Positions 1-64,000 are shown, counted from the stretch's first letter. The stretch is 64,000 bases of DNA from Chrysomallon squamiferum (GCA_012295275.1 CM022670.1:19034001-19098000), one strand, 5' to 3'. Translations and numbers: made by a program. Notes: generated from the letters alone by a model not told the origin.

Positions 1-3000
1 TTGAACTTCAGTGGAAATCTAAGTATGTCATTACGTTTTTGCGCTAAGCTTTTGTTCAAAAAAAGTTAGACAATAAAACAATATTTAATGGTTTTAAAAT
101 TGTAGAACAGGGGCGTAAGATGTCGGTGTACCCTTTTAGCCTTTTCCAATTGCAACCCGTTTTTAAAACCTGGGGTATTTATTTTTCGTACAGTGGTAAC
201 CTTCATATAAAATATTCTTTGCTGCTAATTAATATCAACTCAAAGAATACGAGGAAGAGAATTATAACTAGAAATATATATATATATATATATATTTTTA
301 ATATATAAACTCTGATTATTACCTTTATTTCAAGTTGGTGAAATTTTCAAAAAAATGGGGAGGTATTGTAAGTTAATTTGAATGTAATAATATCTATGCC
401 TTATTATTATTATATATTAAGAGTGATGAAAAAGAAAACCTGTTGTTTTAACAATTTGACAGTCTGATTAAGAAGGAAATATTGTTGTTATTAATAATTC
501 GGAAATTTATTTATTAAATTCACTCGTTCTGAATTTCGATGACAATAAACAAAACGGGCATCAAAAGAAAATTATTTTTCTTGCAAAATTTATTGACTAC
601 AAATTGGTATAGTCCACAGAGAATAAATTCTGGATGTTCACGTATCCTTCGCTAATAGGAACCGTCTGTAAGATCAGGAAGTTCTTTCGTAATCAAAGGA
701 AATTGTCTGTTAATTTATCATTGCAGACGACACATATGCGCCGAGGTGTTTCCCTGTACAGTGTAATTATTTTGTGTTCATGGCTGTACATAAAAAATTG
801 GTTCTAACTAATTTGTGTGTGTGCATATTTGTGTTTGTGTGTGTGTGTATATATGTATGTGTGTGTGTATGTGTATGTATATATGAATATCACATTCCTA
901 CGTGTGTGTGTGTGTTTGTGTATCTATGTATACATGTATGTTTGTAAGTACTATGCATGTGTGCACATATCACTGTAAATATATAAGTACGTCTGAATTT
1001 GATTATGTACGTATATATGTTTGTACGTGCATGTGTACTTGTGTATGTGTGTGTATAAATATGTACATACTTAATTATCATTATTACTATAGTTATCTAA
1101 TGAGGCTGTTAACCTTAATTCCGGAATAAACACCAAAAATAATAATCACGTTTTTGTTTTTCCTTTCTTTATTCATTAGTTGTTTCTATTATGTATTTCC
1201 AAAATAACATTTCATGCATGAAACAGTGCTGAAAACCTTCACTACATCTGTTTCGTGTTCCACTACGTTATGCCTCATTTAAAAACTCATCATCTCCCTA
1301 GTGCATTGACCATGGCTATTATTCGTTTTGTTAACAACACCATTACGAGTGAATTAGTGCCAGTTTTCAATTCTGAAGCAGACGAAGCTTGAATGATTCA
1401 GAACATATAGACTTATTAACATTCCTAGATGTTTGCTCTTCATGCAACTCTTTATGGGCAGTGGTTATGGGTCTATACCTCAAGACCAATTTCTGAATTA
1501 ATTTTTACTGACATCTTTAGATATTTAATGTTCACGATACATTTTTTTGTGTGTTTCTGTTAGGATTAATTTCGACAAACCAAAGAACTGCAACCGCATT
1601 TGCTCCTGTATAAGTCCCATTAATTTGTACACATATTCCATATATAAAGTTGTAGTGCAGCACGGTAAGTTTAACATCCAGAATTATTGAATGAAACGAT
1701 ATTTATTATTAATTTTGATGTTCCGAGTAGTTTTTGTCCTGTCTCGTTGAGCTCCAGACTGGCAATTTCTAGGATATAAGCCTTCTTCCTATTCCTATCC
1801 ACAAATATTGCATAGGTTTAGGTTATTGGTTATAGTCTATACCTCAATATCAATTTCTCTATTGATATTTATTGTCTGAAAAGATTTAGATTGTTTCATG
1901 CTTATTTTGTAAACTTATTACAGAGGTTTGGGGAAATTACACCCTTACTTCTCTTAATTAATATTCCTGTACTCAAACCGTTGGAGAAAATATTTGGTTA
2001 ATGCATAATTCTTTCTTCAGTAATGCACGGTGCTTTAACTGTATAAAACATAATGCAAAATTACATTTTTGAAAATGAAAAAGAAAGGAAAAAATGTTTT
2101 GCAGCAGTTTTTTTTTCATTCTTCCAGAGGCCTTCTGTATAAATACTGTTTTAACTTTTTGCATCAGCCATAATTGCTCTTTTAACCTATGGTACTCGCG
2201 TACCCCACTGCTGTGATACATTAACACAAATTCAGACCTGTTCAGACAGCCAAACAATTCCGTGCTTGAACATCCAATAAATGTAAGAATGAATCAATTA
2301 ACTGATTAACTGACTGTTTGAAAACAAACTGACGACAGAAATGTATTTTACAATGTAAAAAAAAATAATAATAATTATATACATTTAATATTTATTTTGA
2401 AGTTTAGATGGTATGTTTATTTTTAGATTTTTTATATATTATCATAAAACTGCTTGCATTTACTAAAAATAATTAATCATACTGTTATAATTTTATTAGG
2501 CTTGTGAAGGTTTTTTTAAAAGAAACATTCTTGATTTTTTTTCACTCATCACTATTCCTATCTTTAAATTTAATAATTTAGAGACTTAATTTTAAAAAAC
2601 AAAAATTGCATATTTGTCTATGATTTAAATGAAGGTCCCGAACCTTTTATCCGGCTGTTACTGAAACTAGCTATTACTGCATTCGATGGGCTTCGTTTTA
2701 GTTTCCTTGACGTCAGTTCAACTAAGACTGTTGCTGTGTAGAGATGATCCTATCACAATAAATTAAATAACATGTTTCAGTCTGATCTCATTTTTTATTA
2801 TTATCATGTCTACAAAGACAAATGGACTACAACTTGTTAGTGAAAAGCGAATTCTGTATACGTATTTTAAGACCTTTACGTGAATTAATATAAATCAAAC
2901 CGACCCTTCTTTAGAGATGTATTAATTTATTTACGTTAAATACGGTTTCATTCTTTGTTTTTCGTTCTTTATATTATATCTGAAGTAAAGATTTAGTTTG

Positions 3001-3620
3001 AATTCAGTAATCCCGACAACTGCCGGGTAAATAGTTCGATACCTGTATACATTCTTATTTAATACTTTAGAGAAGTTAACAAAATTTCACTGTCTCGAAT
3101 TCAAAATTAAAATCGTGAGATTCCTCTGAACAATGACTGGTGTTTTAACAACTGGCAATGGCGGACGATAAAATGTTCACGACAGAAAATGAAAATAAAT
3201 ATCAATAAACTGCCTAGCAAGTTCGTTATAAATTGATTTTCATAAGTGCTGCACCTGTCTCCGCCTGACATCAAATTGCTATTCTCTCGATGCTCGATTG
3301 AACTCGCTGTTGACCTATCTGTTGTTGTGCTGCTGTTGTTGTTGTTGGTAAGTTTCGTCTACGATCTTCAAGGTTATGTGTTTCTATTTTACAGTTGCTT
3401 TGCTCAAACAAGCCAATTCAGTGAAAAGACAATACATCTTCTATGATCACTGTGACGCACTGACGTCTTCACCGAATTTTCTTTTGTACGTATGTACAAA
3501 AGTGGACATACCCACCAGACGCACATATACACGCTCTCTATATACAAACAAATATAGACATAAAGGCCTTGCAGACTAAGACACAGATACAAATATACAG
3601 ATAAATACAAACACATACCT

Positions 3621-3624
<4 letters not shown>

Positions 3625-3675
<51 letters not shown>

Positions 3676-3705
3676 CACATATACACATATGTACACACAC
3701 ACACA
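3625..3705. repeat. (CA)n microsatellite
   Basis: Direct reading. Confidence 0.95.
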
Positions 3706-3974
3706 TTGGTGACGTGATTATCAAGACTGGGTTTCAGAGTTTCTGTCTTCTGTAAGACAAATTAAATTTTATTAAAGTAACCCGACAATGTGACAGAATA
3801 ACAGTCTGAATATAAGTACAAACATAAATAAATAAATATTTGAATTGCTTATGTTTCTTCAGTATGTCTTCTTCTTCCAAGTTTTGCAAGCCTGTGCTGA
3901 ACACAATTATTTTTAAAAGATACATTCTATACAGTTCTTCTTCTTATTTATTTATTTAATTAATTAATTAATTA

Positions 3975-4012
<38 letters not shown>

Positions 4013-4657
4013 GTAAAATATTCATTCGAATATTTTTTCTAAAATTTATTTGTTCAGTATCGTTGAAATTAAATTGATTTTGTGTTTTAAAAAATCATAA
4101 TAATAAAATAACTACATAAACAAGCAACTAAATAAATAAATAAATAAATAATAAACAGCAAAACAAAACACAAAGTAACAAAAATAAAACAAGAAGAAGA
4201 AAAAAATAACAAGAAAGAAAAATAACAAATACATTTTCTCAACGCATAAAGACTACAAAAAATAACATTTTATTTTAGGTGCAGAAAATTCAGTTTCAGA
4301 AAACTGATTACTACGTGAAATACAGGAAAGGACCTCGAGACCTTTCGGTATCCGCTTGTCAGACATATTATGTCTTTACAATGCAGATGCTGACCTTTGC
4401 AAGGAATGCTGCCTGAACACATTATGAGATCGAGCTAATAACTTTATCGATACTGGAATATACAGCAATCAGCCCAAGAACGTGGGCTTTCAATTTTTTT
4501 CTTCTCTTTTTCATTTTTTATACCGGAAACTAATACAGGCTTAAGGGGGGGGGGAATTAATAATAAAATGAATGTAAGTGAGGTAAAAAATTAATAATAA
4601 TAAAACAAAGGAACAGAAGAAGAAGAAGAAGCCATGGGCTTCTGTAATAATAATAAT

Positions 4658-4697
<40 letters not shown>

Positions 4698-4804
4698 GAA
4701 GTAATCTAGAGTCTCACTATTTAACTTTTGATATAAACATGACTGAAGGGTCAATTCAAAAGTTTAAAAGTTAGTAAAAAAACATTATTATTACCTTTTT
4801 TTTT

Positions 4805-4845
<41 letters not shown>

Positions 4846-5497
4846 CAATGGTTTATCTTTCATCTTCTTTTCCCTTTTTAGTTCTCTGAATATTATAATA
4901 TTTAATGCAAATTCAACAGATCGTAAGACGTACTGAATTTTTTGCAATTTACTTTTCATTTTTTTTTTTTATTCTTGCATTGATTTTTTTTTTTTTTTTT
5001 TTTTTGTTATTGGGTCCTAAACCTCAGCAATCTTCTTCTAAGACCTCGAAACCAAACACAGAAACATAAACAGATTAAAATAAACCATTGAGCATTCTAC
5101 CATTTAAAGCGTCTAACCAACGCGTCTCTGTCATTCGATTTAAGATGAGATTAAAAGTATCGAAAACTGAGGCGGTTCCTGGTTTGCTAAAAAGGTGAAC
5201 CGTCATTCTGATTGATGTAACTTCCAGGAAAAACAAATTTTTATAATAAATGGAAGGAAAATAAAAAAAAAAAAAAAAAAAAAAAAAATGACATTTATAT
5301 GCGAGTAAAATGCGACAAGTATTCTAACAACAGTTAAAAAGAAAAAAAAAAAGAAAGAAAAAGCATAATTCCCTAACAACGTGCTATTGGGAGAAAATTT
5401 CTAATAAAAAAGATTTTACAGATATTTGACTATTTCCATTTCTCTGCTATTTAATAAAGCACTTCATTCAGTGTGCCTGTTACGTTTACGCAGAAAC

Positions 5498-5552
5498 AAT
5501 TCAAGCTATATTAAGAGAATTCAAGCTATATTAAGAGAATTCAAGCTATATT
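5498..5552. repeat. 20-bp tandem repeat x~2.7
   Basis: aattcaagctatattaagag repeated directly. Confidence 0.9.
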
Positions 5553-5824
5553 TAAGGAATCTCTAAGTAATATTAAGCTAGAACAAAGTTTCTCGGCCAT
5601 GTAAGCTTTGTAATTGCGAACTTAGCGAAAAAGCACGCAGTTCATTTCGTCTAAATCGAATATGCCGCATAATAAAATGTAACCTATCTTGGTTATTTAT
5701 CGGAGTGGAACTAATTTCGGATATGAATATCTCATCCAACAGTATAATGTGTGTGACAAAATAATGAAAGAAAAGAAAAAGTAAAAACATCCTCTTCCAT
5801 CACAAAATATATTCTGCAACAAAT

Positions 5825-5826
<2 letters not shown>

Positions 5827-5884
<58 letters not shown>
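5827..5884. repeat. (AAT)n microsatellite
   Basis: Direct reading; produces the spurious poly-Leu ORF. Confidence 0.95.
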
Positions 5885-5885
<1 letters not shown>

Positions 5886-6088
5886 ATGCATAGATACGTA
5901 CATACATACATACATGCACACTCATATATACAAAAGAAGTAAATAAATCAGCTTTCAGAATTCTGAATGACCATTATGCAACAAGCACAGTTTATATTAA
6001 AAGCAACTAAAATGGCTTATTTATTTTTCGAAACGAGTTGCCTCGTATGAATATATTCTATATAAATAAAAGTGAACATGTATGTGTT

Positions 6089-6122
<34 letters not shown>

Positions 6123-6559
6123 CTTCTATTTGTGAGTGAGCAAAACATTCTGACAAAAGAAACTTAAATGGGACTCTAATATCGGCGATGTCCATTGTTT
6201 CGAGCGAGGACGTCTAACGTCTTTAGTTAACAATCTAAGTTATAATTTGCATAATTTATGTTAATTTAATAACGCAATGTGTCTTGTTAGATAATGTAAT
6301 ATTACGTCACGTGAAACGAATAATGTTGCAGCAGTACGCGTCGTAATCTATTCTCGACCAAAGAAGTAATCATTCTTAGAAAAGTGTAATTAAGAAGGAA
6401 AAGAAATTTTTTTTTATTTAATCCTTTGACAAAGAATCAATATATATTTATGTCTTTAAAATATATAAATGTTTGAAATAGACATAATTTATTGTTTTCA
6501 TACCAAATGAAAAAACCCCAAACAAACAAATAAAAGAAAAAAGAAAATAAATAAAATAA

Positions 6560-6602
<43 letters not shown>

Positions 6603-6863
6603 CTGTAAACCCTGTTGCCTTACAGGGTCAAAATAATTGTGACAGTTATGTTATAGCTTTTATTGTACAATCCAGTAAATTGTTTACTGATTAAAATTAG
6701 TGTGTTTTTTGTTTTTATTTATTTATTTATTTATTTATTTGTTTGTTTATTGTTTTATTACTTTTATAATTCAAGCAGATGATGTTTGATTGTCATTTAT
6801 ATATCACGTTAATCTAATTATTAATTTAATTCAGTTATGATGGATAATGATTATTTAAAAAAA

Positions 6864-6901
<38 letters not shown>

Positions 6902-6959
6902 CGGTTGTTATTATTTAATCAACAAATCTTGACTTCTTTTCAAATGGTCATTTAAGAAT

Positions 6960-7260
6960 GATTTGCTGCGAAAATAAATTTTACAGAAAGTAAAGTTGTC
7001 GTCAGACTCCATCAATACGTCTGTACGAAATAGATAAGACAACAGTTGACCTGAAGCAACGACAGTTTCCAATTGTTTGCACGATCATTAGTTTTAGACA
7101 AATTAAATGTGTTACGCCGCAAGCGTCGGTTGATTGTGATTGGAGAATATCCCAAAGTGCCCTTTGTCAAACGTGTTAGTCGTTAATGAACAATTCTGTG
7201 AAAAATGGCTGCTAACGTTATTGGGTTTTAATTTTAATGACCTTCTTGAATGTCATATGA
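6960..7260 (+). promoter_or_regulatory. Promoter-like CpG-retaining segment
   Basis: High CpG density, reverse CCAAT (ATTGG 7139-7143) and YY1-like AAAATGGCTGC (7202-7212), immediately before CpG depletion begins. Confidence 0.4.
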
Positions 7261-7286
7261 CGAAGTGTCTTTAATAAAATGCATTT

Positions 7287-7332
<46 letters not shown>

Positions 7333-7382
7333 TCGGTATAATGATTAGTAGTAGTAGTATTAGTAGCAGTTCAAGTTTTGCT

Positions 7383-7575
7383 TCATTCCTTTTTCCTTTT
7401 TATTTTTTTTTTTTTTTTTTATATTTCATTCATTTTTCATTTTTTTTTTTTTTATATTTCATTCCTTTTTCATTTTTTTTTTATATATATATATATTTCA
7501 TTCCTTTTTCATTTTTTTTTTTTTATATTTCATTCTTTTTTCATTTATAATTTTTATATTTCATTCATTTTTTTC
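7383..7575. repeat. Degenerate T-rich minisatellite (~31-bp unit, ~5-6 copies)
   Basis: Recurring atatttcattc(c/a)ttttt-cattttttttttt unit. Confidence 0.8.
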
Positions 7576-8392
7576 TTTACTTGATCTTCAATTTAAGTTA
7601 CCATGATGATGAAAATCAGTATTCAGAAATCATTTATTCACTCCTGAGCATTTTGAGGCTACTCATTAACATAGGTCTATTCTACCATCAGTATCTCAAA
7701 AATGAAAATAATAAATGAATTTATATTTTAAGAAATGTTGCGTTTGCTAATTTTTAAATTTTGTTTTACACTTAAATAATGTTTTTTTTTTCTTACAATC
7801 ATCCTGGCATATTTTTAGTTCTGATGACCATGAGACATCTAGATTAATAATAAAAATTAAAAAAAATTAAAAAAATAAAAAATGTTTTATTATTTTCAGC
7901 AACCTTTGTAGGCTGTTTAACTGTCTTTGAATCTCTGTGGTTTGATATATACATAGATGGTTACATATGTGATAAATTTAACACTTTTCATAATTTATTA
8001 ATTTTTTTCTGATTATACCAAATATTATCTCTGGATATGGAAAATTTTCTATCTGCAAGTGTCTGTGAGAAATATTTTTGCAGATTAAAGAGCAGGTCTG
8101 AAGATAATGTGTTGCAGATCAATGCTCCACATTTCCAGTTCACATAAATGTTTTTGGGATGGTGTATGTAGGTAAGTGTTTGTATGTTTGTGTGTCCTTG
8201 ACCACAAATCATGATAAGAAATATCAATTTTTAATTACACCTTTAATGTTGGTACTCATGTTGAAATTTAAGAATCTCAACAATAAATATATTTAAAAAT
8301 CAAAAACGAAAATTCTGTTATTATTGTTATGGATCAAGTGTTGATCAGAAGATATAAAAAATTAAAACTGAACAAGGATTTTATAATGACCC

Positions 8393-8440
<48 letters not shown>

Positions 8441-11400
8441 ATATGTATGAAGATTGATAAATGTGCTTGAATCTTATCTGATGTAAATATATTTCAGATG
8501 GCTTAATTATTAGTTTCCAGGTAGGTTCTTGATCCATATGTTAATGGTGATTTTCCTAGTATCAAAAACTGATGACTGCAACATTTCATCTCAGAATCCA
8601 ATTAAATGTGTAAATATCAAAATATTTAAATCAAAGGACTATTCACTTTGTTGTCTGATGTAAAATGCATGAACTAAATGAACTTCATGTATTACAAGTT
8701 TTCTGTCACAGCACATTCCCATATCTGCTCTTCAGTGTGAGTAAAATCCTGAGATTTAATCTCTAGCTTTTTACTTTGAAATTCTTAGTAAAGAAATCAT
8801 TACTTTGATCACAGTGCCATTAGCCTTAAATGAACTTGTACCAAGATGAGAGGAAAAACAATTCTTGATGTTATCAGTAAAATAGCATACCATTATAATC
8901 TTTGCATTTCAATACATCATCATTAGCATCATATTCGAATATACCATTTATAACCTTTGCAGTTCAGCAAAAGAAAAGATTCTGTATCACATTGCATATA
9001 AAATCCAAGAGATTAAATAGAAAAGATGAATGACTACAAAAGTGATACTAATAATTTGCTGAAATTAAATATATCATTAATGAGGTAGTAGGGTACAATT
9101 ATTTTGGATGGAGGTCTGAAAGATGTCAATAAGTCATTGTCTCTGGTAAATCAAAATTTAACAGTTGTTTTGGAAAGGGATTCCATGTGTAGATTTGGTG
9201 AATTACTTTAGTGAGAGGTTAATTGTTAATGTATTTTGTTAATATTTTGTTAAGTTTCCAGAAATCTCAGATTTCTATACCAGCATTCAGTTAATGAAAT
9301 CTGTACATTGATAAAACCAAATATTTTAAAATTCTATCCACCTTTTTCTTTATTTGTTTTATTTCTTAAAATCCTGGAAATTCCAAATAATATTGTAAAT
9401 ATGTTTTGAAATCTTTGACCCATTAATGGTATCTTGCATTTACTTCTGCTAAACATTTGTGAAAAAGAGCAAGACCTAAACCATATCTTTCATAGGCCAG
9501 TGCTGGATGCAGTCGTGATATATGTAACTTCTATAAACAGAAACACTCTTACAGTTAGACAGTCCAATCTGACTTTTCCTTTTTTATATCTTGGTTCTGC
9601 CACTAGTATACATAAATTCTTCTTTTACTGGAAGCACTGCAATATCTAAACCATGCCTTTCATAATCTGATTAATTAAGTGAAGGGCAGAATATGTAGTG
9701 AGACAGCAAATTATTTCTGTAAAAATATTCATGTTATATAAGCCAATAATTACTCAGACAGCATTAGCATTAAATCAATATATCCCTAGTGTGTGTATAA
9801 TAAAACTGTTATGCCTGTGTCCACTATTCATGCAGAAACCCTTGGTCCTTTGCATCGATCGTTAATTAAAAATAGATAAACAGTGAACACCTGTAATTAC
9901 TGGCAAAGGACGCATTTAATATGCAATAATATAAACAGCAGGGATTCATTAAGTGCCCAGTTATTATTACACAGCTTATCCTTTCTGACATCAGCTTTTG
10001 TGGAAAGTGGACAACTTATTCCAAGGTGTATATTCATGAATGCACAGAGATAATTGCATTTAATATTCTTATAATTTCTATATTGATTTTTGTTTATTTT
10101 GTATTCAATTTGAATAGTGTATTTGAATATTTTCATCCTATTTTCTTTTTTTTTTTGCTGAATGAAATGGTAAGATGAGCAGATTAAAGAACAGAAAAAG
10201 CAAAATGCTCATATGAAGGGTTAAAAAGACAAATTAGCAATATCCTAGCACATTATTAATTCTGTTTGTTAGATCTAATTTGGCAATAAGGTTTAACAGA
10301 GGACACAGCATCACAGGCTAATCTGATTAATAAACAGCAAGCAGGCTTCTGTGTTCTGCTCATCAAGCCAGGAAACCATTGCCACAGAGTCTTTAAACAA
10401 TGCATGGAAAAGGAAAATTGCCCATTCCATGAACTATAAGCTGTTTTAGGAAAATGAAAAACAATTTATTTTGTTGAGATCTATCCAAATCTATAAAACT
10501 GGATCTATTACTGGAAGTGTTATCTACCAATTTATCTGTTCATACCAATGTAGTAAAAAAACAGGTTGAGAATAATTTCAAAAAAAAGAAGAAAATTAAT
10601 GACAACATTTATCTAACCATTATATGTTCAGTGACAGTGATCAAACTTTTGTACACAAGTATCCAGCTAATGTAGGCAGATGAATATAATACACAATCAT
10701 CAAATCAATATAGGTTCATGGATATCATTAAATTCCTTGAAAAGTTTACAGTAATTATACCAAGTCAAAAATATTAATTACTTTAAATTGGTAGCTGAGA
10801 AGACAAAATATTTTTCAAATAATTTCTTAAATGGCTTTTTCTTTTCCCCTTATTATTATTATTATTACTATCATCTTTTTTTTTTTGTTATTATTATTAT
10901 TATTTCTTAATCTTTTAAAGGAAAGAAAAATGATGTAACTTTATGTCCATCTAAAAATAAATTTTTAAATGATTCATTCCTAAAATTTCCTTTCCCCTAT
11001 TTTGGCATTGTACTTAAACGAGAAAATATTGACACCCCCAAAAAAAAAAACCCAACATATTTTTCTTTTTTGAGTGGGAAAGAAAGAAAAAGGAAAGCAA
11101 GAAACCTGAAACTCCTAAAATATTAAAACTGGAATTACATGAACTAACATTCTGCCAGTGTTTAAATCAACTTACTCCTGAGAATGAAGCAAGGATAAAA
11201 AAACCAAAAATAACAAAAAAAAAAACTAAAAATATCATGAGATCACAGCAAATATCACAGAGCTCTCAGTGTGCTATAGATGAATATCACAGACATAAAC
11301 CATGGAATTAATGTAAATATGAAGAATTGAATCAATATATTTTTTTGGAGAGAAAAGTCCAGAGAGAATTCAGAGTTCTGAATTGTTGCCTGGTGCCAGC

Positions 11401-11951
11401 ATGAATGTAATGGAATTTAAATAAAAAAATAGAGATTGCTAAAAGAAACAATTTTCCATCAAATAACAAAAACAAAAACAACAATCCAAATGTCTCTCCC
11501 CCAAATAATAATTCATTATAATATTAGACACTATTTTAATGAATACCCAATAAACTTTTTTTTTCCCCTATAGAACACATGAACAGGTTTGTTTTTCATT
11601 CTTTCAGTTTATATTTATTATTTCATACAACTTTAGAGGTTGTGTTTATTCTAGTTTAAATCATTTATAATGAAAAATTTAATCTTTTTACATCTGGTTT
11701 TTTTTATGCTTCATGGAGTGATGTTAATTCAGCTTTTGTTTTATAACTTGGTGCATGTTGCAGCAATAGCTTATATAAACTAACATTATATTTTTGTGTA
11801 AATGATTTGAAACAAAAATGATTGTATTGTACTGTATTCTATGTGATAGCACCAAACTGACCTACAAGACTATTATTGTTGTTTAGAAATGATAAAACTG
11901 ATATAACATTACTGGTCTGTAAAGTATGAATATTTATTCACACAATACACA

Positions 11952-11993
<42 letters not shown>

Positions 11994-12199
11994 GAGAAAC
12001 AGTGTGTCCTCGTAATATGCATACACACAATCAATTAACTGTGTTTTTAATTCAATCTCCACATTATCATCAGTGCCTGTTCCAAAACAACCTGTTATTG
12101 GGTCATGTGCATTATATATTTGTTTTAACAATGACAGGTAATATAATCGTTGCAACAGCTTTCACAGAAATGCAACTCTCTCATTATTATTTTCTACTA

Positions 12200-12232
<33 letters not shown>

Positions 12233-14091
12233 ACCTGCAAATTTAAATCTGAGTTTATCCAAAGATATTAATACATAAAGACAGACATCAGACATACACT
12301 GAACAGAAACAGATCTTTTCTGCATGGACAGCCATATTGATAATTTTATACCACTCACAGCCAATTTACATTAACTGATAAAAGTGAACATATTTCAGCA
12401 TGCATTTAATAACAAGTTAATAAATCTTTGTGCACGGTTGATAACAGTAGCAATAATGTTTCTTGTTATGGAGTTATCTTTGTAATTATGTTTACAACAA
12501 GCCTTATGCAGACAACAAAATTCATTTTGTTTAATTTTAGTTTTTATATATTAACATCTGAATTTCAGGAAAGCATCAAAAATCGTGTTTAGTGAAACAT
12601 ATTTCTACTTTTCTATGTACAGCTTATTCATTTCATAAACATATTTAGTAAAGCATCATTTTATTTTCCATGTGCACTGGTTTTAAACAGGTTGAATATT
12701 TTTCAATGGTACTGGCAATTTTATGATGTTTAGAGAAAAGAAATTAATACAAAAATATGAATAAACAAAAGGTAGTTGATATGTGTTGAAGCAATAAAAA
12801 TTATACCAATTAATAATAATAATAAATAATAATAATAATAATAATAATGGTAATAATAATTTTAATAAGAGATAAATAATTATAATAATAAAAATTAAAC
12901 AAGCAATAATATTAAAACAGAAAGTAAATGTATTTCTTTTCCATCAGTAATTCTATTGTTTCAAAAATAAATTATCTATCATTTATAACATTTATTTTGC
13001 ATAGTTTGTTGATTCTTTATATTTTTATTCTCTAAAGCTGGATTCTGCTGCCTTTAATAGTCTTTCAGTGGCAGCTAGGTTGGGAAAGAATGGAGAAAAA
13101 GGGGATTTCCAACTGGATAGTTCCTAAAATTCTCATTTGTAATTTGTTTTAACTTACACACAGGAAAATGTATTGCTGCTGGTATATTAATGTTGATAGC
13201 TCAATGTGCTATTTAGCATATAATAGGGGGAAAATAAAAATTACACACACACACACACACACACACACTCATATGCACACACATACACACACAAACATTG
13301 GAAAATAATCTGTGTTGAAAAGCATATATATGGCAAATATATATGTGTGTGTGTGGGTGGGTGGGTGGGTGGCTGGGTATGTATAAACTCACACACACAT
13401 ACAGACAGACATATACTGAAAAAGAACAATTAAAATACATTTTGAATAGCAAACAAACTGTTTAAAAAAAGAAAAAAGAAAGAAATTAAAATATACTGAA
13501 AAGAACAGTTAAAATTTTATATTGGTGTAATTTTGATTTAATTACTGTTCATTCTTTATATACCTCTACTCATGAATTTGGGTTGAAGGTTTGGGCAGGA
13601 GCTATTAACAAATATGAACAGAAATGGATTTAGAAACAAAAGTTGGTTTACTGATAAGGACACTAATCATCACTGAAATAAACAATAACTGTAGGACATA
13701 GCATTGGTACTCTAATGAATAATTAAAACAATCCTTATATGAAAATGGGCAAATCAACAGAATCTGGATGCAGAGATATGGAGTGTGATAAATTATGCTT
13801 GTACAGAAACAGTCATATTAACATAATCATATTATACAGTTGTATATGGTAAAAGAATTACATATAATATGCATATATAAAAGCATGTACGAAAACAAAA
13901 ATCCACTTTAAAACTTTAAAATGCTATTTACATTAATACAACATAACAAATTGTAATAAAACTAGTAATTTTCAACAGTAAACTAAACATCAACAAAACA
14001 AAACTTTCTATATTACATAATGGTTGCAAATTAATTGAAAGAACTATAGGGAAAGACTAGAAAAGACATCAAATATACATGATTATAAAAA

Positions 14092-14225
14092 TACAGTCAA
14101 ACCTAACCTAGTGGTCATTTTTATCCAAAGACCATTTGTGACAAAAAAAATAATAATTATTATTTTCCCATGCCATCTAATATAAGTTTAAATTGTCCTT
14201 TGTTAAAAAGCCACCTGTTTTAAAA
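14092..14225. mobile_element. Possible Tc1-mariner/pogo MITE terminal remnant
   Basis: Begins TA-CAGTCAAACCT..., with a later aaaagccacctg, typical of such MITE ends; no matching right TIR found. Confidence 0.35.
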
Positions 14226-17169
14226 TATTTTCATTTACTACAATCAGCAAAAGCTCTTTATATTCATGAACTTGTACATTTTATCATTTTGCTGTTTTTA
14301 TCTACCATTTTCTAAACTTCTGATCTGAACATTTTCTAATCATTTAGTAATGATATTTGCATAAAACCAACAGCACTCTGGTAAAATGATAAACCAACAC
14401 GAAGAGAGATATAGTGCATATGTATATATTATTCTATTTATGAACTGATAATTTTAGGCCATTAATGCATTAAATCAATAATGCAAACAATTCTAGACCA
14501 GTTATGTTCAGATTTTATCTACAGTTCTCCACATTTTATTTGTTTGTGAAAAAAATAATCAGTTTCTATATTTAATTATGAAACTGTTTTTCTTTTTTTT
14601 TGTATATATTTATACATGATTATGCATTTATATCTATCTGTCTGACTATACAGATATATATTTATATATATATTTTTTTTAAATATATTTTAAACCTAAT
14701 TAACAAATGGGCAAAAATTTATGTGGTTTTCAAAAGAAAAATGTGGAAAAGGTTTCAAAAACATGGTAAATAATACATAAGCACTGTTACAACTCAGCAT
14801 TTAGCTTAATGATTTGTGTTGAAGAAACTATACAAATATGAATTTAACATAGTCTTGCTGTTGGTGGTGGATTTGTTTTGTTATTTTAAATTATATATAT
14901 ATATATATATAATTTAGAATATACTTTTAATTTCTTGTTTATTTACTGAAAATATTTTTTTTTAAAAAGAAGAAATAAAGCAATTTAAACAGATGTATTT
15001 AATAATTAAAAAACAAAATAAATAAAGAAAAAATATATATAAAAAAAGAAAAAAAAAAAAAAAAGACCATCAGAAATGACCATGTACCATCAATATTATA
15101 TTAAAATCTTTGGAAGCATTTACAATGACATACATCTTGCTTTAATTAATAACACAGCAGAGACACATGTATGTATGTATGTATGTACAGGCAATACATT
15201 TTCAAAAACATTCTAAAAACACATTTTTCTCACACTTATCAGCTCATTCCATAGTGCTTTCCCATGTATAAGACAAAAAAACAAAAAAATATATACTTTT
15301 CTTTATCTTTCAAAAATAATGTTGGGCCATAAAAATTTAACACATGCGACTGAGATGATATAAAGTGCTTTATTGTTTTATTTTAAACAGATTATTACAT
15401 GGTTTTTATTACACAGAAAAAGACATAAATCTTCAGAATATATGTTTTCAACAATTCTCATAGTATATATTTTATTGGTTCCAATAAAACAAAACCCTTG
15501 TTACTTTAATACAGAATAATCATGTTTTTAAAATTTGTGCAATTACCTAATGTAATTTTAAATATATGTATGTTTATATATATTTTAAGTATTTAAAAAT
15601 CATGAAGTTATTTTCAGAAAGTTTAGATCTTATTTACTATTTTACATTTTAATACCATTTCAAATATACATAAATATTCCTTTCATTTTAAGAAAAATAA
15701 TTTTAATAAATTATAATGAAATTTAAAAAAAAGTTTTATACATTTTTTTTTACTATCCTGATTAACCCTACCTAGCTTAAGTAAGAATAGTCTAAGCATG
15801 TTATGGTTGCTATTGTTATTATTCATTGTTTCAGTGTTTCTGTACCAGTACAAATTACTGTGATGGGTTTTTTAATTAGATGTCTACTTATGGAAAAATA
15901 TAAAATATCATTCTTCTTCTTCTTATTATTATTATTATAAACATTATTTATTTGATATAAATTTTTATTTTATTTATTTATTTATTTATTAATTTAATAT
16001 TATTATTTTTGGACCAAATCAATTTTTGATTTTTATTATAAAAAATAAATAATTCTTACAACATGGATTTCTAAAATTTCAAATTAGTTAATTATTATTT
16101 TATTCAAAGAAAACAAACAATACTTTATAAGCTTAGTATTTAATAATATTGTAATTACACATTGTACATTAATTTCTTAGTGATTTTAGAAGTCATATTT
16201 GGTGTACTCAAATATATTTATTTCATGATTACTCACTAAAGTTTAGTATAACATTATTATTATTATTATAAAGACCTGTTAACTTAAGGAAAAATAATTT
16301 ATATGTATGCATATTGCACGTTTATTCATAAAATAAAAATAAAAAAATAAAAATTAATGCTTTCTCATAGTTTAAATAAAATTTATTAAAAACAAAAACA
16401 AATATTTATTAATCTGCTTCCATCAGAACAATAGGTTAAAAAAAATTAAATAAAATCAAAATATTTATGTACATGAAAAATATAGAAGAACCAATATAAT
16501 TTTCTTTATCATTCTTGTACCTTAATTAAGCTGATAAACAGTAATATGTTGTGCACATATCTCTACTCTTTCTTCAAGCCAAAGTTTAGAAATATTTTAA
16601 CAGAGGAAACAGTTCTTAAGCATCTAATAATGAGATCAGCTTGGCATGATGAAGCAGAATGATCAGCACAAGGCAGTGTCAATGCTTCATTAAAACAAAG
16701 CAGACATTTTAACACTTATATATATATATAAAAATTATTTTCTTGAACAACTGAAGCAAAAGATGAAACAACATGAATATTTTAAAACACATTTTTTCTT
16801 CTTCATTTTATTTTTTATTTTAAATATAGTAAACACAAAATAGACAATGGTGTCTTTTTTATGCTCTTTTTGCTTTTGTTGTCTTTTGTTGTCTTTTTCA
16901 CTGAACAACTGAATCAAAGAAACAGAACATGTGCCAAGACAGTTTAATGTTTTATTTATTTCTGTTGTTATTTCTCAGACAACAAAATATCTATTGTAAC
17001 TTTTTAATGCCCTCTTTTTTCTTTCTTTCTTACTTTGGTTAACTGTCATGGACATACAGTAGATAAATGGCTTGGACATCAATCAAAATATTAACTTCCT
17101 GATTTAAAAGTGAAACAAACAGTGATTGACCCTTTTCAAGTGTGAACTCAGTGAAGACAACATACAAGT

Positions 17170-17288
17170 CTATTCCTGTGTGATGACTTGCCACACGATT
17201 AAATGGCTTCTGTCAGCTTTGTTCAGTGTTGCCTTCTTTTCTTCAGCTTCCACGTCAATGACTTCCTCTTCATCACCATCACCATCAC
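17170..17288 (-). CDS. MAPK8IP3: JIP3 last coding exon DGDGDEEEVIDVEAEEKKATLNKADRSHLIVWQVITQE*
   Basis: tgttcag|GT GAT...GAA TAG; the RSHLIVWQV C-terminal motif is family-diagnostic. Confidence 0.96.
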
Positions 17289-19963
17289 CTGAACAATAAT
17301 AAAAATAATAAAATTAATAATCCTTTTGTTTGTCATTTGCACAAACATAAATATATATGTGTGTTTGTGTGTGTGTGTGTGTGTATGAGTGAAAAAAAGG
17401 TTTTATGTTATGAACAATGGAAAAACAAAAATAAAAATAAAAGAAATCTTGACAAATTACTTGTACTCGTTTTCAATATCAAACAGAGAGGAAAAAATAA
17501 GTAATAAAACATAGAGATTACTTTTTTCTTCACACACGTGCATGCACACACACACACACACACACGTACACACACATTTGTATGTGTCTATTGTTGATAT
17601 TATTTGATTAATTTTTATCCTTCAAATACAGCCTATGAAAAATGCAAAGTTCTAGTTCATGTATTAAACATGGGAATGTGATACTGAAGAAAAATTATGG
17701 TGATCATATTTGTTTGTGCTAATAATCTAATGGATATTAGTGGAAACTGTTTTGCTTATGAATTACTATTATAATTCATTAATTTCATGCAATAATATTT
17801 TATTTGAGATATCTGAAAATTAGGTATAAAAAATATTTTAAAAAACATATTATTTAAATACCTCATGTTAAAAATATTATAATGTATAATGTATATACAT
17901 TAACACATGTAATTAAAATTTAAAATAAAATTAACTAATATACTGAATAAAATTTTTATAAAAACAAATTACATTTGAGGTTTCTTGATTAAACAATGAA
18001 AAACATTTAAACTGCATACTTAAATAGCAAATTTTTTTCTTTAAATATAAATAATTTTAGAAATAAGGTTAATAAGTATTTCCTAGAGATTAACTCATTA
18101 AGTAAAAAAAAAAAATGAAATGACAATTAAAAAAATAATTATAATAAAATATTTAATAATGAATAGAAATAAAGCTTTCAGTATTTTCTTTCAGAACTAG
18201 CAGAACTTCAATATTCAAAATATTAAATATCAAATAAGACAAAAATTGGAAATAAATAAATAAATAAATAAATAAATAAATTAAACAAATTAAAAAAAAA
18301 AATAATTTAAATGATGCATCCATTAAATTTTAACTTTATAACTCAAAATATATTTTTCATAGATTAAATTTTAAAAACTAATAAAACATATTGCATAAAT
18401 CAGATAAAAAATAACAGAGTAAATTAAATATAATAAATAATAGATAAACTGCACATTTAATTTTAAAAAGAAACTAAAGGAACTATTACATTTAAGGATC
18501 CTTTGGATTAAATATAAAAAATAATTTAAGAAACTGCATAAATCATACAAAAATCAGTTGAAATAATTTATAATTTTGAGTGATTAAATATAAAAAAAAA
18601 CCCACGTAAAATGCCTGTTTCATTTAAGTGATAACTGAAACAACTCATAAATTATACTAAAAACAAATTATTCAAAATAATATATACAATCACTAAAAAA
18701 AAAATATTGTATAACTGTTTAATTTGGCATAAGGAACATAAACACTTAGTAAATTTTTGTTTTGTTTAAATTATATATATATATATCTTACAGAATTTTG
18801 TTGTTGTTTTGTTTTTGTTTTTTACTTGCATTTTAAAATAAATAAATCCAAACCTGTTGTTACGTAAGATACAATTTTAAATGAACAAAGTAATTATATT
18901 ACTATTATACATATATATATATAAATATGCATGTATATATATGGGTGTTTTTTTTGATGTAGTGAAATATTCATAAATGATAAAATTAAAACATTCAATA
19001 TATTTCCTCCTACTGAAAATAATTATTGTAAAACAACAAAGGGTTATATTTGATTTATTCATTCAGTAATAAAAAATAAAAAAAAATTTAAAAAAAAAAA
19101 AAATGTTTAAAATGTAGTGAAACAAAAAAAAAAAAAAAAAAACGGTTTTCATATATCCATAAAGATAAAGAATAGTTAGATATAAAAATAAATTAGCAAG
19201 GAAGCTTTAAAAAAAAAAAAAAAAAATCCCTGACAACAACCAAATTACACTTTTATAAACTCAAACAAATTAAACAAAAAACAAACAGGACATATTTCTT
19301 CTTACAGTTGAGAAAATGATATATATCAAAACATATCAGTTCAAAACTATTATTCTGATATTTTTAGGCCACTTTTTTATTTTTATTTTATTTTTTATTT
19401 ATTTTTTATTGTTTTTAGAAGTTTATGTTTATATAAATTTATTTTAGTGAAGCTGCCATAAATAGAAAATATAAAATCTTTGAATGCAAAAAAAAAAGTT
19501 TTTCATAAAAAATTAAATACATAACTGCAAAATGTTAAGATAAAATAGAAAAATAATTTTTTTAAACAAAATAAAAATAAAATAAAATAGCAAAAATGAA
19601 ATAAAACATAAAATATTATTAAAATTAAAAATTAAAACACGACAAAATATTTAAAGTAAATTTTTGAAAAATACAAAATAAAATAAAACCAACCCAAAAC
19701 CAAAACCATACCAAATAAAAAAATAAATCCTTAAAATAAAATAACTAAATAATAACTAAAAAATAAATAAATAAAAGAAAAATATAAATTAAATACTGAA
19801 AAAACATAAAAATGTATAAATTCTAAAATTAAAATATTGTTACTAATATGTCTTAAAAGACAAATAAAAATAATAAAAAATATAATAAAAGAAAATGAAA
19901 GAAAGAAATTTAAAAAAATGGCAAATATCCCCAAATAATACTGATGCAATTAAAAATATAATA

Positions 19964-20222
19964 TAGATTGAGGATCCATTATCTAAAGTCCAAACAGAAA
20001 TAGTGATATCTTACTAGTTTTCAGATTCTTTTTGCTTCACAAACTTTTTTTTATGCTCAAAATTATTAAAAATGTTATATAAATATAAACTATTTGTAGA
20101 AGCTGTACCTGACATAAATGAATATTGCATTTAGATGCAGATCCTATTTTTAGGCTATCTCCTTATATATCCAAAATCTGAAACACTTCTGGTCCCAATC
20201 TATTTTGGGAAAAGCATTCTAA
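19964..20222. mobile_element. Degenerate non-autonomous pogo/Tigger4 (Zombi/MER46)-like DNA transposon
   Basis: Colinear blocks tagattgaggatccattatc / cacaaactttttttatgctcaaaattattaaaaatgttatataaa / acataaatgaatattgcatttagat / atccaaaatctgaaacacttctggtcccaa resemble the recalled Tigger4b consensus; preceded by TA. Confidence 0.7.
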
Positions 20223-20423
20223 ATAAGTAATTAAAATGCTTTTAAAAGCTTACAGTTATAACATAACTGCCTGACCGAGCCTAAATCAATATTAGAAATG
20301 ATATATTTTCTGAAATGAATAGACATCATGGTTTCTTTTTTAACTCTGTTTCACCATAAAATAATTATGGATGACATCTGAAAATATTAAAACAATAAAG
20401 GAGAAATAAAATTTATTACTCAC

Positions 20424-20567
20424 CAATACGGAAGTCTACGTAACCTTCACCCCCAGACAAAACAAGCTTGGTGTTACTTTGTGGGGCTGGGACAGCCTCC
20501 TGTCGGGTTTTCATGACTTTGGTACTGTCGTCATCACTGGCAGCACTCATTCCTTTTCTTGGAAATC
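20424..20567 (-). CDS. MAPK8IP3: JIP3 penultimate exon FPRKGMSAASDDDSTKVMK...LVLSGGEGYVDFRIG
   Basis: ttttcttaaaag|GA TTT...ATT G|gtgagt, 144 nt, phase 1-1; a second in-frame AG could start the exon at 20552. Confidence 0.93.
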
Positions 20568-20685
20568 CTTTTAAGAAAACAACAGCAAGTGTTAATATAG
20601 TTATATATAAAAAAATTCTTGGGTTACTTTTGTCATTTATTTTACATTTAAAATCTTTAATTTGTATGTGTTGTGTTGTGTTATG

Positions 20686-20717
<32 letters not shown>

Positions 20718-22132
20718 CTTTGTTATATTTATTTAATTTAAAATTCATACAAAAATAAATTTCATTTTCAATAAACATGAATTTACAATTTATAATGATA
20801 AGCTAGATAAATATATAAAATATACCAAATTTTTTATTTCAATACATACATTTATAATTATTGCTGTAATATTTATTTTACTTAACTATATATAATGATA
20901 AGCTTGATAAATATATAAAATATACAAGAATTATATTTCATTATAGGTTTGTTAAACTTTTCATTTAATAAATGCTATGTAAAGAAGCTGTGTATATAAA
21001 ACAAACTAATAGTAAAATAGCAGTTTATTGAAATGGAATTTAAAACCTAATATAATAATTTCTTTATTTTCTTTTAACATTAATAAAGAATGATAGCTTA
21101 AAATAATAATAATAATAATAATTAGACACACACACAAACATTTTATTATTGATTTTGCTTTGTGTAGAACATTAGTGCTTTGTGGAATTTCTTAATGTAA
21201 ATATTTTTCATTAAAATAATTTGTTTTTACATATTTACTTTATTTTTATTTATTTAATTTTAAAAATTATTATTGTTATTACTGTTTTATTTTTGTTAAT
21301 TTAATTTTTTTTTTTTTTTTTTTTTTTGAGAAAAGAATGATTATTTCATTAAAAAATAAACTGATTTTTAATAGAAATAATTACGAATACATAATTACTT
21401 ATTATTTAGTGCTGTTTTTCTGTTTACTTGGTTTTTTCAACTTATTAAATCCTAAAATATCTACTACTTTCTTCAGACAAATATAAGTAACATTACAGAA
21501 AAATTATTTATTGAGACTGAGCAATTTAATTATCAATTTAAAAATAATGTTTACTGGAAAAATTAGGATTTTGTAACTTAAACATCTTACAATATCAGTA
21601 TTTATAATAAATATAAAAGTAAAAATATATTAATGTTATTTTTGTATTTTACAATTTAAATTTAATAAATGTAGAGGACGAAAATGTTACAAATAAAAAG
21701 TTTTTACAAATACAGATGCTATATTTAGATAAAAATTGGCAATAATAGAAAATAAAAAACAGAACTGTCATTTATATTTATTCATTATTTATAAATAAAT
21801 ACAGTAATTTAAAAAATAGTAATAGCAAAGTGTAACAAATTTCTTTCTTTATTTTACCAATCAAACAAATATTGATTTTATAACTAAAATGTTTTTTCAA
21901 CAAACTGATAAACATATAAACAAAATTAGTAATATGCGCAGTATTTTAAATATAAACAATTTTTTTTCAAATCCATTATTTATATTTTAATAGTTTTTTC
22001 TTTTTTCTTTTAAAAAAAATACAGATTTTATTATTGAAATCATTTTATAGTGCATAATTTAAAATGTTTATTTGTATCTGTATATTATTATTAATTATAA
22101 TATTTTTCTTATTTATTTATTTATTTATTTTA

Positions 22133-22184
<52 letters not shown>

Positions 22185-24051
22185 TTGTTGTTGTTGTTGT
22201 TTAAATATATTTAACTGATCTTTGAAACTGGAAATAAATATACATCTTATAAACCATAATTAATCATAAAACAGAAAGAAAAAAGAAAGAAAAAACAAAT
22301 AAAGGCTTTGTGTTTCATACAATGGAGTATTACTTGTAGTGAAATATATCAAAGTTGCTTATTTCCTGTATTCAAGAGAAAGCTGATATTTAACTGCACC
22401 CTTGATTCTTTCCATAAACCTGCTAGAAATACTAATTTATGTATAGTAATTAAATTTTCACTGATCACTGAACCATTATATAATATAAATGAAGGGTGGC
22501 ATACAGAAAATCTTTAATTAATTAATTATAAATGATAATAATAATTACAATAATACTGATAATAACAACAACAATAATAACACCCTAAATTTTGAAGGTA
22601 CAATAGGTTATTTTTAATATCCTGGCCTATGTTCCTAAAAAATGTCAGTATACAAGTAGCTCTGACATTTGTTATAAGATTTTGGCTTACTGATAAATAA
22701 AATCATATTCTTTAAGGTAGTTATATATTTCCATTTCAATGAACATGAATTTAGAATTTATTTTCTAATGCAACTCATACACTGGAGAAATAAAAATAAA
22801 GCATTAGAAGTGATGACTTCTTGATAAATGTTTTCAGTTATTACCATTCTACCATAACAAAGGTATGACCTACAAGCAAAATTAATGTTGAGAAGAGAAA
22901 ATTTTACATTTACATCCAAGCATTGTTGTAAGTTAAGTTTACTTTGTTTAGTGAATTATTCAGTAACCACAGATTAACAATTACACATAGAACAACTTGT
23001 TTAAATAATCAATTCTTTTTTCAGCTTACCTTATTTACATTGTTTTATGTATATTAGGAATATATTGCTTTGAAACTGGTTTTTTTTTTTTTTCAGTTAA
23101 TGATTATTATTATTACTATTATTACCATTATTTATTTTATTTTATTATTATTTATCATTATGATTATTATTATATTATATTATTTATTTATTTTATTTTT
23201 GTACATTTTTTTAAGAATTTAAATATAAATTCTAAAATATTAAAATCAAGTTCAGTAAAATTTTGTAAATGTATTTTAATAAACTAGTATATTTTTACAG
23301 CTTTATGGTTTTAGCAGTAAAGATAAACATATTCTAACATGTTATTTATAAACAATTAACAAGCTAAATATGATTTCATTCAGCAAGCAGACTTAAGGCA
23401 GTTTTGTCAAATGCTGATTACATTTTCAAATGTTTATTATGCTACTTTTTCAAATATGCATTATGTTAGCAACAACAACTTTGATATTAAAAATTGGTCT
23501 CATATAAAGACTGTCTTTTTTCTTTGGTGTGAGTAGTTATTGTTGTTGATTTTATATATATATATATATAGTAATAAATAAATAAATAAATTAATTTAAA
23601 AAAGAAAAAACAACAATATAAATTATAAATAAATAAATAACAAAAACTAGTATAACACATTTTTTTAAAAGAGAAAAGGAAAAAGTGAAGAGATTTTTAA
23701 AATGTTAGTGTGAAATTAAGGATTACTATAATCATCAGTGCATTTTTAAATGTTTATACTAACCATAACCTATATTAATAATAATAATAGTTGTAGCTGC
23801 AGCAGTAGTAATAAATTTAAATTTTATTCTGTAAAAATTATTACTTTTTGAAAAAGAACAAACCAATTATGAAAATAATCTTATGTCTGCTTAAAATTAA
23901 AAAATTAAATCTGTAAATTAATATTTGAAAGGCTAATATTTCTGATATGCAAAAAACATTTTAAAATATATAACTAATAAAACCATAAAAATAGCAAGCA
24001 GATTATTTATAATTATTATTTTTTTTAACTAATTATAAGCCAAACAGATAC

Positions 24052-24075
24052 CTGAGATATCAGAGCCAAAATCAC
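24052..24075 (-). CDS. MAPK8IP3: Candidate 24-nt microexon (GDFGSDIS)
   Basis: ttttattttatttcaag|GT GAT TTT GGC TCT GAT ATC TCA G|gtatct; phase 1-1. Confidence 0.65.
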
Positions 24076-25515
24076 CTTGAAATAAAATAAAAATAAGACC
24101 AATTAATAATATAACTTTACTTAACCAAGAGCTAATTAAAGTGTATCTTTGTTGAAGCATAAAAATAGTTAATATGTTCTGAATACTTCAAAGTTATGAT
24201 TTTTGTCTATTTATTAATTAATTAATTAATTAATTAATTTTATTTATTTATTTATTTATTTAAATTTTATATTTATTTTTTATTTTTTATTTTTTGTTTG
24301 CCATCCTATCTTAATTAATAATGAACTATAATAGCATAAGAGTTTGTTTGCTATTCAAAATATATTTGCTATTTCAATATATGTATGTGTGTTTAAAAAT
24401 ATCTCAGTACTGCCATTGTTTGGTTGCTGTCATGGCCTTCTCCTTGTATACAGATTTGCCTTAAAGTTCTTTCTAGTGTTGTCATATATTCAATGTCATC
24501 ACATCAGTTATGAAGGGGTAAATTGTCAGTGTTCAGATAATATTTTGCCATACTTTGCTGAATTTTATTAAACCATTTATTTATACTTGAATTTCAAGAG
24601 CAGTTTCTGTTCAGGTATAATTTCTTTTGGTTCTATATTAAATTTATCACAGTTTAGCTTCTAAAATCAACTGGACAATATGAATTACACTGCAGATAAA
24701 TGATGAGTAAATTAAATGATGAAATTGATGTAAAGATTATTAATGAAGGAATAGAAATATCTGAAAACAGTCTGAAACATAATTGTCCATTAATTTCTGA
24801 TTCTTTTCAGATAATTTAATAAACAAAAGGAATTTCTAAACATGCATAACCAAAGCTAAAAACATATATGTTAAAACCATCACCAAAACTGTGCCAAACC
24901 ATGCCAACATGGACACAAAAAAGGAAAAGTAAACCATACCAGAACTGTTTTTGTATTTAATTTAATTAAAGATTTATGATTTCAATAGCAGTTAAATCTG
25001 TCACAGTATGAAATCAAGCATGATAATCAATTGATAAAATATTTCAATAAACCAAGATGATGCAGCATTCTGTTAAAGGAAATATTTTCACATAAAAAAT
25101 ACTTATGAAATTATAAAACTTAATCAACTGCAAAATTAATTTCCTGCAATAGTTATAAATTATGATTAATGTACAAATATGCTTTTATCTGCTGACACCA
25201 ACATAAATTTTGTATAGTCATTTCTTAGAAATATTGGTTGTGAAATACTGACATGTAAAAATATTTCTCTATGCAAATACAAAATAACTTTAGTTTCAGT
25301 ACAACAACACTAGTTTAAATTTGTTGTTTTACCCCAACAATAATCTTTTAACATTTCTTGATTTTCTTACTGAAATACTGCAACAGTTAACAATTTAATC
25401 TACAAATATCATTTACATATTTTTACTAAAAACAATAACAGAAAACAGATCTGGTATGGTTTTGTATTAGTAAATCATGCAGGTATTTAAACAAAGGAGA
25501 GAAAAGCATTAATAC

Positions 25516-25545
25516 CTTTAATGGACTGAATGAACTTGCCAACAG
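25516..25545 (-). CDS. MAPK8IP3: Candidate 30-nt microexon (AVGKFIQSIK)
   Basis: ttttttttatcatctgtattag|CT GTT GGC AAG TTC ATT CAG TCC ATT AAA G|gtatta; phase 1-1; UGCAUG and ACUAAU within 50 nt downstream. Confidence 0.65.
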
Positions 25546-25694
25546 CTAATACAGATGATAAAAAAAAATATATATATTGAAACATAACAACAAAAGCAAA
25601 TAATAAAACAGTAACACAGCTCAAACTGAATACAAAGCAAAATAAAAATAAATCTGAAAACAGAAATTATAAATCATGCAAAGTTCATATGTAT

Positions 25695-25736
<42 letters not shown>

Positions 25737-25817
25737 AAACATATTCACATTAAAAAAAAAAAAAAAGACATTTATTTTTTCTGAATTTTAAAAGAAATGA
25801 TGACTGAGAAAGGAAAC

Positions 25818-25832
25818 CTGTTGCCAAGACTT
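25818..25832 (-). CDS. Candidate 15-nt microexon (EVLAT)
   Basis: tctgcag|AA GTC TTG GCA ACA G|gtttcc; phase 1-1; UGCAUG ~140 nt downstream. Confidence 0.45.
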
Positions 25833-26776
25833 CTGCAGACTTGTCATTTGTGTTACATATTTACAGAAAAAAAAACATATCATAATAAACCAGATATCAA
25901 ACATTGGTTGGAAAGAAAAACAGTTCATGTCTGATTTTCAATCAAGTAAATTCTGCGAGTTTTCAAACCCAGCTGACTCACTGAACATACATACACTGTG
26001 TTGTTATAGGATATTAAATCTAAGAATAAATGTTGAGACTGCTTATTGTTATATGCCAAGTGCTGATTATAGGTAATCATTATCTGAGGATTGTCTTTGG
26101 TTTGTTTCATGTGCATTGCTATAGATTTGTATGCACATAAAGTGTGTGATTTGGTATCAAGCTGTTGACACAAATTAGTTTCATCAATACATGGAGGCCA
26201 TAAAATGAAAATCAACATAAATTATATGATAACTGAATAACTGCATATATGTCTATCGTGAAGCAAAATATATTAGTTATGTTCTTAACAGCACTGGGTA
26301 AAGGAGTATTGATTATAATTGTAACTTATTAAAATAAAGATATCATAACAGCATAAGGGTAAAGATATTTATATATCTTCTTTACTGTCCAAGTTAAAAT
26401 CAGTTTATTTCAAAGTTATATAAATTTAAAGGGTAGGGGGCAAAATAAAGGGTAAAGGAAAAGATATAAATAATGAGTATATGGGCAAAGAGAAAGAAAT
26501 TACCTCATTAGTTTTAGAATTCAGTCACAATTTGTTTTTGTTAATAAAAAAAAAAAATTCAGCTGATTATTAAAAATAATAAGTAGTTAAAGGTGATCTT
26601 CTTTTTTCTTTCTTTTCTTAAGCTAAATATATAAATATTAAAAATTAACCAATATTCATCATTTAAAACAATTTTGATACTCATTAATTGGATTCTTACA
26701 TATATTTAAGTTTTAAGTTAAATTTAATAAACTACTATTATTTCCAGTCAAAACAACAAATATTTCACTGCAGGCA

Positions 26777-26801
26777 CAGACAGACAGACAGAGACAGAGA
26801 C

Positions 26802-26893
<92 letters not shown>
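26777..26893. repeat. (GACA)n/(GA)n microsatellite
   Basis: Direct reading; produces the spurious ER/SL-repeat ORFs. Confidence 0.95.
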
Positions 26894-26894
<1 letters not shown>

Positions 26895-27301
26895 AAGAAA
26901 AAGAAAGATAAAAAAAGAGAGAGGAACACAAGACGAAAAAAAGGAATGAATATAACAGAAATAGAAAAACTCCTCCAGCAGAAACAATTTGTCTGAAGTA
27001 AATTAGAAACAAACAAGAAACTTAAAACCATTATTGATTGACTAAAACCATTTTAATTCTTTTTCGATTCTGAAAGGTTAGTTCCAAATCCTAAAATCTC
27101 AGTGGAGAGTAATGAAATGCATGTCTTTCAAATAAATCAATATTTGTTAAAACAAATTTTTAATTACAAAAAAAAAAGTAATTCTCTCTTATTATTTTTT
27201 TTTTTTTTTTGTTTCGTTGTGTTTTTCAACTAAGTAAAAAATTAATTTAAAAAAAAGTAAAGAAAAGAGACAAAATAATAGATTTTTTCTTCTAATTGCA
27301 T

Positions 27302-27340
<39 letters not shown>

Positions 27341-27470
27341 CCATAAAATAAAGTCGATATTTAGAGAAAAAGATATGTGTCTTAATAAAAACAAATAACT
27401 ATTTGTAATTTGACAGCCTGAAAAGATTTACTGTTATTCAGTGCCAATAACATGTGACAACTGGCCAAAC

Positions 27471-27512
27471 CTGGCAAAAGCCATATCATTATGTTGACTT
27501 TGTAGTGACAGT
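27471..27512 (-). CDS. Candidate 42-nt exon (DCHYKVNIMIWLLP)
   Basis: gttgcag|AC TGT...TTG CCA G|gtttgg; phase 1-1, open frame; weak pyrimidine tract. Confidence 0.35.
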
Positions 27513-28709
27513 CTGCAACTCTATGAAATCACAGTCAATCTATTAGCTAGACAGCATGAACAATACAAGAATGTCCATGTGTGAAAGAAAATAAAACAAA
27601 ACAATTTAGAGTTTATCAGCCAAACTGAATGAACAACAAAATGTAAAAAGATAGAACTAATCACTATAAATGCATTTCTGGCAGTAAATTATTTTAGGCC
27701 AGGACAATCAATAGAAACAAATTGAAAGTAAGATTCATTAATAGGAACAAAATTGATATTATTAACTTCTTTGTCACCTTTATTTCAGAATTAACTTGCA
27801 AGAAGCAAATTTAATTGTTTTTAAATCAGGTCAAAAGAAGATCTAATAAATCCTGTCAGCACCAGATGATGTTTTTGTTAATAGAAAAAAATACATCAAA
27901 TTATATTTATTAAATATGAATTAAAAGTAACAGTTAATTTTTTTATTATTTTTTAATTCAAAATTTAAAATGTATTAGATAATAATTTGTTTCAGAATCT
28001 ATTTAGGTTAGAATAAAAAACAAGAAATAAAATCTGTGAAGAATTTCTGATGCACTCAAGCGAATGTTTTCACAAGTTATTACTATAATCAATCCAGATT
28101 TCAGAGGGCAAAAACCCCCAAGAAATCAAAGTGAAAAAAAAAAAATAAAAAAAAAAAATAAATAAAATAAAATAAAATAAAATAAAATAAAATAAAAAAC
28201 AGAGCTTAGTTTCTAATGATATTAAAATATATACATTTGAATTTAAAATTTTCCTTCCACAAATTCATTATCAGACTTAATAAAAAATTCAGTAAAAAAA
28301 TAATACCACTAAATATTCATATTTTGTTATTATTTAATTCTTTTTTGGCTTGTTTCTTAACATTCAACTTATACATAATCGATAATGCAACAAATTCTGC
28401 AGTATAATTTTTATTTCCAGTGGAAATGTTATCTCACAATCATGAATTCTGTTTAAACACCACAGTGCCAATGGTAGAGTGGCTAGAAAATTCCAGAAAT
28501 ATATATCTAGCCTGACATTCTACAAACAAATTTACTTACACTAAAAATATTAAAGCTGAACATTATTACTTATACTGATATGACAATTATTTGCCCATAG
28601 AAAACAGTTGATATGTGCCAGTATTGCAGTCTTGTACACTGAAAGGTGACATCTGAACTCAATTCTTCAAATCAATAAAACAAAAATATTCTAAAGCCTT
28701 CTTATCTAG

Positions 28710-28748
<39 letters not shown>
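28710..28748. repeat. (ATCT)n microsatellite
   Basis: Direct reading. Confidence 0.9.
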
Positions 28749-31700
28749 CATATATATAAGACACATTTTAACTGAAAACATTTAATGTAACAATGTAGTT
28801 AAGACACGATAACAAGTGAATAACAAAAGTTTAATGATACATTTAACATGAAATTCTGTATGAAGAAATATGGCAACTGTTCTGAAGTGATTTCAGACAA
28901 ATAAAATAATGCAGCAAAGTACTACACCTTATTTTTTAAAAACAAATTTGGGGCTAAATTCCTTACAAAACATTCTGGTTTGTAAAAACATAATAATAAA
29001 ACAAAGACTCTTAGTTATAACAACACTTAGAACTATTCCTGCAGACAAACATATCAATTAAACTTTTCTGCTTATTTTATTATTAGTTTTTTAAAAAATA
29101 ATTTCATATAATAATACATACAGTTTTTGATTACTGTACATAAATATTAAATATTAGGATAGCAGAATAACATGTATTTCTATTCTGATACTAGTTATTC
29201 TTACATTCTATATTTTATGTATTATTTTATTTACACTAATTCTGAATGAATGCAACTAGACTCAAAATAACAACATGTCTGATGTAATAATATCACAAAA
29301 CACTAATGTGTGAAAAGAATAACAATAGTATTAAAGCATAACAACTGAACTCAAGACTTGGATTAAGGCACATGGTATTTACTAAGAACGGAATGCATCC
29401 AATTTACCAGAGATGAAAGGTTACAATATTTAGTAATTTAGGATAATAATTTCAACATGTAATTGTTATAACAAAGGCAAATGTTTAATTATGACTCATT
29501 TCATACAATTTCTTTTCTTTTTTTTCTTTCAATTAATTTTTTTTTATTAATATTCATATTTTTATTTGATAAATAATTAACTTGGCTATGTATGCATATT
29601 ACATAGTGATAAAAAATGTTATATTATTATAGATAATATTCACATTTATGCTCAAAGTATATTAAAAAACCAAAGTAACACATTTTTTTTAATTTTAAAC
29701 AAGCATTCACAGATCAAAAAGAACAATAACCAACAAATAATAAATAAATAATATTGTACATAAAATTTACAGACAGTTTAAAAAAATAAAAAAGTAACAA
29801 AACCTAATCCTAAATAAATTTAAATAATCAGATATATGGAAATGGAAATACTTTAAGCATGATTACTTCAATCCACATAATAGCTATGGTAATGTGTACT
29901 CAATATATATGAAAAAACTGTTGAGCTGCCATAAAAATCTGGTTATTGCAACAGTGGTGATTTAATTCTTTTCATTCAATTAACCTTCAAGAACACACAA
30001 GTCACGTTTTCTGCGACAAATTAATTACTGGTGACATTTTATAGGCATTTTCTTTCATTTCTTGTGACCTTTACTTGATTATAACATTACCTTTATTCCA
30101 TTTTTTTTTTTTTTTTTTTTTTTTGTTGTATGCTAGTGTCCTTTTTTAAATAGCATTTGGTGTGTGTGGCAAATAAATCAAAATTGATTTGAAGTACTGT
30201 CCTTTTAAGTCATTTCAATATAACTGTCTTTTGTTATTGTAGTAAACAAGTAACACAACAATTTGATTATATTTCTCTATTTTTTGAGTTTTTCTTAGGG
30301 TGGATTTTGTTGTTTTTATTGTTGCTTTCTATTGTTATTGTTGTTGTTGTTGTTGTTAGGATTTGTTGTTGAAATATTGTAATATGTTAATTGCTTCATG
30401 ATACAAATAGATGTTGGCAAGGATTTGTAATTAAAGTTACGTGTTTTTTTCTTCTATCAACAATCAAAATTAATTTGTAAGTATACACACACTTCCTTTG
30501 GGCATATTTTATATGTCATCAAAAATATATTTCATAAAATGTCTATTTTGAATATTTGTGTGACCTTCTGGACATAAGACAGATACTCAACCCCTAGATA
30601 AAATCCAAAATCCTTCTTTCAAAACTACTTTATACACAGAGAACCAGACAAGTTATTTCAACATACTTAATGAAACCCTAGCATGATAAGCTTAGCAATC
30701 ATTGTAAAAGACAAAATGGAAAATCTCTGATGACTACTTTGACTGTTTTGCCAAATCTCAGCAGGATGATGAATACATCCTGGTTAATAATGATGTCTGA
30801 GACAAAGTGTGAAGGCAAGAAATAATACTTTTATTTGTGTCTTTATTATATGTCAAGGGAAAGAAACTAAATATTTACTTGTTTCTCTATCCCTACATTT
30901 CTGTAATTTAAGTTTTGCGTTTGCCTGAGATTTCTCTGGTGTCAAAAACAACATCCCATGTAGCACAGATCAGTGCATACAAAAATGTCATTATTTGAAC
31001 TCTTTTTAATAATGATTAGGAACCTTTAAAAAATGCAATACAATAAAGATAAGAAGGGTCACCCACAGAGAAAATACAAATTCATTATTTACAAATAATT
31101 TAAATTTAAAAAAATGTTTAATGCAGGCTTCAAAATTGATTTTTTCTTTTCTTTCTTTCTTTTTTTTTTTTTTTTTTTTGTAAAACCAATGGTTATCAAT
31201 CAAATGCTGATGCTAGGAACCAACTAAAAATTGAGGAACTAAATCAATCTTAATGCCACCAAGATTCAAACATTGAAAAGCCACTGATTCTGTTAAATCA
31301 CTACAGAAATAGAAGAGGTAAATAAAATAAAAAATCAATACAAGTCGGTTGAACAAGTGAAAAATGAATGATGTTAGTGTTCTTTCAATGATGGTGATTG
31401 AGTGTTTCAGATTTAGAAAACATTGATCATTAACTGAAATTACTGCAATGTCAAAATTCGTGTCCTGAAATTTTTTCCACAGAATGTATTCTTCAGTCTA
31501 ATATATTCATTAGATAAGTGAACAAATTTCTTAAATTTATTTATTTATTTATTATTATTATTATTATTAATTTTATTTATATATTTTTAAATTCTTATTC
31601 TTATTGTTATTATTTTTTAATTATTGATAACAAATCATTTGTGGTAACTATATATATATATATTTTAACTGTGCATTTGTTTGAAAGATTAATAAGAACT

Positions 31701-33157
31701 AAAATTTTATGAAAAACTCTTTTACAAACTTTCTTTAAAAAGACAAAAAGAAAAAAATGATTTGTGCTATATTTTAATATTGATTTTGTAAGTGGGTTCA
31801 TTCTGTAGGAAGGTGGAAGGAATAGGAACATTTCAGTTATCATTTTATTTTTATCCATAACCATAATTTTATTAATTTAAAAAAAAAAAAAGGAAGTAAA
31901 AAAAAGTTTTCTTTGGTGTAACAACAACTCAGTCTCATCACATTATTAACCTTTTTATCCAGAATACTTTCTGTTTTTTAATGTTGATTATTACAAATAA
32001 AAATGACACTCAAGTAAATGTCTCTATTGACATAAACAGAAGAAAAGGAGTATTTTGTTCACTTTTTCCCATGGCTCTTATGCTTTTAGACACAATTTGC
32101 CAGAAAGAAACAAAATAATAATGTGTTCATCTGCTTTTCAAAAACAATATTCAAAATGGCTACAATTATTATTTCTATTAGGCTAAATAAAAAGTAGTAG
32201 TAGTAATAATAATAATAATAATAAAACAATTTAAATATTTATTAATATAAAAGATTTTCCACAAGTTAAAAAAATAATAATAATAATTTATGAATTTTAT
32301 CATACATCATTTCTGGTCATAAAGAAATATCTAAGATGCAGCAAGAGATAAAAAAAAGTTTTATTTCTCTCGTGCTATAAATAACAGACAGTAGCATCTT
32401 TCAGGGATATGGTTATGAATGCCCTGTAGGCAGAGAAAGACTCTAATCAAGTTAAACCTTGACATTCCAGTCATTGTCTGCGGCTGTGTTTGTGGGCTGC
32501 ATTTAATGACAGTGGCCTGCCAGGTGACTTTGGCCAGATTAGAAAGGACACACATGTGTGGAGAAAATAATTTATTAAATTCCTAGAGGATTATACAATG
32601 CTACTGCTGCCAAGTCAAATCCATAATGTACATGGAATGGAGTATGACCCATCAGGCTGTTTCCACAAGAAGCAATTTTTATTTTGCAAGGACTGCTTCA
32701 AGGGAAAGATGTCTAAACTGCAGGATGGATTTGGCACCATACTTGGTGTGGCTAGCTATGTAATCAGATTTGTAACAAGCAGATGTTTTTGTTTTTTATT
32801 TCTGGTTATTGTTTTTGTTTTTTTGCAATTACAAGATGAGCTATTCAAAAAAGAAAAAAGAAAAGAATGAAACATAATTGTCTAAATTGCTTGGAAATGC
32901 TTTAAGGAATTTGTTTTCTTTTTCTAATTAATATTAGTTGAATAAAGAAACAGTTAAAAGAGAATCTTATGAAAATTATTAATCTAGCATTTCCAAAAAA
33001 TTGCAGCAACAATAAAAACAAGAATAATAATAATTATAATTTTAAATAAAGAAAAAGAGAGCTACTATAAATGAAATGACTTTTTTTTTTTTTTTTTTTT
33101 TTAAAAGATAATAAGAAATGAATGTCACAAAAGAAAGTAATATTTACTTTCTGAAAG

Positions 33158-33201
<44 letters not shown>

Positions 33202-36200
33202 GGAAGAGATAGAACTGATATTTAAAGATACACAAATATTACAAAACATATCAATTAATAAAGTCAGCAACAATAAATGGGAAGGAATGAACAAGAGTGT
33301 CAAAAAAAAAGAGAAAAAGGTTGAAGATAACTTTTATTTCAAAAGAAGTAAAATGCTTGTTTTTGCAGGCAGGAATTCAACCATAATACTGAACCGAGCA
33401 TTAGACAGATTACCTTTTCAGTTAATTAAGTGACTTTAATGTTTCCTCAGTTAGACAGCCATATTCAGCATTAGTAATCCAGTGTCTGCAATGGTCATCC
33501 TTGAATCATATTGACAAGTTCTTTACATTATTCTGGAACTCAAGAATGAAAATCTAATGGTGGAGAATTTCCCAGACAAAATAAAGTTTCCACTTAAAAT
33601 AGTACATCATATAGTATATAATATATGAACTTGTCTCCATTTAAAAACAAGAATATAAACTAAGAAATTTGTATACAATTGTGTTTCCATTCTTTAAATG
33701 TCATTAGTATTTTTTATTTTATGTTCTATTTCTATGCTTCAGCAATACACTATGACTTTATGTATTTCTTTATGGACTCAGACATACCTGAATATATTAT
33801 AAATTTACATTTTTATATAACTTATCATAAAGTATTTTATAATAAATGGGTTATGTCTATTTATTTTTTAAAAATCCATTTAATTTCAAAAGCACAACAT
33901 TCCTAATTATCTGACAATTAAATATTATTTTTATTTACTTTTCAGTTTACATAATACAAGTGTCTAATGATAAAATATTTACTGAATTTGTTCTTTCACT
34001 CCTTGTTCTAAAGAAAATACAAAAATGAGCTCAGCATTTCTTTAACTGACTGACACAAACAGCCAGGATTTTAGCACATATTCCAGGCATGCACAGTAAA
34101 TGTTTGCTCCAATGCTACCAATAGTATTGATTTGAAAAACTATCAGGATCTATCAGTACTCAGATTTGTTTAACACTCTGGTCTCTTTTTCTCTTGAGTA
34201 CAGTAAATCAATTTGTGCTGTCAACAATAGATTCTATATTCAGACGACATGAAAATGTAATGCTGAACTAAATTAATTTTATTTATTCATAAATTACTTA
34301 TTTATTTATTAAAATGTGTAGCCAAGAGAAACTACTTTCACATGACTTAAATATATCTTAGTGTTTTGTTTTTATTCAGTTTATGTTATTTATTTATTAA
34401 TATTTGTACCATCAATTACAGAAATTCAGTTTACATGGCATAATTAGATCAAGTATTTTAAATTTCTATTTAAATACATTTTTATTTATATAAATTTGCA
34501 CTATTAACTACAGAAACTATGTGAAGGTGATCTAAATCAAATCTATAATTTTGTTTATTTATTTATTTAAATTTGCATTGAAGTTTCAGAAGCTATATTC
34601 AGGTAACTTTACAGATCACAGAATGAATTTTGTAAATATAGTATAAATAATTATTTCTGTAATTATTTCTTTATTTAGAATACAAGGAAGGAATGTCACA
34701 TTTTTTGTTATAAAATTATTTATTTATTTATTTATTTCCACATAACAGTTTTTGGAAATTTAATTTTAACAATAAATGATTTATTGATTAATTAATGCCT
34801 TCATCCTCTAATGTTATCAAGAAGAAATTTATATTAAGATTTTTTAAAAACTATTTTTACTGTGAAATTTTATTTAAAATTTTATTTATATGATATCAAG
34901 AAGGGGTAATTATTTGTAATTATACAAAAAGGTGATCCCATATTATGATAAATTAAATAAGTCAAAATGTTTTTCCTAAATTCATTTTAAAAACTGTTTA
35001 TTTATATCTAGCATCTTCAAGATATTATTCATTTAACTGAACTATAAATGTCGCTCCAGTTTGTAAATTTATTTATTTATCTTAACAACAGAAGCTTCGT
35101 TCTAGTCTTAGTAAAATACTATTTATTTATTTGTATGATATATCATAAAGATTTACTCCCTTAATTTTAATCTATTTATATATTAGATGCTCTAATCAAA
35201 TTCATTTTCTCTCTTAATCATAAATTTTCTCCATACTAAACTGGTGTTAAGAAAATCGACAAACTGATTTTAGTGTGATGGCTGCAACAGACATATCCAT
35301 CAGTGAGTAATTGCTGCTTCTATCCACATTAATCAATGACAGAGTCAGGAAAAAACAAATAGGTTTACTTTGTAAAAGATTATATAAATTCATGAACTGA
35401 CCAAATTTAGCTGCCTTCTTTAGATTCACAAAGAAAATAAATTAATAAAGTGAAAAAAGAAAGAAAGAAAATATTTAACCAATAATAATAATTAGAAACC
35501 CCCCAAAACTGTAATAATATAAATATATGTATATATAATAATAACCATAATAATAAATAGCTGCATAAATAATATTAAAAAAATAATGAACTCCATACAT
35601 CAAAAATAAATAAATAAATAATATTAATAATAAATAATAATAAAATAAATAGAATTTTATAATTAATAATTCAAATAAAATGATGAAAATTAAAAAGTAC
35701 AATCAACAAAAAAAATAAAAAAAAAATAAAAAAAAAGATTTACTGGCAATGGAATAGCTTTTAAATTAAATAAATGAAAGATATATCCATTATGGTGTAA
35801 GCAGATTTATGTGCTTGGTCATAGATTTCTTTTAACACTGTGGCTGTCAAAGTCTTCAATGATTTCTGAGTAACGCAGTCTAAGATAACAGAACAATGTT
35901 GCTGACCAGGATGCTGAAGTAGTTGTCAAGTTATTAGATTTAAGACTGGTTGCATTGGGATCTTGTTGACCTACTCTCTTACTGATCTCTCTCTGGCCAG
36001 AGATAGGAATGAAGAAATGGAGTTAAAGAAATAACACATTACAATGCATTATTAATGAATCAAAGAATAAATTTAGCTAAATACTAACACATTAAAATGG
36101 GTAATAATGTTTCTTATCACAAGGTAAATATTGTCTAAAAATACTAGTGTGAAAAGATGAATAAAATATTCCCTTTCTTTTCTTTTATGTTTAAGTGAGA

Positions 36201-38580
36201 TATTAATCTGAAATTGATTTTCCCTTGTAATAATTTATATTTAAAAATATTGTGAAGTGAGCAAAGAAGTATAAAACATATGCAATGACATACTGCAGTG
36301 TTATGAAATTCTAAAAAGTGAACAATTACTATACACTAACCAATGAAAAAGTGGAAGTGAGCAATGTAATATACAGACAGAGTAATCACTGAAATAATAA
36401 TTGACTGAAATTACCTTTATTTTTATATTATATTTACTGCAATAATAACTTTGTGGGGTTTGTTATTCTCTACATAAAATGTATCAGTATGCTGTAATAA
36501 TAAAAAATAAATAAATAAAAAATAAAAATTAAATAAATAGAAATTTAATAAAAGGTGACACAAACCAGTCACGAAATAGCTATGTTGTGTCTGTTGTTAT
36601 CATCTATTCCAATGTCAAACCAAAGTTTAAATAGCAGGGGACCATTTGTAAAAATGAGAAGATAGTAATTCAGTCAAATTCTACATAAAGATAATCATTT
36701 GATGGAATTTTATGCAGAGGTCTCAGCCAACCCAAAAGAGAAAACTGCTCTCCTTTCATACAAGATAAAATCTTATTTTGTTTTATTACTGCAGTTGCTG
36801 TCAGTTTTGTCTAGTCTGTGCATTATTTTGCCACGGACCTACTCTCATCATTAATTTTATTTAATATACCTGACTATCATAGGAAAAATGAATTTAACAA
36901 AAAAAAAAAAAAAAAAATGTAGATTAATGAATTCAAAAAAAATATATTAATATATGACAAGTTTCATATTAACTTTCCTCCCAGCTTTGAAACTGACATG
37001 CTTTCTACACATCAAAGACTTGGTTTAATCAACAGAAAAGCATTTGCCAGCAGGATTGAAAGTTTGATCTGCTTAATTAATATGAAGACATAATAAGCTA
37101 CTTTCCAGCTCCATATGTGACCTGTGTCTGTAGCTGTTCAGTATTGTCAGCTTACACTGGAACTATTTAAATGAGTGGGAACAAACAATGTTGTAGTATA
37201 TGGCATACAATCAAGGAAAATTTGGGTTTTTTTTAACAAAATAAAATAAAATTAGATCAAGAAATATCTCTTGCCAATAACAGATTGCATAATGTAACTT
37301 GTATACAAACTTAAAATAATTTCCATTCTTTATTTGATCACTTAATTAAAGCCCTTTAAAAGCCAAGAAATGACTAAATTATGGAAGGAATATTTGTCTA
37401 CTGATACACTTTTCAGTATTAACAGTTATGTGTCAAATACATTGTTTTTTTCTGTAATAATGATATATGAGAGAACAAACTCATTGCTACCACTTGAAGA
37501 CCCATTCTTAAAGATTATCAGTCAATACATCTTTCATATGCAATTTTCCATAAACAGGAAAACACTTGACACAGCCTTTGATACAACACTCATATAGAAA
37601 AGGAAATAACACAGTGAATGCACTGATTTTTTTTTTTTTTTATTTTTTATTAATTCATATTTTAGGTGACTGCATTTATAGGCCAAAGATTATATCACTA
37701 AGGTGCAGCACTCTGCTTGCCAGCTGCTACAGATTTCAGCTATTGATAAAATTACACAGGCACTTTTTTCAAACATTTCACAAGTATTGTTCTCATTCAC
37801 CATGCTGCTCACTGTTGCTGAACTTTCATTCATTGATTTTTATGTTTGCTAAAAGAAATTATAAGGCTGGTTCATCGATCTGGATCTGAAAAATCCATAT
37901 CTGAACACATGGTGTGTTAATGCAAAGTTATTTTATTCAATCACTTCCTGTGCTGTAACTGGTTACTTTTTTTCCCTCATGAAATTCAATTACTTCAGCT
38001 ACTTGATGGGCAGTAATTTCCTCAGTAAATGGAGTGCATGTTCAAGTAATGTAATTTAGCCATTTTCTGTCTCCACTTTAATGTTTCACATACTTAAATA
38101 ACATATGTGATGATGAAATCTTATTTGAGCAAATGTGCAATCTTGGTTTTATGTTCATTATTTTCTTTTTCATTCAGTTTCAGAAATACCTATAGGTATA
38201 CAGTGTAAAAATGTGTATGTACATATTTATATTGTGTTTATAGATGTGTGTGTAATAAAACTTAATAATACTAGCCTTTCTGAAGGCTTAGCCTGTTTAA
38301 TAACTACAGGAAGACCAGACCTATTTTTGTGTTTATTGACACTGGTTGATACAAAAATAGGAGTATTGTAATTTAGAATGCTGTCATCTAAAACAAAACC
38401 ATTTTGTGGGATTGTGAGTGTATGCTTGTATTTGTGTGCATGTGTGTGTGTGTGTGTGTGCATGCGTGTGGGTTGGTATGTCCCAAATGAAGTAAAATAA
38501 AACAAATTCTTTTCCTTATTAATAATGAAGATAAAATATTTAGATTTTACTTTGTTATTTCTTCTTTCTTTTGTTATTAT

Positions 38581-38613
<33 letters not shown>

Positions 38614-39142
38614 CAGAATGAATGGAAATCCATTTTCACTGACAAAAAATATTAATCTAATGATTTGTGTGAATATTTTTTGCATTACATACAATTCCAT
38701 GAAAGAAAAGCTGAAAAAGTCTATAATGAAGTATGTATTTTTTGTCTGCTTGAAAGTAGAACATAAAGAACAAATAAAAAAAAAAACTAATAATTAATAA
38801 TAATAATCAACTTTTTCAATTAAAACTGCACAGAGAACAAGCATGTTACATTCTGACTAAACAACTAGAAATACAATCAGTATATAACGTTACAGCAATA
38901 AAATTATCATGCTTGAACTAAAAACACTCAGGTAATATTTGTATAATATTAATACATGTCCAGAAAGGAAATATACAAAAACAAATGAAAGACCACACAC
39001 ATTAAAAGTAATTGTTTTGCATTCACCATTTATATGTTAATCTAGCAATAGCTAAAAGGTTTTCTTTATTATCATTAAAAAAAAATCTATATAACAAATT
39101 TTGCATTTAACCAATGAAAAGAATAATCTGTATAATTCATAC

Positions 39143-39166
39143 AGATTATTCTGATCACCTTGAAAC
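39143..39166 (-). CDS. Candidate 24-nt microexon (GFKVIRII) with hairpin-covered donor
   Basis: ttaacatttgctttgactgctatcatttcaccag|GT TTC AAG GTG ATC AGA ATA ATC T|gtatga; phase 1-1. Confidence 0.4.
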
Positions 39167-39500
39167 CTGGTGAAATGATAGCAGTCAAAGCAAATGTTAA
39201 CTTCTGGTGCTGATTCTTTTCTTGATGAAAGATTTTATACAAAAATAATAAATAGTCAATAAAAATAAAAATACATGTTCATCATTTCTTTTAATTTATT
39301 TGGAGGCAAAACTAAATATTTTATTCTTGTGGCTTTAATAACAAAATAAATTTTAAAAAAGCAAAAAAGAAACCAAGACACCTCAAATGTCAAGGTCATC
39401 ACCAAGACAACAACATAACACAAATAATACCAAAACCATATGACAATAGCATCACAACAAAGAGATTTAAAAGGATAATAATGATAATAATAAAACTAAC

Positions 39501-39683
39501 CTGGGACAGCCACAAAAAACTTGACAGCATCTTTATGTCCATGGAATGAAAGCTGAGCTTGTGCCATGGAGCAGTAGGGTATAAAACTGCTGGGTGTCAC
39601 ACTGTCTGTCCCTGCGTCACTGTACACACGCACAACACCGCCTGGTTGACGCTTGCTTGATGTTGTTACTTGTTGTTTATTAC
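39501..39683 (-). CDS. MAPK8IP3: JIP3 exon [22 protein letters not shown]...[29 protein letters not shown]
   Basis: atgacag|GT AAT...CCA G|gttagt, 183 nt, phase 1-1. Confidence 0.96.
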
Positions 39684-40643
39684 CTGTCATTAAATCAACG
39701 CAAAGAAAATTATTAATAATAAGGAAGCATACAAACATGTTTTTAAGACATTTACATTTATTTCAATAACAGTAAAATACAATAATAAAACAATGTAAAT
39801 CGTTTGGTTTTGGAGATTTGATCTTTCTTGTAAATATCAATCTGTTATATTTATTGGAGGGTTTTGGTTTTAATGTCAGCATTAAACTATAGATTTTTCT
39901 ATATAACAGACAGGCAGTGATGTATTAATTCCAAAAATCCATGTTTTAAATTCACAAAAATGTAATTAGAGAGATGAAAACAAAAAAAACAACATATAAT
40001 AAACAAGAATCGGTTATAAAATAGTTTATAAGCTTATTAATATAACCAATAAAAACAAAGAGGAAGAAAGAAAAAAGAAGAGATTTATGGCTGATATTTA
40101 TTACTTTTAGTAAAACATCTGCTGTGGTTGTAAAATATAGTTATTTCTACCGTAACAGAAAAGGTTCATATAAACATAAAAAAGTTAAGACAGAATACCT
40201 GTTTACAAAGAGAAATACATAATATCATAAAAAAAACTTTGGATATAAACATGCAAATGCAACTGGTCAAATTTAACTTTCTCTTACACTGCACAATTAA
40301 TAAATTAAGAAACAGTTTTGTGAAAAATGATGGCACTTGCAGTTCTGATCTACCTCCAAATCATGATTATAGATTTTGTGAAAATGTTAGTCTACAAAAT
40401 AAGTTGGTGATGTAAGTTCCTTATGGCCTACTTCAGGAATAAAATTCTACAAGCCTGTAATTCTTTAACTACAGCAAGTTTTTTAGCAAATGTTCAATGT
40501 AAAAAATTTTTTACTTTTGTCTGTTCAAGCTTAGTTCAGTAAAAAGGTTACATTTTATTTAAAAGAAACACTGAAAATTGCTAAAGTTTTTATAGTAATA
40601 AGAAGTTAACATTTTATCACGATATGGCAAAGTGCAGTCTTAC

Positions 40644-40757
40644 TTTCTGACAGTGGCACTGAAATGATGACTCCATTTCCTGTTCCAATCCATAGACGAT
40701 TGCAAGATATCAACATGGCTGTTATTCGCACAAAAGAAAAGCCAAGTTTGCCAGTGC
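40644..40757 (-). CDS. MAPK8IP3: JIP3 exon [37 protein letters not shown]
   Basis: attttag|GC ACT...GAA A|gtaaga, 114 nt, phase 1-1. Confidence 0.97.
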
Positions 40758-40849
40758 CTAAAATAAAAGCATATTAACCAATAAATGCAAACTGTGGAAA
40801 ATGAAAAAAAAATGTTTCATGAAATGTTTTAATTTTGTTTTAAATGATA

Positions 40850-40897
<48 letters not shown>

Positions 40898-41073
40898 GTG
40901 CATTTGTGCTGAATGATATTAAAAAACGGACAACATCAGAAAAGAGAGAGAAGACTAATAAAATAAAATATCAGTAATTCATTCATATAACTGTTATAAT
41001 GACTTAAGGGGCATAACTCTGCCAAAGATAAATCTTCTAAAAATGTATGGATTAGATCAAACACTTTAAAAAA

Positions 41074-41104
<31 letters not shown>

Positions 41105-41211
41105 TAATTAGAAGATGAAGAAGAAGAAGAAAAATGCATAATCACCACAAAGCAATATTATTTAAATAATTTATTTCAAAATAACTGTTTTACCATCATA
41201 TTTTATCTTCA

Positions 41212-41550
<339 letters not shown>

Positions 41551-41820
41551 TTAATATATATGTAATATTTTTAAAAAAAGTAAAAAAAAGACAAAGTTCA
41601 CAAATAAAGAATTTTTAGTTTTGTCACATGCTAGCAGGCGTGAACTTATATAATATGGTAATTTGAAATTATTATTGTTATTTTATAATGTAATAAAATA
41701 ATACATAGTTACTAAAATAAAAATAAAATAACTAAAAAAACCTATTAAAAAATACCTATTAAATTTATTTTAATTCTTTCCAAAACCGTTACCCTCTAAT
41801 AATAAAGTATTGGAACTCAC

Positions 41821-41972
41821 AGATATTGCCATGGATTTAGGATCAATGATGTGTATCTTATTCTTGTAGCCACACCAGACATATTTGCCAGCAATAACTG
41901 TCATGCAGCGAATTGAGTGGTGAGGTTTGCCCAGGTCTAGAAGATGATAATTCTTCAAATCCCACTGACCAT
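41821..41972 (-). CDS. MAPK8IP3: JIP3 exon [50 protein letters not shown]
   Basis: tttttcag|AT GGT...ATA TCT|gtgagt, 152 nt, phase 1-0. Confidence 0.96.
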
Positions 41973-42413
41973 CTGAAAAATAAGAATGTTTTTAAGATGT
42001 TTTAGCTTTAATTTATTATAAATAAAAAATTTACATCAAAGATAATTTATGTAAATTCATTTAGTGTAATTTTAATTAGCAAAAAACCTACCATTTGAAT
42101 ACTAATATAGAGCAATGCAGTAGCTATGAAGATTCATAGAATTAATCTTCCTCATTAGCTGTTTCTTATTTCAGTCTGTAACAATTACCACTTTATCCAG
42201 GAGCATTGTTATTGCTTCTCTGTCAATGCGTGATTAAGTAAAACAATCCTCCCTTAAGAATAGATAATGAGGAGAAACCAGAATTTTTAACCTCAGCTAC
42301 AATCATTATTCAGAAAATGACCGATACCTAATAACCAATACTGTTAAAGTGTGTTAAGGTGTTCTTAGATAATTTTTCAACTCATTTAATTTCAAATATT
42401 AAAATAATATTAC

Positions 42414-42481
42414 CTAATGCTCTATGAAATATTGCAACAGTCCCATCAGCTAGAGCAACAAGCACTCGACCTTTGACATGA
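42414..42481 (-). CDS. MAPK8IP3: JIP3 exon [23 protein letters not shown]
   Basis: ttttcag|T CAT...TTA G|gtaata, 68 nt, phase 2-1. Confidence 0.96.
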
Positions 42482-42956
42482 CTGAAAAAATCATAAACAA
42501 TTAACTAAATAGATTAAGATGTAATTGTGAATATTACAAATGACATAAAAGAGTATTTAATGAAACAAAGAAATATAATTAATAACAATACAAAATAACT
42601 AAAACATTTTTTAAAAATTAATAAATAAATCTGTGGTAAAATTAGACACAACTGAATTAGACACAACTCTTAAAGAATTATAAATTATTTCTATTTTATT
42701 TCAAATTTTTATCAAATACATTTGAATATTCTGTGATGCTAGACAAACTGAGTTACATCCCTTATTTCCAAATCTTTACAGTGGGAATAAAAGGTTACTT
42801 CTTTTATAGTAGTTTTCTTTCTCTGTTTCCAATTTCTAAATACATATATTTGTACACACCTGTAAAATATACATATAAGATTTTGAAGAAAATGTGTTTG
42901 TGACTTTAAATTACTAGTAATATACAGTAAACAAAAGAAAAAAGAAAAAAACTTAC

Positions 42957-43037
42957 ACAATACTAAGTACAGAATCTCTCAACTTAACAGCATGCAGACA
43001 TCTTTTCCATTGTGCAACAGCTGAGTGTACATACAAA
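42957..43037 (-). CDS. MAPK8IP3: JIP3 exon [27 protein letters not shown]
   Basis: attacag|T TTG...ATT GT|gtaagt, 81 nt, phase 2-2. Confidence 0.96.
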
Positions 43038-43763
43038 CTGTAATAAAACAAATATATATTTTTAATTTTCCTCTATTAATTTTATACAGTAATGGAAAGC
43101 AACGAATGAATCACAACTAAAACTGCTTAGTGTTGCTAGGTGACTAGGTGTCCAACAGGAATAGTGGCTGAATAACTGAATGACTAAATAAATGACTATG
43201 TCTTCTTTTTGGGTGTTGTCACTGCTATAATAATTTAATTAATTTCAAACAGAGGATTTCAATTATGATTTAAATGTAAAACTAATTTTGATATAATACT
43301 TCTTAACTGTGGTTTATTTAGAAAATTAATTAATAACTACAACTACAACAAGGACAGACAGACACTGCAAGAGATAAATTAATATATATATTATGTGTGT
43401 ATTTTAAAATAAAAATACTTATTCTACAAAAACAAATCTATATGGCTATAAAGGTTATCTCCCTTCATGAAATTAATTACCTGAATTCATCATTAAATAA
43501 ATTATAACATGAAAGAAATATTTACCATTATTAAGTGTCAGACATGGTTTTTTGTGCTATGATGATACTAGAGAAAGAAAACCTGTTCTTACCAAGCAAC
43601 ACCAAGACATCTTTTCATAGACAATAAAATACAAACAACAGTGTTTCAATAAAACAGTCCTGGAGTTAATTCACTGAGCCATGGTAAGAAGTATTTACAT
43701 ACTGAAATCTATGTTACAATAGTTATAAGCAAGATATATTATTATAATTGATTAAAAACCCAC

Positions 43764-43986
43764 CTGCCACTCTGAGAACCCATCCACATGGTGGGAGCTA
43801 TACTATGCATCTTCTCCAGCTCACCATACTGCAGTTGATTGTCAGTGTTCAGTGTACTCAGACCATCACGTACAATGTCAGGCTGATCTGGAAGAGCTTT
43901 GTCTGTGCCATTTGATGATGATGGAGTTATTGTTCCTGATGATGGTGGAGACCCAGTTGCTCTGAATACAGTGGCACCTAGAGGAT
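43764..43986 (-). CDS. MAPK8IP3: JIP3 exon DPLGATVFRATGSPP...MHSIAPTMWMGSQSGS
   Basis: ttttcag|AT CCT...GGC AG|gtgggt, 223 nt, phase 1-2; PTMWxG motif. Confidence 0.94.
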
Positions 43987-44225
43987 CTGAAAAACAAATA
44001 TTGAAAGTTATATACCTATGCATCTCTGTAATATATGTATACTACAAAAAAAAAAAAAAATTACTATAGTTACTAATTCACTACAACAATAATAGTGCAC
44101 TATTATTAAATTTTTACAGATGTTTTTAAATGTAAGGTGAGTAACATATTTTTTAAATTACAGGATACATATACAATTGTTCCTTTTATGTCCTAAATGT
44201 TTTATTACTTATTAAAAATATGTAC

Positions 44226-44291
44226 CATCTTCTCCATTGTCTTTATTAATTTCATCCGAACCTTTTTCTCTTCCTTCATTAGAACCGTCAT
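44226..44291 (-). CDS. MAPK8IP3: JIP3 exon DDGSNEGREKGSDEINKDNGED (linker)
   Basis: tgttacag|AT GAC...GAT G|gtacat, 66 nt, phase 1-1. Confidence 0.82.
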
Positions 44292-44636
44292 CTGTAACAC
44301 AAGAGTTAAATCACTTAAAAATTATATTAATTTCTGAAAGAAGTTATATTTGTAAAAAAAAATATATTTTTCCTTCTTTTAGGGTGGGGGTGAAGATGAA
44401 AGAACATTTAAAATTTATATGTAGTGTTAGATGTGATATACTTATTAATCTGTCTCTGGATGATACACAAATACGTTTTTTTACTTTTTTAAAGGAAAAT
44501 CTTTATGCTAATGACCATGCTGTGTTTGCTTTTATTCATTATTTTTAAGAAGAATACTAACATAAAAAAATAAATAAATAAATAATAATAAAAATATAGT
44601 TCTATAGAAACATATAAAATTTTAACATATAAATAC

Positions 44637-44693
44637 CATTAGCTGCAGCATGCAGGGCATCGCTGACCTCAGCATCAGTTTCTGGACTCATTT
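44637..44693 (-). CDS. MAPK8IP3: JIP3 exon EMSPETDAEVSDALHAAAN (linker)
   Basis: gaactag|AA ATG...AAT G|gtattt, 57 nt, phase 1-1. Confidence 0.82.
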
Positions 44694-45186
44694 CTAGTTC
44701 AAAAAGATAAATAGGACTGTGAAAATATTTACAACAAAATTTAATTTTTAGAGACTATTATCAAAGCAGAATTTTCTATTCCAAGAAGAAATCTACATTT
44801 TATCTTTTTGCATACGGTTCTTGAGAACGTCTTTTCATTAACATATATCATATATAACCTGATTCTTAAGTTTCAATATTAAATAATGAATTATCTCTAT
44901 GCAATCACCTGATACTGGTTTTAAATAATATTTATTAAATAAACAAAATAAAATAAAATTAGATTTTAAGTTTATTTATTCACTAAGAAAGAAACAAAAA
45001 ACAGTCTATTTATCAGATATTATTTTTAAAATATTAACATTTTATCTATAAATAAATAAATAAGTAAGTAAGTTAACACAACTAAATTTGCATAAATAAA
45101 ATTTGAAATTGAACAAATGAAAAACAAAAAAAAAAATTAAAAAAAAAAAAACAGGATAGACTAAAATAATTAATTATTTGAAATAC

Positions 45187-45402
45187 CTTTTGAGCCATGA
45201 GGAGAGCCTACAGGTGACACTTGAGTTTCTTGTCCAGTGAGGCCAGTTGAACACTGCACAAAAGTGATTCCTCCAATGCCACTGTTTTCACCAGACTGTC
45301 CTGATTCATGATTTCCAGTCGACACTACAGTCTCCTGTGGTAACTCTGCAACTTCAGCATTCAGAATCTCTTCAGCTACTGGGTAATCAGATTCCATTGC
45401 TC
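45187..45402 (-). CDS. MAPK8IP3: JIP3 exon AMESDYPVAEE...GGITFVQCST...HGSK
   Basis: attcag|GA GCA...AAA G|gtattt, 216 nt, phase 1-1. Confidence 0.92.
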
Positions 45403-45464
45403 CTGAATATGCAAGTAAAAGTTCACTGTTTATATATGTATGTATATGTGTGTGTGTTAGTGTG

Positions 45465-45466
<2 letters not shown>

Positions 45467-45539
<73 letters not shown>
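45467..45539. repeat. (TG)n microsatellite
   Basis: Direct reading. Confidence 0.95.
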
Positions 45540-45540
<1 letters not shown>

Positions 45541-45645
45541 CATTTTAACACTTGTAATTCATTTTTAGGTTATAAAATAACAGTTAATTTTTATACACAT
45601 GCAAACACATAATAAATAAATAAATATTTTTGGCATTAGGCTCAC

Positions 45646-45823
45646 CTGGAACACTAGATATACACAGCAAATGTGTAGATGAAACACGGAATGAATCCAG
45701 TATATCACCTGGATTGTTTGCATCTATCACTGAGATGCGACTAGATGAATGTGTGCTTGTACAGATCCACACAAGAGAAGACAACTGCTCCTTTTCTGAC
45801 ACTTTCAGGTTCTTTTCATGTTC
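45646..45823 (-). CDS. MAPK8IP3: JIP3 exon ...LSSLVWICTSTHSSSRISVIDANNPGDILDSFRVSSTHLLCISSVPG
   Basis: ataccag|GAA...CCA G|gtgagc, 178 nt, phase 0-1. Confidence 0.95.
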
Positions 45824-46204
45824 CTGGTATAAAAAATAAAAATTTGGTGAACTATCTTAACATCTGCTAAAAATGTAGTCAGATTACTGTAATTTAATTT
45901 TATTAATAAGAATAAATTTGGTTAATATTGAAACGTGACAGAAATATGGATTTCCTACAAAATGTAATGAAAGCTGCCATTTTCTTCTTTTATTTTATGT
46001 ATTTGATACATTATCATATACAGAAATATAATAACAGAAACAACAACTTTGAATTATTCTTGCTTCTTATATAAATTTTCAAATAATGTATCTTTGGAAC
46101 AGATGATCCATTAGTTTTGTTTTTAAAAGTTCTCGGTTTCAATCTAGTTTTAATCTGAAAAGAATACTTTAACACATAACAATTAATTTGATTCATAAAA
46201 TAAT

Positions 46205-46246
<42 letters not shown>

Positions 46247-46307
46247 TAATATAATTTCTTACTATTACATGTATCTGTAAATAAAAAATAATTTGTTTAA
46301 TGCATAC

Positions 46308-46466
46308 TTTAAGTTCCTGATTAAGTTTTTCAACCTCATCTTTGGTTTCCTTACGATTTTCTTGTTCAGTATCTGGTGGGTTGGAGTAGAAGATACTGGC
46401 CCCTACTATTGATCCACCATCCCTGGTCCTTCCTCCAGTTAGGTTCACACCTGCAGCACACCAGAT
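46308..46466 (-). CDS. MAPK8IP3: JIP3 exon IWCAAGVNLTGGRTRDGGSIVGASIFYS...LNQELK
   Basis: ttttcag|ATC...CTT AAA|gtatgc, 159 nt, phase 0-0. Confidence 0.95.
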
Positions 46467-48238
46467 CTGAAAAACATTTTAAAAAATGTTTGGATTTTAA
46501 ATTGAATGATTTTGTTAAAAGTATTAAAATCAATTTAAAAAAGTTCTTTTGTGTGTGTGTGTGTGTGTGCATTTGTATATATAAATAAAATAAACTCAGT
46601 GGATAAAATAGGGCCATGTTATGCTTTAAACATTAATAAGTAACTCCCTTTAATCTTCATTTTCATTTGTAAAATATCTACTTGATATTATGTAAGTCAC
46701 TAATTGATTATTTTTAACATTTGTAATTAGTCCAATATCATGCAAAGAAAAATGTTTCTGTTTTTCAAGCTGCAGACATTGCAATAAATTAGAAACAAAA
46801 CTTTATGAAACTATTTTTTTTTAAAGTATACCTGTTTTAATGTTTATATTTTGAAGAGAATATGTCCAATAATACAACATTTTGAGATTAAATTGATCTA
46901 CAAATTAACTCTGATATCAGTTAAGATGAACCCATTTTGCCAAAAGAAAAAAATAATTCTTCTGCAGTTTTCAAGTACATAATCAGATTTGCTGTAAATT
47001 TGTTTACTTTTTCATTTGTTACTTTTGAGATTAAATATAAATCTATTTACATACATAAAGTTAACCATGTTAAAAAAAAACTAGGAATTAGTAACATAAA
47101 AAAATATATTTCTGAATTTGGAATAGAAAACTTTTTCATTAAAGTTAATTTAAGAAATAATTATTTGTATTATCTAGAATTAATTATTTTCAAATACAAG
47201 ACAAAATAAAACAAAGAAACAAATTAATAAATAAATAAATAAGCATAATGATATATTCTATACATTTATTATGTTTTAATAACTTATCTTTTATACTACA
47301 TTCATCCTTTAAGTTATTTTTGATAAGGAAAGCAGTTTATATGAAAGTTATCTATGAAATAATAAAAATAATAAAAATGTTTACAAATGACTTTTAATCA
47401 AATTACATTTTCAAAAAGAAAATTTGGAATAATTTAGCCTGTCTAATGGAATATATTATTTTCCACAAAATATAAACATTAACTGTATTTGTTTTGAAAA
47501 TAAATAAAAATAAAGGATAATTTGGAAGAAAAATAAATAAAACTGGATATTCTAAGGGAAAATCAATGCACCATTATTATAGCATGGCACCATAACCTTT
47601 GATGTTTCATTTGCACTGAACTTTGGAGAAAAGTGGGATAAATGTTAATAACTGCTATTCTACAACTGATTAGTTATTATATTTCACACAGTCATTATAT
47701 TTCTCTTTTTTTTTGCAGAGCAATTGTCATCATGACAATTCTAAATTTAAGTTAGATCTCTTTTAACTTCAGAAAAATACTTCTAAACATATTTTAGTGG
47801 TTTTCCTAAATATAATTCTAAAAGTATATTTTTAAAATTTATTGTTTAAATAAATGTCTATAATAAGTGGTTTAATTTTATTATATATTATTGTTTAGAA
47901 CAAATTATCAACATTGGTAGCTTATGCTATGCTCGGTGAAACCAAACTTTAATCAAAATAACCATGTTAATAACTACTTCTAGTCTAATACCAATAAAGG
48001 TCATTTCATTTAAACAAAACAGATAAAGGCTTTTTAAAATCATTTTGAATGGAGTTCTTCTGTATAATTCAAAACTGTTCAAAATAATTTCATATAAAAA
48101 ATTTAACAAATATATATTTTTTCTTTTTTGAAAATTGAAACCATGAATAGTACTTGATGATTTTAATATTACTAATAGTTTTTCAATTAAATAATTGTAC
48201 AGGTAGTTCATTAACTATAAATACCCTGTAAATCGCAT

Positions 48239-48272
<34 letters not shown>

Positions 48273-48412
48273 TACACACATATATATACACATATATATA
48301 TAATAAATAAAAAAGTTGAAAATTAACAAGCAAAACAAAATGTCAAATGAACAGTAAAAAGGAATAACCAAATCTTCTGTTTTAAAAAATAAATAAAAAT
48401 AAATAAACTCAC

Positions 48413-48421
48413 AGGTTCCAA
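48413..48421 (-). CDS. MAPK8IP3: Candidate 9-nt microexon (LEP)
   Basis: ...ggcttgctatcag|TTG GAA CCT|gtgagt; phase 0-0 matching host intron; UGC just upstream of the AG, U-rich tract further upstream. Confidence 0.6.
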
Positions 48422-50063
48422 CTGATAGCAAGCCTCCACAAATGAACAGTAAAAACAAATTTAGTTTTACTAATTATGAGAGTAATTTAAGATGTATAAT
48501 TTATATTTTAAATAATCATGCATTATTACATCTGATGAGTATTTGAGAATGACCAATAATTAAGCTATTTCTATCTACATTTTTATATACCTATTTATTA
48601 TTATTATGTTTGTGTGTGTGTGTGCATGTGTGTGTTTTGTTTAATTCAGTGTGGTGTAAGTAAAACAAGTGAAAATCAGTTATAAAACAATAAAACAAAT
48701 CTTTTAAATGTTCTTCTATAACAAGTATTTACGATAATTATTACTATTATTACATTAGAGGTTGAAGTGTAAGCATTTTTGTACATATGATCGGGTAGAT
48801 GTGTGCATAACTTAAATATATTTATCTTAGTTTGAGAAGTTCAAATTTGCTGTATGAAGTCTGACTTAGAATATATTACTACATTATTTATTTATTTATT
48901 TTATTATTATTATTTTTTTTTATCCTGCCTGCTATCAGTCCATGATCAAAACAAAAATTAAACAACTTAAACAAGATATTTTTCTGTACTTTGTTATTTA
49001 ACTCACAATTAAATCCATAGAGAATGACTGCAAAAAATAAAAAGGAAAAAGATGTCCACTAACAATTAACATGCAAGAAAGTCACTTCAATTTAGAATAG
49101 TTGTTGTTACAGTAGTACTAGTGGTAGTAATAGTAATGGTGATTTTGGTGTAACATTAGTAGATGCAGTAGTAAATTTAGCAGTAGTAGTGGTTTTTGTT
49201 GATGGTGTTAGTTCTGATGATAGTGTAGTATAATAATATACTGGCTCTTGTTTACATGTCAAATCATGTCACATGGCTACAGTGATTATTTATCTGCTTA
49301 TCAAAAAATTCACATATACAAATATATAAAATGCTGGCAAATAATTATGGATTTGTTTGGTAGACAATAATTATTTATCGTAACTGAACTTCAATAAACT
49401 TTGAAATGGTGACAATACAAGCCAATTTCTGAATTACCATGAATATCACTAGAACATTGATCAAAAGTGCTATACAGTCTAATACTGTACTTTAGAATGA
49501 AGTAAAGTCTGAATAATAGTAATCCATGCAACAAACAATAATTATAAGGCATACACAAATGCATACTAGCATGCACATATATGTATACACATTACCACAT
49601 GTTCCAGTTTAAAACTATAATTATTCATATCATTTTCATCTTTGTTTATAATATGCGTGTGTGCACTGATGACCAAATTACTAATTCATACAAGAAGGTG
49701 CAGCTTTAGGATGGTGAGGGAGACTGAATCTCATTATTCATAATGATCCATCATCTTTGCACTCACTATAAACTATTTATTCTTGTAAACCTTAATGGTC
49801 CACAATCTTCACTGATCCCTGATAAGATTTAAATGTTCATAATTTTCTGGTGCAATTCAAGGACATAGAAAACAAATTAAAGCTTAAATACACATATTTT
49901 GAATTAAAACCAAAAACACACATATTTCATAACAAACATAAAAACAACAAACCAAAAAACTACAACAAAAAGTAACAAAAAAACCCTAACAATATGTACA
50001 TCCAGACTTAATTACTGTAGATTACAAAAATAAACTAATAAACAAAATATAATTCATATTAAC

Positions 50064-50289
50064 CTTTAGCCCTGTTTCTTTATCCAGTAAAGGTCTGCAG
50101 TAAACAGGAACTGGGACAGGAACTCCACTCTTGCCATGAGACTCTTTAGAGATTTGAGGTGTGAATTTTGCTGGCAAACTCCAGCCATAAGCTTGCATCC
50201 TTCCATCATCCTTTTTAACATGAGCTCGAACCTGTTTATATTGTTCTCGTCTTTCCTTCTCTCGTTCCTTTTTAACTTTCTCTGATGTT
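50064..50289 (-). CDS. MAPK8IP3: JIP3 exon ...RREQYKQVRAHVKKDDGRMQAYGWSLP...PVPVYCRPLLDKETGLK
   Basis: atcacag|A ACA...CTA AAG|gttaat, 226 nt, phase 2-0. Confidence 0.96.
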
Positions 50290-50538
50290 CTGTGATTGGA
50301 AATAATTTTAAAAAGAAAATAAGTTTTTTTTAATCTATTTTCACTGATGAAATAAGGACATTTATATGAATGTAGAAAAGATGATAAATTTGAAAAGAAA
50401 ATTCAAGAAAAAACATGTACAATTAAATTAGAAAAGTTAGATAATGGCCCATTGTTAATATATGTTGCTGTAACATAATATTAGCTGAAAAGATCACCCA
50501 AGACATTAAAGAAATCCGGTTTTTGCATATCTACTTAC

Positions 50539-50721
50539 ACATCATCCTGTAAAAAGTCAAAGGCCTTAGATTTCTGTCCCAAGTTGTATTTTTCTCTCTG
50601 TTTTTTGTTTGGGTCTCCCACTGGCTGGACTTGAGTTGTAGGTGCACTGTACTTCACTGTAGCCAAGGGAAGAGGTGTGGTTCTTTTGGGTTTATTAGGA
50701 GAGCTGAACAGGTTACCAAAA
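50539..50721 (-). CDS. MAPK8IP3: JIP3 exon FGNLFSSPNKPKRTTPLP...KAFDFLQDDV
   Basis: ttttcag|T TTT...GAT GT|gtaagt, 183 nt, phase 2-2. Confidence 0.93.
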
Positions 50722-53700
50722 CTGAAAAATGCATATTAAGTGTAATAAGAAAATAAACAAAAATGTACATTTTATTTTAATTCATTTTGAATTTATAAAA
50801 GGTTTTCAGATTCAGATGATCCGAACGCCCTTTCAATCATATAGCTTCTTTTTAATTTGTATATTACATTCATACAGGATTTTAATGGTCCAGATAGTCA
50901 GTTTTCTCATATGTCATATTTTGTTGTTTTTAAAATGATCCTAATAAATTGTAATAGTTTTTCTTCTTTCTTTTTCATTGCCTATGCTGAATTTGTGAAT
51001 TAAATAATTACAGATATAAATAATCCAGTCTTTATATTGTGTAATTATCATTTTACTTTTTTCGTTTGTATCTCAAATTTTGGATAGTCACTTCTTTATA
51101 TGCACTTCATATTATAATTATACAGAACAGTCTTGAAATCTTGATTAAGTAAAGTTATTTTTGCTTGTAAATTTAATCCTCACAGCCTTGTTATTTTTGA
51201 ATTAAATACACTTTTTTTTTTCTTTTATTAAATTCTGATAATACTGGTGTCAGAACCATAATTCTGCTTTGTTTATTCTCATTTTAGTTTGATTTGTTGC
51301 TGGGTTTTTTATTTACATTGTTTTGTTTCGTTTATTAAAAAAAAAAAAAAAAAAAAATTTAATTTGTAATTGCTATTATATGAGAGTAATGATCAGGAAT
51401 GTATAACTACAGAAGTCCACAGAGCTGATAATTATATTTTTTGTTCTCCAGCTTAGGATAGATATGGATGTCAAAGAGTATGATACAATAGCATTCTTTA
51501 ACAGCTATATAAAATTAGTTTAAATTTACAATATTTCAAAGAATAATTGCATTCAAATTCCAATTTTTTTTTATGAAACCAGTATTGCAAACAGTTCACA
51601 AAAGTATTTTTTTTTATAATTTAATTTACCAAACTAACTTTAAGATGGCTATATAAACATTAATATAGTTTTTAAAACAAATTTATTATATACCTGTTTT
51701 ATTGTCGTTGTTTTGTTTTGTTTTGTTATGCAATATATTATTTTCTGTTTCATTTTATCACTTCAAAAAGCAGGCAAATAAAGTAATGTCAATAAAACAT
51801 TTTCATTATGGTCAAAATAATTTTCAGTGAATTTGTTTTATTATTATTTATTTATTTATATATCACTTTGTTTCATATATTCATTTTTAAATTTTATTAT
51901 TTGGACTGCATGATGGTGATAATAACAATTTGTTAAAAACTAAAACAACAAAACATTATCAATTCTTGAGACTGCACTAATACAATGTTATTTCCAAGAG
52001 ATCTTTTGTGAACCTGCATGCATTCATACAAAAAAAATAAAAATAAAAAAGCAAATGAAAATTCATAGCAGTGTTGTTTCTGAAAATAGATTTCTTATAA
52101 TTATTTTCTAAAAGTGTGCAGTTTTAATTTTTTCTAATATTTATCCAAGATTCATTTTACAATATATATATATATATAACTTTATAGATGTTTATTATTA
52201 AGTTTTGTCTATTTTAAAACAGGGCCTTATATGGATAAGCAAAGTAACTGGATTTTTATTTATTTATCATTATTCTCACAAATCAGCAGTTTCAGTAATT
52301 TCAGTGTTTTCAGTCTAATAATGTATGTTATTGCTTTTTAAAAACAGTTTGTAGTACAATTAACTTTTTAAATAGTCTTATCTCACATTTAAAGGAAAAA
52401 ATATTAACAATCCCAAGTCCAATTTAAATGTAACAGCAGTACAATATTTTCTCTTCTAGATTAAGTAGATCTGCATATTTTCTGTTTATAACAGAAACAT
52501 TCTATTAATTTTGTTTTTCCTTAATGAGAAAACTGCAAATATGTGCTCCTCTTCTACCAACCTTTAAAATCATTATCATTTTGTTTTTCAAATTAATATT
52601 TTAATAATTTAACAGAATCTAAATATCTTGGTTGGCTCCTTTGTTTTGGGGTTTTTGTTTTTCACATTTCAAGTGGTGTACTGTAGTAGTAGGAATTACA
52701 CTTATGGATTCCACCATTCCATCTGTCTGAATCAGACAGTGATGTTTTCACTATCTTGAGTAAGCAATACAGAAGAATAAGTGTTAGCCCTTCACAAGAT
52801 ATTATGACTGTCCTTTTTGTTTTGCAAAACCACAAAACTGTAAAAGTAAAGTGTAGCAGTAACTTAAAATAAAGTGAGGCAATGACAAAGCCAGGATTTT
52901 AATGAATCAAGCAGTTTCTTAATCTGTTAAAAAATCATATTCTGTTACCCACTGAGAAGAGTTTTGATTTGTCTTTATTTTCTTTTCTTTGGTTTTACTC
53001 TGCAGCATGTTTTTAACTTGTTAATTTCCCTTCCTTTAAATTAAAGGATATTTTACTATATATATAAATAAATATCATTATATGTTGTTGTTGTTGTTTT
53101 TTATCCTACTTCTGACAGGATATATTGTTTCAAGATATAAAGGAACTACCAGTATTTAGTGATTATTCATTTGAAGATTGTTTCACTTAGTTCTGAATGA
53201 AAGGTGAGGTATAATCTACCAATATAATCTTTTTTTCTCTTTTTTTTCTGTATGCCTGTTGTCTATTTATTATTCAGCAAATCCCCACAAATCTATTAAA
53301 AGTTGCATTTAGCTCTGTCAAGGCACTTTCGTAATCTATTTAAGCTAATCACTGTGAATAGCTATAAAGCAACATTATGCAATGTCTCTATTTAATATGT
53401 AAAAAACCAAATGAGACATCTGTCAGCTGTTAATTAAAATGTGGTACGGTGTTTTCAAACCAGCAGAATTTTGTTCTTCTGCAAACCATATATTTTGTAT
53501 TGTGAAATTAAATATTTAATATCATGTACAGGTATTGAAAATTAAAAAGTTTGTGGGCAGAGTATATACTTGGCAGTGTAGGAGTTAATGTATATTATAA
53601 TTTAATGTTATTGGCCTTTAGGTAATTTAAAAATAATTGACTTATTCATCTGGGATTTTTTTCAATTGTGTTATGTAATGTTTGTAAAACTTTCTCATAT

Positions 53701-55496
53701 CAATTTAATCACTATTAACAAATTACTTAATTAAAAAACCTAGAGAAATACTTAATCCAGTAAAAGAAAATTACTGCCTTGTTTCCTGGTTTATTATCTG
53801 TCGATTCAGAATAATAATTAAAAACAAACATGCATAACCCAGACTATTTGCAAATAAGCAATGGGTAGGTTTATCAAAATGGAAATATTTACGCAGAAAG
53901 CACTAGCAAAGCAACTAAAATAACTTCACAACACAGTGCTAGATAACTAATACTAATATAATTTCTTGCCATTTTGATCCATATTAATAACAGAAAACAG
54001 AGTAATGAAGAAATTTTATTTCTGTAAAATACAATTCAGTAGATATGATAGAAATAAAGATTCTTTTTTTTTTTTTTTTTGTAATTATTATTTTTTTTAT
54101 GCTATGCAAACATTTGCACAAAAAAATTTATAAATAAAATGTTTAACAAATTCACAAACAAAAACATAACAATTCAACAAAGCAACCAACTGGGATCAAC
54201 ATGGATCAAATATGGCAGAAAATAAACAATTTACTGCAAAGAAACCAAAGGAAAAAAACATCTAACAAGCATGCAAAACAGAGAAAGGACTGCTGAGTGC
54301 CAAGGACAAAATCTAATTAAATTATTACGAAATAAATAAAATATTTTCATGAAGTACATTTTTGTTTTGTAAAGAGACAGTGATATTTTACTTTAAATTA
54401 CATTTTCTACAATAATAATTTTGCTCTTTTGTTTTTCTTATTCTCAAAAATAACATTTACTTATTTTCAGATTTCATTATGAACCTTTTTACAAAACAAT
54501 AAAATGATCTAAATGATAATTTATGAATCTGTACAGTGAAATAAAATAACATCAGTGCACATGCATTGTGAGAACTATCTGCTATAAAGTGAATTGATAT
54601 AAATCAGTAATTATCCTAATATTTGAACTTCTAAAATGCAGAAATGTTTGTACATTCATTATTTAAACATTTACAATAATTATGTTGAAGGCACTAAGGA
54701 AACTTATTTGTATTTTGAACATTTGCATGAGCAACATATATTAATATGTGTCTTATTTTATTTATTTATTTTTTAATATCATCCTTTAATTTATTTAATT
54801 TTTTCAAAGCAAGGCAAGTCTTTTCTTATTTGCATTTCCTATGTTAATATTTGACCTCACATTGATCCCAACTGACTTTACAGAACACTTGTTTTAACTT
54901 AATGTCCTGAGATTCCTTGCAATAGAATAATACAAATAAAGTTATTCATCCTCACACCATTCACAACCAGTTTTCTATATCAAAATATTTGTCATGTTAA
55001 CATTATTTAAACAAAGATAATAAAACAAACTCAGCTGTAACATATACCAAACTTATGAAATTCTGCAAAATATTATGCAGTATTCTGTAATGAAAAAAGT
55101 ATGTGTATGAACATGAACAATGTTATGAAGTATGAAAATAGGCACCATAAATGTTATTCCTCAAATACACTCTAGATTTTATAAAATTTTTGGTCTGAAT
55201 AAAATGTTAAAATAAATATCCTGATCACAAGGAAATGCCTTGGCTCTGAATCGAGAAACAGGCTGTCTGTTAGGGATACAGTTCAAAGAAGGTAACATTT
55301 AATGCAATAATATCTTGATTTGGATCAGTAAGCTACCATCATCAAATTTCTCAAATAACTAAATGACATCTTGACCATCTTAGTGCCCTGGTTTTGGGGT
55401 TTTTTTTTTTTTACTGAATATAAAAAATTTAAATGATGATGCATTTGAGAATTGGACTAGATAGTTGGGTTTTTTTTTTTAAAGTCATATTTAAAA

Positions 55497-55527
<31 letters not shown>

Positions 55528-56064
55528 CACAAAGAAATAAACCAACATATAATTATTTCCATAAAACCATTGCTCTCATACATTCATAAAATACAAATAC
55601 TCTGGCAGTGAAGGAGAAAAACTGAGGCAAGGAATCAAAGCAATGGATATCAAATGGATTTCAAATATCTAAAATAGCACAGAACAAACAACTTGCATAA
55701 ATTTCTGTTAGTATTTAACAATGAACTTAAATAAAACATTTTTTAAATGAACCTATTTTTCATTTCAGTTGAAAAATAACTTTTAAAATTTTTAAAAACT
55801 GAAATATAAAACTTTTTACTGATGATGTCTGAGGTATGTCAGATAAAAGTTTGAGTTTGTCATCCAAAATTTATATAAACTTCTCAGTTTTGTAAATACT
55901 CTACACCCAGTTATTCATAATCATCCTGTAATCAATCTCCAAGTAAACAACAGATATTATTACTGAGATCAAAACACCCTTAATAAAACTTTGTTTTCCT
56001 TAGGAAACCATTTGATAGCCATTTAAATATTAAAATTCCAAGAAAACAACTAACAGAAACTAGG

Positions 56065-56302
56065 CTATAGATGTTGTATATTAGAATTGCTGACTGGAGG
56101 TTTAGGTGTGGTTAATGTACAGATGGGTACAGGTGTTGTTAACTTTGGAGATTCATTATGAGACTGCTTTGGAATTGTAGTTAATGGTTCAGGTGGCAGC
56201 AGTTTAACTGGTCTAACAGGTGGTTTCTGCTCTTTATGTTTGAGTTCATTTGATGAAGATGATGAAGAAGAAGTGTCAGAGGTCACGACAATGTTGCTGA
56301 AA
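56065..56302 (-). CDS. MAPK8IP3: Candidate alternative terminal exon of JIP3 (F-FSNIVVTSDTSSSSSSNELKHKEQKPPVRPVKLLPPEP...NIQHL*)
   Basis: tgcatgtttag|T TTC AGC AAC ATT; phase 2, matching the RH2 exon donor; 78 open codons in AT-rich intron; start resembles the constitutive F-FGNLF exon. Confidence 0.7.
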
Positions 56303-57052
56303 CTAAACATGCACAGAAATTATAATGTCATTCTTCATGCTTCAAAATAACATGTTTTGTCCATTATGTATAAGCTGTTTGTAGAAGTAGCATGTATGTC
56401 ATTATTTCAGTTAAATGAATAATAAAGATTATATTTCCTGAAACAAATAAATAAATAAAAGAAATAACGTTGTTAGTTAGTAAATAAAGCATAATATAAT
56501 CAACTGTAGTAGAGTTTTAGCATGTTTAAGCAGGTGTTCTCTTATTAGTAACAGTTGAGTGAATATACAGCACATATATATTTATGATCTCTTTAATGGC
56601 TGTCATTACAATGGATCTACTATTAACATTTACGATAAATGAAAATATAAAAATATCTTAAGTGATATTAATCCACCCCACCCCCCCAAAAAAAAAAATA
56701 TATCCCATAGCCAACAAAAATATATAAATATCACTTAAATGAAACAGGCAAGATAAACAAAATTTATAAATCTGGAGTAAACTTGGGAAATTTGAGATAA
56801 GCTACAAAATAAATGACCAAATATAAAATTTCAAATTATACATTAATGTCTGCCTTTTAGTAGACTTTTAGTAAAGGGTAAAAGATGAATAGGCTCAATA
56901 TATTAAAGCAAATTTTACTTAATATAAATGAATGTTTGCTTTAACTAATCAAGTTTATACCAATTTATCTATTAAAACAGATCAAATAATAACCAAAGTA
57001 TTCCATTTTCTGCAGCCAAAGCACTGAAGCTCATCATACAGAACACGCACAT

Positions 57053-57053
<1 letters not shown>

Positions 57054-57115
<62 letters not shown>

Positions 57116-57120
57116 GACAG
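57054..57120. repeat. (CA)n microsatellite
   Basis: Direct reading. Confidence 0.95.
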
Positions 57121-57868
57121 AATAACACTACTGCATATTTCACTAATAAAAGAAGAAAGTATGTAAAGGTATTTCAAATTTGAAATATGAAATATAAATT
57201 AAATAAAATGATTAACATACTAAACTGTGAATTTTGTAGCTTTTCTAAGCTGCACATTAGAATTTGTGTAAATAGTAAATAATAATAGCAATAAGCATAG
57301 TAGTAGTAGTAGCAGTAGTAATTAAAATAAAAAAATAAAAAAGTAAAAAGTAAATATATAAAAAATAAGTTCTTAATTAGCTTCAATTAATAAAACCCCC
57401 ATGAAGAATTAAAAAACCAAAACTAGTAAAAAGCAACAAAAACAAAACAACAAAAAAAGTGCTTAAACTCAACAGAACCTTATGTCCCAAATAATATTTA
57501 GTGCAATAACAACTGCTGGCATATAGTATGAACAAAGATAAATACAAAGTAAATATAAAGAAAAGAAGCATTCAAAACAGAGAGCAAACCTCAATACATT
57601 AACAAGTTTGTTTTCTTCACAAGCATGTTTGTAATTTTTTTATTTAGTACACTGTAATATTACTGATAAATAATTAAAGAGGATACTTAAAGTTGAAAAA
57701 AAATAAATATGATGTCTGTTGCTATGAATGTCCCCAACAAAATCAATTATTTTTAAATCAGAACTGAAGAATCCATTGTCCATCTCTGTTTTCAAAGTAC
57801 ATCTACAGGAATACCGCCTCCAAGAAAGCAAGGAAAAAACTTTATTCCAAATGCCATATTTTACTTAC

Positions 57869-57888
57869 GGCGGTCTTTTTATATCAAA
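57869..57888 (-). other. Candidate 20-nt stop-containing (poison) microexon
   Basis: ttattttacaag|T TTG ATA TAA AAA GAC CGC C|gtaagt; consensus donor; in-frame TAA. Confidence 0.45.
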
Positions 57889-59049
57889 CTTGTAAAATAA
57901 GGAAGAATTATTAAAAAGAAAAATATCTTCTGAAAAATATCTGTTTTATAGTTAATTTTAAAACTATTTTGTTAGAATCAAAGTTTTTTAAGACTAATCC
58001 TATTTATGGTTTCCTGATTATTATGATTTTTATATTTGTATTTGATAAAGAATTAATATACGAATTTTGTAATCCATTTCATTTACCAGTTTAAGTTATT
58101 AAGGAATTATGATGCCTATACTTACTAAAAATAACCAATTTCATACATTGTAGTTTTGTAGTTGTTTTTAAAAATTATTCTGAATTTACATTTATTCACT
58201 GTTTAAAATAAGTACAAAATGACAATAACTTAAACTAGACCAATGGATGTGCATCAGTTTTGGAGTGAAAAAAAAAGATTGGATGCAATTCAAAGTAGAT
58301 CAGTGAGTTTTTCAGAACCTATTATCTTTATGTGAAGAAAACAAAAGAATTAATGAAATTTGAAAATTCTGACATCCCATTTTATATTTCCAAATGACTG
58401 ATTAAATGTTAATTGAGTTTATATACAAAAAAACAAAAACAAAACAAAACCCACATTATGTTAACTGAATGTAAATAAATGTTATTAATATATATATGTT
58501 ATGGTAAATGTTGGCAAAATAATAACAATGTTAATTTCAACAAAATCAAAGAATATGTTTTGATGCCTGAAATATATTAAGGGTGTTTTTCATAAATTAC
58601 ACGTTTCTTTGTGTACTATTTCTCTTCACAAACTTTAGTGTTTATCATTGAATTTATAACATTTTAAGAACAATTTTTATTCTTTTAATTCTATAGTATG
58701 CCATAAATGTCATTTTTAATTATTATTTTATTTTATTTACTATCTATAATTTATATTATATATTTGGTTAAATTATCATATCTGAAAAAAAAAACTGCTT
58801 TACAGCTTGCTCAACCTACATAAATAAAACAGCTGGTATAAAAGCACTACTAATACATGCAAGATCAAAGAATGACCTAATAGTTGTTTTTTAAATATGT
58901 TAAAAACCCATCAATAGTCTTTAATTTTACACATTACAATGTGCAATGGAGATAAAAAGATTATGAAAATCTTTTAAAAAATTGATCTCCAAATCTTTGG
59001 GTTCTATGACATAGATATTATTAAGAACTGTCCAGCATTTTGTATTTAA

Positions 59050-59082
<33 letters not shown>

Positions 59083-59338
59083 TATAATAAATCATCATGA
59101 AAACACAGGTTCCATTTTATGGAAAACATTAACCTTTCTTCCAGAAATCTGTTAGGAATATGTATACAGATTTATTTTAAAGCATTAAGACTTTTAACGA
59201 TTAGATAATAAAACATTTTTATACTATAACTAAAATAAACCCAAAAAAGCAACTCCATCAAAGCAGAAATAACACATATAATATAAACTACAAACAAAAA
59301 GAAATAATAAAAATAATAAGAAAAGAAACTGTACTCAC

Positions 59339-59529
59339 AAATTCCATATGGATGACTTCTTTTTGGATGGAAGCTCACCGGGATGTTCACGTGATGCACG
59401 AATCATTTCTGTCCACCTTACAGCTTCCTGCAACTCCATCAGCCTTTCCTTGTACTGATTACGTTCCATCAAAACACGGGCCATCTCAACTCTTGTAAAT
59501 CTTTTCCTCTGAGCCATAGGTACATCATC
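59339..59529 (-). CDS. MAPK8IP3: JIP3 RH2-domain exon [64 protein letters not shown]
   Basis: tctttag|GAT...AAT TT|gtgagt, 191 nt; near-identical to the JIP3/4 RILP-homology 2 motif. Confidence 0.97.
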
Positions 59530-59759
59530 CTAAAGAAAAAACAAACAAAAAATTAAAAAACATGAAAAGAGTTTGAAGAAGACAAAGAAAAAGGAAAAAC
59601 ATAAAGGCATTGACATAGACCTTGACAATATTTATTAATTATATTTAAATAAACCATGTGTTTTCTTTGACATGTACTTCCACATTTACTGGGCTATCTT
59701 GGAAATCCTTTTTTTCTTTTTTCTACACAGCATAAAATAACTTCACAAAGTAAATTTAC

Positions 59760-59906
59760 CTCTTCATCTCCAGCTGTAGCTTGTGTTTTCTTCTCTATTT
59801 CTTCCTTAGTCTTCTTAAGTTCCTCTTCTAATGCAGCAAATGAAGTTGTAAACGTCCTTTCACTGTCTGTAATGATGTTATCTCCTCCCTTAAGATCTCA
59901 TGTTCA
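59760..59906 (-). CDS. MAPK8IP3: JIP3 exon EHEILREEITSLQTVKGRLQL..AALEEELKKTKEEIEKKTQATAGDEE (contains a 1-nt frameshift)
   Basis: tttttcag|T GAA...GAA GAG|gtaaat; 147 nt where flanking phases (2 to 0) require 148. Confidence 0.9.
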
Positions 59907-60284
59907 CTGAAAAAAAAAGAAGCAATTTTTAAAAGACATTCTGAGCTTTATAATTCTTTTACAAAATAATATATAATAACCTCTGCAAGAGACTTTGGCA
60001 TAATATTGTGGAGACAGCCACTTTTAAATTTCAATTGAAATTGTTTTTGTGTATTTAGGTCAGTATTACTGCATTTTAAATTTTTTATAATTTTGTAAAC
60101 ATGTTAATGATAAACGTATTGTGAAAAATGTGTTGAATCCAACATTTTCTACATTATTTTATTGTAGTCGTTTCACAGTTGCAAAACTCTTTGAGCAAAT
60201 CTGATTAAATAAATTTTGTAATATACTATTCAGTCTCTACAGTAATGAACCGTTTGTTATCATTCTGCAAATTAAGATTCTCAC

Positions 60285-60341
60285 CTTGTAAGTTCATCAA
60301 CTTTTGCAATAAGATCATCTTTGACAACATTCAAGGCATTT
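60285..60341 (-). CDS. MAPK8IP3: JIP3 exon NALNVVKDDLIAKVDELTS (LZII, ARF6/KLC-binding region)
   Basis: ttttacag|A AAT...ACA AG|gtgaga, 57 nt, phase 2-2. Confidence 0.95.
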
Positions 60342-60553
60342 CTGTAAAAGAATTAAAATCATAAAAATTTACAATACATTCTTTAAAAAAAAAATCTTTT
60401 TTATTATTTTTGTTTATATATTCATTGCATTTCAAGTGATTAGACAGTTTCAATAAATGATAATTAATTAATACAAAAATAAATTATGGAAAACATTAGA
60501 TGTATATACCAAAGGATAATCACGGTATTTTATACTGAATTTAAGATACTTAC

Positions 60554-60611
60554 TTGGTTGCTAATAATTCTGTATTTTCTAAAATAAGATTCTCTAGTTC
60601 TTTTCCCATTC
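60554..60611 (-). CDS. MAPK8IP3: JIP3 exon GMGKELENLILENTELLATK (start of leucine zipper II)
   Basis: ttttgcag|GA...ACC AA|gtaagt, 58 nt, phase 1-2. Confidence 0.95.
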
Positions 60612-61484
60612 CTGCAAAAAAAAAAAAAAAAAAAAAAAATTAATTTTAAAATATTTATTGAAATTTACATAGCAGTGGCTGATAAAAAAAAGAAATTATA
60701 AAAATAACATTCTATTCATTACCCAAAATACTTTTGTGATCTGTGCCATATACACAGGATTATAAAATTATTTTATTTCAAATCTACCATTCAAAATCTA
60801 ATTACTCTTATGGGTTTTCTATATATTTATGCAAAATATTCATGCAGATGTGAGCAACAGTTAAAAAAAATGCGTACAATTGTTGTTATGAAATATAATG
60901 CACAATAATTAAACCAGTCACTACCATGCTAAAAAAATTGCAACATAAAACATCAAACAAATTGACATAATTCACAAACTACCAAAATAAAATACGTTTT
61001 AATGAACAGGTGGAAGGTATTTAACTTTGAGGACATGTGTGTGATTTGATGTCTTCTCATTTTTAACATAATAATATAACCATAGCTTACTCTGAATAAA
61101 CCTGAACTGAACAGATCTCAATTTACATATAAATGGGTGGATTTCGGATAAATTGTAACATCCACATTTACAAAACTTTGACATTAAATAGTAAATTTAA
61201 GTTTTGTCTACTGTTACATTTTATTTTTTATTATTATTATTATTATTATTTTTAACATATCAAAATTATTCAATATCAAAGTCCTAGGATTTAAAATTAA
61301 AATCACTGTTTTAAGTATGTGCATATTCTGACACATTCTGTTAAACAGGATTTAATCCCATAATGCATTTTTAATTTTAAATGCATTTAATGCAATGACA
61401 GTGAGGCTCAAATAGATTTTAAATAAATATTTAACTTAGTGAGAGAAGAATTACATTATTGCATTGACTTGAAATATACATTTA

Positions 61485-61485
<1 letters not shown>

Positions 61486-61572
<87 letters not shown>
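61486..61572. repeat. poly(A) plus (AAT)n tract
   Basis: Direct reading. Confidence 0.95.
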
Positions 61573-61577
<5 letters not shown>

Positions 61578-61769
61578 AGTAAATAAAAGGTCTTTTTTAC
61601 TTCTTCATCTTCTTAATCATATACTGACTCATTATTTTATTTGGCTTATAAATAAAAAATAACAAAATATATTAGGCCTAAAAAGTTTTCCAGAGTTGTA
61701 TGAACTGAAGATAATATATTTTACATTTAAATTAAAAAAATAGTTATTAAATAAGGCAATAATGCTTAC

Positions 61770-61787
61770 CAAAGAAACTGTCACTGA
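61770..61787 (-). CDS. MAPK8IP3: JIP3 18-nt microexon VSDSFF(G)
   Basis: Long pyrimidine tract, caacag|TC AGT GAC AGT TTC TTT G|gtaagc; phase 1-1; matches the VRDDFF segment preceding GMGKEV in human JIP3 (recalled). Confidence 0.88.
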
Positions 61788-63085
61788 CTGTTGATGCCAA
61801 GGAGGGGAAAGGAAAAAAAACAAAAAACACCATTAGTAAACAACATGCTTCAACTCATCACAAACACAATCACATCTATTCTAAGCAACAAGCAATTAGA
61901 TTTTTATTATTAAACAATCAAATATTTTTCACTTGTGTACACATATCTGAAAAGGCTATTATGATGATTTAATTTTGACTTTAAATTTACAAGAATCTGC
62001 ACCAGTGACACTATTTCATGTTAAGAAAAAATATATTCTAATATTTTTAAATAATCTATTTTTTAATAAAAAAAATATCAAAAAAAGGGAAAATTACAGT
62101 GATATGAAAAAATTATATGCTTTCATAACATAATTTAATGGCACTTCATTTTGTGATATTAATATCTAATTATTGTTAATTGTATGTTCAAAAATACTTT
62201 AGAAATATATAATATTTATACATTTTCAGCATGCATTTTACAACAATGAAAGTAAATATGTTTGGATTTTTTCCTTAATTCTTCACTCTACATAAATAGT
62301 GTTAAGATCCGTTAATGTGTGCTTGAGAGTGTATTGCAAATGACAAATAATAAAGATAGTAACAGAAATGTAATGAATAAACCACAACCAAGAGGATGAA
62401 TATAACTAAAAGACATGAACAATTGTTTTATGTCTAAAATCACTGCAATTCTTGTATATTCTGAAATTGTTGAACAATGTTAATAAACAGAAACATTTAA
62501 ATTTTGGTTTCCAATATTAAAATAAAAAATTAAATTATCATAAACAAGAATACCACTGTATGTCATATTAGAAATCATGTTTGCAATACATTTTGCATTT
62601 AATACTTTTATTTTATTCTTCTAATAATGAAATCAGTATAAATTGAAATATTTTGTGATTTAGGACAGGGGTTTCTCTATTTGAGAATGTATTTATATTA
62701 TGTAACTTGTATTCTTGGATCTGATATTAATATAAACGGCTTATTAACCAGATAAGCAGCATCAGTAGTTTTTGTTTTTTGTTTTTGTTTCTTTTTAATT
62801 TCAGTGAAGATATTAAAAAGAAACTCTGTGTTTTTAAAATAACTTTTGTTCAAAATTTTCCATCACAACCTCCAAAATAAAAAAATATTAAAACAACAAT
62901 TTTTATTTAGTTGTTAATATATTTTATCAAGCAAATGTAATAAAAAATGTTGTGCTCAATATGCATTTATGTAATATAAACAGGTATATTTGGGTTAGGA
63001 ATGAATATTAAATAGACATTTAATATTATAATAGACAGATTAAATGCAAAACATGATGACTGAATGAGGAGGGATGATCGCATAC

Positions 63086-63127
63086 CGACAGAGTCTTTGT
63101 CATTCTCTTTTTCTTCATCACCACTAT
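63086..63127 (-). CDS. MAPK8IP3: JIP3 42-nt exon (x-SGDEEKENDKDSV-G), probably alternative
   Basis: tgttacag|AT AGT GGT GAT GAA...GTC G|gtatgc; phase 1-1, compatible with the GMGKE exon; open acidic frame. Confidence 0.75.
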
Positions 63128-64000
63128 CTGTAACATGACAACATTAACATCACACACATGCTTCAAAACATGCTTAACTTAAACAAAGTGGGTTGTCATT
63201 TGCAAGGAAAGTTGAAAATCATAATATTAGAACTATTCAAGGATGAACAATAACAACTAATATATAACTAAAAATATGTAACATTTTGTATGTAAATTAT
63301 TAAATTTAAAATATCCAGAAAGGCAATATGAAATTAAAATAAATTAATCGTGGAACCTTGATTACAGAACTTATCAGGTATCTGAACACTGCCATTCATT
63401 AATAAACAAACAAATACTTTATTATGACCTGATTGTACTGGAGACTCTTAGTTATATACTGATTTCCAATGTAGTGCTATCACAGCAATAATCCATTATA
63501 ATAGACAATACAGCTTTCTACTTCTGTCCAAACGTTTTTAAAATCTGCATGTATAGTTGCAATAATGGTGTTTAATATAACTAACGTTTGCATAACCAAT
63601 TAAATATTAGTTAATAAACATTTATTATCCAAAATAAAAATTTTAATCAGAACTAAATTAGATAAATAATAATATTTCAAATGTTAAAGTAGTAAAAACA
63701 TCTCTTAATTTAGCAAAAATTTAATTTCAGATAGAAAATAATTACTATAAACAACAGAATCACAAAAACAATAATCCCCCAAATTGAACTACATTCTAGA
63801 TTCTGGGACTGAAATGTTTTTTTCTTGTCTTTTTTAACAAATAAATAAATAAACAAAAATTTATAATTCTTCCAGGTTTACTTATGCAAATTTTGAAACT
63901 TGGGTGATTCAATGCAAACAGACATGATGATGAGAAAAGAAACAAAAATAATAACAACTCATTAAAACAACATCAAAACAACAATACAAAATGTTTTCTT

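Follow-up and report, generated by a model that had tools for sequence, protein, structure and literature searches.

The question raised by this locus is whether five short segments in the longest mapped intron of a Chrysomallon squamiferum gene are exons, and what their optional use would do to the encoded protein. The window, the whole stretch of 64,000 nt that was analysed (CM022670.1:19034001-19098000), holds the 3' two-thirds of the gene on the minus strand. Judged by orthology, the gene is the gastropod member of the JIP3/JIP4/Syd/UNC-16 family. Its exons are colinear with residues 430-1408 (the end) of the Gigantopelta JIP4-like protein at 79-100% identity in exon-to-protein mapping, the orthologous sequence spans the LZII, RH2 and WD40 regions, and database matches of the gene bear PF16471, PF23748 and PF19056. 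As had been claimed, the phase-1 intron at 20568..39500 is the largest of the 20 introns mapped in the window (18,933 nt, against 8,617 nt for the next). The upstream flanking exon (39501..39683) ends in ...KFFVAVP plus one G and shares 97% identity with the Gigantopelta aegis JIP4-like protein and 92% with that of Haliotis; the downstream flanking exon (20424..20567) encodes (G)FPRKG...SGGEGYVDFRI and was covered by RNA contigs in all four runs. Among 20 listed of at least 60 repeat families, the repeats in this intron were low-complexity only and did not include any of the proposed segments. A metagenome scan for related intron DNA returned two distant loci (49% identity; 16 residues matched), which are uninformative on intron conservation.

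The original prediction placed five cassettes in the intron, all on the minus strand: A (39143..39166, 24 nt, GFKVIRII), B (27471..27512, 42 nt), C (25818..25832, 15 nt), D (25516..25545, 30 nt, AVGKFIQSIK) and E (24052..24075, 24 nt, GDFGSDIS). All five are indeed bounded by AG and GT, multiples of three, in phase 1 and internally open. The claim that they are stop-free fails for A, which creates TGA if joined directly to the downstream exon at 20567 and TAA if placed before C. Stop codons arise in 5 of the 32 ordered combinations of the five segments, every time with A involved, and combinations of D and E preserve the frame without a stop. Nor do splice-site letters and frame lift the segments above chance, since the intron contains 387 stop-free phase-1 AG..GT segments of 3n length and at most 60 nt, and its antisense strand 352. 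Splice-site matrices were built from 20 acceptors and 20 donors of the JIP3/4 gene itself, and by their scores E ranked first among the 387, D 18th, B 55th, A 145th and C 227th.

The RNA basis was four runs of one study, as assembled contigs without tissue labels (of five runs that reach the gene's 3' end, four are recorded as RNA), and the contigs were compared only at the junction into the downstream exon. In two runs (X1 and X2) the contig of the downstream exon runs straight into the upstream exon, which is the skip form and gives the skip junction of the large intron. In X3 the contig reads downstream exon, E and upstream exon, with E joined at both ends; the junction evidence consists of 30 letters spanning E plus 8 nt of the upstream exon. 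The fourth run (X4) has a branch at the acceptor of the downstream exon without an exonic loose end. Because the X3 contig includes E while X1 and X2 skip it, this species has E as a true exon that it can include or leave out. It is thus an alternative cassette by the species' own RNA, and its 24 nt place it among microexons at the cut-off of 27 nt or less (as in PMC8378409). Segments A, B, C and D were unseen in the four RNA contig sets; contigs lose rare forms, and these data do not show absence.

Further evidence was drawn from isoform records of relatives, which are RefSeq and GenBank computational models whose totals include records not reaching the region. The 10 Gigantopelta records comprise one skip form, one with D only, six with D and E, one with a third insert of 10 residues and one ending at the junction. 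The 17 Haliotis records divide into one skip form, two with E only, one with D only, 12 with D and E and one partial, and all four D/E combinations are represented. The size and order of D and E are the same in the two genera. Twelve insert peptides from the relatives' isoforms were matched against the intron. D was the top match of the Gigantopelta 10-residue insert (7/10 identical), and the E-like peptides of both Gigantopelta and Haliotis had their top match at 24075, in each case with exact AG/GT boundaries and equal length; E is 5/8 identical to its Gigantopelta counterpart. Inserts from Patella, Pomacea, Physella and Mizuhopecten found no match at AG/GT boundaries in the intron.

D is consequently regarded as a conserved exon that is likely optional as well, its inclusion and skipping being known through the Gigantopelta and Haliotis records only. 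With 30 nt it lies above the microexon cut-off and is a short exon by that measure. D-like inserts that are basic, Ala-initial and 30-33 nt long were found in seven genera (Gigantopelta, Haliotis, Pomacea, Babylonia, Physella, Biomphalaria and Plakobranchus) and probably represent one ancient exon. The peptides of D and E diverge fast (3/10 and 3/8 identical to Haliotis), a counterpoint to the explanation preferred below.

How widely the junction varies was counted on listed cluster members, no more than 15 for any one cluster, with the MAPK8IP3 isoform sets left out. Among the records listed, all seven gastropod genera with isoform sets are variable at this junction. There are two forms in Patella (16 listed records), three in Pomacea (17), three and a truncated one in Physella (14) and seven in Biomphalaria (12), and Babylonia shows all eight combinations of three inserts in 16 listed records. 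Other snails hold three or four cassettes, and two to four small phase-1 exons stand in tandem at the site. Outside the gastropods, four forms were found in Mizuhopecten (17 listed records) and three in the nemertean Lineus (15), and the hemichordate Glandiceps has a 2-residue difference at the junction (6 listed records). No variation at the junction was present among the listed records of the oyster (Magallana), Mytilus and Mya (15 each), of Lingula (5), of four arthropods (10-15 each) or of three nematode sets (10-15 each); the invariance in oyster, mussel and Mya is a further counterpoint to the explanation preferred below. None of 120 listed mammalian SPAG9-like records has an insert at the VP|G junction, and nine C. 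elegans records reaching the snail junction are invariant there. The annotated gene models show the junction to be a gastropod-wide hotspot of tandem small phase-1 exons. In 138 of 140 distinct loop starts the first residue is G, A, V, E or D, which is what a phase-1 intron after G demands. The proposal that the cassettes diversify the loop between FFVAVPG and SGGEGY was correct as to place: optional phase-1 exons in differing combinations do insert there.

The third Gigantopelta insert brings segment A into consideration. Over its full length it matches nothing in the intron (top score 18 for a self-score of 48, against 23 on the antisense strand); for its prefixes, at every length from 3 to 10 residues, A comes first or second among the 816 AGs of the intron. 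Since this likeness of the prefixes was first spotted by eye and then scored, and since similarity on the DNA level fades past five codons, A stays uncertain. Homology of its acceptor to that of the Gigantopelta insert appears about evenly balanced on sequence grounds, and A is probably a degenerate or poison version of the third exon. A ends in T and has a stronger donor after 8 nt (39159; score 8.2 against 4.1). If A acted as a poison exon, its inclusion alone (TGA at the junction) or use of the 8-nt donor (frameshift) would leave the last blade truncated or set off nonsense-mediated decay, lowering JIP3/4. The stop tests, the stronger early donor, the resemblance of the acceptor to that of the Gigantopelta insert and the truncated records at the junction in Gigantopelta and Physella agree with such a role. 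We nevertheless consider it unlikely, given that no junction of A was present in the RNA contigs, that its acceptor scores only -3.6, and that DNA similarity extends over so short a stretch of the Gigantopelta insert, itself an exon of 30 nt that reads open.

B and C are likely chance segments. Neither is among the top five matches of any of the 12 insert peptides, and the isoform records examined show, at this junction, no 5-residue insert such as C (acceptor score -7.3) would give. The VLAT of C is found just after the junction in vertebrate JIP3 too, but there it is one residue out of register, and it is absent from the mollusc records; the likeness was judged, without formal statistics, to be chance. 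The claim of five cassettes is accordingly reduced: D and E are supported, A is uncertain, and B and C have neither RNA nor orthologue support. As a filter, AG/GT plus frame performs weakly: of the five picks, made from a pool of 387, two were real.

The five segments had been proposed to be neural microexons under the control of SRRM3/4-type eMIC domains and RBFOX, which would allow up to 32 loop variants. By a published account, the eMIC code consists of UGC near a weak acceptor and a long AG-free zone (PMC8797185, as far as its accessible text goes). E is unlike this pattern, as it has no UGC in the 60 nt upstream, its splice sites are strong (acceptor score 10.6), and its AG-exclusion zone of 37 nt is ordinary beside the 32-nt median of 20 constitutive acceptors. 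The acceptor score of D (4.3) and its AG-exclusion zone of 72 nt both fit the pattern, but the only UGC near this acceptor, at -53, is not close to the 3' splice site. Among A, D and E the best fit is A, which combines a weak acceptor with UGC at -26 and -17.

The UGCAUG motifs, among which the cassettes were said to lie, give a divided result. There is no intron-wide enrichment: TGCATG occurs four times on the sense strand and four times on the antisense strand in the 18.9-kb intron, against 25 sense copies across the gene's 46-kb part, a density per kb below that of the rest of the gene. Three of the four sense copies are clustered (24841-25680) within a 2.1-kb span around D and E (binomial P about 0.005, for a span chosen by the analyst). 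One of them (25476..25481, minus strand) lies 35 nt downstream of D, and the two others of this local cluster are at 25675-25680 and 24841-24846 on the same strand. A UGCAUG downstream is the enhancer position for RBFOX-regulated exons, and the copy next to D is a candidate RBFOX enhancer.

Taken as a whole, the five-exon neural model is very improbable. It has on its side that all five segments are AG/GT-bounded and 3n, that D and E are real, that other snails have three or four cassettes, and that A combines its UGC motifs and weak acceptor with a start like the Gigantopelta insert. Such segments are however abundant in the intron, the low-ranking B and C match no insert seen, 5 of the 32 combinations contain a stop, and E has no eMIC features. 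The prediction is partly confirmed in the form of a two-exon, perhaps three-exon, optional set, and the five-exon neural array is not upheld.

Another reading concerns the way in which E is skipped. When the upstream exon is spliced to 24075, the donor CAG|GTGATT is rebuilt, with a score of 9.5 against 7.3 for the own donor of E. E thus starts with a rebuilt 5' splice site, a feature expected of RS-exons (recursive-splicing exons). In this case the intron would be removed by a two-step cut at 24075, and competition between the rebuilt and the own donor, rather than exon definition, would decide skipping. Of the 33 AGGT sites that the intron contains, this one scores highest (20.1), the G-D-F start of the peptide is kept in Gigantopelta and Haliotis, and annotated alternative RS-exons, repressed by the EJC, are known (accessible part of PMC6224609). 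As a putative RS-exon, E resembles these in that its junction to the upstream exon re-creates a strong donor inside a long intron. The score is also unexceptional, the best of 31 antisense sites reaching 18.8, and the matrices were derived from 20 sites only. GT is moreover common as an exon start, and a phase-1 Gly supplies it for free. Recursive splicing is accordingly an unlikely but live route for the skipping of E, and it is compatible with the explanation preferred here.

To place the inserts in the protein, an AlphaFold model of Gigantopelta residues 718-1401 was used (65-sequence alignment, pTM 0.76); no solved structure of a JIP3/4 WD40 domain was found. The nearest folds by Foldseek are WD40 propellers. 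In the model the inserts lie at 580-597, directly past the strand 572-579, within a loop (580-629) that extends up to the strand 630-638 and has pLDDT below 50 at 590-610, which is predicted disorder. Read from the strand order, the domain would have seven blades, with the insert loop connecting strands one and two of the final blade. The loop is poorly conserved across the 65 aligned sequences and nearly absent in some orthologues. Since the insertion is in a loop that some orthologues nearly lack, the modelled fold should tolerate any combination of inserts.

The explanation that we prefer, and hold to be reasonably probable, is that E, spliced in or skipped, and the conserved exon D would add 8, 10 or 18 residues to this disordered loop and thereby likely tune a partner-binding surface by tissue. 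The inserts would lengthen the surface loop predicted to be disordered in the last WD40 blade, the exon definition of the weak exon D may be helped by RBFOX bound at the UGCAUG downstream of it, and tissue-regulated inclusion of D and E would allow the loop to modulate WD40 partners such as RUFY. The JIP3/4 WD40 domain had been described as "of unknown function" before it was reported, for fly Syd, to bind RUFY, and the accessible text of that paper does not localise the RUFY site on the propeller (PMC12772503). Removal of the WD40 domain left dynein unactivated (PMC7615804, accessible part). The splice-remodelled loop of snails, scallops and a nemertean is a candidate surface for the binding of WD40 partners.

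The exons could also be real and nearly neutral, a long intron at a dispensable loop gaining and losing small in-frame exons that hardly affect the protein. The fast divergence of the peptides, the different exon sets of the lineages and the weak conservation or near absence of the loop are in line with this, and in zebrafish most microexon deletions had little effect (PMC12626420, accessible part). However, D retains its length of 30-33 nt, its first Ala and its basic character across seven genera, and the size and order of D and E are kept in Haliotis. Furthermore, deletion of a different microexon, in syd, gave phenotypes in flies (bioRxiv 10.64898/2026.09.05.749416). Near-neutrality is thus judged rather unlikely, and tuning of the loop by D and E remains the preferred reading.

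The original prediction knew of no earlier account of such an array in JIP3. Alternative exons of JIP3/Syd genes have in fact been published, but at other positions; partly loose searches found no published account of this junction in molluscs, and the isoforms are already in public annotations of related snails, undescribed. According to a study whose species list has Octopus as the sole mollusc and whose supplements may list this site (bioRxiv 10.64898/2026.09.05.749416), Syd/SPAG9/MAPK8IP3 is a hotspot at which neural exons recur. The snail exons add a mollusc site to this recurrent exon gain. The same source describes the 18-nt neural microexon of Drosophila syd. It is comparable in that small optional exons arise repeatedly in the same gene family, but it lies beside leucine zipper II, whereas the snail exons are in the WD40 domain.

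In C. elegans, exon 16 (84 nt) of unc-16, also a JIP3 orthologue with a regulated cassette exon, is under neuron-type-specific regulation by UNC-75/CELF, EXC-7/ELAV and PRP-40 (PMC8378409, PMC3627589, accessible parts). A 28-residue isoform difference in C. elegans is taken to be this exon; it falls at model residue 222, in another propeller loop. The 13-residue exon of mammalian SPAG9/JIP4, whose position is not given in the accessible part of PMC12307810, likewise inserts optionally and in frame into a loop of this propeller, but it is located one junction upstream (model residue 519, intron 39684-40643 of the window). By these two model positions, unc-16 exon 16 and the SPAG9 exon were rejected as exons of the snail junction. 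The usual propeller geometry puts such loops on one side, and the strand order of the model suggests that the snail, SPAG9 and C. elegans loops share a propeller face. A bolder and rather speculative extension would be that molluscs and nemerteans built a lineage-specific, combinatorial exon array into one propeller loop, where it would encode cargo-adaptor binding by cell type, on a face modified independently in mammals and nematodes, with recursive splicing switching E and a poison exon upstream setting the dosage.

Tandem optional exons in a loop are of a known kind, that of agrin Z. The Z8/Z11 exons of agrin and Z6/Z5 of Ciona are adjacent, small and in-frame, and are used singly or jointly (PMC12445529, accessible part; listing entry of PMC10139058). 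They differ in that neural inclusion, dependence on Nova and the making of an Lrp4-binding motif are established for agrin, with no shared motif being conserved; as with D and E, two neighbouring small in-frame exons alter a short segment of the protein.

At the VP|G junction, formed by the phase-1 intron 20568-39500 between the upstream exon 39501-39683 and the downstream exon 20424-20567, two distinct 18-residue inserts are carried by the Biomphalaria records P0605-P0610 and occur together in none of 12 records, a pattern that mutually exclusive exons would be expected to leave. When the donor of the upstream exon is read through (39497-39500, minus strand), a glycine and then a stop are encoded, and a glycine after this exon is precisely the last residue of one Gigantopelta record. 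The Gly-stop read-through may represent a retained-intron or intronic-polyadenylation form without the last propeller blade, or else a modelling artefact. In the RNA runs X3 and X4, contigs that cover the downstream exon extend past its edge into intronic sequence (window 20540-20660), reflecting either unspliced RNA or library DNA.

Small segments were also found elsewhere in the gene, all on the minus strand. An 18-nt phase-1 exon with AG/GT ends (61770-61787) encodes a match to the six Gigantopelta residues VSDSFF, immediately ahead of leucine zipper II, and the equivalent residues are missing from one Haliotis record; this region is likely that of the 18-nt neural microexon of Drosophila syd. 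Ahead of the first propeller strand, a 21-nt phase-0 segment (49007-49027) whose splice sites are strong (score 17.2, first of 67 within its own intron) matches an optional 7-residue insert of Gigantopelta. High-scoring candidate acceptors lie at 57142 in the 8.6-kb intron, whose junction is variable in Haliotis and primates, and at 19729 in the last intron, whose junction varies in records of Mya, Bemisia, Zootermopsis and Panulirus.
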